Below are positions 1 to 64,000 of a stretch of DNA of 64,000 nucleotides, piece after piece (position 1 is the first letter of the stretch; each line of letters begins with the position of its first letter). This DNA is from Utricularia gibba (lineage: Eukaryota; Plantae; Magnoliophyta): contig NEEC01000015.1 of assembly GCA_002189035.1 (NCBI GenBank), positions 682,001-746,000 on the forward strand, read 5' to 3'. The position numbers and the translations under genes were made by a program. Under the pieces are notes generated by a model. That model made no database searches and had not been told where the DNA came from. It was given only the letters and a program-made list of their open reading frames with translations.

Positions 1-3000
1 TTTGGATGGTGAATCAAACTTAAAAACAAGATATGCCAAGCAAGAAACTCAAATGAAAAATCCAGAGAAAGGGGAGATGGGTGGATTGATCAAGTGTGAG
101 AAACCAAATAGAAATATTTATGGTTTTCATGCGAATATGGAGATTGATGGAAAGCAAATTTCTCTTGGGCCATCAAATATAATTCTACGTGGTTGTGAGC
201 TGAAAAACACTGACTGGGTCCTGGGAATTGCAGTATATGCTGGTAAGGAGACCAAAGCAATGCTCAATAACTCTGGCGCTCCATCCAAGAGAAGCCGCCT
301 TGAGACACGCATGAACCGGGAGATCATCTTCCTTTCTGCTTTCCTTGTTGCTCTGTGTACAGTAGTCTCCGTCTGTAATGGTGTTTGGTTGCGAGTCCAC
401 AGAAATGAGTTGGTGCTAATGCAGTTTTTCAGGAGGCATGACTATTCAATGCCTAGAGTTCGGAGTTATAATTACTACGGCTGGGGCTTGGAAGTATTCT
501 TTGTATTTCTTATGGCCGTCATTGTATTCCAAATTATGATTCCTATATCGTTGTACATATCCATGGAGCTTGTTCGTGTGGGACAGGCATTCAACATGAT
601 TCGAGATAAACATATGTTTGATGAAGTCTCGAATTCTAGATTCCAGTGTAGAGCTTTGAATATAAATGAGGATCTAGGACAGGTCAAGTATGTGTTTTCT
701 GACAAAACGGGTACTCTTACTGAGAACAAAATGGAGTTTCAGTGTGCTAGCATAGGAGGCAGGGATTACAGCAATGCAGAAGAAAGTAATGAAGACAGCC
801 GATTACTTTACACTACCCGAGGTGCATATAAACCTTCTTCCCCTTTCCATCTCCTTCCTTATTTGTTCTGTGTTCAAGGTTTTTTTTTTTTTAAATAGTT
901 TACCAAATTCAGCTGTATGTGGAGTTTTATGCGCTTTAGTTAATAGCAGGGAGCAGGAAAATTGTGAGGCCAAAGATGAGAGTAAAGATTGACCCAGATC
1001 TTTTCAATGTGTGCCAATATAGGCACACCAGTGAAGGCTGTCATGCTTATGACTTCTTCATAGCGTTGGCTGCTTGTAACACTGTTGTCCCATTGACTAA
1101 AGAAACATCAGACCCTGCAGTGAAGTTGGTAGACTATCAAGGGGAATCTCCAGATGAGCAGGCGTTGGTTTATGCTGCTGCAGCTTATGGGTTTATGCTT
1201 GTTGAGAGAACTTCAGGGCACATTGTTATTGATATCCAAGGAGAAAGATTAAGGTAGCAACTCATCTATTCTTACACTATTATGCGTATTCTGTAATACT
1301 TTCACTATGCCATGGTCTGTTATGCGTAATGCTCCGTACTTGCCCCTTCTGGTGTATCTGATAAATAAATAATCTGGATTTTTTTACCTTCATTTTGTTA
1401 CCTTTTCTAACTTGCAGGTTTGATGTACTGGGATTGCATGAGTTTGATAGTGACAGGAAGAGGATGTCAGTTGTGTTGGGATGTCCAGATAAGACTGTTA
1501 AGGTGTTCGTTAAAGGTGCTGATACATCAATGTTCAGTGCCATGGATAAATCACAGGACACGAAAATGCTAGATATCACGGCAGAGCATGTTAATGCCTA
1601 TTCCTCGAAGGGCTTAAGGACTCTTGTTGTTGGAATGCGTGAGCTCAATTCATTTGAATTTGAACAATGGCGGTCAGCTTATGAGTCAGCAAGTACTGCC
1701 TTGATTGGGAGGGGGCGTGTACTTCGCAGAGTTGCAAACAACATTGAAAATCATCTCAGAATATTAGGTGCATCTGGGATTGAGGACAAACTGCAGAAAG
1801 GTGTGCCAGAAGCAATTGAATGCTTAAGAACTGCAGGAATCAAGGTCTGGGTTTTGACGGGTGACAAGCAAGAAACAGCAATCTCAATTGGCTACTCATC
1901 TAAACTCCTGACAAGCAATATGAGCCAAATAGTGATAAATAAGAACTCTAAGGAGTCATGCAGAAAGAGTTTACAGGATGCTTTGCTTAGATTGAAGGAT
2001 CTCCCCAATTATTCTGATGATTTTCCTGGAACCTCTCAGAATCAAGTAAATCAAGTTGCTCTAATCATTGATGGAACAAGCCTTGTCTATATCCTGGACA
2101 CAGAACTTGAAAAAGAAGTAATTGCTTTGTTCTTTTCTATGAGAAAGCTCTCCTTGTGTATGTCATTTCACCATGTGATCTGTGTCTTTTGCAGCTTTTT
2201 CAACTAACCAGGATGTGCACTGTGGTATTGTGTTGTCGGGTGGCACCATTGCAGAAATCTGCAATTGTTGCCTTGATTAAGAAAAGAACTGATGATATGA
2301 CACTGGCTATTGGAGATGGTATGTATACTCGTGAATTTAAGGGAAGCAATTTATCCAAAACATGATTGTTGTTTTTGTCAACTTTTTTACACCCCGTTTG
2401 AATTTCAGGCGCCAATGATGTTTCTATGATCCAAATGGCCGATGTTGGCATAGGAATCAGCGGCCAAGAAGGCCGTCAAGCTGTAATGGCATCAGATTTT
2501 GCAATGGGTCAATTCCGATTTTTGGTTCCATTGTTATTAGTTCATGGACACTGGAACTATCAGCGGATGGGCTACATGATACTGTACAATATTTACAGAA
2601 ATGCAGTTTTCGTTCTGATCATGTTCTGGTAAGTGCAGTTTCTCTTAACAAGAACAGTGACTGTATTTATGCTGATAAAACTTTTCTCTTCCATGATTCA
2701 GGTATGTCTTGTTCACGGGCTTCACATTGACAACAGCGATCACAGATTGGAGCAGTTTACTGTATTCAGTGGTGTACACATCATTTCCTACAATATTTGT
2801 TGGAATTCTTGATAAGGATCTGACCAGAAAAACTCTGATGAAGCAACCACAACTCTATGGGGCCGGACAAAGGGAAGAAAATTACAACCCAAAATTGTTC
2901 TGGTTGACCATGTTGGATACTGTGTGGCAAAGCGCAGTTGCTTTCTTTATACCCCTTATCGCATACTGGGCCAGGACCATTGATATCTCCAGCTTAGGAG

Positions 3001-3470
3001 ATCTTTGGACCATCGCAGCAGCAATTATAGTTAACATTAATCTGGCCATGGATGTTCAGCGCTGGCACTGGGTAATACATGCTGCCATTTGGGGATCCAT
3101 AGTTGCCACATTCATTTGTGTTATGATTATTGATGCTCTCCCTTTCTTGCCTGGCTACTGGTAAGTCAGTTAATACATAAATATGATCTGTTCTTGCTGT
3201 ATGGTGCCTGAGCACTGATGGCTGCTGGTGTTTGTACATGTGCAGGGCTTTCTTTCATGTGTCTGGAACTGCAATGTTCTGGATTTGTTTGCTGATCGTT
3301 ACAGTAGCTGCACTCATTCCTCGTTTCACTGTGAAAGTGTTTGGTCAGTTGTTGAGACCGAGTGACATCCAGATTGCCAGAGAAGCAGAGAAGTTCGGTT
3401 ATAGGAGGGAGATGCCCTCATCCCAGGTAGAGATGGTGGAAGATACCACATTGTATGGAAGAATACAATG
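1..3470 (+). CDS. ALA1: Phospholipid-transporting P4-ATPase (flippase), ALA1-like; 5' end lies outside the window; about 7 exons visible
   Basis: Phosphorylation motif [47 protein letters not shown] and IGDG|ANDVSMIQ, followed by C-terminal TM helices. GT-AG introns join the ORFs; stop TGA at 3468-3470. Confidence 0.95.
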
Positions 3471-4907
3471 ACACGAGATGGGTTCATTTTGGTTTCGATT
3501 TCAGTTCGGTTTGAGATAGATCACATTATTTCCCGGAGACGGGTGTATTTGTATCTGTTGTGTATATGATGTGGTTAGATGCTGCTGCTGGTTCTGCTCA
3601 GAGGAGTCACAGAAGAAGCTTGTGTTTCCCTCTTGGGATGCTGCACTCAGCTGCGCATCTGATGTGTTTGTTAATTTGTTTATATGTGACAATGATATAT
3701 ATGTACATGACACGTGATACGAGCAATCGTCCAATTTGCTTATAGAGAACCTCCAATTGGTTGAAAGTCGTTCTATTTGCTGTATACGAGTTTTTTTTTT
3801 TTTTTTTTGAAACAAAAATTGTTAGTATTTAATGATAAAATTATTTTTAAAACACTTTTTAAAATTAAAAATTATATTGTAAGCCGCCCTGACTAACGGC
3901 TTGCATTTCAAATTGAGATGGTATAACGCTTCTTGTTAAGTCCGCCCAATCTCCTGATGGTCTTCGCTCGAATCGTGAGTATCTTCAATGAAACGGTGAC
4001 TAGTTTCTTCTTCTTCTTCTCTGTCTGCTGCTTTTCAAGCTCCGTTTCTTGGATATGGCGTCTTTCTATGGAGTCCAGCAGCGTTGGTGGCTGATCGGTG
4101 CATTTTTTGCATCTCTATCGGTGAACTTCGACATTAAGTTACTTTCTGGTGTGGATCCCTATTTTCTTTGCTGCGATTTGGAAATGTTCGTTGTTCGGTT
4201 CCAACCTGTTCGATGAAGTCCTGTACGGTGTTGGATCTTTCGAGGACTGAGGGTAATAGCCTTCTGGCTTTGGCTCGAATTGATTTTCATCCAGCGTCGA
4301 CGTGGTGAGCCCTAGCCCTGCACAGTCACCGTTACCCAAGAATTTGCCATCCTGTTGAGTCAACGTTATCATGGATGTCTTGATTCATGATCTGCCTTTT
4401 AGTTAAATGGACACCGTAGAGTGTCCGAGACTACTCGCGCATGAACAGTGGCTTGCCATTACACTCATTCGTGAAGTACATCACTGTTCAGTCGCTGACA
4501 GAACAAAGGTTGAAGAACCTTGGACCATATGTAAGTCGGATAGAGGAGCTGGATGCTCAAGAGCGAGTTGTCACCCTGAGATTGCAGGACATAGAAGCAA
4601 GCCGATCGAGCCCAAGCAACTCTCATTTGTAGTTAGTCCTCAAGTGCCGGAATAAGACCACCGTTTTGTGCTCTGAGCATGCCATGGTGCTGCTGCTGTC
4701 TTTGAAGCCGGTAAAGCTTTTCAAGAATCAAAGTTGCATTTTTTTGGTTATCTGCGGTTGACAATTGCGTTTTGCTCTGAGTATCTTGTTGTGAATTTGA
4801 GAGTTCTAATCATGTAAATAGATCCTCTTCTTCATAGCATGAGTTCCTAGAAAGTAAAAGCCTTGTCAAAATTTTATTCCACCAGGGGAAGGTATGAAAC
4901 ACATTCA

Positions 4908-7173
4908 TCATTTTGAGCTTTGCTTGGAGAACTGCCATAGCTTTTTCTTGCAGACGATGATCTTCTCCTTGGAGCCACCATCCTCTCCGGTGTCCTGTTT
5001 CCGGCAGTTCCACCTCATTCCGGTGGCCAATGCCGTTATAGCGTCCACAAAGTGGCTCGATTCTCGGATCAAAGCGTACCCGTTTGGCCGGAGAATCCGA
5101 TCCATCTCTAGCATTACATGCTTCATTTCACATCTGTGATCATCCATAAACCAGTGGATCGAATTGCATTACCAACCACAGCATCTGGTGCAATGTTATC
5201 AGATCCATCCGATAAACTTACCGGTGACTCTCCGCCGTGAAAAGTCCATCAAGATGCAGAAGGTCATAAGTTCGTGGATACGTGGAGAACGCTTCACACC
5301 TGAAAGGCACAATCTAGACCATATTTTTAGTCGTCAGTGGCAGATATTTACGCAGAGCTTCGAGTTCTGGATACTGACCAATCATGATACGTCCCAATGA
5401 GTCCCCTGTCAAAAACCACCGGAAGTGAATTGGAAGCATACTCGGAAACAACATTCATGACCCACAGCGGATACTGAATCAGCGCCGCCGCGAAGCCGCC
5501 GTATAAGGTATTCATGTCCATCACGTTTCGTATCTCATTCGTGCCAATCGCCGGGAGCAACTTCTTGTACCGCTCCACACGTTTCAGCCACAACGCATCG
5601 TCAATTCGAAAGCCACCATCACTCCCGCCACGGAGCTCCGATAACCGCTCCGGTGGGCTGTGGAGCCTCACCGGCCATTTAGGTATCGATTCAAGCGCCA
5701 ATTTCCCGTACCTGGGATTAGGGTGAACGACGCAGGACCGCATGGGAACGTACCACGCGGCGTCTGGCTCCATACCGTCGTCGCACTTCGGAGGGTAGCT
5801 GTCGGGGGAAGTGATCTTCTTGTAGCAGGCGGGGTCGGAGGACTTCCTCCATACGGCGATATCATCTTTTTTGCTGTACAAATCGAAGCACAATGAGGTA
5901 AGTAGTTGTTGAAGCTTTTCATAATCTGTTCTCTGTTCTTCAATCGTAGTGTTCCATCCCCTCCACCGGTGCTCGTAGTTCACCGGCGGCCCTGACAGCG
6001 CCCAGAATCCTCCCGGGCGGAGAATCCGGTGGATCTCGAAGAGGTATATCCCCCTGTCAGCAAATGAAAACGTCTTACTTACATACCTCACTTGCTTGTT
6101 ATCAGGGGAGTCGCGTTGGTTACCGAATTCAGTCCATGGGATGAGGCATCTAGAGCAGTGAGCCAGATCAAAGGCATGAGAAGGAAAGGGAAGTCTCTGA
6201 GTGGATATAACTCCAAGCATCGCTGGAATCCCTCTCTCAAGAGCAAATTGAACTTGGGCTTCATGATTGTCTCTTGGAGCTACTGATATTGTCAGAATCC
6301 CATGATCCAGCAAATCCCCTCCCCAGCTCGCAACCTACTCCAAACACAAAGGAACAATTCTGATATAGCTTTTGATGTAGGCAGTATGTGGATTGTGCAT
6401 TGTTCTACTTACCCCGCAGCCTGTGTCAATGGCGGTCCTCACACCTCCATCCTTCATCTCTGGTATCAGGTCCTTCATCAAATTGACATACTGACTAACT
6501 CCATTGGGGAACATGGTTCCTCCACCAGGGAAAAGAAACTTGTCCCCCTGCTTTCTCAGCCAACGCTGGTTTGATTTCTGCGTATTTATCCAATCATATG
6601 GCACATTTCTGCAACACGCACACACACCACCATCATGCTAGACTCTTTTGGACACTCGAAGCAGGTGGAATAGTGGAATGAACGAGATAAGCTGCTCTAC
6701 CTGTACCAGCATTCATCTCTGCTCTTGGGCCACCTAATTGGCAACCTATACCCTTCAGGTGGAGGAATCAAGCACTCAAGCTTCTCAAAGGTTGGAGGGC
6801 AGTGCCTCTCCAGGAATGTTAGTCGGTAAAGGCTGAATTTTCTCCATCTCTGCACCCATAAGAAACCGCCGATTCATTTCTATCTAAGGATGTTGAGATC
6901 TGTTTAAGATATAACCTGAGGATCAGTGCAGGGAGTGTAGTCCTGGAAATCAAGGTTGCACTCAGGGAAACTAACGGGGAACCGAACAGGACCGGAGACG
7001 ATCAGTCGTTCTTCGACGCCCATGTCGTGTTCGTCATTGTTTCGACTGGAGCAATAGATCCCACCGAGGTAGAAAGAAACCCCGCAGAGCAGACACAGAA
7101 GTATGGCCTTGGAGATCACCGCGGGGGAGTTACGTTCCCCGGACAAGTTCAGTTTACCGTGTTTGTGCTTCAT
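4908..7173 (-). CDS. PMT21: Putative pectin SAM-dependent methyltransferase, PMT20/PMT21 (ERD3) type; multi-exon; frame anomaly at the intron 6054-6123
   Basis: N-terminal signal-anchor ([16 protein letters not shown]), [55 protein letters not shown]. Confidence 0.93.
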
Positions 7174-7487
7174 TTCGTGGGGATGGATGATCGATCTGGA
7201 GAATAAGGCAATGAGATCGATGATGCTCTCATTTCTGCTCCATTTTCTTCGATGAAGCAGCAATTCAAACTCAATGTGTTCGTTATTCACTTAGCCAAAT
7301 ATAGGAAACGTTGGTTGGCTTCATGTTTCCCAGACCCAGGTTTCTAGCTGGAACACAACAGAATCACATAATGCAACACACTTGCTACAGACGAAGGGTG
7401 GCAATATACGTTCCATCCAGTCTGAGTTTCACAACTGAAAGGCCATGATTAGCTAACAAATAGAAGTTGCATGCGTCTACGCATATT

Positions 7488-7558
7488 TGGGCCGGGCATT
7501 GTTGGCCCAGCATAGCTTATATATAATGGTCTTCCTGCCCTTTCACCTTCTAGGGTTT
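7488..7558. promoter_or_regulatory. Site II (TGGGCC/GGCCCA) pair, TATA and telo-box cluster upstream of the PMT gene and of a possible divergent transcript
   Basis: TGGGCC 7488-7493, GGCCCA 7504-7509, TATATATAA ~7518-7526, TAGGGTTT 7551-7558. Confidence 0.5.
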
Positions 7559-8328
7559 ATTTGCAGACTGGAATGGTGCTCGAAGACAGTTTTTTTGTAG
7601 TTGTGGTTGATTTGCTGTTTTTTTTTTTTTCTTAAGTGGTGTTTCGATCTGTGAGGAAATTGCACTCTTGTCTTATGAAAGGCTTCGTCTTCTCGTTTCT
7701 GTTGAAATGAAAATAGACAAGCCTCTGAGGGAGAGTGCAGAAATCGAATGCTGATGGGAAAGTCAGCGGCGGCCAGACAACCGCTGAGATGGATCCACAG
7801 ATGATCGCCGCCTCCCCTTGGCCGATTGTCTACTAAATCCATATCACATTTTTTCTTGTTCCAGATTCGCCATTCAGAATGTTTTCTATTAGGGCTTTCC
7901 GAAACGGTTTGAAAGGGTGATGTGATTCAGGGTTGCGGTTTGTTTGGATCTTGATGATGTTCCTGTGTGTCTTTTGCAGCAAGAGACAGTCCAGCGCCAC
8001 CTTATGCTTAGCACCCCGTTGATCCTCATTGGTTTCTTTCCCCTTCCACGCCTCACTTTTGCACCCAAATCATGGTTACAGTTTTTCTGGGGTAATTAGT
8101 ATTTCCGTACAATCGTTTAGTTTCTGCGAACACTGCCTAACCAATGATCAGTGCATCATGCCATGGGGGTTGACTGGTATCAAAATGCTTGTGGAGGTTT
8201 CTTTGATTTGATATTTACATATGCATCTTGTGATGACTTCGAGGATGGGGACTCTCTGAAAGCCAGCAAGCCGAGGCCTCTTTTGCTGAACCAGGGGTTC
8301 TGACGGTCATGGTTTTAGCAGCCTCAAG

Positions 8329-8696
8329 CAGCGTTTTAAATAATGGTTTGCCCGTCCAACCGGTGTAGTTTGCGGGCAGCGGTTGGACCGGCCAGACCGT
8401 GGTCAAACCGGTCATATCCGTTGCTCACTTTTTAAATATATTTTATAATAAATTTGCAATATTTCATTCTAATGCATATCTTCAAAAAATATCAACTTAC
8501 AAATAAGTGTATATTAGAATAATTTGATATCAAATTAAAGTCTCAACTCAAGATATCTAACTAAATAAATGTTCAGAAAACTAGGGTTTTATGAAAGTAA
8601 TGATATACAACTCGGGCCTCAACCCGACCGGTATGGTTACCGGGTACCGGTTGGACCGGCAACCCGCGCGATCTGACCGCAGTTTTTAAAACGCTG
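8329..8696. mobile_element. Non-autonomous hAT-type element (MITE), 368 bp
   Basis: Terminal inverted repeats CAGCGTTTTAAA ... TTTAAAACGCTG; 8-bp flanks GCCTCAAG (8321-8328) and GCCTCAGG (8697-8704) match 7/8; repeated subterminal ACCGG motifs around an AT-rich core. Confidence 0.8.
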
Positions 8697-11076
8697 GCCT
8701 CAGGGATGTAAAGAATGTAATAATCAGTTAATATTAAAGAATATTCATTAAAGGAAAAATAATTTTCGTGGGCCAAAGAAGCCGATTGGATGTAATGTGT
8801 TAGCTATTGGATTCACGGTCTTTAAATAGCCAGCCGTAGTATTCTTTGGCATTGTCGTCAATTTTGTTACAAAATCAATGGCGTGTCCGCGATTCTTCGA
8901 GAGCGTTTTCGAAGATCCGTTTACGTCGCATTTTCAGGCGGATTCACCATGCTCCAATTGATGCTCTTCTGGCCACCGTTGGCGATTATCTTCTGAAGGT
9001 TAGCGAATTTGATGATCCGCGAATCTGAAGAGGGCCGATCGCTCAGTTGTGTGTCAACTGACGTATTCTGCCTGGATTTTTTACTCATCCTGATTTTCCT
9101 TTCGAAATGTAGCGAATCGAGTCAAAGTAAGAAATACGGTGCGGTATGTGGACGGTCATGCATCGTTAGTGCTTCGTTACTTCACCGATCGAATTCTTCC
9201 GAGATCCTGTTTAGACATCAGTGTTATCGAACTTTATGGACTGATATTTCGGGGTAAGTTCTTTTATGTTTTGGATCCCTAGTTGATATCATAGATCTCA
9301 TTTTTGTTGAGAAATCGAGTGCGTGATGCGTGGATTCTTTCCTTAGCTGCTTCGTTTGAAATAGAGACTGAACTCTTTTTTGTGTTATTCTTGTACACGT
9401 GAGTTGTTCTTAGACGAAGGAAGCAACGTGCCTGTTTCGAAAGGGATTTACATTTCTTGACAAAACCTCGTTAATGTTCGTGAAGACTCCCGCGAGCTCC
9501 AAATGGTACTGCAGTACAGTCGCCAGGCCCTCAGTCCTTGGCCTTGCTTTTCAGTTGAACTGGTGAGCGGACATGCATGACGTTTGAATCTTCTTGTTTT
9601 TTTTTTTTTCGAATTTCCTGCTTTCCATGTTTTCTTGCTCACTGAACTGTTTTGTGCGAAGAAAATCTTTATCCTATCGAGTTCCTCTTAAAACTACCGT
9701 TCAATGCTCGTTTTCTTTAATGTGACTTCAATGAGTTCTGTTTTCGCCATTTGTTCTATAGCGTTTACGGTTACCTTGTTGATACTTTTTTTTATCAGTA
9801 AAAAACAGGAGAAAAGAAGAAAAAATCATCAAGGTAACCCTACTCATGATTTTTAGTTTACCTTGTTGATATGCATGCTCTTCCTGGGGAAAAAACTCTT
9901 ATTGTCGGCAGGTGTTTGTAAAAACAAAAAAAAAAATGAAATGCTGGAGTTTGAGACTTGAGAGCAGGCCCCGTGGATCAGCCTCAGCAGGTTGGTTCTT
10001 AGTCGTATATTTAGGTCACTTGATTTAGGTCATACGCATTAGCATCCACTCATCGTCACAAATCAGGAAAAAAATTATTTAGATAGATTTGGTTTTGCTG
10101 GAATGTGGAAAAAGGTCAATGAGAATGATCGATTCTGTGTCAGAATGCCCCGAAACTTGGTATAACTCGACCCAAATTAATTTGCATAAAAATTTACTGA
10201 AAACATTTAAGTATAGCTTTTTTATTTAAAGAAATTATCTGATATTTAAGTTTTTGTAATTTAAATTTATTTAATACAGTGTTTAAAAAACTATGATTAA
10301 ACTAGTAGAGATTGGATATAATTGTAATTAAATTTTTTCGAATATATTTAACATGTATCGTTAGTGAACTTTATTCATAGTTTTTAGTCATTTAACGTAC
10401 TTTTTTAATATATGTATTTAATTATGTTGAAATTTGACTACATTATTTTATTTAATGTAAATGCGTTTTATAAAATACGGTACTCTTTAATCCTATTTTT
10501 TTCAAACTTTTTTCTAATGAAGTTTCTTATTTAAATTTGTATACTGTTAAGTGCACTATATAATACATATATATTTATTCCAATACACATAATTTTCTAA
10601 GAATTTTATAACTTTTAAAATCATTTTATCATAATTAAACTCCTTGCAAAAGTGCCCATCCAACGGTGGTTATATAGCTTGTTTGTTACCGATGTCGATA
10701 TGCAAGAAATCAGAGAATTCATTTATCACAAAAAGCACCAAACAGCGTATTGTAATCGCGCCAAAAAACAACTAAAAAATTACATGGACTATAAAAATAT
10801 CGCCTATTTACTTGTTTATATACAATAAAGTCACTTAGGTAATAATAAATCTCTAATTTTAAGTCCCTCACTGAATTCAAATCATAAATCTAAAGCTAAG
10901 CCAAATTAAATGTTTTAATTGATAAGGACACCCGGCGGGTTGGATGGAAACGAATTTTAAATCACCCAACCACTTTCAAACTCAAGCTAACTAACCTGGT
11001 CAAGAAAAAAAATTAGTGTCAACCCAAGGCCAAGGGTTACCCTCCAATCAACATACAGGAACTGAGAAACAAGTTT

Positions 11077-11094
11077 GGGGGGGGGGGGGGGGGG
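11077..11094 (+). repeat. G18 homopolymer
   Basis: Direct reading of the sequence. Confidence 0.9.
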
Positions 11095-12912
11095 AATGGT
11101 AGTTATATCATCACATGCAAATGAGGGTGACACATCTATTACCAAAAACAAAAAGAACTCCAAAGACCGGCAAATACGACAGCCAAGTTGATTACCCTTA
11201 CGATGATACGACAGATTCGGAGCTCCAAAGAGACTCATGAAGACATAATCCCTCAACATGCCATCCCACACACATGGATACGCCAACATAGAACGCTTTA
11301 GAACTCCGAAGAATGATTTTTCAAAAACTTCCCATGTGACATTGCGGCCTAGATCACAAAATATAGATTTACCTTGTATTGAAGAGAGCCTGCTGTGTAA
11401 TTCTAACCTTGGCCTTGCCAGCTTTGCAAATGCTCCCCAAATCCTCCATGAAATCACTCAATATCCGGAAAATGATCAGTTGATGGACTGGGGTTTAAGT
11501 GGAAATATCGCATCACCAAGACAAGAAGGACGCTACATGGATTAGCGATTAAAGGAACTTGAAAACTAGTTAAAGCTACATGCCTGTCAGCACAAGAAGC
11601 TCATGGAAGAATATTGATAGTTAATCGATAAACACAGCAGCTTGAATAATGGCTAGGCGGATTCCTTGATGTACCAAACTTCATAATCTGACATCAATAA
11701 TCTCTGCCAGAAGACATGCCCAAGAATGACAACGTTCTCCACCTAATAGTTTTATGTTTATTTAAATCAAATACTCAGTACTATAATGACTTGTTGGCTA
11801 ACCTTATAAGAAGAGACGCTCGAAAAGCAAAGTAGGATATTCAAAATAAAGATCAACTCCGGATGAAGCATTTATATTCAATTTCAGTCCCAGCGCCAGA
11901 ATACTTAATCCAAGAAGAAATAAACACAAACGTAATCCAAACCACAAGTAGGCAAATGGACGCTGGTGCTAGTTGGACATTAGGTAGTACGACTACCGTA
12001 ATATACGGTTGTGAAATTAAACACGAGAATACAATGTTACTGCCTAGGTTGTAAATTCAGAACGTCTAACACGAGAATTGGTACAGGCGAACCGCACACA
12101 CTTCATAAATGAAGCTCGAAGATAGCAACCAAACGTGCAAGTACGTTTACCTTTACAAAAGGCAGGAGGAATCACGATCGGGAACACGGAGCTGCAACAT
12201 GTCTGGAAGCAGGATCTATGCAATGGAGGTGCAGGATCGCCGGAAACAGTCAAAAGACATGTACCATAGGGCTTCTACCTTCCGGGAGTTCCACAAATAG
12301 ATCGGGATACTTCCTGCGAGTTGTCCACTAAAACGCTATTCAAATTAAAATGATCTGTTGCAAGCGTCATCTCCACGTATCCTAGAAATATTTTTTCGAT
12401 TGAGGAAAGTTTTAGCGCTAACCAGAGAAGTAAACATGTTTTCCAGGGTTTCTCGGTCATCACGCTTACTCTACATTCTCTTTCTTGGAATCGATCGAAG
12501 CAGCCGCGTCGGATGTCTTCATATCCACGACGTACGACAACTCCTCCGCGAAATTTCTCGCCTTCGCCGCCGCTTCGGCCTCCATCTCTTCCGTATTAGG
12601 CACACCAAACGCATTTTGTCCAAAATTCAAATTTTATTCTAGCAATATATATACTATTAGTATTTTATTATTTAAGTTATACTATATAATTATGTTAGTT
12701 TTAGATGTATATATATATATTCTCTTTCGGACATGTAATGAAGATACAATATATATATACAGCTTATGTCCGACAAGTAGGACACACTTATTTTCAAAGT
12801 CGTTCTCACAGCCGTCCATGTTGGAGTTTCTTTACTTTTTAGTATTCGTTAGCACGAGTGTTTTAGTGTTGGAACAAGTATGCACTTTTGAGAGCAGAAG
12901 CATTTCTTTCCA

Positions 12913-14286
12913 ATGGCGAACTCCGAAGCCATTAACGTTGATATCATCTCCAAAGAAGTGGTTGCGATAGGGCAACCAGAAGGAGAAGAAGAAGAAGAAG
13001 AAGAAGGAGCCATTAATGGGGGCGATTCAAAGGTGATCCGTCTCTCCAATCTCGATCTTCTGTCAGGCAGATTCCCTGTTACGTATCTCTTCTTCTACAG
13101 AAGCTCCCCTTCCTCTGTAAATCACGATCATCTCCTCAAAGCTTCACTCTCCCATTGCCTAAAACTCTTCTACCCCTTCGCTGGGAGCATTTCTGAGAAC
13201 CCAGAGACGGGGGACCCTGAAATCCTCTGCGACAACAGAGGCGCTCTTCTGGTGCACTCAAAAGCAGATATTCCCCTCGAAGAGTTCGATTTCTACGACC
13301 TCAATCTATCCCTTGAGAAGCTGGTTCCAGAGGAACCCAGCTTTCTACTGATGATCCAAAGCACCAGGTTCACTTGCGGAGGCAGATCAGTTACTTTCAC
13401 GTTTGATCATGCACTGGGAGACGCATCAGCTTTCAGAAAGTTTCTTCTGACGCTTTCAGAGATTGCCCTGCAGAAACCAGTCTCCTCTTTCCCTGATCAC
13501 AGCAGAGACCTCAAGGCTCGCTCCCCTCCGAGCTACGATCCCATCTTCGATAATCTCTTCACAAACTGCACCATGGAGGAAATCCGCACCATGCCAACAA
13601 TCCCCTCACTGCTCAAGCGCGCCTACTACGTCGGCAACTCGAGCATCGAGCGGCTGCAGCTTCTCGCCAGCGCAAACGGCATCAAACGTACCAAGATCGA
13701 AGCTTTCTCAGCTTACGTCTGGAAGGTGATGGTGAATGCAATAGACCATTCCCATCAGAGCTGCAAAATGGGATGGCTGGTTGATGGAAGGACCAGAATC
13801 TGCAGTAGCGAGAAATCAATGGACAACTACATAGGCAATGTGCTCTCTGTATCTGCAGAGGAGCTAACAGTTGCTGAAATCCATCGAGGGTCGATCGCGG
13901 ATATCGCAGAAACGATCCACAAAGCGATATCAAAGGTGGCAAATGAAACCCATTTCAGAAATCTAATCGATTGGATAGAGCTTCATAGACCCGGACTGGT
14001 TCTCTCCAGAACCGTAATGGGGCTTGAAGCTCCAACCGTGGTGATATCCTCAGGAAGAAGATTCCCTGTAGCTGACATAGATTTAGGTTTGGGTCCTCCC
14101 ATTCTGGGAACTGTGTGTTCAACCATTCGGAGACTTGGAGTTGGGTACATAAACCAGAGGCCGAGCTGCAAGGGAGATGGTTCTTGGGTCGTGTCGACGA
14201 TCATTTGGGAAGAATTGGCTGCCGCTCTGGAATCAGATCCGGATCACGTCTTCCAACCCATGAATCTCAAACACCTGCAACTCTGA
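12913..14286 (+). CDS. BAHD acyltransferase, coniferyl-alcohol-acyltransferase-like clade; intronless
   Basis: 457-aa ORF with LSNLDLL, FYPFAG, HXXXD motif (FDHALGD), NYIGNVLS, LIDWIELHRP and a DFGWG variant DLGLG. Confidence 0.9.
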   Translation: MANSEAINVDIISKEVVAIGQPEGEEEEEEEGAINGGDSKVIRLSNLDLLSGRFPVTYLFFYRSSPSSVNHDHLLKASLSHCLKLFYPFAGSISENPETGDPEILCDNRGALLVHSKADIPLEEFDFYDLNLSLEKLVPEEPSFLLMIQSTRFTCGGRSVTFTFDHALGDASAFRKFLLTLSEIALQKPVSSFPDHSRDLKARSPPSYDPIFDNLFTNCTMEEIRTMPTIPSLLKRAYYVGNSSIERLQLLASANGIKRTKIEAFSAYVWKVMVNAIDHSHQSCKMGWLVDGRTRICSSEKSMDNYIGNVLSVSAEELTVAEIHRGSIADIAETIHKAISKVANETHFRNLIDWIELHRPGLVLSRTVMGLEAPTVVISSGRRFPVADIDLGLGPPILGTVCSTIRRLGVGYINQRPSCKGDGSWVVSTIIWEELAAALESDPDHVFQPMNLKHLQL

Positions 14287-15432
14287 TGTATCACATAATC
14301 TGGGATCCGATGGCCCTAATGTGCGCCAAACAAATTAGGTTTATAAATCATGTGTGACTCATGTACCAGATTTGTCTCTATAGTATTACATATTTTCCGG
14401 GTGATATTAATATTATTTAAAAATCCAGTTCATCTTGCTTTTGTTTTGGTTTTTTTTTTTTCTAAAACACTGGATATTAGTACTTTATTCTAAAATATTT
14501 GTATCATTTATATTCCAAAGATTTTTTCTACCCGATACAAAATAGTTAATATATAGAAAAATGCGAAAAATTAAATAAATCAATTACAATAAACTCTATT
14601 TTGGGAAAGAATGTGCATTTGTTATAAAATAGGAATTTTTTATTCTAAAAAATAAGAAATCAATATAAAATAAATCATTTTGATACTTTTAAATTTCTTT
14701 TCGAATTTTTAATTTTGAGGAACTCAAGAAATTGAAAGCAAAATCTATTATATGAAATATCATATTATTATAAAATAATTTCTGACTGTATAACAGAAGA
14801 TATTTATTAATTTACAATATTATTGTTATTTATATAGTATGTATGTAGAACCTAGGTTAAAATTTTTCTAATTTTGATAGTGATGGATAAAGTAACTTAA
14901 TAACTCTGAAACATAAATAAGATTTCAGGGTTGACATTCAAAAATGAAAAAAGATAACGACAGTTTTCCATTCATAAAAAACATTAATTTAAAAATGCGG
15001 ACGTAATTAATTACCAGAAAAGGCAATTTTAGGGCGGGATATTAATATGGAAAATCTGGAATCTATCCCAATATATATTATTTTAATCTATTCCAAATTT
15101 CAAACACGGAGTCAAATGTGAAAGGCGGCCAGTCGCGGTTGTGTTAATCGCATTTATGGGAAGATTGTTCATGGAATCAGGATCATATGGTAATAAATCC
15201 TGATTAGTCGTAACGTTTACTGAATTCAAATGGTAATTAGTGCCGTAATCCCAGATTACATGTACCCCTCATTATGCCCCCACATCCCGACGATGAATTC
15301 AAGGAAGGCGAAAAGGGAAACCGCCGGTTATTTCCTTTCAAGGGGAAGAACCGAGTCCAAGGAGGCGAATTCTGGGCATGCATTTGTTATAAAAGGGTTT
15401 CATGTTAATCAACAGTTAACCATTGTTGAGAG

Positions 15433-16844
15433 ATGGCTTCTATTTTCCTGCTGTTCTTGTCTGCATTCTGCTTCTTCTTCTTTGTTGAAGCTGGTGGGAA
15501 TGGAGGCATCACTCTGGATCTTATTCACAGAGATTCTAAGCATTCGCCTTTGTACAACCCTTCCGTGGATAAGTTTCAACGTTTCAGAAGGGCGATAGAT
15601 CGATCTTTCTCCAGGAAGTCATCTTTCACAGCAATGGCGGCTTTGCGGAAGTCAAAGGCTGTAGCGACGGATGCCTTCGGGACGACGCTGCGAGCCGGTG
15701 GCGGGGAGTATCTGATGAAGATTGATATCGGGTCGCCGCCGAGGGAAATTCTTGCGATCGCGGACACCGGCAGTGATTTGACATGGACGCAGTGCTTACC
15801 TTGCGACCAGTGCTACGATCAGGTGGCGCCGATCTTCGACCCCAGAAAATCTACTTCTTACAGAAGGGTCCCATGCGGTTCTGCGCTCTGCCAGGCTGCG
15901 GGAAGCACTTCGTGTGGCGAGAGGAATGAGTGTACTTATACAGTTGGCTATGGCGATCAGTCTTCCACCATGGGTGATCTTGCCACTGATACATTGACCT
16001 TCACTTCCAGCGTCGGGAGGACGGTATGGCTTTTACCGGTTGTCGCATGAAATTGGCTTGTGTAAAGTGTTCATGTTTTTTTCTCTGTGGGATCTCTTCT
16101 CAGGCATCTTTCCCGGGGTTCTCGTTTGGGTGCGGCCACCAGAACCAGGGGACCTTTAGCGCTAACGCCTCCGGCATTGTTGGCCTCGGCGGCGGCGAGA
16201 TTTCGATAATCAAGCAACTGAGAGATTCAATTGACGGAAAATTCTCCTACTGCTTGACATCAATCGACTCCACCACTACAAGCAAGATCACTTTTGGCGC
16301 ATCGGCCGATGTGAAGGGAGCCGCCGTCGTATCAACGCCCCTGGTTCAAAAAGATCCTGAAACGTTTTATTTCCTTACCCTGGAGGGGATCAGCGTCGGC
16401 TCCAGAGGAAACCGGCACCATCGCCGCCACCGCCGTTCGAGATCTGCGGCGGTTGAGGCGGGCAACATCATAATCGACTCCGGCACGACGCTGACCTACC
16501 TTCCGGATGATATGTATTACGAGCTTGAGTCCTCCGTGACGCGAGCCATTAAGGGGTATCGCCGCGTCAATGATACGGACAACATTTTCGGACTGTGCTA
16601 CGAGAAGCCCAGCGTCGGGACCTTCACGCCCCCACCGATTGTCGCGCATTTCACCGGCGCCGATTTGGTTCTTAGAGACGGGACTTTCCAGGAAGTCCAA
16701 GAAGGGGTGATCTGCTTCACATTTGTGGCGTCGCAGGATTTGGCCATCTTCGGGAACTTGCACCAGATGAATTACCAGATTGGGTACGATCTCGTGAAGG
16801 GCGTTGTCAACTTTCAGCCGACTGATTGTTCCAAATCAGGCTGA
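15433..16844 (+). CDS. Secreted A1 aspartic protease, CDR1-like; two exons (intron 16024-16103)
   Basis: Signal peptide, DLIHRDS prodomain, catalytic DTGSDLTW and DSGTTLTY, QCLPC, FGCG, GIVGLGGG, IFGNLHQMN; phase-0 GT-AG intron rejoins GRT|ASFPGFSFGCG. Confidence 0.92.
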
Positions 16845-16929
16845 AGAATTCCAAGATGCCTGGAGCAACTGGCGAAGGAAGAAGGGAACTGCTGGTCTTA
16901 ATTATGTGTTGGGGTTGTGTTTGAGAAAC

Positions 16930-17107
16930 AAATTGCAATTATCTGTTAATTAATATCTAATCATCAGTTTATGTGTTTCTTGAGCCTTTTTCATAAACCC
17001 TAAAAATCTAAAATTTGATTTGAGATTAACATTTTTTATAAGTAAAATTGCAATTATCTGTTAATTAATCTCTAATAATCTGTTTATGTGTTTCTCGAGC
17101 CTTTTTC
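16930..17107 (+). repeat. Direct repeat of about 63 bp (16930-16992 and 17045-17107) between convergent genes
   Basis: Both copies read AAATTGCAATTATCTGTTAATTAAT..TAAT.ATC.GTTTATGTGTTTCT.GAGCCTTTTTC. Confidence 0.85.
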
Positions 17108-17269
17108 GAGAAATATAAAATTCCGATTTTCTGTTAAACAATATTCTTTATAAATAAAACTGGACCAGAATATATGGATAGGATTTTAGAAAAAAATAAT
17201 GAAAAATATATGGTTCAAAAAAATTGTTGGAGAACATTATTTTTTTAAAAAAATTATAAATGTGATGTA

Positions 17270-18432
17270 CTAAATTCGACTTGGAACACGTGGCAAAATA
17301 TGAATGGACGGAGCTTGTAAATGTGGCGGACTTTCCACTATCCAGACCCTTCTCGCCGTCGCCGCCAGATCCACCACGGCGATGTTCATTCCGTCGCCAC
17401 ACAGCACACACACTTTCCCACACTCCGCCGCCGTGATCTGCAAAGCCCCTTTCAGAATCTCATCCTCGAAGACCTCCGTCCACTTGTCGTGGACCTCGTC
17501 GTACAATTTCAAACAGCCCCTCGATTCATCCACCACGAAAATCTGCTCCTCTGCCATCGCTGTCGCCGGACCTCTCCAACCTGAAAGCATCCCCTCTGGC
17601 ATATCCCCCACGAGTCCTTTTTCACATCGTAGATTATCCCTTCTTTCGCCCCATCGCCTTTCACGTTTACCATACACAGTTTACCCTTCCAACCAACCGC
17701 CTGGATTTCGTCGCGGCTGAATTTCCCGTTTTTTAGACTCTCCAATTTTTCCCATTTCCACGGCGGGGCGGAACCCAGATCCCACTTCTCCACCAATCTC
17801 GCTACATCGGTGTTGTAATTTGACCCGATTCCACTCGCCACATATACACCTCCCTGAGAAGCTCCGGCGGCGCACCATCGTCGTGGGGTGGAGAAATCGG
17901 GTCCTTGCGTCCACTCCATCGATAAAGGATCAAAAATCAGTGGATGGGACAGCGCTGGGAGGAAGTCATCGTTGGTGGCGGCGAGGATCACGAGTTTCCC
18001 ATTAACGGTCACCGATTGAATCGGCAGTTTCCGGGAGATGAACGACGCGTGACGGAGGAGAACTCTGATCGGAGGATGGAGGATAGGGAGCCAAGTTTGG
18101 GAGATCGGATCGAAGGAGTGCAAGTGCAAAGTCGTGGAGACGTGCCTTCGAGAATCGGCGGGATGAAAAAGGGCGTAAATGGATTTGAAGGGAGGGAAAG
18201 AAGGTGAGTAGATCAGGCGGCGCCATGAACGGGAAACGGAGTAAAGAGTCGTGGGAGGGACACGCCTGAGACATAGCTCGGCGAGATGTCCGGGGATTCC
18301 TGGAATGAGATCTTGATGGTGGCGGTGCTCGTCGCCGATATCGAGGGCCCCCTCTTCTTCTTCCCCGTCACGGCGGCGGTGAAGCTTCGGAGAGTTACGT
18401 TTTCTGGCGGAGAGGGAACCGGGACGAGACAT
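17270..18432 (-). CDS. SKIP25: F-box/kelch-repeat protein SKIP25-like; intronless; one apparent -1 frameshift at the C5 run 17605-17609
   Basis: LIPGIPGHLAELCL F-box-like region, FSRKLPIQSV, PRRWCAAG, FSRDEIQAVGWKGKLCMVN; the C-terminus (DMPEGMLSGWRGP...) continues in a shifted frame. Confidence 0.85.
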
Positions 18433-18854
18433 GTGTGGAAAAGTAGAGGGGCTCAAAAGTTCACTTTTGGTAATGAATGCATCTCGTCGGCATGCTAGTT
18501 TGTGCCTGGCAACAGGCAAAGGGTGGGGGCCCTTTGCTTTAATTGTCCATGCAGTTTTGTTTCCATCCCATACCCCGTGCACAGCTAAACAATTTGAAAG
18601 AAGGCAATGGAGCAAAGCGACAATGTACCAAGCTGTCTCAGAGAACTAAAGACAGAGTAGCAAGCATCACACATCGGCAACTGGTGCGGGAAAGGTAAAA
18701 AACAAGCTCCCCACAAATGGGGGAGAGAGATCGTCCTTCAAAAAGGAGGTTTCACCCACGTCTGAAATAGAGAAAACAAGACAGTATTTAGGAGAAAAGC
18801 ATTGCCATTCACTCTGCAATAGATGGAAGTAGATCATTGTTCAACCTTACCATA

Positions 18855-21362
18855 TCAGTGACGCGACCTTTTCTCCTCTCCATCGTCTCGGTTGTACCTT
18901 CTTCCGCCCCGAGGTATTTCCTCATGCTTGCTCCTCTTGGAACGTTCATCTCTCATTCTATCACTTCGATCATCCTCATCTTCCCTTCCGCGTTCTCGAT
19001 GTACCTTGTAATGGGAATCATCCCTGACCTCGTACTTTCTTCCATGAAGATCTTCTATATCATCACTCTCTCCTCTTCTACCACGAGGTATATCCTCTTT
19101 CCTGCTTCTCTTGGAACCGTGTTCTCTGCTTCTGTCAAGTTTTGAGCCATCCTCATCCTCGCTCCCATGGTCACGATTTCCTTTATAGCGAAGGTCATCC
19201 TCACCCTTCTCATACTTCATCCTGCGGTGATCATCTACATCATCTCTTTCTCTTCTACTATGGCGTACATCTTCTTGCTTGCTTCTCTTTGAATTGTGTT
19301 CTCGAATTTTATCACCTTCCACATCATTCTCATAATCTCTTTCATTTTCCTTGTGCCCCTTGTAGCGCTTCTCATCTTCATCATTCTCGTACCTTCTCCC
19401 ACGCTGAACTTCTGTATCACCACGAGATCCATGGTGTCGAAACTCTCTGCTCTTTTCATTTTGGAGGTCATTCTGTTTCTTGGGTCGATAATCTGTTCTA
19501 TGATTCTCACTCTCACTATCGTACTCCTGGATAGCTTTCATTGACTCCCGTCGTCTGAAGTCACCTTGGGCCTGCTCAAGCGAAATCTCATCACGACCCC
19601 TCTTCCTAGCTTTTTCCGTCCCTTCAGTCTTGCTAGATCCAACTTCCTTTGATTTGTAGAGTTGCTCTAACTTCCTGAGTGTGTCAAATTCCTCTATCTC
19701 ATCCTTATGCCTCTTCCCATCTTCGATTTTATGAGTACGCCTGTCACGACCTACCTGTGGCAAATCATCACCATGCCTGCTAGATTTAGTAGCATAGAAA
19801 TCATCATCCGAATCAGACCCTTGCCTCTTTCTGTTTTCACCCTTCCTGTTCCTTTGGGCGTGTTTTTCATCATAATTTTCTTCTGAATCAACATCGGAGT
19901 AACTCCTGGCTTTAGATCTCTTATTGGTCCGTCCTTGGTCTTCATCATCATAGTCAACCTTTTTATGTTTTGAAGATGAACCTTGCTTGTGCTTTCTCGT
20001 CCTTGTTTCTCTATCAGAGTCACCACTATCATCTGTATCATAACGCCTGCGATGTAACTTCTTCTTGCTCTGAGACTCAGTTTCTGAACCAGAATATGAT
20101 TCAGAATCAGCTTCTGATGATGAAGTATGCTTCTTAGGTCTTCTGCGTTTCTGCAGCATATCCTTTCTTCTTTTTTCCGGCTCAATATCAGAAACGTCAC
20201 TCCCAGAAGAAGACGAATTACCATGCCTTTTTTTAGAGTTTTTCCCTGATCGGTGATCCCTCTCATCTTTCCTTCCACTGTTTTTCTTTCCATGAGAATC
20301 ATCATCCACACCCTTTCTACCCTTCTCAACTTTCTTAATGTCTTTACGATGATCAGCATCAACCTTTTTGTTGATATTCTTTACTTCACCTTCCTCGTAG
20401 TTATCCCAGACATCCGGTAACTCGGCATCAAGTAGCTGCTTTTCTTTGTCTGATACGATCCCAAGAGCAGCTTTCAGTTTTTCCATCTGCCTTTCCTTTA
20501 AAGCTGCTATTTGATGAGTTTGTGTCTCCGAGACCCTGTAACCAAATAATATTAACAGGAAACACAACAATACAGAAAACTGAATATATTCCCCAAGAAC
20601 TCATATGGATGCATGATGCAAACGCAATCTTGACAGTTCAATCTTCATGACAACACTCTTCTATGACATTCAAGCTTCAAAACCAATAGTTAACTAATAC
20701 TAGGGGTACATATAAGCGTGAAAGAGAGATATATTAAATGCAATGGCACTTTCCAGACCTCAGTAAGATTGTATTCACAGACACCAATTTTTTGGGAATT
20801 GAGGGCTAAGCTAACTATTCTCATTAAGCAGAGAAAAATGATTACTACAATAACATCTGTATGCATACGTGCTCCATAGTAGTCAATCGAGGCTTATGAA
20901 CTCTGAATCCAAAGACCGCTGCCAAGTCCCATCTTTGTAGTACCGCATAGTTTTTATTTCGTAGTTTATGTGATTCAAATTACGCGAAGGAAAAGCAAGG
21001 CAAAAAGGTTTTTACTTCTCTGAGAAAACAGTCGCGTCGCTCGTGGAATCCTCCTTCTCCTTAACCTCCAACGACTTTCTAGCCTCATCAAGCTTTTCAG
21101 CGATCTCCGCGTCGGTATACCCCTGATCCATCAGCTTCTCCTCCAAAACAAGAAGTTTGAGCTCAATCTGGCGCTTCCGATCGTGCTCCAGGATCTCCTT
21201 GTTGGGCTTTCGCGTGATTCCTGCGGTTCCCTGTCCCGATTGGAAGCCTTTGCCGTCATCGTTCACGACTGGCGCCTTCGGCCGGACAAAGAACTTATTA
21301 GCTTGGATGTAGCCGTTGGTGCCGGATCCGCGAGGAGTCTGCAATCCTATCCCGTTGTACAT
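18855..21362 (-). CDS. CWC21: Pre-mRNA splicing factor CWC21/SRRM2-like; two exons (intron ~20536-21015); long charged low-complexity tail
   Basis: [20 protein letters not shown] start and [15 protein letters not shown] cwf21 domain; exon junction gives [15 protein letters not shown]. Confidence 0.92.
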
Positions 21363-21385
21363 GATTGCACGATTCGCGCAATTCC

Positions 21386-21690
21386 TAGGGTTTGGATCTG
21401 ATTTCTCCCAACGCTACGAGTGTCCAGTTTTCACGATCCCCGAATGAGGTAAATACTGTGTGGGTATTTATTTTCTAAAAATTGAGATATCCAAAAATAT
21501 TTTATGAATATAGATATGCTTTAATAGTAGAATATTATAAAAAAAAATTGGTATTTTTATTAATTCTTATTTTTAATTCATGATAATGATGAATAAGGAT
21601 TGAGCCGTCTCTATTTGGGCCTCATTGTTCTTCAAAAGGTTGGCCCATGGGCCCAAACAAAAAGCCTCGGTTAGATTATGGGCACAATAA
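21386..21690. promoter_or_regulatory. Bidirectional promoter between CWC21 and AspRS with site II elements and a telo-box
   Basis: TAGGGTTT 21386-21393; TGGGCC 21616-21621; GGCCCA 21642-21647 and 21650-21655; start codons diverge about 450 bp apart. Confidence 0.55.
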
Positions 21691-21809
21691 AGACGCAATC
21701 CCAAAACTACGGGGTACGCCACGTAGAAACGGTGTTCACCAGCACAATTGACTGATTCGCGTGTACTCATTACGGTTGTGCTCACCCTAATCCCATTTCC
21801 TGACTTCCG

Positions 21810-24327
21810 ATGGAAACCTCCGAAGAACAGTCGCATAATGCGGCAGGCGAGGAGGGCTCCGAGAAGAAGCTATCCAAGAAAGAACAAGCGAAGTTGGAAC
21901 GTCAGCGCAAGCGCCAAGAAGCAGCCGCGGCGGCTTCAGCAACGTCTGGCGTGTCAGCAGTTTCCATCGACGGTGAGGATCCACTGGCGGGGAATTATGG
22001 AGATGTGCCTATCAAAGATTTGCAATCGAAGGAAATCTCTGGAAAGAAGTGGACGGAGATTAAAAACTTGAAGGATGAGTTGAGAGACCAAGTCGTGTTG
22101 ATCAGGGGCCGCGCGCAGGCAATCCGTGCAGTGGGAAAGAAGATGGCGTTTGTGGTGGTTAGGGAGCGTGGGTTTACGGTGCAATGCGTTCTAGTGGTGG
22201 CCCAAGATTTAGTGAGCTCTCAGATGGTGAAATTTGCCACGAGCTTAAACAAAGAGAGCATAGTTGATGTAGTTGGGATTGTTTCGGTACCGGGGCAGCC
22301 CATCAAAGGCGCTACTCAGCAGGTATGTTTCATGGTGCATCAAAGTGTTTAACCTTAAAGTTCAAGCTTTTTCTCCTGCTTACGATGCGTTTCTTCATTT
22401 GACCCATGCAAATGCTGTTTTAGTCACGGCTTTTATGAATGCATTTAACTATCTTGGTGTAGGTTGAAGTGCAAGTGAGGAAGCTCTATTGTGTAAATAG
22501 AGCTATTCCTGTCTTACCTATTAATCTAGAGGATGCTGCAAGAAGCAAGATTGAAATTGAAAAGGCGTTAGAGGTATGAGTCGTGATGCTATCCACGCTT
22601 TTAATAAGTGTGCAGAGTATTCTCTGCTCTTGGGGGAGAGGCTGTGTACATATTCTTTATTGACTGCAGGAGGGAGAGCACTTGGTTACTGTCAATCAGG
22701 ATACCCGATTGAATTATAGAGTTCTTGACATTAGAACTCCTGCTAATCAGGGAATTTTTCGAATCCAGAGCCAAGTTGGAAATGTAAGTGTGTGTTTGAT
22801 TAGAATTAGATGTTGTTGCACATCTACTGTCGTTGTATGGAGTATGTTTTGTCCATGTTGCATTATCTCTTTGATGTTGTTCTGTTATCATGCAGGTATT
22901 TAGGCAATTCTTGTTGTCTGAAGGTTTTAATGAAATACACACCCCGAAACTGATAGCAGGTTCCAGTGAGGGTGGTGCAGCTGTTTTTAGATTGGATTAC
23001 AAGGGAACTCCTGCGTGCTTGGCACAGTCACCACAACTGCACAAACAAATGGCGATTTGTGGAGACCTTGGCCGTGTGTTTGAGATCGGTCCAGTCTTCA
23101 GAGCTGAGGACTCTTTCACACACAGGCATTTATGTGAATTTACTGGTCTTGATGTGGAGATGGAGATTAAGGAGCATTACTCAGAAGTATGCCACTTCTC
23201 TTAAAATTTGTTTGGATCTGATGACATCTATGAGATAATGACTTGGAGAAAATTGTGTGCAGGTCATGGATGTTGTTGATCATCTATTTGTCCAAATGTT
23301 TGACTACTTGAATGAGCACTGTGCACTAGAGCTTGAGGCCATTAATCGTCAATACCCTTTTGAAAAACTCAAGGTTAATTGTACTGCAGTTTTTTGTTTG
23401 GCATGCATATCATCTCATGTATTCCATGCTGTTATCGTTGCTTATTATTGACTTCAATTCAGTATCTAAGAAACACCTTGCGGCTGACTTTTGAAGAGGG
23501 TGTGCAAATGCTGAAGGTGAGAGGATACAGTTTGCCGTCATGATGTGTATTTGTATATTTTTGGGTGGATTCTGCTTTGAGAAGAGCAATTTGTCAGCGA
23601 TGCTGATGCTAATCACCCAAGTTTGCAGGAAGCTGGTGTTGAAATCGATCCACTTGGAGATCTCAACACGGAAACTGAGAGAAGGCTTGGCCAACTTGTC
23701 CTTGAGAAGTAAGTTCTCTTCCCATGGGAGATCATGCATTGAAACACAACCTTTTTATCCAGATACATTCTGTTTTTCAAGAATCAGATTCATTTTGTCC
23801 AACGCTGGGTTCATAATCTGCCAGGTACGGTACAGAGTTTTACATACTTCATCGCTACCCTCTTGCCGTTAGACCGTTCTATACGATGCCATGCCACGAT
23901 GACCCGAAGTACAGCAATTCATTTGATGTTTTCATACGAGGTATCATCCACAGATGATCTTATTCATCTCAGTCGGGCAAATAGATCATTCTCTGAAGTT
24001 TCTTGGTTGCTTGGGTAGGTGAGGAGATCATATCTGGTGCTCAGCGTGTCCATGTAGCAGAGTTCTTGACGGAGCGTGCTCAAGCGTGTGGGATTGATCT
24101 CAAAACGATATCAACCTACATTGATTCCTTCAGGTTAGTATGTATACACATATATAATCATCCCCCTCCCCTCTCATCATCCTCTGTGGTTCGTGGCAAG
24201 GTATGGCGCACCCCCACATGGTGGATTCGGAGTTGGATTAGAGCGGGTGGTGATGCTCTTCTGCGCGCTCAATAACATCCGCAAAACTTCATTGTTCCCT
24301 CGTGACCCACAGAGAATAGCACCCTGA
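21810..24327 (+). CDS. Cytosolic aspartate-tRNA ligase; multi-exon
   Basis: OB-fold (VLIRGRAQ), [74 protein letters not shown]. Confidence 0.95.
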
Positions 24328-24506
24328 TGACGGTGATCTTACATGCATTTTCTCTTTGCATCTTTTTGAAAGTTCAATTCTAAACAGTGTGAATCATGGC
24401 CACTCTTGTTCCAAGATTGAAGGAAATGTTGATTCCCCTTTGGTAATCCATAGCTGATGTTCCAAGTTATAATCAAACCTTGACAAAGAGCACATAGACA
24501 CTCTGT

Positions 24507-24996
24507 TCACATCTCATCATCGAAGCCTGGGAATGTGACGCATCTGTAAACTTTGCAGCTTGAGCACATAACCCATCCAATCTGCAGCAACACCATTCAA
24601 TTCTTCCTCCCATTAGCTCAGCTGCTGAGCAGATAAATGGAAGATTGATTGATAGTTTTTCTGTGGAAGACTTACAGCTCTGCAATCTGGGCAGCGCCTG
24701 TAGATCCTGTTGCTGTCTCCTCTTACGTTCATCTTCTGCCCTTGGCACAAGGTGCAAACGACCCACCCTCTCCCATCACAGCAGCAATCAACCGCCTGCT
24801 GCCACCACACATTTGAGGTTCAGTGTAAAAGGGAGTGATCCAATGTAGCTGGCTTGGCACTTACCTTGCTTTGATCGACTTGAGTAATATTATTGATGCA
24901 CCTTGCAGGGTTGAGGCGACCCTGGGGTGCTGTCGATGACGATGGTTTGTAATTCGCGACTTGCCAACAGGGAAATCTTATGCCCAATGCTAACAT
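24507..24996 (-). CDS. DnaJ-type cysteine-rich zinc-finger protein without a J-domain; probable plastid transit peptide; 3 exons
   Basis: CDGRGWVVCTLCQGQK, RRCPDCRA|IGWVMCSSCKVYRCVTFPGFDDEM*. Confidence 0.8.
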
Positions 24997-25250
24997 ATCT
25001 GCAACACTTGTTCTTCTGCAACTCGTTTCCCTGCTCGATCTTCCGCTATGTATCCGATCGGTAAGCAACCGCCACCACTCATTTGTGTGTTCCGGAGTGT
25101 GAATACGTTTTTCATAGCCCAAAGTAGCCGAACAATTTGGGCCTACAAAAGTTAGCCCTCTTTAATTGATTGAATCCTGAAGGCCCTTTTTCCGGAATTG
25201 GACGCGCAGCACAATAATTCTAACCGTCTGTGGTGACGGCTGCAGCGGAG

Positions 25251-25579
25251 ATGAATCGGAAATTCGGCGGCGGGAAGCAGCCGACGGGGACTCCGTCACT
25301 GGCATGGTCATGCGTTGTAGTAGTAGCGTCACTTCTAGGCGGCGCTTCGCTTGTGCACAACATCTACAAGCCCGATCTGGTAACGTGTTTTCCCCTTCCA
25401 AATGTTCGACGAAATGCCCAGCACACCCGAAAAATAACAATGCCTTCATACTGCAGACAATCCCCCAGCTGGAAAAATCAATGAACCGGCCGAGGAGCAA
25501 AATGAGAAACTATAGTTCCTGCGCTGCGATCGGGACTATAAGCATCGGATCGTGGTTCGCCGTGATCTGCGCAGACTAG
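25251..25579 (+). CDS. Small single-TM protein, DUF4516/BRAWNIN (UQCC6)-like; two exons (intron 25380-25456); C-terminal frame uncertain
   Basis: MNRKFGGGKQPTGTPSLAWSCVVVVASLLGGASLVHNIYKPDL|TIP; the GAxxVHxxYKPDLTIP motif resembles DUF4516 (recalled, not searched). Confidence 0.7.
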
Positions 25580-26451
25580 CAGCATGCCGATAATCTCTGA
25601 ACTGCTTCCTTGTTATGTATTTGCAGTTTGACCTCCCAGCGACCTCCTTTTTTTTAATAAAAAATTCAAAATATATAATATTAAAAATTATTAAAGTCGA
25701 TTGGTCTTCCTATTTTCATAAGTATATAAATCATAATATAAAATTAAGTTTATATCTAATCAAGAATTGATGAAGATAAGACTGACAGAATAAAAATAAA
25801 CGGGTTTGGAATAAAGGCTATGTGAAAAGACGAAAAGGTCCTCCTCCGTCAGCTACATGAAATCTTGAACTTTGTTGTTTGCCCATGGGAAGAGTTCTTT
25901 GAGTTCCTTCTGCAGATGTCGATTTGGGATGTTCGACGTTCAGGTGGCCGCTGCATTCATTTTTCTTTATTTTGATTTGCATTTATTCATGGGGATTGGA
26001 ACACCGCTAGTCTAATCATTCGCTTCGCTATCGCTGTTTTTTTCATACCTAGATCGGTTGACTTATCGTGTGAAAGAGAATCGGATCTCTGTCGTTTCTC
26101 ACCATTTTTTTGTTTTAAAAAAAGGGATTTCTTGGGGACGATATTTTTCGGTGAATCCGTTCCAGCGATACGTTTTAGCGGTGCTGTTGATGCTATTCTG
26201 TGGAAATGAGAAACCTTTAATTTGTGTTGGATGCTATTCAGGGCGTTTTTAGTGAAGAATTTGAATTTGGATATGGGTAGGAATGGGATTTTTGTGTGTG
26301 TGTGTGATTAAACTGTCTCTCGTTTGCTGATAATGAAAGATGTTTTATTTGAAATTTCGTGTTCATTGATTTCGTATTGGTTTCTATGTTCTAGATGTCT
26401 GGAGATAAGGGTATACGTGGTTGGTTCACAGAGTCCTGAAACTTGGAAAGT

Positions 26452-27537
26452 ATGCTTGTGCTGGCAGATGGACACCCTCCAGAAAGTAAATTGATGGAGG
26501 ATATGGCGGCGTGTGTTAGCTGGAATGACGTTTTGTGTCCTATATGCTTAGATGTTCCACACAACTGCGTTCTCCTCCAGTGCTCATCATACGAACGGGA
26601 TGCCGGCCTTTTATATGTGGTACGGACCATTTGCATTCCAATTGTTTGGAACGCCTTAAGGAAGCAAATGGCAAGTCCTCTGGCTCTCAGTCACCTAGCT
26701 CTGTTGAAAGTGCTCAATTTGCTGATCCCGCACCTGAAGGGTTGCTATTCTGTCCCTTGTGCCGTGGAGAAGTTACTGGGTGGGTGGTGATTGATAAAGC
26801 TCGATTGCATTTGGATGTCATGAATCGTAATTGTGAAGAGGATAACTGCCGGTTTTCAGGAAACTACTTTGAGCTTCAAAAGCATGCTCAGCTAGAACAT
26901 CCTCATGCTTGTCCGGCGAAAATTGATCCAGCTCGGAAACTGGATTGGGATAATTTTCAGCAGTCTTCAGAGATTATTGATGTTTTGGGGACCATTCACG
27001 CAGAAGTTCCCAATGGGGTTGTTCTTGGTGATTATGTGATTGATTATGGGGGTTACAACTCTGGAGATGATTTTGATTTTCGTGATCGAGTAGGAAAATG
27101 GTGGACCTCTTGCATATTTTGTAAGGCACTTGGGAATTTTAGGAAATCAAGGAACAGAAGAAGATCAAGGGTCAGAAATTCTGCAGCAAAGAACTATCAT
27201 TTTGGAGATCTCGAGTTCACTGAACATGGAAGGTGAGCCAGTGTTGAAGCACTCAACTGAAAATTCAAAATTGATCTAAGACTTATGCTGATCATTTATT
27301 TCCTACTCGAAATTAACTGAAGTTATTGTCTCACAGCATCCCACCGCGTCACTCTACTATGCTTCGTATTGATGAGGTAAGTATATTCCTCTGTCATATG
27401 CATTATTCTGTTACACCTGATTCTCTCTTCCACTAACGTGGATAAAAATACATTTTTTGTGAATCGGTGTGCTTGATCGATGTTGGTTTTTCCCATTGCA
27501 CCAGCTAACATTGTGTATTTGTTTAATCTAGGTATAG
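26452..27537 (+). CDS. DUF1644 family (RING/zinc-finger-like) protein; apparent -1 frameshift at 26597-26599; start uncertain; probable short terminal exons 27337-27376 and 27532-27537
   Basis: WNDVLCPICLDVPHNCVLLQCSSYE, GCRPFICGTDHLHSNCLER, CPLCRGEVTGW, EHPHACPAKIDPARKLDW, VVLGDYVI. Confidence 0.85.
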
Positions 27538-28223
27538 AATGCAACAATTTTCTGGTTGCTTTGCCTTCGGAATCCATCCCGAATAAATGATTGAGAAGCT
27601 CTCTCATATTTCTGTCATTGCTAGCTGGTTCTATGGTTACTGCTTTAGGATGTCATGGCCATTTGGGGCGGTCTGGTTCTTGTTAGAAGTTGAATATTTT
27701 GCTTGCTTTGTGAATATGCTGCCAAGGCCTTGTCTTTTGCAATCAGACTTCTTTTGAACCGATATGATAGTTTGTAAACGTCTTCATTTTCTGTCACTCC
27801 CATAAAGTTTTGATCCGATCAAAGGCTCTTTTTTTTTAGTTTATCTGTTTTTTAATATGGTTCCATGTTGTCTACTGCTAATAAAATCCGAAATGGACTG
27901 CCAACACATTAGCTCTGAACTGATATAATAGTCTTAGGCTGTTTTTAAGTGCTCTGGAGAATGCGAAATTCTAAGACGTGCATACCTTTTACAGTATCTG
28001 TTCACTGCTTATGGACAGTAAACTTCATTCGTTCCCAAAGAATACAACCAATGATGATAATACGGGGAGGTAGAAAGTCCTCTCTAAACGTTATTGGAGA
28101 TCACATCATTTTCTTCAAAGGGCATGATTGCTATCATGTACAAATCAGGGTATTTGGATATCCTCACACTCTATTCTATCACCCCTTTCTCCCAAAATCT
28201 TCAGTCCCATGTCCGAATCAGTA

Positions 28224-30246
28224 TCATGAACCACCTACACCCCCCTTGTGTTTCTCACCAGGTTGGTGCTGATTATCTACTGTAACCACCTTGTTCATCT
28301 TGAAGCTTCCCTGTTTCATGGGCTTGGGATGGAAAAGGGACATGAAGATTTTCTCTATTGATTGAGCTGTGTACTTGATATACTTGCCTTCACCTTGATC
28401 TTGCTCCACCAATGGACCGTAATTCTGCATGTAGCTACGGTAGATGGGTACTACTGTCTGAATCATGTCCTTGCAGATTCTATCCCTGAGGTCTTCCTCA
28501 GGTATAATCCAGATGGATTGCTTTTGATACATTTTGTCAAAAGCTTCATTGAAAGACTTCAAGCGCTGCTTCACCAGAGTGCGGGCGGTTTCGCGCCCGC
28601 CGGAGAACAGGATCAGTCCTTCCCGGCTTAGAAGTGCAGGCAGCTTCCCCAGCTCTCTCGCACGAATGCAGCAGCGTAATACTCCTTGAACTCTTCCTGC
28701 TCGCTTAACCATGAATCTCCAAGAATCATGCCGAGCTTCGTTCCTTTGAGATGCTTGAACAAATGCCAGTGATTGTTCATCAAGAACACGCAGGAAGTAA
28801 CAGCATCATGGTAGCCCTTGGCCCATGTTTCCAGATTCAACTCAATGGCTCTGACCAGGCTCACAATCTCTTTGATGAGACTTCTTTCATGGAACTTCAC
28901 TTGCTTCCAGCTTTTCTCAATTTCAAGAACTTGTACTAGAATTGGCTTATAGTCATCTCCCAGAAGCTTACTACAGTAATCTGTAATAAAACTCACTGCT
29001 CTTGGAACACTACAATCCGACGGTGGGGTGTCTTTCTCTGCAGCTCAACTTGAACCAGCAGTTCCCAGAAAATCTCGCAGGCCCCTTGGATCACCCCCTT
29101 GATCAGGTCCCTGGTTAGGTTTTTTATCTCTGCACACTCGGGACCGCCGAAGAGCCTGTTGAAATCCAACCTCAGTCTGTTCAATGATGCAAACATGTCC
29201 AGTAGATTCAGTAGCTTGATGGGAACCTTTTTACTTTCAGCCACTGTTTTCCCAAACTGCAGAAAAGAAACAATTCCTGAAGAGGCAGCTATTTTGGCAA
29301 AGCAACTCTTCCACACATCCAATCCCATCCTCTCAAACATATCACTACAAAGCTTATACTCCCTTTCAAACAAATGCTTAATAGAAAACTCCAAATGCCT
29401 GCCCCATTTCTCTACATAAATCTCCTTATCAGCTGCGGCATTGAACTCAGAAATCGACAATTCGAGATAGTGCAGATCAAGTGCCTGCAAACTCTCCCTC
29501 ACAGTTGAACTTCGGGTTTCGACATAAATGGAGATGCACTTGTCAACTCTCTTGCGCATATTCAGCCAACCTAAAGTTGCTTGCAACTTATGAATTATGG
29601 GTTCAGGCATTGGAGATGCAGAGATTGAAGGTTCTTCATTCATTGAATATGATGCAGAGGACATCAGATATGGAGCACTGTTCTCTTTTAGAAGGCGATG
29701 AAACTCATTCTCTAGTCTATCCAAGCCTGCATCAAAAAGACCTCCATCAAGACGACCCTTTTGATCACCTTTATCAAGCTCCTGCAAATCAATAAGTGCC
29801 TTCTTTAATCCAGAAGTAAAGCGTGTATCAGCCACCTTATGATCCTCCAAATACTCGACGATACCGGCTAGCCATTGGATTGCCATCACACAATTCTCTC
29901 CTAAGAACGCCAAAGCCTCCTCAAGACGTTTGAGTACACCGAGATAACCTGGAAGATCAGTTTGAGGATCAAAGAAGGATTTTTCCAGGACATGAATAGC
30001 ATCAAAAACCTTGAGAACTGCAGTTGCTGGTACAATAGCTCTGCTAATATGTTCTGCAACAGCACTGAGTGCGTCACGCTGGGCCCAAATCGGCCGAATC
30101 GCGACTTCAAGCGACGGCAATCGATGGTTAATCCCATCGAATCTGCACCCAACTCTATCCAAAGACGACCCAAGAGCTTTGGATTGCTCCAAACAAGCTT
30201 TCACTGCCTTCGTAGCAGACACCACGTGCTCAATGCCTGCATCCAT
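28224..30246 (-). CDS. EXO70G1: Exocyst subunit EXO70, clade G; two apparent -1 frameshifts (28647-28650 and 29025-29028)
   Basis: RLPSLEVAIRP, AVLKVFDAIH, KLLNLLDMFASLNRLRLDFNRLFGG, FLMNNHWH, FNEAFDKMYQKQS, YRSYMQNYGPLVEQ across three offset ORFs. Confidence 0.9.
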
Positions 30247-31019
30247 TGTTCCCCGCACAAACAAACAACTTTCCACTTGTTCCCCCTCAATATAAAAACC
30301 AAAACATTTCACAGAAATCAATCTGGGTTATCGCAAAAGAAATCAACTTCCATTCCTTTTCTGTTCTCTACCCTTCCACAAATGCGCTTCACCTATCAAA
30401 AAGCACACGTCTCGAGACAGGGGGGAAATCTTCCAGAAGTTTCAACTACCCGCAACTAAATTAAATCGGCAATTTACTCCGTGTATGGACATTTACAGCC
30501 TGCCTGGAGTATAACCACCGGCCCAAATAACAATCAGAGCAACCCAGTCAAAGAAAAGCAGGCCTTGTGTGGTTGCAAAGAAGATATCATTTCCGCTTCG
30601 CGAACCCTAAGTTTGCAGAACAAACACACTGAAAGAAAGCGCTCGGTGCACCAGTTCAATGTAGTTGCGGATGGTGTCGACATTCACTTGTCATTTTCTC
30701 TTCGCCAGAATCGCCAACCCCAAAGTCAAAAATCCGGTCGCCTGATAAAAATTGCACAATCTGCTGACGAAGATTTTCAGCAATGGCGGAATATCGTGGG
30801 GCCCATGGGGCTGCTACCTACCCACGACCCCACTTCCCCACGACACGTCTTGCACAACCGCTAAATTTAATCTTAAAATAATTTGATAAAATAAAAAAAG
30901 ATGTCCTCGGAAATATTATATTAGAAATAATATTAAATAATAGAAGATAAATATTTGATGATTATAAAAGTAATATCCAAAAGAGTCTTCGCAAAGGCAA
31001 GTGAACATAAGAAGATCTC

Positions 31020-32570
31020 TCACTTGCTGTGTTCTGCTGCCTCAGAAGTCACCTTCGGCAGCTTTGATCTCTTCTGCTTATACTTTGCAACTGAGTACCA
31101 AATCCCACCGGAAGTGTTGATTATCAGCCCTGTGACGTTTAATGCATGAACCTGAACTCCGCCGAGCACAAAAAAGCCGAGAACCTGTTCGTAAATGGAG
31201 GAGTCACTGGCAAGAAGAAGAAGAGCAAACAAACCAAATTGGGGGGGTCTGTGTTCAAGCTTCAGCAGGTCTTACTGTGGAGCCAACTCCCTTGAGTACC
31301 CCAACTATGGTTGTGGTTAACGCTGAGTTCACGATCGTGCATAGGAACATTGTGTAGTTCAGAACGATTCCCATCACCAGTGACAGAAGGAGAATCACGA
31401 TGAAGTAAAATGAGCCACTCTGGTGAAAGAAGAACCCATCGATCATCAATACACAGAGGATATGGTGGTTCTTGAAATGCTCAACTTACCTTTTCGTATA
31501 GCAATGACATGGATCCTGGGAATTCTCCAGTGGCTATGATGAGGAACATTAGGAATGGTAGAGACAGGATGCTGTTGTAGAACATGATTTCGACTGAAGA
31601 GAGCCCGTCTTCTGCGCCGGATTTCTCCACTAACAAGAGATACATCGACTGCAAACTGCTCTGTCAGTAGATCAATTGAGTTCAATATTATGGTAATCAG
31701 AAGCTCACTCGCCTGGAAGAAGACAGAGGTAAATGCCATGGTGTAGCCAACAAGATCAAAAGAGAAGTCTCCAAGTGCAGCTACCAGGCATCCAGCAGCA
31801 GTCAGTAGCACAGACAAAGTAACCTGAAGATATTGAGAACAAGGCACCATATTTTTGAGAAGCATCATTCAAATTTAAACAGTGGCAGCAAAGATAACCT
31901 GCACTGTGGGCTTCCGTTTTCCGGTAAAGAGACCAGCCATAAGAACAGCGAGCGGAGTGAGCCTCTTGATGGCTATGTACATAGGAATATTAACTCCCTT
32001 CAAACTTGCTAACGCAAAAGCCACATTTGCATTGTAGAATAAGGAGACTACCAAAAGTTTTTTGGCAGTATCTATGTTGAAGTCCCTAGATTTTGTGTAT
32101 CCCATAACTTTGGAAAAGCGTATAAGCAAAGTCGTCATCAATTGCTGGAAGCAACTCGAGGAATGTAAAGAAGAAATTCCAGTCAAAGAAGTAGACAGCA
32201 AAATATGAAGTACGAACTGTGTGATTTACCTGGAGGGTGAGCAGAGTCATTGAGTGAGAAAACTGCATCAACACAGCTTTATTGATGAAAACCATTGCCA
32301 TCGAGGTAACTCCATATGCCGAAGCGGCAAATATACTGCAGTAACACGCAGAATATTCAATAGCACATATTCGAAGGTCTGAAAGATGCAAATTACGCAA
32401 CGAAATATGCAGGACACGTAAAAGAAATAAACTTTTTGTCAGAACCGTCGAAGACGAACTTCCCATATAAGAGTTGCATACCCTTAGGATTGATATCCAT
32501 CCAAAGCACAAACTCCAGACTATTATATGAAGATGAAGCTCCAGATACAGCAGCCCTCTTCTCACTTCAT
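31020..32570 (-). CDS. UTR7: Nucleotide-sugar transporter, UDP-Gal/UDP-Glc transporter 7-like; multi-exon; first exon and start uncertain
   Basis: MAMVFINKAV, YNANVAFALASLKGVNIPMYIAIKRLTP, AALGDFSFDL, LNYTMFLCTIVNSALTTTIVGVLKGVGST, NTSGGIWYS. Confidence 0.85.
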
Positions 32571-33592
32571 CAGATCCAGATGTCCCAAGTAGATAAATCA
32601 GCAATCAAGCATCAACATCTTCTCTTGAGTCAACGCACTTCGAAAGAGGCTTATTAGTACAATCATGCATTATCCTTCGAAAATAACCAGAACAAAATCA
32701 CACCCTGAAATTCAAAACAGAAAACAAGAATGCGTTGGAAATCGCTTTAGATCAAAGATGACACACGGGCGAGTTCTTTATCATGGAACACAAACTTCTT
32801 GGAAATTTTCTTGATTGGGGGTACGCAGCCTATCAATAGAAAGCCTGCTTTCGTACAATTCTACATTAATTCGACGTGATTACGCCGCAGATTCCCTAAA
32901 CCGCAAGGCGCAGGTTGAATCTGTGCAACATTTTTAAAAAAAAGGAAAAGCTTTTTTAATTTAGTTAATTTTTTATAATTCCCAATTTATCTACAATTTT
33001 CATAAAAAATTCCAAAAAATTAAATTCTAGTTGATTTTGTCTTTCGAAAAAAAAAATTTTAAATTTTTTTTGATAATAAAATTGTTTATACACTATTTTT
33101 CTAAAAGCATAAATTATTTAATATAGATATTTAGTATTTCAATTATTAAATATCTTTCAAAAGATCTTTTTTTTCACAGAGATATTTGTATTCTAAAAAT
33201 AAACACTTTGGTTTGTTACCTCAAATTAGGCATATTTCAATTTAATATTAAAATAATTATTTTAAGTAATTCTCATTTCCATAGTTATGTAATATAATCA
33301 TGGCCGCATGATTATAATTATTTAAAATAATTGTTAAATAAAAAAGAAAGATTCATTACCAATAGAGAGAAGGCCATGCTCATTAAATGCCATAGCCTGC
33401 ACAAATAAACCCAACGATATAACCAGAATTTCCCTAACTGCTTCGGTCAACGTCATTAACAGATAATCAGATTTCGTCAACTTTCCAGTAATATTTCTAA
33501 TTACTGTAAATATTTGCATGTCATTTACTGTATATAAAGGCATTACGGCGCGATGAATTCCAGTAAATTCTTTTTTTTTTAGTTTTCATGCA

Positions 33593-34621
33593 ATGGCTTT
33601 TCCCACACTGCTTCTCCTTCCCCTCGTGCTCGCTTCTTCCATCCGTTCTCTTGCAGATAACTTCTACGATCACTGCAGACCTCTGTGGGGTTTTAATCAC
33701 ATCTCCGTTAATCCACAGGCCACTGAAGTTCAGCTGTTGATGGACCAGTCGTCTGGTAAACACAGAGAATAACCATTCAAGCCGTGATTTTTCTGCTTTT
33801 GTGAGAGTGTTTGACATGAAATGCAGGTGCTGGGTTTCGCTCGAAAGCAGAGTTTGGGTCTGGTGTGTTCCGCATAGACATGAAAATACCCGAAAAAAAG
33901 ACTGCGGGGCTCGTACCCAACTTCTACGTAATTGAATTACGATCATGTTTTCAATGCTCCATATGCGAATATCTTCTGTGATGGGTGAATCTTGTTTACA
34001 GCTTACTTCTGCGCCGGACTATCAAGACCCTGGGAACCATTTCGAGATAGACTTCGAGTTCTTGGGCACAACTGGTGTGCTCCAAACCAACGTATATGAT
34101 AACGATCAGGGTCACAGAGAGCAGTCCTTCAAGCTTCCATTCGATCCCTCTCAGGAGTTCCACACTTACGAGATCATGTGGAATCCGCACCTCATACTGT
34201 ACGTATTCGTCTTCTCTTTAGAGTTTCCTTCCCAGAACTCCATCTTCTACTTTGCATGCACAGGTTTCGAGTCGATGGAGTTGCGATAAGAGCGTTCCAT
34301 AACCTCGCGAACAGGGGAATACCCTACCCGAGGTTGAAGATGCACGTGGAAGCGAGTTTGTGGGCCGCATATTGGGCTGGCCCAGTAGATTGGTCCTTGG
34401 CCCCATTCACTTCACACTACTCGAACTTTCAGTTATGGGCCTGCGAGGCCCGAGGTGAAGATATCCAGGAGTGTGGGTCCCAAGGGTACCCCTGGAATCG
34501 ACAGAAGTCTCTCACCCAGAGAGAGAGACAACAAATTGCGGCGTACAGAAGGAGTTTCATAGTTTACGACTACTGTGGGGGTCCCACCACACGGAAGGCC
34601 GAATGCCACTTTAATTACTGA
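33593..34621 (+). CDS. XTH: Xyloglucan endotransglucosylase/hydrolase (GH16), divergent; 4 exons; tandem copy 1
   Basis: Signal peptide, LLMDQSSG|AGF, catalytic HFEIDFEFLG, LQTNV, FDPSQEFHTY, VDWSLAPF and Cys-containing C-terminal extension. Confidence 0.9.
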
Positions 34622-35009
34622 ATAGAATTTAATCGAATAATATGTATTAGTTAGTGGTTGATATTGATTATTCGTTTAATTTCGAATTTTTTTTATTCAT
34701 CGTTGACTTAAACGTGAAAAGCGAAAAAATATATATATTTTTACTAAATGAGAGTTATTCTATATTGGGTAATAAGATTTAAAAAATATTCTCTCCTTTT
34801 AATTTATGATGCAAATGGCGACAAGTGTTTAACAAGTACGGTCTTTATTGACCAATCAAATCCTTAGGGTTGGAACCCTTGTTATCAAGTGAAGTAAATG
34901 CCGTAATTTACCACTGTAAAATTGGGAGTTTTGGATGTAATAATGTGTTCGAAGTAAAGTTATTGCAATTTACGGCTATAAAAATGGGGCCCATGCGTCA
35001 TTTTTCACC

Positions 35010-36119
35010 ATGGCTTCCTCTGCCTTCTCCTCAGCCCTCTTAGTCTTGGCCTTTGCTCTTGCCTTGTCAACCCAACATGCCTTTGCTGACAATTTTTTCA
35101 CCTACTACAAGCCTCTGTGGGGGTTAAATCACATTACGATTAACCCAGCGGGCACCCAGGTGGATCTCTTGATGGATCGATCCTCAGGTTAGGACAGCTT
35201 TTCGTTAAAATACGTTCTTGGAACTGAACGGTTCAGTCTGTTGTATTGTTTGGTGAATGTTTTCATTGTCAAATGCTCTAACACGCTGAGAAATGAATGC
35301 AGGCGCCGGGTTTAGATCGGTTGCGGCTTTCGGGTCGGGTGTGTTTCGTGTGAGCATGAAGATCCCACAGCAGAAGACGGGAGGACTCGTGCCGAACTTC
35401 TATGTAATTCCATAGTTGATTTGAAACTGTGAATTGGTTTTTTGACGTCTGTGATTTGGATTGCCCTCCATTCCATGCATGCAGCTTATCTCGTCGCCTC
35501 CTGATCCCGATTATGGGAACCATTTTGAGCTTGACTTCGAATTCCTGGGCACCACCGGCGTACTGCAAACCAATGTCTACGACAACGATCAAGGCCATCG
35601 CGAACAGAAATTCAAACTTCCCTTCGATCCGTCTGCAGATTTCCACACCTACGAGATATCCTGGAACCCCTTTCTCATAGTGTACGTCCTTCACTCCCTC
35701 GATCCGTCTCATAGTTTGTAACATGAAGTCAGTAGAACTTCACGGTGTCTGCGTACTGGCAGGTTCCGGGTGGATGGAGTGCCGATTAGGGTTTTCAGGA
35801 ACAACGTGCATCGTGGGATTCCATTCCCATCGCATGCAATGTACGCGGAAGGAGCTTATGGGACGCGGACTGGGCTGGACAGGTCGACTGGTCCAAGGCC
35901 CCATTCGTGACCCACTATAAGGATTTCGTGGTAGAGGCCTGCAGGGCGCAGAGTAGCACCAACATACAAGAATGCGCCTCTTTGAGGCACCCTTGGAATA
36001 AGAAAACGGATCTCACCCCACAAGAGAAGGCACAGATGCAAGCTTACAGGCGTTTCATTACTTATGACTACTGCGCCAGTCCCAAAACCAGGAAGCCTGA
36101 GTGCAGTTTCAATAACTGA
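35010..36119 (+). CDS. XTH: XTH (GH16), divergent; 4 exons; tandem copy 2; apparent -1 frameshift near 35851
   Basis: HFELDFEFLG and the same exon layout as copy 1; adding one base restores SLWDADWAGQVDWSKAPF. Confidence 0.88.
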
Positions 36120-37573
36120 TCTGTTCTTTCAGTGCACAGTGCACTGCTGCTACTGATAAAATCTACAAATAAAAGATACCTCATTCTTGAAAACTAAAAG
36201 GTGAAGAGGGTTTACTTAGCATTAACTGTTTAACTATTTGCTTTGGATTGAAATAAGGAAATACAAGGAGAATGCAAAAAAAAGGAGAGAGAGATGAAGT
36301 AGTGGGGATGTGAATTATTGAAATTTGATACTAAAAAGGGAGGTGTCGGATGCCACTTTTGTTGGGTGGCGTGATGATGCCTCCCTCGATCAAGATGCAC
36401 GACACGCGAAAGTGTCCCCTCGACTCGCGCCGTATCCCCTCTTGCTTTTCAAATGAATTCTCGTGGAGAGTTTTACCCTTCCCCGACACACGCACTTCCT
36501 ATCTGACTGATGTCTGAAACCCAACCGCTGCTCATCCGAGACGAGCCCCGTTTACAGGCGTTACTTACTGCTGATCGTTTAGTGATCAGCAAGTCGAATC
36601 GAACTGTCGGCAGTGCCAACCCATTTCAGTAGTTTCAAAACTGCTAAATATCTGAGATATTTTCTACCCTTGGTTTACGATGCAAAAGTGGCGCCATGAA
36701 TGTGACAAAAACATAAGATATTAGAGAAATTATTGATGGGAAGTTTGCATGTGATTCTCAGCATTGAAAGTCGAGTGGTTGATCAGTTCATGAATTAGGA
36801 TTCTTACAAGGTGTTTAGGGCACCCTTTTGTTGTAATTCTTTATCAATAATGAAAAAGGTGCCGCCGGAAAGCTGTCCGAGTCGACGGCCACCGGCGACC
36901 AGTGGAAAACGTGGCGGATACAAACGGTGGGCAGAGATACTACTGGCCAAAGCTCTTTTTCGCATACAGACGTGAATAAGACGATGATGGTGATATTTTT
37001 ATTTGTAGTGTCCAATCCTGCTTTATTCAGGGTAGCCAAGATAATATTCATCCAAATTCCAACACCTTTTTTTAATATTATTATTTTAAATATCACATGA
37101 ATATTATAACTCCCAAGTGAAGTTGTTAATGGTGGGGCCATTGTTATCCTTTTTTGGAGATGACGTGTACTACACTGTGTATATGCCGGAGAATTAAATA
37201 AAATATTTTAATTTTTATTAAAATTCAAATAATTTAAGCCCATCTACTAACTCTACCCTAAATCAAAAGCATACCATATATCATGATTTTATTTGGTATA
37301 AAAATAAAATTTTTTCTATATTTTAATTTTTTGAAATATAAATTATTTGTATTTAATAAAAATTGATTAAAATGCAAAATTTTAGAATTTAAATTATAAA
37401 TTAATTAAAAATAAAAAATGCCAAATAATGAAGTGGGAGGTGGTGAGCAAAGCAATGAGTCGGTCTGCTTTCGAGGTCATCTATAAATGCGTCTGGGTCC
37501 TCACAAACAGCTTTTGAACAACTGAACATCGTGAAATTCATTTGACGCATCACTCGCCCACGGAACTGCGAAA

Positions 37574-37975
37574 ATGACGATGCCGGAACCCGCGACGGAG
37601 ACCTTCGCGCCGCCGTCGCTCGCCTTTCAGGCCTCCCCCTGGCACTCCCCGGTGCCTTATCTGTTTGGGGGCCTAGCCGCCATGCTTGGGCTGATAGCCT
37701 TCGCCCTCCTCATCCTCGCCTGCTCCTACTGGAAGCTATCCGGGCAACCTGACGACGTGGAAGTCGTCGAACACCAAGGCGGTGCCGAGGGGAAGGAGGT
37801 GTCGATGACGTCGATCAACGGCGACAGGGTGCTGGTGATCATGGCCGGAGAAGTGAAACCAACCTTTCTGGCGATGCCGACGTGGGTCGAGAGGGAAGAT
37901 GAGAATCATGTATCATTGGATCTCGGGGAAAACCGATCAGTACATGAAGAATCTGCCGGAGGAAGTTCTACCTGA
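37574..37975 (+). CDS. GDU: GLUTAMINE DUMPER family membrane protein; intronless
   Basis: WHSPVPYLFGGLAAMLGLIAFALLILACSYWK and the VIMAG motif (VIMAGEVKPTFLA). Confidence 0.93.
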   Translation: MTMPEPATETFAPPSLAFQASPWHSPVPYLFGGLAAMLGLIAFALLILACSYWKLSGQPDDVEVVEHQGGAEGKEVSMTSINGDRVLVIMAGEVKPTFLAMPTWVEREDENHVSLDLGENRSVHEESAGGSST

Positions 37976-40564
37976 AACCAGAAAATGAAAAATAAAAAGA
38001 AAAAGGCAAAATTGTGCTCCTCTTCATCTTCCTCATTTCCCTCTCCTTCGATCTTCTCCCTTGTGATTAGTTAGCAGCAAGTGGACAGTAGAATCATGGC
38101 ATGGATACTCTCCTTATGCACCATTAGATTCCGGATTCTATGGGAATTTTTTAAAGTAGAGATTGAGCATGTTTTTCAAATAGATGCGGCCGGAATATTC
38201 GCCGGCGGGCGGAGACGGCTCACATCACGCATCACGAGAGACTTGTGGCTTCTTAGCTGGAAAGTGTTTATTTACCTTTAAATGATCCCTTTTTGGATAT
38301 TCCGATTCGATTTTATTTCTTCCAGTTTTAGTTTAATTTTAGATTTATTTAAAAAAAGAATGTGGAAAATGAAACCAATAATGGGCAGTTAAATGATGCT
38401 TTGCAACAAAACAAATATCACTTATCAAGTTTTGGGCCCACGAATTAGTCGGCCTTTTCAGCCCATTACTATAGGGCCCAAATTTCAAAGAATGGCGTCC
38501 AACAAACTCGTTCAGATGGCGCCGGTAATTCATATTGCAGCTTGTCCACAATTTCTAGCTTCCCATGTTCCCGTGGAAGTTGACCCCGCCGTTGCTGGTC
38601 GCCGCTTTCTGCCGTCGGTTACTCCAATAGATGAAGTCGGTGAGTATGGGATCCCGGTTTCTCTGCTGCATATAGATTGCGGTATTTCATAGTGCATTTT
38701 CGGTAATCGTTGTGTGAATTTCAGTTTCCTATTCCTATCCAAGGGACATGGAAGTTTTCCCACGGCTTATTTCGATATCTATTTCTTGATAATTGTACTA
38801 GATTATTCATGTTCATGTGGTTTCAACCTGGAAATTTTCTTCCCCGTGCTACCTATAATCTACTATATATGGTTATATTTCCATTAACAGTTAGAGCGGC
38901 AGAACTTGTTCACCTTTAGTCCTATCATTCTCTGTTCATATGCTATCGCAGGTAAACAAAAAAAGTAAAGTGTAGCATAGAAAGAGGTGGTTTCTGAACT
39001 TATCTGCGATGTGAATTTGGTCACTTTGAATGTATTTACAAATTTGCAAATGCTAACGACGTTTTGTTTTGGCTTACGCTTGCTGCAAACATCAGGAATA
39101 TAAGTTACTTGAGGAGCAAAGGTGACCGGCATTAAGAAGTGCGCTCTCAAGAAAGCAAGTTCTTTACCGGATTAACACATAAACTCAGATGCTGTCCAAA
39201 TTGCTCTGCGATCACAGCCTCTATAAACGGCGCTTACGTTATATTTGGCTCATGATGCCTGCAACCTTTCTTGGGGATAAGGTATTAATGTGATCTCCTG
39301 ACTTCTGTTTGTCACATTATCTCCCTCTCTAAGGGGGGTATTTGCAATACAACTTATGGAAAGATTAATGGGATAAGAGATGGATGACTTCCGCCAACAA
39401 ACTTGTGTCCTTTTGCACAGGTTTCATGAACTTGCTATTAATGTTTTTTAACTCTCTATTTTTAAGGGGTAAAGAAATACTTTTTTTGGGTAAATAAAGT
39501 GTGTTTGGTAACTTAAGCATTGTCTGCAGTCATTGTTTAGATTATACTGCAGGTCCATCTTTGCTGATCTGTAAGGTAGTTGTATACTTTTCCTCAGGGA
39601 ATACCGTTCGGCGTAGGCTAATGTGAATGTAGGCGATGGTGAGATGGATAGCCGCTGCCTCCAACCCTTACCATTTTTCCACCTGCCTTTTGAACAAGCC
39701 TTTGGCCAATGATTCTCTCATCAGCACAACAACTACATCAGGTTAGATTCACTTTGCATGCTCCATATTCTATAGCAGGCGTGTTCTTGGTTATTTTGGG
39801 TCGAAATGGTTTTCTCAAAACACATGGAAGAACCCACTTCCCTTTTGCTAATAAAGGTATAGGTAGATTCCTAGTTCTCTTTCACTTGATCTAAGGCCTT
39901 CTTCATTGGGATGTGCCTTGCTGGAGATCGGATCCGGCGCTACTACTACAAATGGCCATGTTGGCGTAGGGGTATTGTTCTTCATTATTTTTGTTTCTTT
40001 TATATGTCAAACAAGGATAGAATAATTGGAACAGCCTACTTCCCACCCAGCCAGCTTAGCTTTGTTCCTGCTTCTACTGCTCTGGCCCCACCCCTTGATG
40101 ATCGAGGGGTTGTTCTGTCTTTTCTCCCTGTAAATTGTCCTTCTCCCACTCACATGCTCAAGCACCTTTTACCGATTGCCCTTTTTTAATAAGGTGTCTT
40201 TTTTTTACCCAGGAGCTATTATTTTCGTGATCCTGCGGTATTATGAATTATGATGACATATTTGTGCGTTTGCAGGTGTTTTGTTTGGCTCCGGAGAGGG
40301 TGAATTTTATTTGGCTAAGAGTTGGCCAACTGTCGAGTTTTGATTGGGTAGGCTTAACTCGGCTAGGCTGTATCGTCGTGTCCTGGCGATAAGCCTGATG
40401 CTTTTGCACCCACTGTGCCTCGAGTCAATTCATTGATTGTTATAAGGAAAGTAGAAGACGGAGCATATCTGTTTCTCAGCCCCACTTCACTGCCATACCG
40501 AAAACCACTCTGGGTTTCGTTCTACAGGGGACTAATTCTCTCTGAGCAATCATCGCCACCATCC

Positions 40565-41675
40565 ATGGGAGGCTGGAGCCTTACTGCGAAGCTTTGCTAC
40601 TTCTGCAAGGCGGTGCCGGCGAGCGTCTTCTGCCGCGCCGACTCCGCCTTCCTCTGCGTCCCCTGTGACGGCAGAGTGCACGCCGCCAACAAGCTCGCGT
40701 CCCGGCACGCGCGTGTCTGGGTCTGCGAGGTGTGCGAGCAGGCACCTGCGGCCTTCACCTGCAAGGCCGACGCGGCAGCACTCTGCCCTACCTGCGACCG
40801 CGACATCCACTCCGCCAACGCCCTTGCTCGCCGACACGAGCGGATCCCGGTTGTCCCTTTCTATGATGCAGCGTCGGCGACGAAATCCACCGACCCGCCC
40901 TCCGCACAGGAGGATTTCTCGGAGGAGGAGGCGGAGGCCGCCTCGTGGCTCCTCCCTGATCCCGACTGCAAGACCGCCGCCGCGGCTGAAGATCCGGGCT
41001 CCCCCGAGTACAAGTCTGCGGAGTATCTGTTCAATGAGATGGATAACCCTTACTTGGATCTGGATTTGATTGCCGGAGATCAGAAGCCCGGCCACCACGG
41101 CGATGCTGCTGATGAAAAACAGATCTACTCCTCTGACGGCGTCGTCCCTGTTCAACACAAAAGTGAATTCGACTCCGCCGTTCAGTACCCCGGCCCCGTC
41201 GTGGATGGCTACCCTTCCTACGATGTGGAGTACCCGAGTACCAAGCCTCTGATGTACAGCTTCTCCTCTCAGGGCGTCAGCCACAGCGTAAATTTTTCCT
41301 CCTCCCGTAGAATTGAAGTGTGAAATCTAGAGATGAGTGAAGTCCTGACGTTAAGAATTGATTTTACAGTTATCATCATCGTCGGTTGACGTCGGCGTGG
41401 TGCCGGATCAAGCCGATGTGTCCAACACGTACGGCAAGAATGACGGCGGCGTCCCGGTGCCAGTTTCCGGCGTCGATCGGGAGGCGAGGGTTCTGAGATA
41501 CAGGGAGAAGAGGAAGAATCGGAAGTTTGAGAAAACGATAAGATACGCATCCCGGAAAGCCTACGCAGAGACCCGGCCGAGAATCAAAGGAAGGTTCGCC
41601 AAACGAACCGAGCTGGAAGCCGATTCGCTCATCGGCCAAGACGCGTCGTCATACGGCGTCGTTCCGTCGTTTTAG
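40565..41675 (+). CDS. COL: CONSTANS-like B-box/CCT transcription factor (COL3/4/5 type); two exons (intron ~41288-41370)
   Basis: Two B-boxes, CCT domain ([43 protein letters not shown]) and terminal YGVVPSF. Confidence 0.95.
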
Positions 41676-42652
41676 CTAGTTCTCTGAAATATTAGTGTTA
41701 ATTAATCATGTATATATATTATCTATATATATGTATTTTGCATCTCTCTGTACGTGTGACTTCTCCCCTTTGTACTGCCGTGCCCCGTTTTCTAGTCAAC
41801 CGTTTCTATTTCCCCATCCAATCACAACCTCGAGTGCCTCACTTCATCTACCACAATGTACTTCATAAGGTTGCATCCTCCTAAAGTTGTCGGTTCAACT
41901 TTCCAATAATCCAGCCGCCGGTTCATAAAAAAATTTACAAACCGAAACTTACTCCGTGAACCGGGTTCCAATCGATCAATCCTCGTGTTTATTCCACTAA
42001 TCCAGTTTAGATCCAGGCTCCTTTCTTTTTGGGGTACGCTTGTGCTCAAGAAATATCTTCGATGTATTCAAAAGAACCTAAGCTTTTTCGGTGACGTCAT
42101 CCGGGGAACCCCATGACGAGATCAATAAAGCTATTTTTGAAAAAAATCAAATTACAAGGTGGAGGGACGAGAAATTAGATAAGCCGCTACTTATTGGCAT
42201 TTTGCGTGCGCTACTTGAATGCAAATATTTGTTTCTTTGTGAAATGAGAAAAATCTAATAAAAAAAGAAAGGGATCGTGGGCCCATGGAGTACTAATTTC
42301 TGTAACGTGATTGGCTGAGAGGATTTCCATTTATCTCTTCAGCCAGACGAAGGGACACCGTGTCCGGTGCCCTCTGGAACGTTCTGGCATTTTATTTATT
42401 GCCACATCATATAGATTATCCATCCATGGCCATCTGATATTTGTGCTATTTTTTTTTGGCAGGGGTATGGTGGGAAATTGTGATTTATTATGAGATAAAG
42501 ATGTTGTGGGCCTAATGACCGTTAAGCCCATTAAGCAAGGAATAAGAATCGCGTAGCTTTGGCGCTGGATCAGCAATAAGAATTGTTCGCCAATCGGCTC
42601 TCTTATCTGGGCCGTGTTGGGCATCGATCACTCTTTGAAAAAAGAAGACGAT

Positions 42653-43542
42653 ATGCAGATTTTTGTGAAGGCCCTCATTGGGGGAGCACGATCACGCTCG
42701 AGATCGAGAGCAGTGATACAATCGAGGATATCAAGGGTAAGATTCAGATTTTTTTTTTGAATTGCTGTAATTGTGTTCAGCGATTGTTGATAGCTTTAGT
42801 TCCTAGTCACGGTTTTCTGCTCTGATATCGATTTTTGTATCAGTAGGAGAGAGTTTTGGTTGTAACTAGGGTTTTTGGAGCTAAACAGTTCGTGAAATTT
42901 GACCTATATTTGTAACTCCGTTCTTTGATTATGGATTTGGATTGCTGGGATCTGAATGTATTCATGATTTGGTTAAAAAGAAAAGAAAACGTTGTAGGTG
43001 TTGTCTTAAAATTTCGGCTTAGATCGTTTATGGGTGTGGCAGGAGAAGGAAGGCATCCCTCCTGATCATCAAAGACTAATATTTGCTGGCAAGCTGTTGG
43101 AAGATGGCAGGACTTTGGCTGATTACAACATTCAGAAAGAATCTACCCTCCACCTTGTTTTGAGGCTGAGTGGAGGAACCATGATAAAAGTCAAGACCCT
43201 TACAGGAAAATAAATAGAGATTGATATTAAGCCAACGGGCACAATGGAAAAAGGATGAAGGAACGGGTTGAGGAGAAAGAGGGCATTCCCGCAGTCCAGC
43301 AAAGGTTTGTTAAAGATGCCTCCCATGGTTTCCTTAACTCAGCAGCATTGCTCGATATGCCTTGCGCTTATGTCTAGGCATCATTTCATTCGCAATGTGA
43401 TCACTTATCGTGTTTTATTGGCGTCGTTGGCAGGATGAATTATGCTGGGAGGCAGCTCGCTGATGACAACACCGCCAAGGACTACAGCGTTGATGGTGGC
43501 TCTGTTCTTCATCCGTTTCTGGCCCTCGGGGTAGGTGTTTAG
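42653..43542 (+). pseudogene. RUB1: Ubiquitin-RUB/NEDD8 fusion gene (RUB1/RUB2-like), disabled and unprocessed
   Basis: MQIFVK... with a frameshift near 42680; donor after KIQ reads AT instead of GT; LRLSGG instead of LRLRGG; in-frame TAA in the RUB half (TLTGK*IEID); further frameshift; altered C-terminus LHPFLALGVGV*. Confidence 0.88.
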
Positions 43543-43881
43543 GCCTTATGGGGCTACCATTTGAATTTATCTGTCCATTGATGTACCATTTTGACAGCAA
43601 ACTTGATTTTTCTACTCCCACGGGTTCCCTAAACGTCTGCATTTTGCCCTTATTGGGGTATTGCTGTTGCGTAAGTCGATACTACTGATGACAGAAATGT
43701 CTTGCGCATTCGATGCAACACCTGACTTTAGAAGGATTTTTGTAGTTAAGTTTTCTAAGTTACGTGCTTTGAAGTTCGATATAGAAATTGGGTTTGTGCG
43801 TATTCGAACTACTCTAATGCATATTCCCTAATAGAACAGGGACGAGCAGCTTGCCGCCGGAACGGCGTTAAAAAGAATCTC

Positions 43882-44069
43882 GTGCTATGACGCTTTTCTG
43901 CCTTGTCTGGCCGTTTACTTGCACTGTTCTTCAAGGACGAGTGAGTCCAGTCGGCCCTGAGAGTGCTATGACGCTTTTGTCCCTAGTTGGCCTTTTGGTG
44001 ATCACACGCCGTTTAGCTATTGTTCTTCAAGGGCAAATAAGACTATTCTTTAAGTGCTCTGACGCTTTT
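43882..44069 (+). repeat. Three degenerate direct repeats with core GTGCT(A/C)TGACGCTTTT
   Basis: Copies at 43882-43897, 43963-43978 and 44054-44069; TGTTCTTCAAGG at 43925 and 44021; GCCGTTTA at 43910 and 44008. Confidence 0.75.
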
Positions 44070-44320
44070 ACCCTTGAATGGCGACTACATGATCTCACGC
44101 AGTTTTCTCTGAAAATCCTTGTGCCCATTGTTTTCCTATTGACTTCACATATAGCGTCTACGCCGCCGTAAAAAAAAAGGAAAGAAAGATAGAAGAAACC
44201 TAATTGCGGCCGAACGCAGCGGTAATCAATCCGTGTTTATTGCGTAGTTTTCACTGCGTTAATTGGGTCTGATTCTGGGTTGTTCTCATCAGGTAGGTTT
44301 CTTTGAATCGGATCAACAGG

Positions 44321-45288
44321 ATGGGAGCAGGAGGCAGAGAAATGTCGATATCCCTAGATGGCGTGAGGGATAAGAATGTGATGCAGCTAAAGAAGCTCAA
44401 TACTGCTCTCTTTCCTGTTCGATATAATGACAAATACTACGCCGATGCTCTGGCTTCTGGAGAGTTCACCAAATTAGGTTTGTTTGGTTTCTGGGTCCCT
44501 TTTTCCACCTCAAGATTTCTAATTTATTTCTTTTATTTCATTTATCCAAGGAGGATCCGGAATGATGCAATATGGAGTAGTTTTCAAATCTTGAAGCTTG
44601 TCAATGAAAATTGTGATTGTAGCAGTCTTTGTTGTTCGCTCTTTGCTAGTGCAAAATAATGCATTTTGATTTGGAATTTTGTGTTCTGACTAGCCTTATG
44701 CTGCGGGGCTTTTGTGCTTCTCCATTTTTATGCATTTTCTCCAACGACCATAGGTATCTGAAGTGTAGTATTTTCTGTTTTACAGCTTATTATTGTGACA
44801 TTTGCGTGGGGGCTATTGCTTGTCGCCTTGAGAAGAAGGAGAGTGGTGCCATATGCGTATACATCATGACATTAGGCGTTTTGGCACCATACCGCGGGCT
44901 TGGTATTGGTGAGCTATTCTCTCGCTCCTGCATAGGAATATAACCAATGTGGTTCCTTTCAGATTTTGCATACTACCCTGTTAGCCTGTGATTTTTGATA
45001 TACCACTCAGCGTCTTCAGCGTATCTTTGAGGATTATGGCATCAAACTGAAGCTGTTTTCCTTGCAGGCTCTAAGCTGTTGAATCATGTCCTCGACATGT
45101 GCTCGAAACAAGGCATTGGGGAGGTGTACTTACATGTGCAGACAAACAACGACGATGCCATCAAGTTCTACAAGAAATTTGAGTTTGAAATCACGGAGAC
45201 AATTCACAATTACTACACAAACATCACCCCTCCGGACTGCTACGTTGTCACCAAGATGATTCCACAGCCCCAACCCAAGAAACAGTAA
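44321..45288 (+). CDS. NAA50: N-alpha-acetyltransferase 50 (NatE catalytic subunit); 3 exons
   Basis: QLKKLNTALFPVRYNDKYY, VYIMTLGVLAPYRGLGIG, VYLHVQTNN, YYTNITPPDCY. Confidence 0.95.
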
Positions 45289-45516
45289 GGGAAACCTTCT
45301 TTCTCAATGAATGATCTTTCTGAGGCAATCATTTTCACCGTCCCGAAGCTCTTGGTTCATCATATTCGGTTATTCCTTCCAAGGTGATCAATGCATATTC
45401 ATGATATCAAATTTTGTTGTCGGAACAATGTTTGCTCTATTGACTGTGAAGGATTTTTGCTGCTGGTGTTGAGAAGTTTGGGAATTGATTGGACTTGGGT
45501 TTGATAAATATACCAT

Positions 45517-45548
45517 TGGGCCGGCCCACTTATGTGCCCTATGGCCCA
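45517..45548. promoter_or_regulatory. Site II element cluster upstream of Ran
   Basis: TGGGCC 45517-45522, GGCCCA 45523-45528 and GGCCCA 45543-45548. Confidence 0.5.
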
Positions 45549-45797
45549 TTAGATTTCAATTAAAAAAAATCATGGACACGCGTAAGGCACGTGATTCTAG
45601 ATCCAACGGTGGGGATCAACGCGTCGGATTAAAGCCACCGAAGTCGGCAAAAATTTGAAAATCAATCACGCACCCCCCGTACTTAATGCTTCTTTTAGGG
45701 CTGGCTCGATAACGCTGCCTTAGTCCTTATATATGCGTTGCGATTCGCAGAGCGGGCAGCTTCGTCGTTTGCTCTCGTCTGGTGGCTTGCTCGATCT

Positions 45798-47120
45798 ATG
45801 GTGAGCCCTGGTTTTATTTTGGATTCGCTGTTTGCTCGATTTAGACGAATTGCGTGTGTGTTTCCAGGCGTTGCCTACTCAACAGGCTGTGGATTACCCG
45901 AGTTTCAAGCTTGTAATTGTTGGCGATGGTGGAACAGGTGACTTTTTTTTGGTTGAAAGGGAGTGTATGTGATTTGTGGCTTTGTTTGTTAATCGGCGCA
46001 GTTTTTGAGGAGTTGTTTAATTTTTGTGAGATTATGCGTGAGAAGGGTTCGTTTTTTGTATCTGAATTCAGGATTTGGTGATATTCGTCTTGGTAACTGG
46101 TGCAGGGAAAACCACTTTTGTGAAAAGGCATATTACTGGGGAGTTCGAGAAGAAATATGAACGTGAGTTTGCCTTCTTTTCATTTAGGATACAAGATTTA
46201 ATTTTTTGGGTGCCTTTTATTTAAAAGATACATTATTTTATTTCTCTGTTGAAACAGCTACCATCGGTGTTGAAGTTTCCCCATTGGATTTCTTCACCAA
46301 TTGTGGAAAGATCCGGTTTTACTGCTGGGACACTGCTGGGCAGGAGAAGTTCGGTGGCCTCAGGGATGGTTATTAGTAAGTGCTTTCACTCTTGTATGCC
46401 TTAGCAGTAAGCTAAAGTTGCATGATACTGCTTGTTCAACCATTGCAGCATCCATGGACAATGTGCAATCATCATGTTCGATGTTACCGCACGATTGACT
46501 TACAAGAACGTCCCTACATGGCATCGTGATCTCTGCCGGTAGTTCTCCATACCTAATTTTCAAGAACGTTCCCATCATTCTCTACATTCGGCTGAAAACC
46601 TTGCTTTTAATATTAGGGTTTGCGAGAATATTCCCATTGTTCTTTGTGGGAACAAGGTTGATGTCAAGAACAGGCAGGTGAAGGCCAAGGCAGTCACTTT
46701 CCACAGGAAAAAGAATCTCCAATACTATGAAATATCTGCTAAAAGTAACTACAACTTCGAGAAGCCCTTCTTGTACCTTGCCAGGAAACTAGCTGGGTAT
46801 GCATCCTTGTTGCTGAAGCATTGAGTCTTCCAATTTCTCGGTGAAATAGTGTAACCTTTATTAACTGGATGCAGTGACCCTAACTTGCACTTTGTCGAGT
46901 CCCCTGCTCTTGCTCCACCTGAAGTGCAAATCGATCTTGCAGCACAGCAACAGTAAGTCCCTAGTGTACCTATTTTTCACGTTGCAACACACCCATGTGA
47001 TAAGGTCTTTACTGACATTGATGTGTTGTTTGCCCCTACTCGTTGCCCAGGCATGAAGCTGAGCTTCGTGATGCTGCTAATCAGCCACTACCCGACGACG
47101 ACGATGATGCATTCGATTAA
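45798..47120 (+). CDS. RAN: Ran small GTPase; multi-exon; first exon contributes only the ATG
   Basis: ATG|gtgagc, [49 protein letters not shown] and acidic tail DDDDDAFD*. Confidence 0.96.
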
Positions 47121-48203
47121 AACATATGGTTTATGATGGACTCCCCCAGTCCTTTTGGTTCGTTTTTTCCGTTCAGGTTTCGTTAGGGGGGAGGGGAGCC
47201 TCTGTTCTTTGTGCGAGGTGTGTGCGTTTGTTATCGGACGGTGGATCGTTCTGTTTCGCTCCTTGCTGTTTTAAATCCTAAGTATTTCTACTTTCCATCA
47301 CTTTTATGCGGCCTTCATATATTTTCATTCTTGTAATAAATTTTTTAAAAAAACCACAACGTTCAATAAGAAAAGAATCAGTAGGCAAGCAAGGGGAAGC
47401 ATTATCGGTTCAGTTTTGATTTTTTAAAAATAAAACATTTTTCTTAAATTTTAATTACTTATTTCTTGGAGCTTCATTTTTCGGGTTTAATTCGAATAAG
47501 CCAGATGTCTGGAGCCCTGTTCTGCAGAAATAATACGACAACACCCTGAAATGTGCAGGAAATAATAAGCAAAAAGTGCGTAGAAATAAAACCACAACAT
47601 GAAGCTTCTACCATCACATTTCATCAAATTAGAACCATGTTGTGAATAGGGTGTGATACCAGGATCAGCCAATATCAGATGAAGCATCTGCTAGATGCTG
47701 GCTGATCGAATCAACCAATCGAATACAAGAGAAATGAGAGGCAGTTAATCCTGCTATGATCTGCAAAGCAGTGGAAGATGATGGGGGGATGCCTCCTGTT
47801 GTACCCCTGGAAAATGAAGTACATGGGTTCAAGAAGAAACAAGTATGGCCTTACAAAATTCACTTGCTCCTCACAGGACATAAACGAGAACAGCCAAACC
47901 AGCTTTAGGCAAAACATCATACTGGCTTTCGTAACCTGTCCAATGCCATTTAAACATGATTCCGCATCTTAGAGTTTCAGGAAGAGTTAAAAGCATTACA
48001 ACAACAGGGTAACATATGAATTAAAATGAGCCAAGCATTTCTTCAAGGAACTGCAGCATTTTACTAATGAATATACATTTGATACAGAATGCCTCATAGT
48101 CCTCAAGGTGTCAACTTTTTGCACAAATTAAAGACATTCATGAAAATAAAATGAGACGACAACATTTCCATCTTCTAAAGGAAAAGAAGGATGAGAGAAT
48201 ATA

Positions 48204-49558
48204 TTATACTGTTAATGATGAGTTTTTGGTGGAAATTAGGAGCCTCAGCTCCTCCAAATGTTCATCATTTGAAATGTGAAGCACCACTCGAAGATTCGTC
48301 AACAGTGTCTCCTGCTCCCATGTTAAAGGACCAGAAACAAATAAAGCCTGTAGAGTGCATCGATAAGCATGCAACTCTAACCAGTGTATACTCACCTCCA
48401 ACTCTTGGCGGTTGGGAGGTGAAGGAGAAGCATCCCTATCTGACTCTGAACCACAACACGACTCTGCATCACTACAAGTTGAGTCTGCCTCTGCGCATGT
48501 TGCGATCACAGGAAATGTGTAACAGCAGTTCACGCCACCCTGGCTAGTAATACTGCAACTTCCAACAGAACAAGCATCCTTGTCATCAATCCTTAACTCC
48601 GTGTTCCTGGACTCAGCGAGGCCAATATGATTATCATGCCTTGCCCTCTCCATTTGATTATATCTGATAGATATAATGTTATTGGAAGCATGCATGTTCT
48701 GTTCACCCAAAATTGGGTAAGCAACAGCATGTACCTTTTCAGGAATCACGTCAGCAGCCATTTTATTCTTCTTTCCTTTTTTCTCACTATTCTAAATTTT
48801 TGTATATGTCTAGAAGAGTTGCGATTTGCAGTTGACGAATCAAAGGGCGACATCCGCTTTCTGGATGGCAAAGATATCTCAGTAGGCTCCCTAATTGAAG
48901 TATCATCGTCGTTGTAAACATTGGTTGCTGCCAAATAACCAGCTGCTCGAAAATTCTACATAAAGCAGAAAGTTAGGTGTCACCATTGTAATGATTTTCC
49001 AGCAAATGCTTGAAAGATGCAAAAAAATAAATAAATAAAGATGTCATGGTTAAAAAATGTTCACAGGAAAAAGTATTTTTAGAGGAAACAAAGGCATACC
49101 TTCTCCATTAGAATCCATGTGTCATCATCCCAGGTTCTTCTCATCCTGATATTTGATATGTCAACAACTAGTTGGCATGAGCGTCCCAGTAACCTGACTA
49201 AGTATCGAGATCCAGACAAAGCAGCTTTCTTATAGGCCGTGCTCCTTCTACCAGCATGCTGAACTCGCAGAACCTTTAGAATAGCAGCAGCCTTCCACGA
49301 ATAATCATGAAAAACCTCCACAACATCTCCAGCATCAAAATTCTCAGTTCCATGCTCCACCATCACCTTAGAAGGGGATGGTCTAAGACAATCTACTGGA
49401 ATGTCTTCAACAATTCCATCAGTAGCCATACCGGGATATAAGTCATACTGCACAGTGCAGGTGTGAACATGAGACGACAATATCACAGCAGGTCGCCAAG
49501 AAATTGGCATCTCCTCGTCATTCATAACCTCCACTCTGTCGCCTTTTTTTAATCTCAT
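48204..49558 (-). CDS. Agenet/Tudor plus ENT domain chromatin protein; has a 5'-UTR intron
   Basis: MRLKKGDRVEV...WRPAVI, GDVVEVFHDYSWK, and C-terminal ENT (LELHAYRCTLQALFVSGPLTWEQETLLTNLR...ISNDEHL). Confidence 0.88.
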
Positions 49559-50487
49559 CTTGATCGTATCCCTTGAAGAAGCATTAATACCCTGCAGATG
49601 TTTAAGAGAAAAGTTCAGATAAATAAGTAAGCAAATCAAGGATCATGTACAACACAATGAATATTCAATTCAGATTCGTTGTTTCTCTTGCTGGTAATGA
49701 AAATCAGCCACCATTTCATACAAAATGCATTATCTGTAAACAGATCTTCCCAACAACTATATACATTTAATTTTCAGAACTTCATATATGCTTCTATTTT
49801 TAAAAATAAACTAAAAAAAGGATTCACAATTTTCAAAACCACAGCAACCAATATCATCACCACAAGTAAAGAATCGACTTCTCAGCACTACCTAACCAGA
49901 ACGTCAAGGGAAAAAATACATAATCCTCAATATAAAAACACCGGATACCAAAACCTCAACATCCACGGAAACATATCGATAATCCAAACATCGAATCCTG
50001 GATCAAAATCAGATTAAAATTATTGAGATTTTACTCACCGAAACACCAACAATCCAACGTTTTCTTCAAAATTCAAAGGAAATTCGGAGTCAGCGCTGTC
50101 GCAATTATGTGGCTTCAATCTCCGGATGCAGATTATCAACAGATTCAGATTCGCCCTTTTTGAAAGGCCTAGGGTTTGTATTCTGCGTTTGCCTTGGTGA
50201 AAGGGAAAAATATTAAAAAGAAAGAAGGAATGACATGACGCAGGTGTGGAACGGATTCCCCAATACATAGAACATACGTGTCATTTTAGAAATTCCTGCT
50301 TTATTGATTATTCGTTTTTCTGGTAGAATTAAAATAAATAAATAATAGGTTCATGATGCACGCATTTTCTGTTACCCCACGACACGCGCTTCTTCTCTTT
50401 GTCCTCTTTTTCCGGGATAAAATAATATATATTTTTTAAACTAATTTAGGTTTAAAAAAAACGCTTACAAGTCCGGGCTCATGTTAT

Positions 50488-50550
50488 TGGGCCTTATCGA
50501 GAAGACATTTCTTAGAAAGGCCCATTGGATAGCCCATTTCAGACCCATAA
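50488..50550. promoter_or_regulatory. Site II cluster in the bidirectional promoter shared by the Agenet/ENT and CYP95-like genes
   Basis: TGGGCC 50488-50493, GGCCCA 50519-50524, AGCCCA 50531-50536. Confidence 0.5.
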
Positions 50551-51120
50551 ACTACATTAAAAATAAGACTTTTATTTGTTACTTTTATCACCTATGGATA
50601 TATATGCCGAAACCTGTGGGGAGTGGTTTCACTGAGGTAGGTTTTGGTCATCGTCGTGCGTGTCTGGGGAGGAGCAGCTTCGCCGGCTGCGTCTTTCTCT
50701 ACGGTGCGGAAGATTCTCAGGTTTGGAGGACAGCACTGTTTTAACTGTGATCTCTGTAGATGCTTTTTTCTGCTAAGTTGTTGCTACTCTATCCTGTTAC
50801 TGTGTTGGGTTGCTTGGGCATGCTGGTCGCCGCCGCTGGTGGCTGATACTGCGGCGGAAATTATCTTTCGGGGTTTACGGTTTTTCACTGTTTTCTTTCA
50901 TAAATTATTTAGTAAGATGTTTGAATTGCGAAAATGTTCGCACTCCAAGGACTTGCCATGCGGATCCGTCTTTGTCCACTTGGGTAGATCTATTTAGCCA
51001 CACCCTGTTTTGCCCTTTTACATTTGGCCAAAATGGAGATTAATTGATTTTTTAACCACGCGGGTTCACAGAGAAGGGTTTTTTTATGTATGCGCTCTGT
51101 TGGCTTAGTCAAGTGGGACA

Positions 51121-54100
51121 ATGGAAAAAATGAACAAGAAGAAGATATTGGTTTTTCTGGATGTCTCAGTTGATGGTGATCCTTGTGAGAAGATGATTTT
51201 TGAGGTACTTTGTTTTTCTTACGTGTAGTGAGCCATGGTGTGCTTGTGCTTGAATCTGCTGACGTTTTTTGAATTCTACCGCGCAGCTTTTCACTGATGT
51301 GGCTCCCAAGACTGCTGATAATTTCCGTGCACTCTGTACTGGTAAGTGTTTTTCCATTAATCAGCTGTGCGCCTCTGCTGTGCATTTGCTGACCCTTTCA
51401 GGATTGATGATTTCATTGAGTTTATGTGATCAGGAGATAAAGATAGCTGCTCAAACTTCCATTCGTTTCGAAACATAGATCTATTAAGATTTGCTTGGAC
51501 CTTATACATGTTTTCTGTTTTGCTACTAGTAATCATATTTGAGGTGTTCAGAATTGTTTTTCTTTTCTGAAAGATGTGCTTCCGTTATTAAATATTCAGG
51601 AGAAAAAGGCATTAGCCTTACAACTGGGAAGCCTCTGCATTATAAGGGGACCTTTTTCCACCGCATCATTAAAGGATCTATGGTTCAGGTATTTTTTCTT
51701 CTATGAACTGAATACATAAAAGTGTGAGTTCTGAATGTTATCTTTGAAGCTACTCGATGATTGACCAGGAGTGATAGCCGCTTTTATTTCTGTCAGCTGT
51801 TGTTGTTAGTCCTAGTACAAGGCTGGTGGATATGTCTGCTTTTGTTGTGATATTATTTCGAGGTTCTGCTCACTGGGCTGTGCATTTTTTTTTAATTTTT
51901 ACTCAGGTCTGGTAGATAGCACATTGTCTTTTTTTTTTTCCAAGTTAATGATTGAAAGCGTTTTATTATTTTTAGGGAGGGGACCTTCTTCGTCGAGATG
52001 GTATGTCTTCCTAGTGTGAGAATAATTTGTGGCTGGTAGGTTATCTGACAGGAAATTGAATTTATTCATATACCGACAGGAAACTACGGGGAAAGCATAT
52101 ACGGTAGAAAATTTCCAGGTAATGACTTTTTTCTGTTTCTTAATGATTCGCTTGCCTGTTGTTGTGCTTAGAAGTGTAAAAATATTTGGAAGTATCATTA
52201 GCATGAGACCATAGAAGCTAGATTGGAGTCTCTGTTTTGTATGATTCTTTATCCTCAGCCTTTCCTATAATTTGTGTCTTGAGAACATGTGGATTTTCTG
52301 TCTATTGCCTGTGAAGGTTGTGGCTGATTTTGATCTTATACTCGCTGCATTGGAGCTTCAATGATATTGGAACAATTGTTTTCGGTTAATATGGTAGGGA
52401 AATCCAAATGTTACGGCTGTCTTGTTTGAACTAGTGTTGTGAACTTGGTAGCTGTAGTTTTTTTTTTTTTTTTGTTGGTACATTTCTGCTCAAACAGTTC
52501 TCCGTAGTTTTCCAAGATAATCCCTCACATGATGCCTCTTGTAGTCACCCCAGACTACACGATATATATTGGCATAAGATAGATACTGTTATTCTAGGAT
52601 TTTGAAATTTCTTTCGGGTTACTGATTACAGTTCTCTGTATTTAACATGGGTAGCCACTAATATATACTGAGAATTTCCAGATGAGACTCCGAAGCTAAA
52701 GCATGATGGCCCTGGGTTACTATCAATGGCAATTGCCGATAGAGATGAGAGGGGCTCAGTCTTCGGGATCATGTTGCAGGCAGATCATCACCTTGATAGG
52801 TCTATATTTCCTTTTTTTTTTTTTTCAAAAGACCTCTGTGAATTTCTAAAAAGTGAATGTTTTCAGCAACTTTCGTGTATTTGTCTATTCATATAGAGAG
52901 TATTTCCTATTCAGATACTTTTGATGCCAATGGCCCCTCAAGGCACGCCTATCTATGATTTAGGCTTTTGTGGAAGGGTAGGGAGGGATATGAATCTTTA
53001 TATGTACTGCTTTTGTTGATGATCGTCTTGCCTTTTCTACAGGAAAAATGTTGTCTTTGGGAAGCTCGTTGATGGTTATGATGTTTTGAAGAAAATAGAA
53101 AACTCCGGAGATGCTGAAGGAAGACCAGAAGTCACTGTGAAAATAATCAACTGTGGAGAACTACACGGGGGTAGAAAATTATTCTGCTGACATCTGTGCC
53201 TGCGCCAGTGTCTTAAATTTCAGATGTTTTGACCTTATACTTTAGCCAAAATGTTGTCTTTGCAGATAGTAAGAAGGGAAGTAAGTCAAAGATTGGGAAG
53301 CAAGCCAATTCGAAAATAATCAACTATGGAGAACTACACGAGGGTAGAAAATCATTATGCTGCACCTTTACCTGCGCCAGCGTCTTAAGTTTCAGACGTT
53401 TTGACCTTATACTTTAACCAAAGTGTTGTCTTTGCAGATGGTAAGAAGGGAAGTACGTTGAAAATTGTGAAGCACGCTGCTGAGGAAAGTAGTGATGAGG
53501 TAGAACATAAGAAAAAACACAGAAAGTCATCCTCGAGGAAGAGGAAAAGAAGAAGAAGATATTATTCATCTGAGTCAGACAGTTCAACAGACACTGATTC
53601 TGACACGTCTGAGTCTGAAAGCGACTCTGAATCAGATGAATCATCATTGAGCGAAACTAGCTCATCAGATGACGATAGACGTAACAAAAGAAAGAAATAT
53701 AAGAAGGACAAGCGTAAGCGAAGGAGAAAGAAAGATAGGCGTCATGAGAAACGGCGCAAGAGGCGGGATAAAAAGTCAAAACGTAAATTAAGAAGGTAAT
53801 GCATGTTCTGAAAGTCAAAACTGATGCAGGTTTATTTTATTGATTCAGTTGTCAACTCTTGGAATGCAGGGACAGTGACTCTGACAGTGAGGCTGGCAGT
53901 AAAAAAAGTAACAGCTCTGAAAAGGATGATGTAGTGTTGCCTAAAATGAATGGTAAGGCAGAGTTGAATGAATGAATCTCTGATTACCTTTGTGCACTTT
54001 CTAATTCTTGAATTTTTCATTATGTTAAGAAAATCAATCTCCTGAAGTTGGCAAAGACAAGGCTGATGTGAGTCGAGGGAACGGAGAGGCTGCTAGGTTT

Positions 54101-55554
54101 CCCGAACAAGTAGAGGCTGTGTTCCCACAAGATAATGGAGGTTATCAAGGTAATGGAGTTGAAGTAGGAAGGGGAACAGACAGAAATGGAGAGAAACATC
54201 CTGATGAAGTTGACGATCGCCCAAGCAAATCTGGGTATATGCACTGTGTTGTCTTCATCTTTCCTGTTTATTGCTCACAGACACTGCTACTAACTGGATA
54301 AGTGACACAGGAGTAGAAGCATAAGTCCTAGAAGAGCCGAGAGTAAGAGTATGAGCATCAGTCCAGGAAATGGTGCAGCCGTTACTAAAAAACGGAGCCG
54401 AAGTTCTACTGTAAGCAGAAGTCCACATCGGGTTTCCGGGAGAAGCAGGAGTAAGAGTCCAGTAAGGAGTGCCAGTAAAAACCCAGTGAGGGTCATTGAG
54501 GGAAGAAGCGATCGGCAGAGTTCTCTTCAAAGGTCTCCTCCCAGAAGAATATCAGCAAAATCAGTCAGTCGCAGCCCCGTGAGGTCTCCCAGACCCAGCT
54601 TGAGCGGGAGCTCCGGCAAGTCTTCTCAAAGAAGCCCGAGTAGAAGCCCTGTTAGATCATCTCGTAGAAGTGCTAGCAGAAGCCCCGGAAGAAGGCCAAG
54701 TAGAAAAAGCCGCAGCCGAAGTCCCGTGAGACCACCTAGAAGAATCTCAAGGAGCGGTGCAAATTCTGGCCGTTGGGCAAGATCACCTCCATCTGATCGC
54801 GGTAGGAGCCTATCAAGGAGTCCTGAAGATGGATCACCAAAACGAGTCAGAAGAGGGAGGGGATTTAGTGACCGTTACTCTTATGTCCAGCGTTACAGAA
54901 GCCGTTCTCCTGATCATTCTCCTGTAAGGTCTTATCGTTATGGAGATAGAGCTGACCGTGGCCGGTAATAAATCATTGCCTCTTTTCTCTTAGGACTTTC
55001 AGAGGCCTGGTATTCGTAACATTCTGCATTTATAATTCTTGCCAGATACCCTGGCTACAGAAGGTCACCCAGGCCTTACAGGAGCCCACCTCGAGGAAGA
55101 ACACCCCCAAGGTCTGTGTTTGCGTCATGTCCTTCATACTGCTATCAAAGTTTGGTGACAATTGTGCTGCAATTTTGGCAGATACAGGGGGAAGAGAAGC
55201 CGTACACGTAGTCCCAGCAGGTCTCGCAGCCCAATCCGATACCGGAACCGCCGTTACAGTCGTAGCAGAAGCCCGGGCCGAAGCCGCTCCCCAGCTGACA
55301 GACGTCGCGGAGGTTCGCCACGCATAAAGAAGCAGAGGTCACCCTCCCGCAGCCGGAGTGCTTCTGGGTCGCCACGTGTAAAAAAGCGTAGGTCACCCTC
55401 CGGCAGTCGAAGCGCCTCTGGATCACCGTCGCCCCGTGTCTCCGCGTCCCCCCCAAAATCACGTTCCGCTCCCGGGGATGCTGCCAAAGGTAAAGCAGGG
55501 TCGTCGTCCTCTGATAGCTCGCCAAAGAAAGGCCTGGTCTCGTATGGCGATTGA
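51121..55554 (+). CDS. CYP95: Multidomain cyclophilin with a C-terminal RS domain, CYP95-like; many exons, including one duplication-born exon
   Basis: [65 protein letters not shown], then S/D/K-rich and RS/SP-rich regions. Confidence 0.92.
53139..53475 (+). repeat. Intragenic tandem duplication (173-bp period) spanning an exon end, a whole intron and the next exon start
   Basis: GAAAATAATCAACT.TGGAGAACTACACG.GG|GTAGAAAA... at 53139 and 53312; both introns end GTTGTCTTTGCAG. Confidence 0.92.
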
Positions 55555-55957
55555 GGCATTTAAGGTCAGTGACGAAGAAATATGCGGAGAATCTGTGACG
55601 CAGTGCGTTATGTATTCTGGACCATGAAGTTTTTCACCGTTTTCGGGGGCGTTTAAACTGTCCGGAGTTCCGTTTTTTTGCTTATGATGCTGCTGTTAAG
55701 TGCATTGAACCTCGACATGAATTCGAATGCATGTTCATCTCCTCATGTTCCACTCAGTTTGATGCAGGGTAACTAGCAATAGAATGTACACGCAAATTTG
55801 GGTGGACTGAAAATGAATGTGGAAACCTTTCGTTTTATGTATGAGAAGAGCAACTGAACAGGGAAGAAGAAAGACGGTGACTTTGCGAAGTGACTGACAG
55901 ACCCAACAGACATGAAGCAAGGAAGGCCATTGAATCCCGAGCGTCTGCTCTGGATAA

Positions 55958-56161
55958 TCACTTGCGGCGGTTGTCCTGGGAGTCGACGACGCCCGGAGAA
56001 CGCGTCAGCTCGCGGCGGCGCATACCGACCATGTACCAAACGCCACCAACGGCGGCCACTCCAGCCGCCGCAAGGACGTAAGGGTTGTTGAACATCGCCC
56101 ACCGCCGCGAGTTCACGGCCTTGTGGGCGTCCGCCGCCGCCTTCTTCCAGTCATCAGCCAT
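55958..56161 (-). CDS. Uncharacterised 67-aa single-pass membrane microprotein
   Basis: ATG in good context (GACATGG), GC-rich coding-like composition, one hydrophobic stretch (PYVLAAAGVAAVGGVWYMVGM) followed by RRRE; site II-like motifs about 250 bp upstream. Confidence 0.6.
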   Translation of the reverse strand: MADDWKKAAADAHKAVNSRRWAMFNNPYVLAAAGVAAVGGVWYMVGMRRRELTRSPGVVDSQDNRRK

Positions 56162-57856
56162 GTCGGTTGGAAAGGAAACTCGGAGGAAGGCGCCCTCGTG
56201 TAGGCATAAAGCTTCGCAAACTGCATGAGGAGATTACGTGGCGCTGGCGGAGGTGTCAAACGTGTACCTCAACGTCCAGTGGGCTGTCGTTAGTCATTCT
56301 CCCAAAATAATACATACTATTTTTATCGCGTATTAACTTGACCAAACAGCCCCTAATAATAGCAAGTAGTTCAATGCGCCGTACACTGTCGGGCTTGTTC
56401 GAATAGACATGGATATGGGCCTGGTCCGTAAAGCCCATGGGCTACATGGCGCTTAAATCGTGCTCTTCATATTAGCACAAATAAAAATATTCAAATATCT
56501 AACAATAATAATAATAAAACCATGGGTCAAGGTTTGGAGTTAAACGCCATTGACTTTGGATCATATTAAATGTTATTTCCATTGTCCATAGTTTGATTTA
56601 AAATAGTTTCTGAAAAAACTATTTTAAAAAGAATTATGTTTCTAAACACGAATGGTTTTTGCATAAATAATAATAGAATTTTAGATATATAAAAATATAT
56701 ATAAATCCAATTTTTCATTTTCTTTTTATAAAACCAACAACCATTTCTCTTAACATCCACAAACAAATAAATACCTTTAAAAAATTTATTTTCGAGAGCA
56801 TCATGTCATCCCATGTTACACCATCATACCTTCATCCTCAGCAGTCAACGCATTTGGAAGCTTGCAGCAGTCAACTTGGTGCAAGAATGAACCATGGCAA
56901 ATAACAACGCCCTGAGGCAATACTACTCTACGAAGGGGTGTGATAATCGGGGCAGATGCATGCATCCTGCGGACACACATCCTTTCTTTACTGGTCTACC
57001 TCACTCGTGTCTGCGATGATGTCAGCACGTGTGGAGTTGAATCTTGAAAGTTAGTTAACTCTTGGTATATGAAAGGTCGTTACTCGTGTCGCCGCAACAG
57101 AAGAAGCTGCAGAGTCCCTGCAAATGGTCAAATACACGAGTGAAGAACGAGAGAAACGCTGTTTAAGAAGTGTACTCGTCAAAAGATTTTGCACGTATCA
57201 CGGCACAAAAAAACGACATATGGAAATATAGAGATTAAAGCTCTCAAAATTTTTTTGTGGGTTATGTTTTTACTTTTATTTTTATTAAAAATAATTTTGA
57301 ACAAAATAATGCTTATTTTTATTTTTTTTAACAAAAATATTTTTTAATATAATTAAAAATAAAATTAGAAATACAAATACAAAATAGTTATTATATTTCT
57401 TATTTCTATTTTTGAAGTTAAATTTTCAAAAATATTTCTATTTCTGTAATTTTTTCACGATACTACATTTTTGTTTCTATTTATTCAAAAAAATTCTATT
57501 TTTACTTTTTACTTTTGAAAAAAAATAAAGAACATTCAAAAAAATTTTAATAACACTCCGCTATTGTTCTCAGCTTTTCAAATCTAAGTTGTAAATATTT
57601 TCTCAAAACAGGACAAGCTTCCGAATAAGAACAATTGCAGAGTAGAATCAAATGTTCCTGAACAAAGCCGGGAACCAGATAGCCTGCACTGTATGCTCCC
57701 CGTGAAATACCCCAGATGCATTATGGTTTCAACATCATTTGCATCGGCTCAGAAAAACTTTGACCTTTGGCATCATTTGCTCGGCAGTCGGCTCTATATA
57801 TTATTTCCTTGTCCTTTGGCATTCGTCACCACCATTCTTCTCTATTTCGGTCTCCC

Positions 57857-58859
57857 ATGGCCTCTGTAGCCGTCGCCCTTCTTCTACTTTCGCTCTTCGC
57901 AGCTGGTTCTTGTCAAACGGGGTCATGGCAGAACGCTTACGCCACCTTCTATGGCGGCAGTGATGCCTCAGGGACCATGGGTTAGTTGTTTACAATGTCC
58001 TCATCCGCTTGATAAGATCTGTCATTGTAATCTGAACTTTCGAACACTAACATGTCGTTATATTCTGTTCACTCTGTCGAATCCAGTCATCTTTTTTTTT
58101 TTTTGATGGGGGAAATGCATGGGTGCAGGGGGAGCATGTGGCTATGGTGACTTGTACAGCCAAGGATACGGGACAAACACGGCGGCGCTGAGTACCGCTC
58201 TGTTCAATGACGGTCTAACGTGCGGTGCTTGTTATCAACTCCGATGCATCAACTCCTCAGGCAACTGCCTTCCGGGAACAATCAGGGTCACTGCCACCAA
58301 CTTCTGCCCCCCGAACTACAACCTCCCCAACGACAATGGTGGCTGGTGCAACCCGCCCCGAGTCCACTTCGACTTGGCCCAGCCCGCTTTCACCAGGATC
58401 GCCCAGTACCGTGCCGGAATCGTCCCCGTTTCCTACCGAAGGTGATCATGGGAACAGCAATAATAAATCTAACTCATCTTGCCCATCACATGCTCCATTT
58501 CAGCATCTTTTATATGTTTGTTCTTAGACATGTCATACTGAACGGCATGCCCACAGGGTCCCGTGCGTGAAGAACGGTGGGATCCGGTTCACGATCAACG
58601 GCAACTCTTACTTCAACCTGGTTCTCATCAGCAACGTCGCCGGCGCCGGCGACGTTCAGGCAGTTTCGATCAAGGGATCGAAGACCGAGTGGCAAGCCAT
58701 GAAGCGAAACTGGGGGCAGAATTGGCAAAGCAACGCGCTACTCGTTGGCCAGAGCCTCTCGTTTCAGGTGACCACCACGATGGGAAGACGGTCACGAGCT
58801 ACGATGTCGTCCCCGATTACTGGCAATTCGGACAGACATTCGAGGGCGATCAGGTCTAG
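57857..58859 (+). CDS. EXPA: Alpha-expansin, copy 1; 3 exons; apparent -1 frameshift near 58778
   Basis: Signal peptide, [14 protein letters not shown]|[54 protein letters not shown]. Confidence 0.93.
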
Positions 58860-60776
58860 CAGCTCACACAGCAATTGTGCGTGCACATTAACATGAAAAA
58901 TAATCAACATATCGCCGTAGGGCGACGAAGCCGCGGCGGCCGGAACGCCCGCTTCTTCTTACTGCTGGTGTTTGATTACCGTTAGTTAATCTGTTTACTT
59001 GTCTTGAAACCAACTATCAATAAACTGCATTCCCACCAAAACTAATTATCAGAAATCGAAAAAAAAACCCTTTGGATTCGGTTTAATTCAATAACGCACG
59101 TGCTCAATCCAATATTTTACCACGTGGGGCATATTCCTGGAGCTGAAGTTTTCGCTGCGAATGACACTATCAAATCTGCGTGACGACTTACGGGTCATCA
59201 AAACGACGCCGGATTCTAAAAGACAGTGGACCTCTAGCCCTAATATTGCATTTTCTATTGGAATTATTTAAATAAATGTATATTCCAAGCGTGGATCTCC
59301 CGCTTCGCTCACGGGGCTTAAACTTCATTGACTAGAGTGACGTGGAATGTTCGCTTTTTTATATTAATTCTGAATTTACAAAAGAAAATGGGAACACTTG
59401 TTTCACTTTCATTTCCTTTGCTTCACGTTTCAGATACTAAACGAAATTAATTTACATACAATAAAAAATTAAATATATTTCGTAAAAAGTATTAATTATG
59501 ATGAGTTTGACATAACATTTTATAATTTTATCAATATGTAATATTTATGAACATTTTATGAGATATTGAAAATATGTAACATTACATGGAATATTATCAA
59601 AATACTCAATTTTATGAGATAAAGATAAAAATTACAAAGTAATAACGTTATGTAATATTTTGAAACCTCATAATGTTTCACGATTTAATTGTATCCTAAA
59701 ATTTAGACGATGATTTGATCATCATAAAGAATTTTCTGATGATAAAATTGATTAAGCTGTTACTCGTGCATGTGCCACGTAAAAAATGTATTTATTGGGT
59801 TGAAAATCAACCAAAAATAAATTCATAAAATATTTTCTTCAGGTACCATCCGTAGTTTACGTTAGTTTTCTGCCGACTTCTATTTTTAATGGCATTTCGG
59901 TCACTTGCACGAAACACGGGAAGTGAATTTGATTGTATAGTTGGCCAGAGTTGGAGTTTGTGACATTGCATTTGCTTGTTTAATTAAAGCAACGCGTGCC
60001 TCCGGTGCCTATTGACTTTTGGGCACGTTAAAATGTTACTTCCCTAGGCCATAGTTTTAGGGCTCTACATTAGAAATAGCGATAGGGTTACCAATTCCAA
60101 ATACCCCTACCCCCTACCAGGAGCATCATGACATGTCCGTAATTGCATTTTACGGAATACCTTGTAGTGATTTGTTATAGAAAAAAAAGAAGAAGAAGAA
60201 GTAGCTGCATGACTTTTGATATCAACTTTTCTATTAGAACGAACAATATCACATTTAGAATTTAAAGTGAATTAGTTAAATGTATTAAAAATTATAAATT
60301 ACTATTAATTGATTTGATTTAATTTTTTAATATGATTCATATTTTTTATATACTTGTGTTTCATTTTTCATGACTCATGTGTGATTGTTCGATTTATCGA
60401 ATCCTTAATTTCAATATTTTCTAAACATAGATGATGTTTTGAGTCTCCATTCAAAAATGTCTCACATGGAAGTAGTATTCCATTGTCTGTTCTCTGGAAC
60501 CTCAGGCGTATGCACCAAATTCATTGTCTTTTGTCGCTTTTTAGAGCAGTGGGCGTGATCGTAGGGCGGAGGGTTGGATTCACTCCCATGGGGTAGACTT
60601 TGGGAAATGGGGCAAGTGCATGTGCTCTCAGACGACTTCATTTTCTTTTTATTTCTCCCCTCGTCAGCTCCATTCCCTAACCGCTTTCTGTCCTCTCCAG
60701 GTGTATAAATATGTTATCTTCCGCTTCAGCATTCATCGATGCCATTCTCCTGCGCTCTTCTTCATTTCCCTCTTCA

Positions 60777-61802
60777 ATGGCAGGAGTAATCGTCGCCCTC
60801 ATGCTCCTTTTCCTCTCCGCCGGTGGGTCGGCGCAGAACGGAGATTGGCACAACGCTTACGCCACTTTTTACGGCGGCAGCGATGCTTCCGGAACCATGG
60901 GTGAGTGTTTATATAAATTTCTTTCGTAGCTTTCAATACGAAACACAACGCTGTGAGGAAAATAGAGGCTATGGATTAAATTTGATAACCTTAGTTTATT
61001 AGGGTTTTTTTTTTTTGCTTTTTTTCTAATAAAAATATATCATGAAGGATATGTCCATGAGCATAGGTATGCTTCCTATGATGTCACATTAAGGTCTAAA
61101 TTCAATGTTGCGTATTGCAGGGGAGCCTGTGGTTACGGTGACTTGTACAGCCAAGGATACGGTACAAACACGGCAGCGTTAAGTACTGCCCTTTTCAACA
61201 ACGGCCAAACATGCGGCGCTTGTTACGAACTCCAGTGTGTCAACTCGCCGGGAAACTGCCTCGGGGGAGCATCATCGTCACCGCCACCAACTTCTGCCCG
61301 CCGAACAATAACCTCCCCAACGACAACGGCGGCTGGTGCACCGCCGCGGGAGCACTTCGACCTCTCCCAGCCCGCCTTCACGCAGATCGCACAGTACCGT
61401 GCCGGGATCGTCCCCGTTTCTTACCGAAGGTGACGCTGATGCCTGACGAATCGTCTATGCTTTGAAACAGCAACTTCGCTAAACTTTTGATGTACCAGGG
61501 TTCCGTGCGTGAAGAAGGGTGGGATCCGGTTCACCATCAACGGCCACTCGTACTTCAACCTGGTCCTCGTCACCAACGTCGCCGGCGCCGGCGATGTCCA
61601 AGCGGTTTCGATCAAGGGATCGAATACCGGATGGCAGGCCATGGCGCGAAATTGGGGGCAGAATTGGCAGAGCAACTCGTTTCTCGACGGACAGAGCCTC
61701 TCGTTCCAGGTCACCACTAGCGATGGCCAGACTGTCACGAGCTACAACGTCGCTCCGGCAAACTGGCAATTCGGACAGACATTTGACGGCGGCCAGTTCT
61801 AG
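60777..61802 (+). CDS. EXPA: Alpha-expansin, copy 2; 3 exons; losses of 1 and 2 bases in exon 2 that sum to 3
   Basis: Same motifs and intron positions as copy 1; TATNFCPPN...GGWC is present only in a shifted frame between 61263 and 61341. Confidence 0.92.
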
Positions 61803-62203
61803 GTGTACCGTTCTTTCATCGTAGGGTACCGAAGCTGTGGTGGCTTGTACACCCGCTTCTTCTTCTTCTTCAATGTAACATGCACGTGCGTCAGGATGTA
61901 GGGGTTCTAACATGAGCCATATAATCCGTGTAATAAGGAGTATTCTCAAACAAAGTGTAGAATGCTTCGGAATATTGGGCTTTAATTAACGGGCCGAGCC
62001 CAAAACATATCTTACAAATAGATTGCGCTTTGTTTTCTAGGTATATTTTCCATAAAAAATCATTTATTGGCTGCGCTGGCATCACGGAATTTTTTTATTA
62101 AGAATATTTTAAAGGACTTCATTTTATGACATTTTTCTTGTTTTCTAAGGAAATTATTTTGCCAAAAACAAAGGAGAAGTGAAGCTTCAAGTCAACCGAA
62201 CAG

Positions 62204-63871
62204 ATGAGCTCGGCCGCTTCAATGTCCCAGCGACTTCAACGGCTCTCCCCTGTATGGAATTACCAAAAAGCCCTTGTCACTCCCCGTAGGTTTCCCCGTA
62301 TCTTACCCATCGACGGCGTCCTCGGCCTAGGGTTTCTCGCCGCCTCGTCGCCCCCGCCTCAGCGGTCTACGTGTTCGAGAAAGGTTTGTGGCGGAAAGCC
62401 GTTTCAGTTTTCGATGATGTCGAGCAGCAGGAGCAATGAAAGGCCGGTGGTGGAGTTTCGAATTTCAGATTCGAGTGTTTTAAAGATTCAGAAGGGGGAC
62501 ATAACCCGGTGGTCCGTCGATGGTTCCTCCGACGCCATTGTAATACTCTTTGCGCTATTTCATCCTTGTTGCTGTTTTAAAATATGTAGAGAAGAAATAT
62601 GGGAATTCTCGGATGCGTCGGTGTTGTTTCGGTTATTCGTGCTCCTTTTGATCGCATAATCTAGATTGAGGTCTTAAGCGAATCAAAATTAGATTTTTCA
62701 GGTGTTGGCAAAGTTGATTGTTTCCTTATCATTCTTATCAATTGAATTTAAGGTAGGATATCATGTGTGACTGGTATCACTCCACCGTATTTTTCTGAAG
62801 GAATTAATGCCTGGAAAATGATTTTTATCGTGTTTTCCCCATGAACATACACCCTTTACAATGGCGTCTAAATATGTTTCATTTGAGACATGCATAGGTG
62901 AATCCAGCTAATAACCGGATGCTTGGTGGTGGTGGTGCTGATGGAGGTAGACCTAACTGCTGTGATAGTTTTTACTTCGGATTTTGCATCATCTTTTGTA
63001 AGATTTTAGAATGTTATGTATGCATCCTGCTGATTTCATTCTTTTTTCCGATTTATCGTGTGAAGCTATACATGATGCTGCTGGACCAGAACTAAAGGCT
63101 GCTTGCTTTGAGATCCCAGAAGTTAAGATTGGAGTTCGCTGCCCCACCGGAGAAGCAAGAATTACACCGTATGCACATTCTATGTTGATCATGGGATTCA
63201 ATTCTGTTCCTTTTTTTTAATCTAATGATCAAATCTGTAAGTTTATAGAGGCTTTGGATTGCCGGCTTCTCATGTTATTCATACTGTTGGGCCCATCTAC
63301 GACAGTGATAAGAACCCTGAAGCCTCTTTGAGGAATGCATACAGGTAACCATCTGCATCCACTGTATGTTTTTAAGGACTGTTGTTGGTGAAGATGCTGA
63401 TGTTATCTTCTTTTTCTTTCGTGGTATATATTACAGGAACAGCTTACTCGTTGCTAAAGACAATGGTATCCAGTACATTGCATTTACTGCCATATCATGC
63501 GGAGCATTTGGGTATGCTGATTGCCTACAGCTTATGGAATGATCATTTTCCATTTTCGAGGGTGCTTTGTTAGCGTAACACCCTGAATGCAGATATCCGT
63601 GCGACGAAGCTGCATCTGTGGCAATCTCAACAGTGCTGGAATTTTCGGCTGAAATATCTGAGGTACATTCTACAATCATATTCATACCTGGAACTACCTT
63701 TTGTGTATCATAAAGGTTGTGTTTCTTCGCCTTACTGGGACTTGTGCTATTTTAAACTCAGATTAGGCCCTGAAAGCTTCTTGTGATGTGCTGCAGGTTC
63801 ACTTTGTTTTGTTTAGTGATGCCATTTACGATGCGTGGGTGGAGAAAGCCAGTGAGCTCCTGCAAAATTGA
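62204..63871 (+). CDS. Macro domain (Appr-1''-p processing / ADP-ribose-binding) protein with an N-terminal organellar targeting-like extension; 7 exons
   Basis: KGDITRW...DAIV|NPANNRMLGGGGADG|AIH, CPTGEARITP, VIHTVGPIY, IAFTAISCGAFG|YP, VHFVLF. Confidence 0.92.
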
Positions 63872-64000
63872 TGCATCTTCCTATGCTGAACCTGCCACTG
63901 TCCTAACTTCAAGGGAAGCAGTACGTAGCTTGACAAGCATACTATCAATAATGTGTGGGATCTTCTACTGTTGTGTTTGAAACAGGTGCAAGTGGCTTCA

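What the first reader, a model, noticed from the sequence alone, without database searches (positions are those of the whole stretch)
53139..53475. Exon and intron birth by tandem duplication inside the CYP95-like gene
A 173-bp unit was duplicated. It yields two clearly homologous introns (53171-53265, 95 nt; 53344-53437, 94 nt) with intact GT/AG ends. Between them is a chimeric 78-nt exon (53266-53343) built from the start of the downstream exon and the end of the upstream exon. The exon is symmetric (phase 1-1), stop-free and encodes [26 protein letters not shown], so inclusion or skipping both keep the frame. It repeats the last strand of the cyclophilin domain at the hinge to the RS tail. 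This is a directly visible intermediate of intron/exon gain in a splicing regulator, and the copies have diverged yet kept their splice sites.
Basis: seen in the sequence. Interest (0 to 1): 0.75.

Follow-up and report, generated by a model that had tools for sequence, protein, structure and literature searches.

The report
Duplicated intron and exon in cyclophilin
A 173-base stretch inside a plant cyclophilin gene linked to RNA splicing was copied in tandem, giving a second copy of an old intron and a possible extra 26-amino-acid coding piece; this is a real but ordinary example of a known way for genes to gain exon-intron pairs, and whether the extra piece is used in the RNA is untested.

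Summary
Window 53139-53483 is a two-copy tandem repeat of 173 and 172 nt, 88% identical (TRF score 539; blastn E 1.5e-56), with no other copy in the window. It lies in an intact CYP95-like gene (cyclophilin domain plus RS/KR tail, 51121-55554, + strand) of a Lamiales plant. The unit holds the last 32 nt of the final cyclophilin exon, the whole 95-nt intron and about 40 nt of the next exon. The result is two homologous GT..AG introns and a chimeric, stop-free, phase 1-1 exon of 78 nt. None of 267 relatives' proteins repeats the strand motif at the hinge. Four genomic read-through ORFs from other plants show one intron here, so the event is lineage-specific and the intron is old. This is the multiplication of a pre-existing intron by internal tandem duplication, a published kind (Arabidopsis TOUCH3; Gao and Lynch 2009), not de novo intron birth. 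Substitution counts fit neutrality. A consensus-strength cryptic donor lies inside the new exon. First-stage notes, mostly unchecked, report several similar duplications elsewhere in this genome.

The parts
51121..55554 (+). Intact CYP95-like gene: N-terminal cyclophilin domain in short exons, then a long RS/KR/SD-rich tail; stop TGA at 55552-55554
   Evidence: tblastn of Lamiales CYP95 proteins maps every exon in order with no frame break; Pfam PF00160 on the exon translations; sequence of the gene's end
53043..53170 (+). Last cyclophilin exon ('exon 6'); codons 53044-53169; ends in phase 1
   Evidence: Translation; Pro_isomerase 120-158/159, E 1e-6; matches the C-terminal 39-40 residues of solved cyclophilins
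53139..53311 (+). Copy A of the duplicated unit (173 nt): end of exon 6, intron A, first part of the new exon
53312..53483 (+). Copy B of the duplicated unit (172 nt): end of the new exon, intron B, start of the downstream exon
   Evidence: 19 substitutions and 1 indel over 167 aligned positions
53171..53265 (+). Intron A, 95 nt, GT..AG, 38% T, yUnAy-like branch candidates TTGAC and CTTAT
53266..53343 (+). Candidate new exon, 78 nt, phase 1-1, open, chimeric (start of the downstream exon plus end of exon 6); would add 26 residues to the hinge
   Evidence: not found in any relative's protein; inclusion in mRNA untested
53344..53437 (+). Intron B, 94 nt, GT..AG, 88% identical to intron A (10 substitutions, 8 of them transitions, plus a 1-nt deletion)
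53438..53795 (+). Downstream exon ('exon 8'), start of the KR/SD-rich tail; codons from 53440
   Evidence: Translation; 63-69% identical to Lamiales CYP95 tails
53302..53311 (+). Duplication junction: about 6-10 nt that match neither parental flank well (6/10 to 53129-53138; the last six bases, 53306-53311, match 1/6 to the sequence after copy B). They encode the Ala-Asn-Ser in the middle of the new exon
   Evidence: junction print-out; family D2
53281..53286 (+). Cryptic donor AA|GTAAGT (7/8 to AG|GTAAGT) inside the new exon; the homologous site in the downstream exon reads GTACGT

Best explanation
Shown: in this Lamiales lineage, a 173-bp segment of the CYP95-like gene was duplicated in tandem. 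The segment runs from 32 nt before the donor of an ancient phase-1 intron to about 40 nt after its acceptor. This multiplied a pre-existing intron and left a chimeric, in-frame 78-nt segment between the two copies. The copies have since diverged by about 12%. Inferred: both introns keep the same donor (GG|GTAGAAAAT), the same acceptor (TGTTGTCTTTGCAG|AT), the same branch-like motifs and the same U-richness as the ancestral intron. Plants recognise short U-rich introns individually. Each copy is therefore most likely spliced out on its own, so the 78-nt segment would be included in at least part of the mRNA. That adds 26 residues, a lysine-rich linker plus a redundant copy of the last half-strand of the cyclophilin fold, to the poorly conserved hinge before the RS tail. 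The change is probably near-neutral, not a new regulatory device.
For: The repeat is real and unique in the window. Frame, phases and splice dinucleotides were read from the sequence. The gene is otherwise intact. The donor core (-2 to +9) and the acceptor (-14 to +2) are identical in the two copies, and T content is 35-38% in the introns against 17-24% in the exons. Plant splice sites are chosen at the transition from UA-rich intron to exon (PMC3466422). The ancestral state is a single intron: the read-through ORFs P0001, P0253, P0035 and P0255 show exon 6, one intron, then the tail exon. Of 267 CYP95/CYP63-like proteins, 203 carry the strand motif, and only P0005 and P0015 carry it twice. 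Both are repeats of far larger cyclophilin segments, 81-153 residues apart. The closest relative, Genlisea aurea P0160, has one hinge. The start of the new exon matches the Genlisea hinge better (9/11) than the start of the downstream exon does (6/11). Where outgroups allow polarity to be read, 3 derived residues fall in the flanking exons and 1 in the new exon. That is the opposite of what a decaying pseudo-exon would show, though far from significant. The same kind of event is published: TOUCH3 and the Gao and Lynch cases, as cited in PMC4974935.
Against: There is no transcript, EST or protein from this species. Word searches covering 65-208, 207-660 and 270-861 aa found nothing closer than 83% in the last cyclophilin exon. 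Codon counts cannot separate constraint from neutrality (Nd 7, Sd 3, omega about 0.5, Fisher p 0.41; exon parts 9/72 vs intron 10/94, p 0.81). The donors are weak (4 of 8 matches to the AG|GTAAGT consensus, my count), and a stronger donor lies inside the exon. An earlier follow-up in this same genome (s1-195045) found a comparable duplicated donor to be silent.
Confidence: 0.55

Rival explanations
1. Silent duplication. The spliceosome joins the first donor (53171) to the last acceptor (53437) and removes all 267 nt as one intron. The 78-nt segment would then be a pseudo-exon that never reaches the protein and drifts neutrally.
For: Skipping keeps the frame (G|AT). Substitution counts fit neutrality. 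No relative's protein contains such an insert. The authentic donor of the second copy is weak. A comparable duplicated donor elsewhere in this genome was judged silent by an earlier follow-up (s1-195045; unchecked by me).
Against: Both internal sites are as good as the outer ones because they are copies of them. Plant splice sites are chosen at the transition from UA-rich intron to exon (PMC3466422), and that exon skipping is the rarer outcome in plants is my own knowledge, not a tool result. The new exon keeps more Genlisea-like residues than the downstream copy does.
Confidence: 0.3
2. Aberrant or regulated alternative splicing. The internal consensus donor at 53281 or the extra acceptor at 53245 may be used. 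The products would be a 15-nt in-frame micro-exon or frame-shifted transcripts prone to decay, so the duplication would mainly lower or tune expression of the gene.
For: AA|GTAAGT at 53281 scores 7/8, whereas by my count the authentic GG|GTAGAA donors match the same consensus at only 4 of 8 positions. A TTTAG acceptor at 53245 exists in intron A only.
Against: The sequence after 53281 is exon-like (20% T). The homologous position was presumably tolerated inside the ancestral exon. A 15-nt exon is hard to define. There are no data.
Confidence: 0.1
3. Assembly artefact or transposon insertion, and not a true duplication of the gene.
For: None found. Listed because only one assembly was available.
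Against: The copies differ at 12% of positions with a transition and CpG bias, which collapse or expansion errors do not produce. Both halves are homologous to the gene's own flanks, and no other copy exists in 64 kb. No RNA family matches the introns.
Confidence: 0.03

Closest known systems
Arabidopsis TOUCH3 internal tandem duplications (Knowles and McLysaght 2006) and the intron-containing internal duplications of Gao and Lynch 2009, as described in PMC4974935
   Same: A tandem duplication inside a gene copies an entire pre-existing intron together with exon sequence on both sides, so the intron is multiplied and an extra exon appears.
   Different: This is a different gene, and it has a single, fairly young (about 12% diverged) two-copy case. 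Expression of the extra exon is not shown here. I read neither original paper (Gao and Lynch is not held) and rely on the description in PMC4974935.
Potato RdRp intron gain by tandem duplication (Ma, Lan and Niu 2016, PMC4974935)
   Same: A lineage-specific tandem duplication in an asterid gene that crosses an intron-exon boundary and reuses the parental splicing signals.
   Different: In potato the unit crosses one boundary only, and the new intron needs a donor recruited from former exon sequence. Here the unit holds the complete intron, so no new signal had to arise.
Rogers AGGT model; vertebrate ATP2A1 (Hellsten et al. 2011, PMC3265369)
   Same: Tandem genomic duplication is the source of an additional intron.
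   Different: In that model a purely exonic AGGT-containing segment is duplicated, the intron is made of former exon sequence and the protein is unchanged. Here an existing intron is copied, and the protein gains 26 residues if both copies are spliced.
Plant CYP95/CYP63 and human PPIG (SR-cyclophilin)
   Same: An N-terminal cyclophilin domain is followed by a long RS/KR-rich tail. The best matches are proteins named CYP95 in Lamiales, and PPIG chains are among the PDB matches.
   Different: None of the relatives examined repeats the last strand at the hinge. The window's protein also stops about 8 residues earlier than relatives after GLVSYGD.

Membership tests
Internal tandem duplication that multiplies a pre-existing intron (TOUCH3 / Gao-Lynch type) | Two adjacent direct copies inside one gene | tested here: met
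   173/172-nt copies, 88% identical, head to tail
Internal tandem duplication that multiplies a pre-existing intron (TOUCH3 / Gao-Lynch type) | The unit contains a whole intron with both splice sites plus exon sequence on both sides | tested here: met
   32 nt of exon, a 95-nt GT..AG intron and about 40 nt of exon
Internal tandem duplication that multiplies a pre-existing intron (TOUCH3 / Gao-Lynch type) | The intron pre-dates the duplication, so relatives have one copy at that position | tested here: met
   Read-through ORFs P0001, P0253, P0035 and P0255 have one intron between the two exons. Relatives' proteins have one hinge. DNA of close relatives was not available.
Internal tandem duplication that multiplies a pre-existing intron (TOUCH3 / Gao-Lynch type) | Both intron copies are spliced, so that the extra exon is in the mRNA | not testable with these tools
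[quoted passage not shown] | The duplicated segment is exonic only, the new intron is built from former exon sequence and the coding sequence is unchanged | tested here: not met
   The unit carries a complete older intron, and splicing of both copies adds 78 nt of coding sequence
Tandem whole-exon duplication that gives mutually exclusive exons | Two homologous whole exons of the same length and phase, used alternatively | tested here: not met
   The new exon is a chimera of the ends of two different exons, not a copy of one exon
CYP95-like SR-cyclophilin | An N-terminal cyclophilin (PF00160) domain followed by an RS/KR-rich C-terminal tail | tested here: met
   Pfam hits on the exon translations. 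All exons align collinearly with CYP95 proteins of Genlisea, Castilleja, Rehmannia and Sesamum.
CYP95-like SR-cyclophilin | PPIase activity and association with splicing factors | not testable with these tools
   This is biochemistry. It is inferred only from family membership.

The most novel reading that the evidence does not exclude
The 78-nt segment is a true, regulated cassette exon that changes the linker between the PPIase domain and the RS tail of a splicing-associated cyclophilin. It would also be one of many recent intragenic micro-duplications in this compact Lamiales genome, for which first-stage notes list at least seven similar cases. Tandem duplication would then be the main ongoing source of new exon-intron pairs in this lineage.
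Probability: 0.1. Interest if true: 0.55.

Novelty: new member of a known kind. Interest (0 to 1): 0.3.

Why it matters
Young cases of exon-intron gain with both parental copies still visible are useful teaching and test material. Here every signal of the new intron can be traced to its source, and both splicing outcomes keep the reading frame. A single RT-PCR would show how a plant spliceosome treats two equal introns in a row. The mechanism itself is already documented (TOUCH3, Gao and Lynch 2009), and the affected protein region is a poorly conserved linker, so the single case adds little. A genome-wide count of such events in this species would be more informative than this locus alone.

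Tried and rejected
- **Same-species evidence.** The word search with the tail-exon translation gave only two foreign genomic ORFs. Full-length and mid-length searches through Sesamum homologues gave no protein above 83% identity to the last cyclophilin exon of the window, and no row marked as the window's own protein.
- **Representative search.** The search with the last cyclophilin exon returned 228 relatives. The entries with two matched stretches that I read were proteins with two whole cyclophilin domains or large repeated parts, not hinge duplications.
- **Metagenome scan.** A 32-nt stretch that lies wholly inside the new exon was scanned against the metagenome contigs, with no result.
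- **Structured RNA in the intron.** I looked for an intronic snoRNA, miRNA or other structured RNA as the reason for the duplication. The only Rfam hit is a sub-threshold sR42 match outside the repeat.
- **Transposon origin.** Rejected, because there is no other copy in the window.
- **Selection tests.** The sample is too small and the tests are non-significant.
- **Earlier notes of the scan.** Sequence and word look-ups for a second cyclophilin copy in this genome were blank.
- All searches were exon by exon, by reference.
- **Paper not held.** Gao and Lynch 2009 is not held and is cited second-hand.
- **Not human.** The contig is plant DNA.

Full report
**What is there**

- TRF reports 53139-53474 with period 172, 1.9 copies, 88% matches and score 539.
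- The repeat finder gives two blocks, offset by 173 and then 172 nt, each 87% identical.
- A pairwise alignment shows one 1-nt indel and otherwise only substitutions.
- blastn of the unit against all 64 kb finds only the unit and its neighbour (E 1.5e-56), so it is not a dispersed element.
- No Rfam family matches the repeat. The only hit in 52000-55000 is a sub-threshold one outside it.

**The gene**

- The exon translations hit Pfam Pro_isomerase.
- The exon at 53043-53170 matches the C-terminal 39-40 residues of solved cyclophilins, up to one or two residues from the chain end.
- tblastn of CYP95 proteins maps a complete, collinear gene from the ATG at 51121 to the TGA at 55552-55554, with a long RS/KR/SD-rich tail.
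- The nearest proteins are from Lamiales: Genlisea aurea P0160 (82-83% in the last two cyclophilin exons), Castilleja, Rehmannia, Erythranthe and Sesamum.
- An earlier follow-up of this scan (s1-181096) names the genome Utricularia gibba. Genlisea as best hit and the dense gene spacing fit that, but I did not verify it. The contig is plant DNA, not human.

**Anatomy of the duplication**

- Copy A (53139-53311) holds the last 32 nt of the cyclophilin exon, intron A (53171-53265, 95 nt) and about 40 nt homologous to the start of the tail exon.
- Copy B (53312-53483) holds the same parts. Its intron B is 53344-53437 (94 nt), and it runs on into the tail exon (53438-53795).
- The segment between the introns (53266-53343, 78 nt) is therefore a chimera of the start of the tail exon and the end of the cyclophilin exon.
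- All junctions are phase 1 and rebuild GAT (Asp), so inclusion and skipping both keep the frame. The segment has no stop.
- About 6-10 nt at the junction (53302-53311) match neither flank well. This may be filler or fast divergence.
- Donors (GG|GTAGAAAAT), acceptors (TGTTGTCTTTGCAG|AT) and the TTGAC and CTTAT branch-like motifs are the same in both copies.
- T content is 35-38% in the introns and 17-24% in the exons.

**Age and selection**

- The introns differ at 10 of 94 sites (8 transitions, several at CpG) plus one indel.
- The Jukes-Cantor distance is 0.115. That means roughly 4-23 million years, depending on the plant substitution rate assumed. This is an inference, and this lineage may evolve fast.
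- The coding parts show 7 non-synonymous and 3 synonymous differences (omega about 0.5, Fisher p 0.41). Exon-derived and intron parts diverge alike (p 0.81).
- An open frame is expected in about 80% of random-substitution trials.
- In standard splice-site windows I count 2 differences in 30 nt against 18 in 137 elsewhere.
- The retention of frame and splice sites is therefore no evidence of selection.

**Relatives**

- The representative search with the last cyclophilin exon returned 228 relatives. Together with the word searches through Sesamum homologues, 267 proteins were in hand.
- A short motif that recognises both window copies occurs once in 201 of them. It occurs twice only in P0005 and P0015, which repeat far larger cyclophilin segments 81-153 residues apart.
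- Four genomic read-through ORFs from other plants (P0001, P0253, P0035, P0255; P0253 is Solanum-like) run from the cyclophilin exon through one intron into the tail exon.
- The intron is therefore old and single in other asterids, and the duplication is specific to the window's lineage.
- Against the Genlisea hinge, the start of the new exon matches 9/11 and the start of the tail exon 6/11.
- Where polarity can be read from outgroups, three derived residues fall in the flanking exons and one in the new exon. This leans weakly against a decaying pseudo-exon, but it is not significant.

**Is the exon used?**

This could not be tested.
- No transcript or protein of the species turned up in length ranges 65-208, 207-660 and 270-861 aa.
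- A scan of metagenome contigs for a 32-mer inside the exon was blank.

On mechanism, plant splice sites are chosen at the transition from U/A-rich intron to exon (PMC3466422). Both introns are complete copies of a working intron. Independent removal of each, and hence inclusion of the exon, is the most likely outcome. I put it at about 55-60% for at least part of the transcripts.

There are three caveats:
- The authentic donors are weak. They match the AG|GTAAGT consensus at only 4 of 8 positions by my count, while AA|GTAAGT at 53281, inside the exon, scores 7/8.
- Intron A has an extra TTTAG acceptor at 53245 that intron B lacks.
- An earlier follow-up in this genome found a comparable duplicated donor to be silent (s1-195045).

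**Comparison with what is known**

- The review PMC3443670 lists tandem genomic duplication as the one intron-gain mechanism shown in vivo.
- PMC4974935 separates two cases. One is creation of a new intron (the Rogers AGGT model, ATP2A1, potato RdRp). [quoted passage not shown]
- The present locus meets the tested features of the second kind and fails those of the first. It is also not a whole-exon duplication of the mutually exclusive type.
- It is a new member of a known kind.
- First-stage notes, mostly unchecked, list several similar events in this same genome (s1-249073, s1-186823, s1-186893, s1-181126, s1-290764). The scan has therefore met this before on other DNA of this genome.

**Verdict**

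This is a clean, datable, lineage-specific example, but the mechanism is documented, the protein region is a loose linker and expression is unknown. Interest is 0.3.

Noticed in passing
window 53045-53059, 53248-53262, 53420-53434: The 15-mer AAAATGTTGTCTTTG at the start of the last cyclophilin exon (it codes Asn-Val-Val-Phe) recurs exactly at the 3' end of intron A and with one mismatch in intron B. In intron A an acceptor-like TTTAG lies just before it, which mimics the real exon boundary. blastn gives E of 0.03-0.15 within the window, so it is borderline chance. Other plants' read-through ORFs do not show it.
   Followed up: partly
window 53281-53286 and 53453-53458: A consensus donor GTAAGT lies inside the new exon. 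The homologous site in the tail exon reads GTACGT. Used with the acceptor at 53265, the first would give a 15-nt in-frame micro-exon.
   Followed up: partly
window 53245 and 53423: The two intron copies differ in their extra AG sites. TTTAG at 53245 exists only in intron A (TAA in B). CAAAG at 53423 exists only in intron B. Use of 53245 would shift the frame.
   Followed up: no
window 55537-55554: The gene stops (TGA) right after GLVSYGD, whereas Sesamum, Castilleja and Impatiens relatives continue for about 8-10 more residues. This is a small C-terminal truncation, or a missed last micro-exon.
   Followed up: no
protein P0005 (550 aa, source not shown), residues 136-175 and about 290-330: A CYP95/63-like protein of another organism repeats the whole last cyclophilin exon plus hinge about 150 residues downstream. 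It is either an independent, larger internal duplication or a merged gene model.
   Followed up: no
proteins P0009, P0153, P0010, P0160: Several public CYP95 models of relatives (Sesamum, Camellia, Genlisea) contain stretches that look like translated intron or wrong-frame exon, or skip the hinge exon. Annotation of this gene family is unreliable around the short cyclophilin exons.
   Followed up: no
window 57767-58445 (+), 55958-56161 (-), 49079-49639 (-): Neighbouring ORFs lie close by. Downstream is an expansin-like ORF, judged by eye from the GACGYG...CGACY pattern and not tested. A 67-aa ORF on the minus strand follows the gene's end. A 186-aa ORF on the minus strand lies upstream. The spacing is dense, as in a compact genome.
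   Followed up: no
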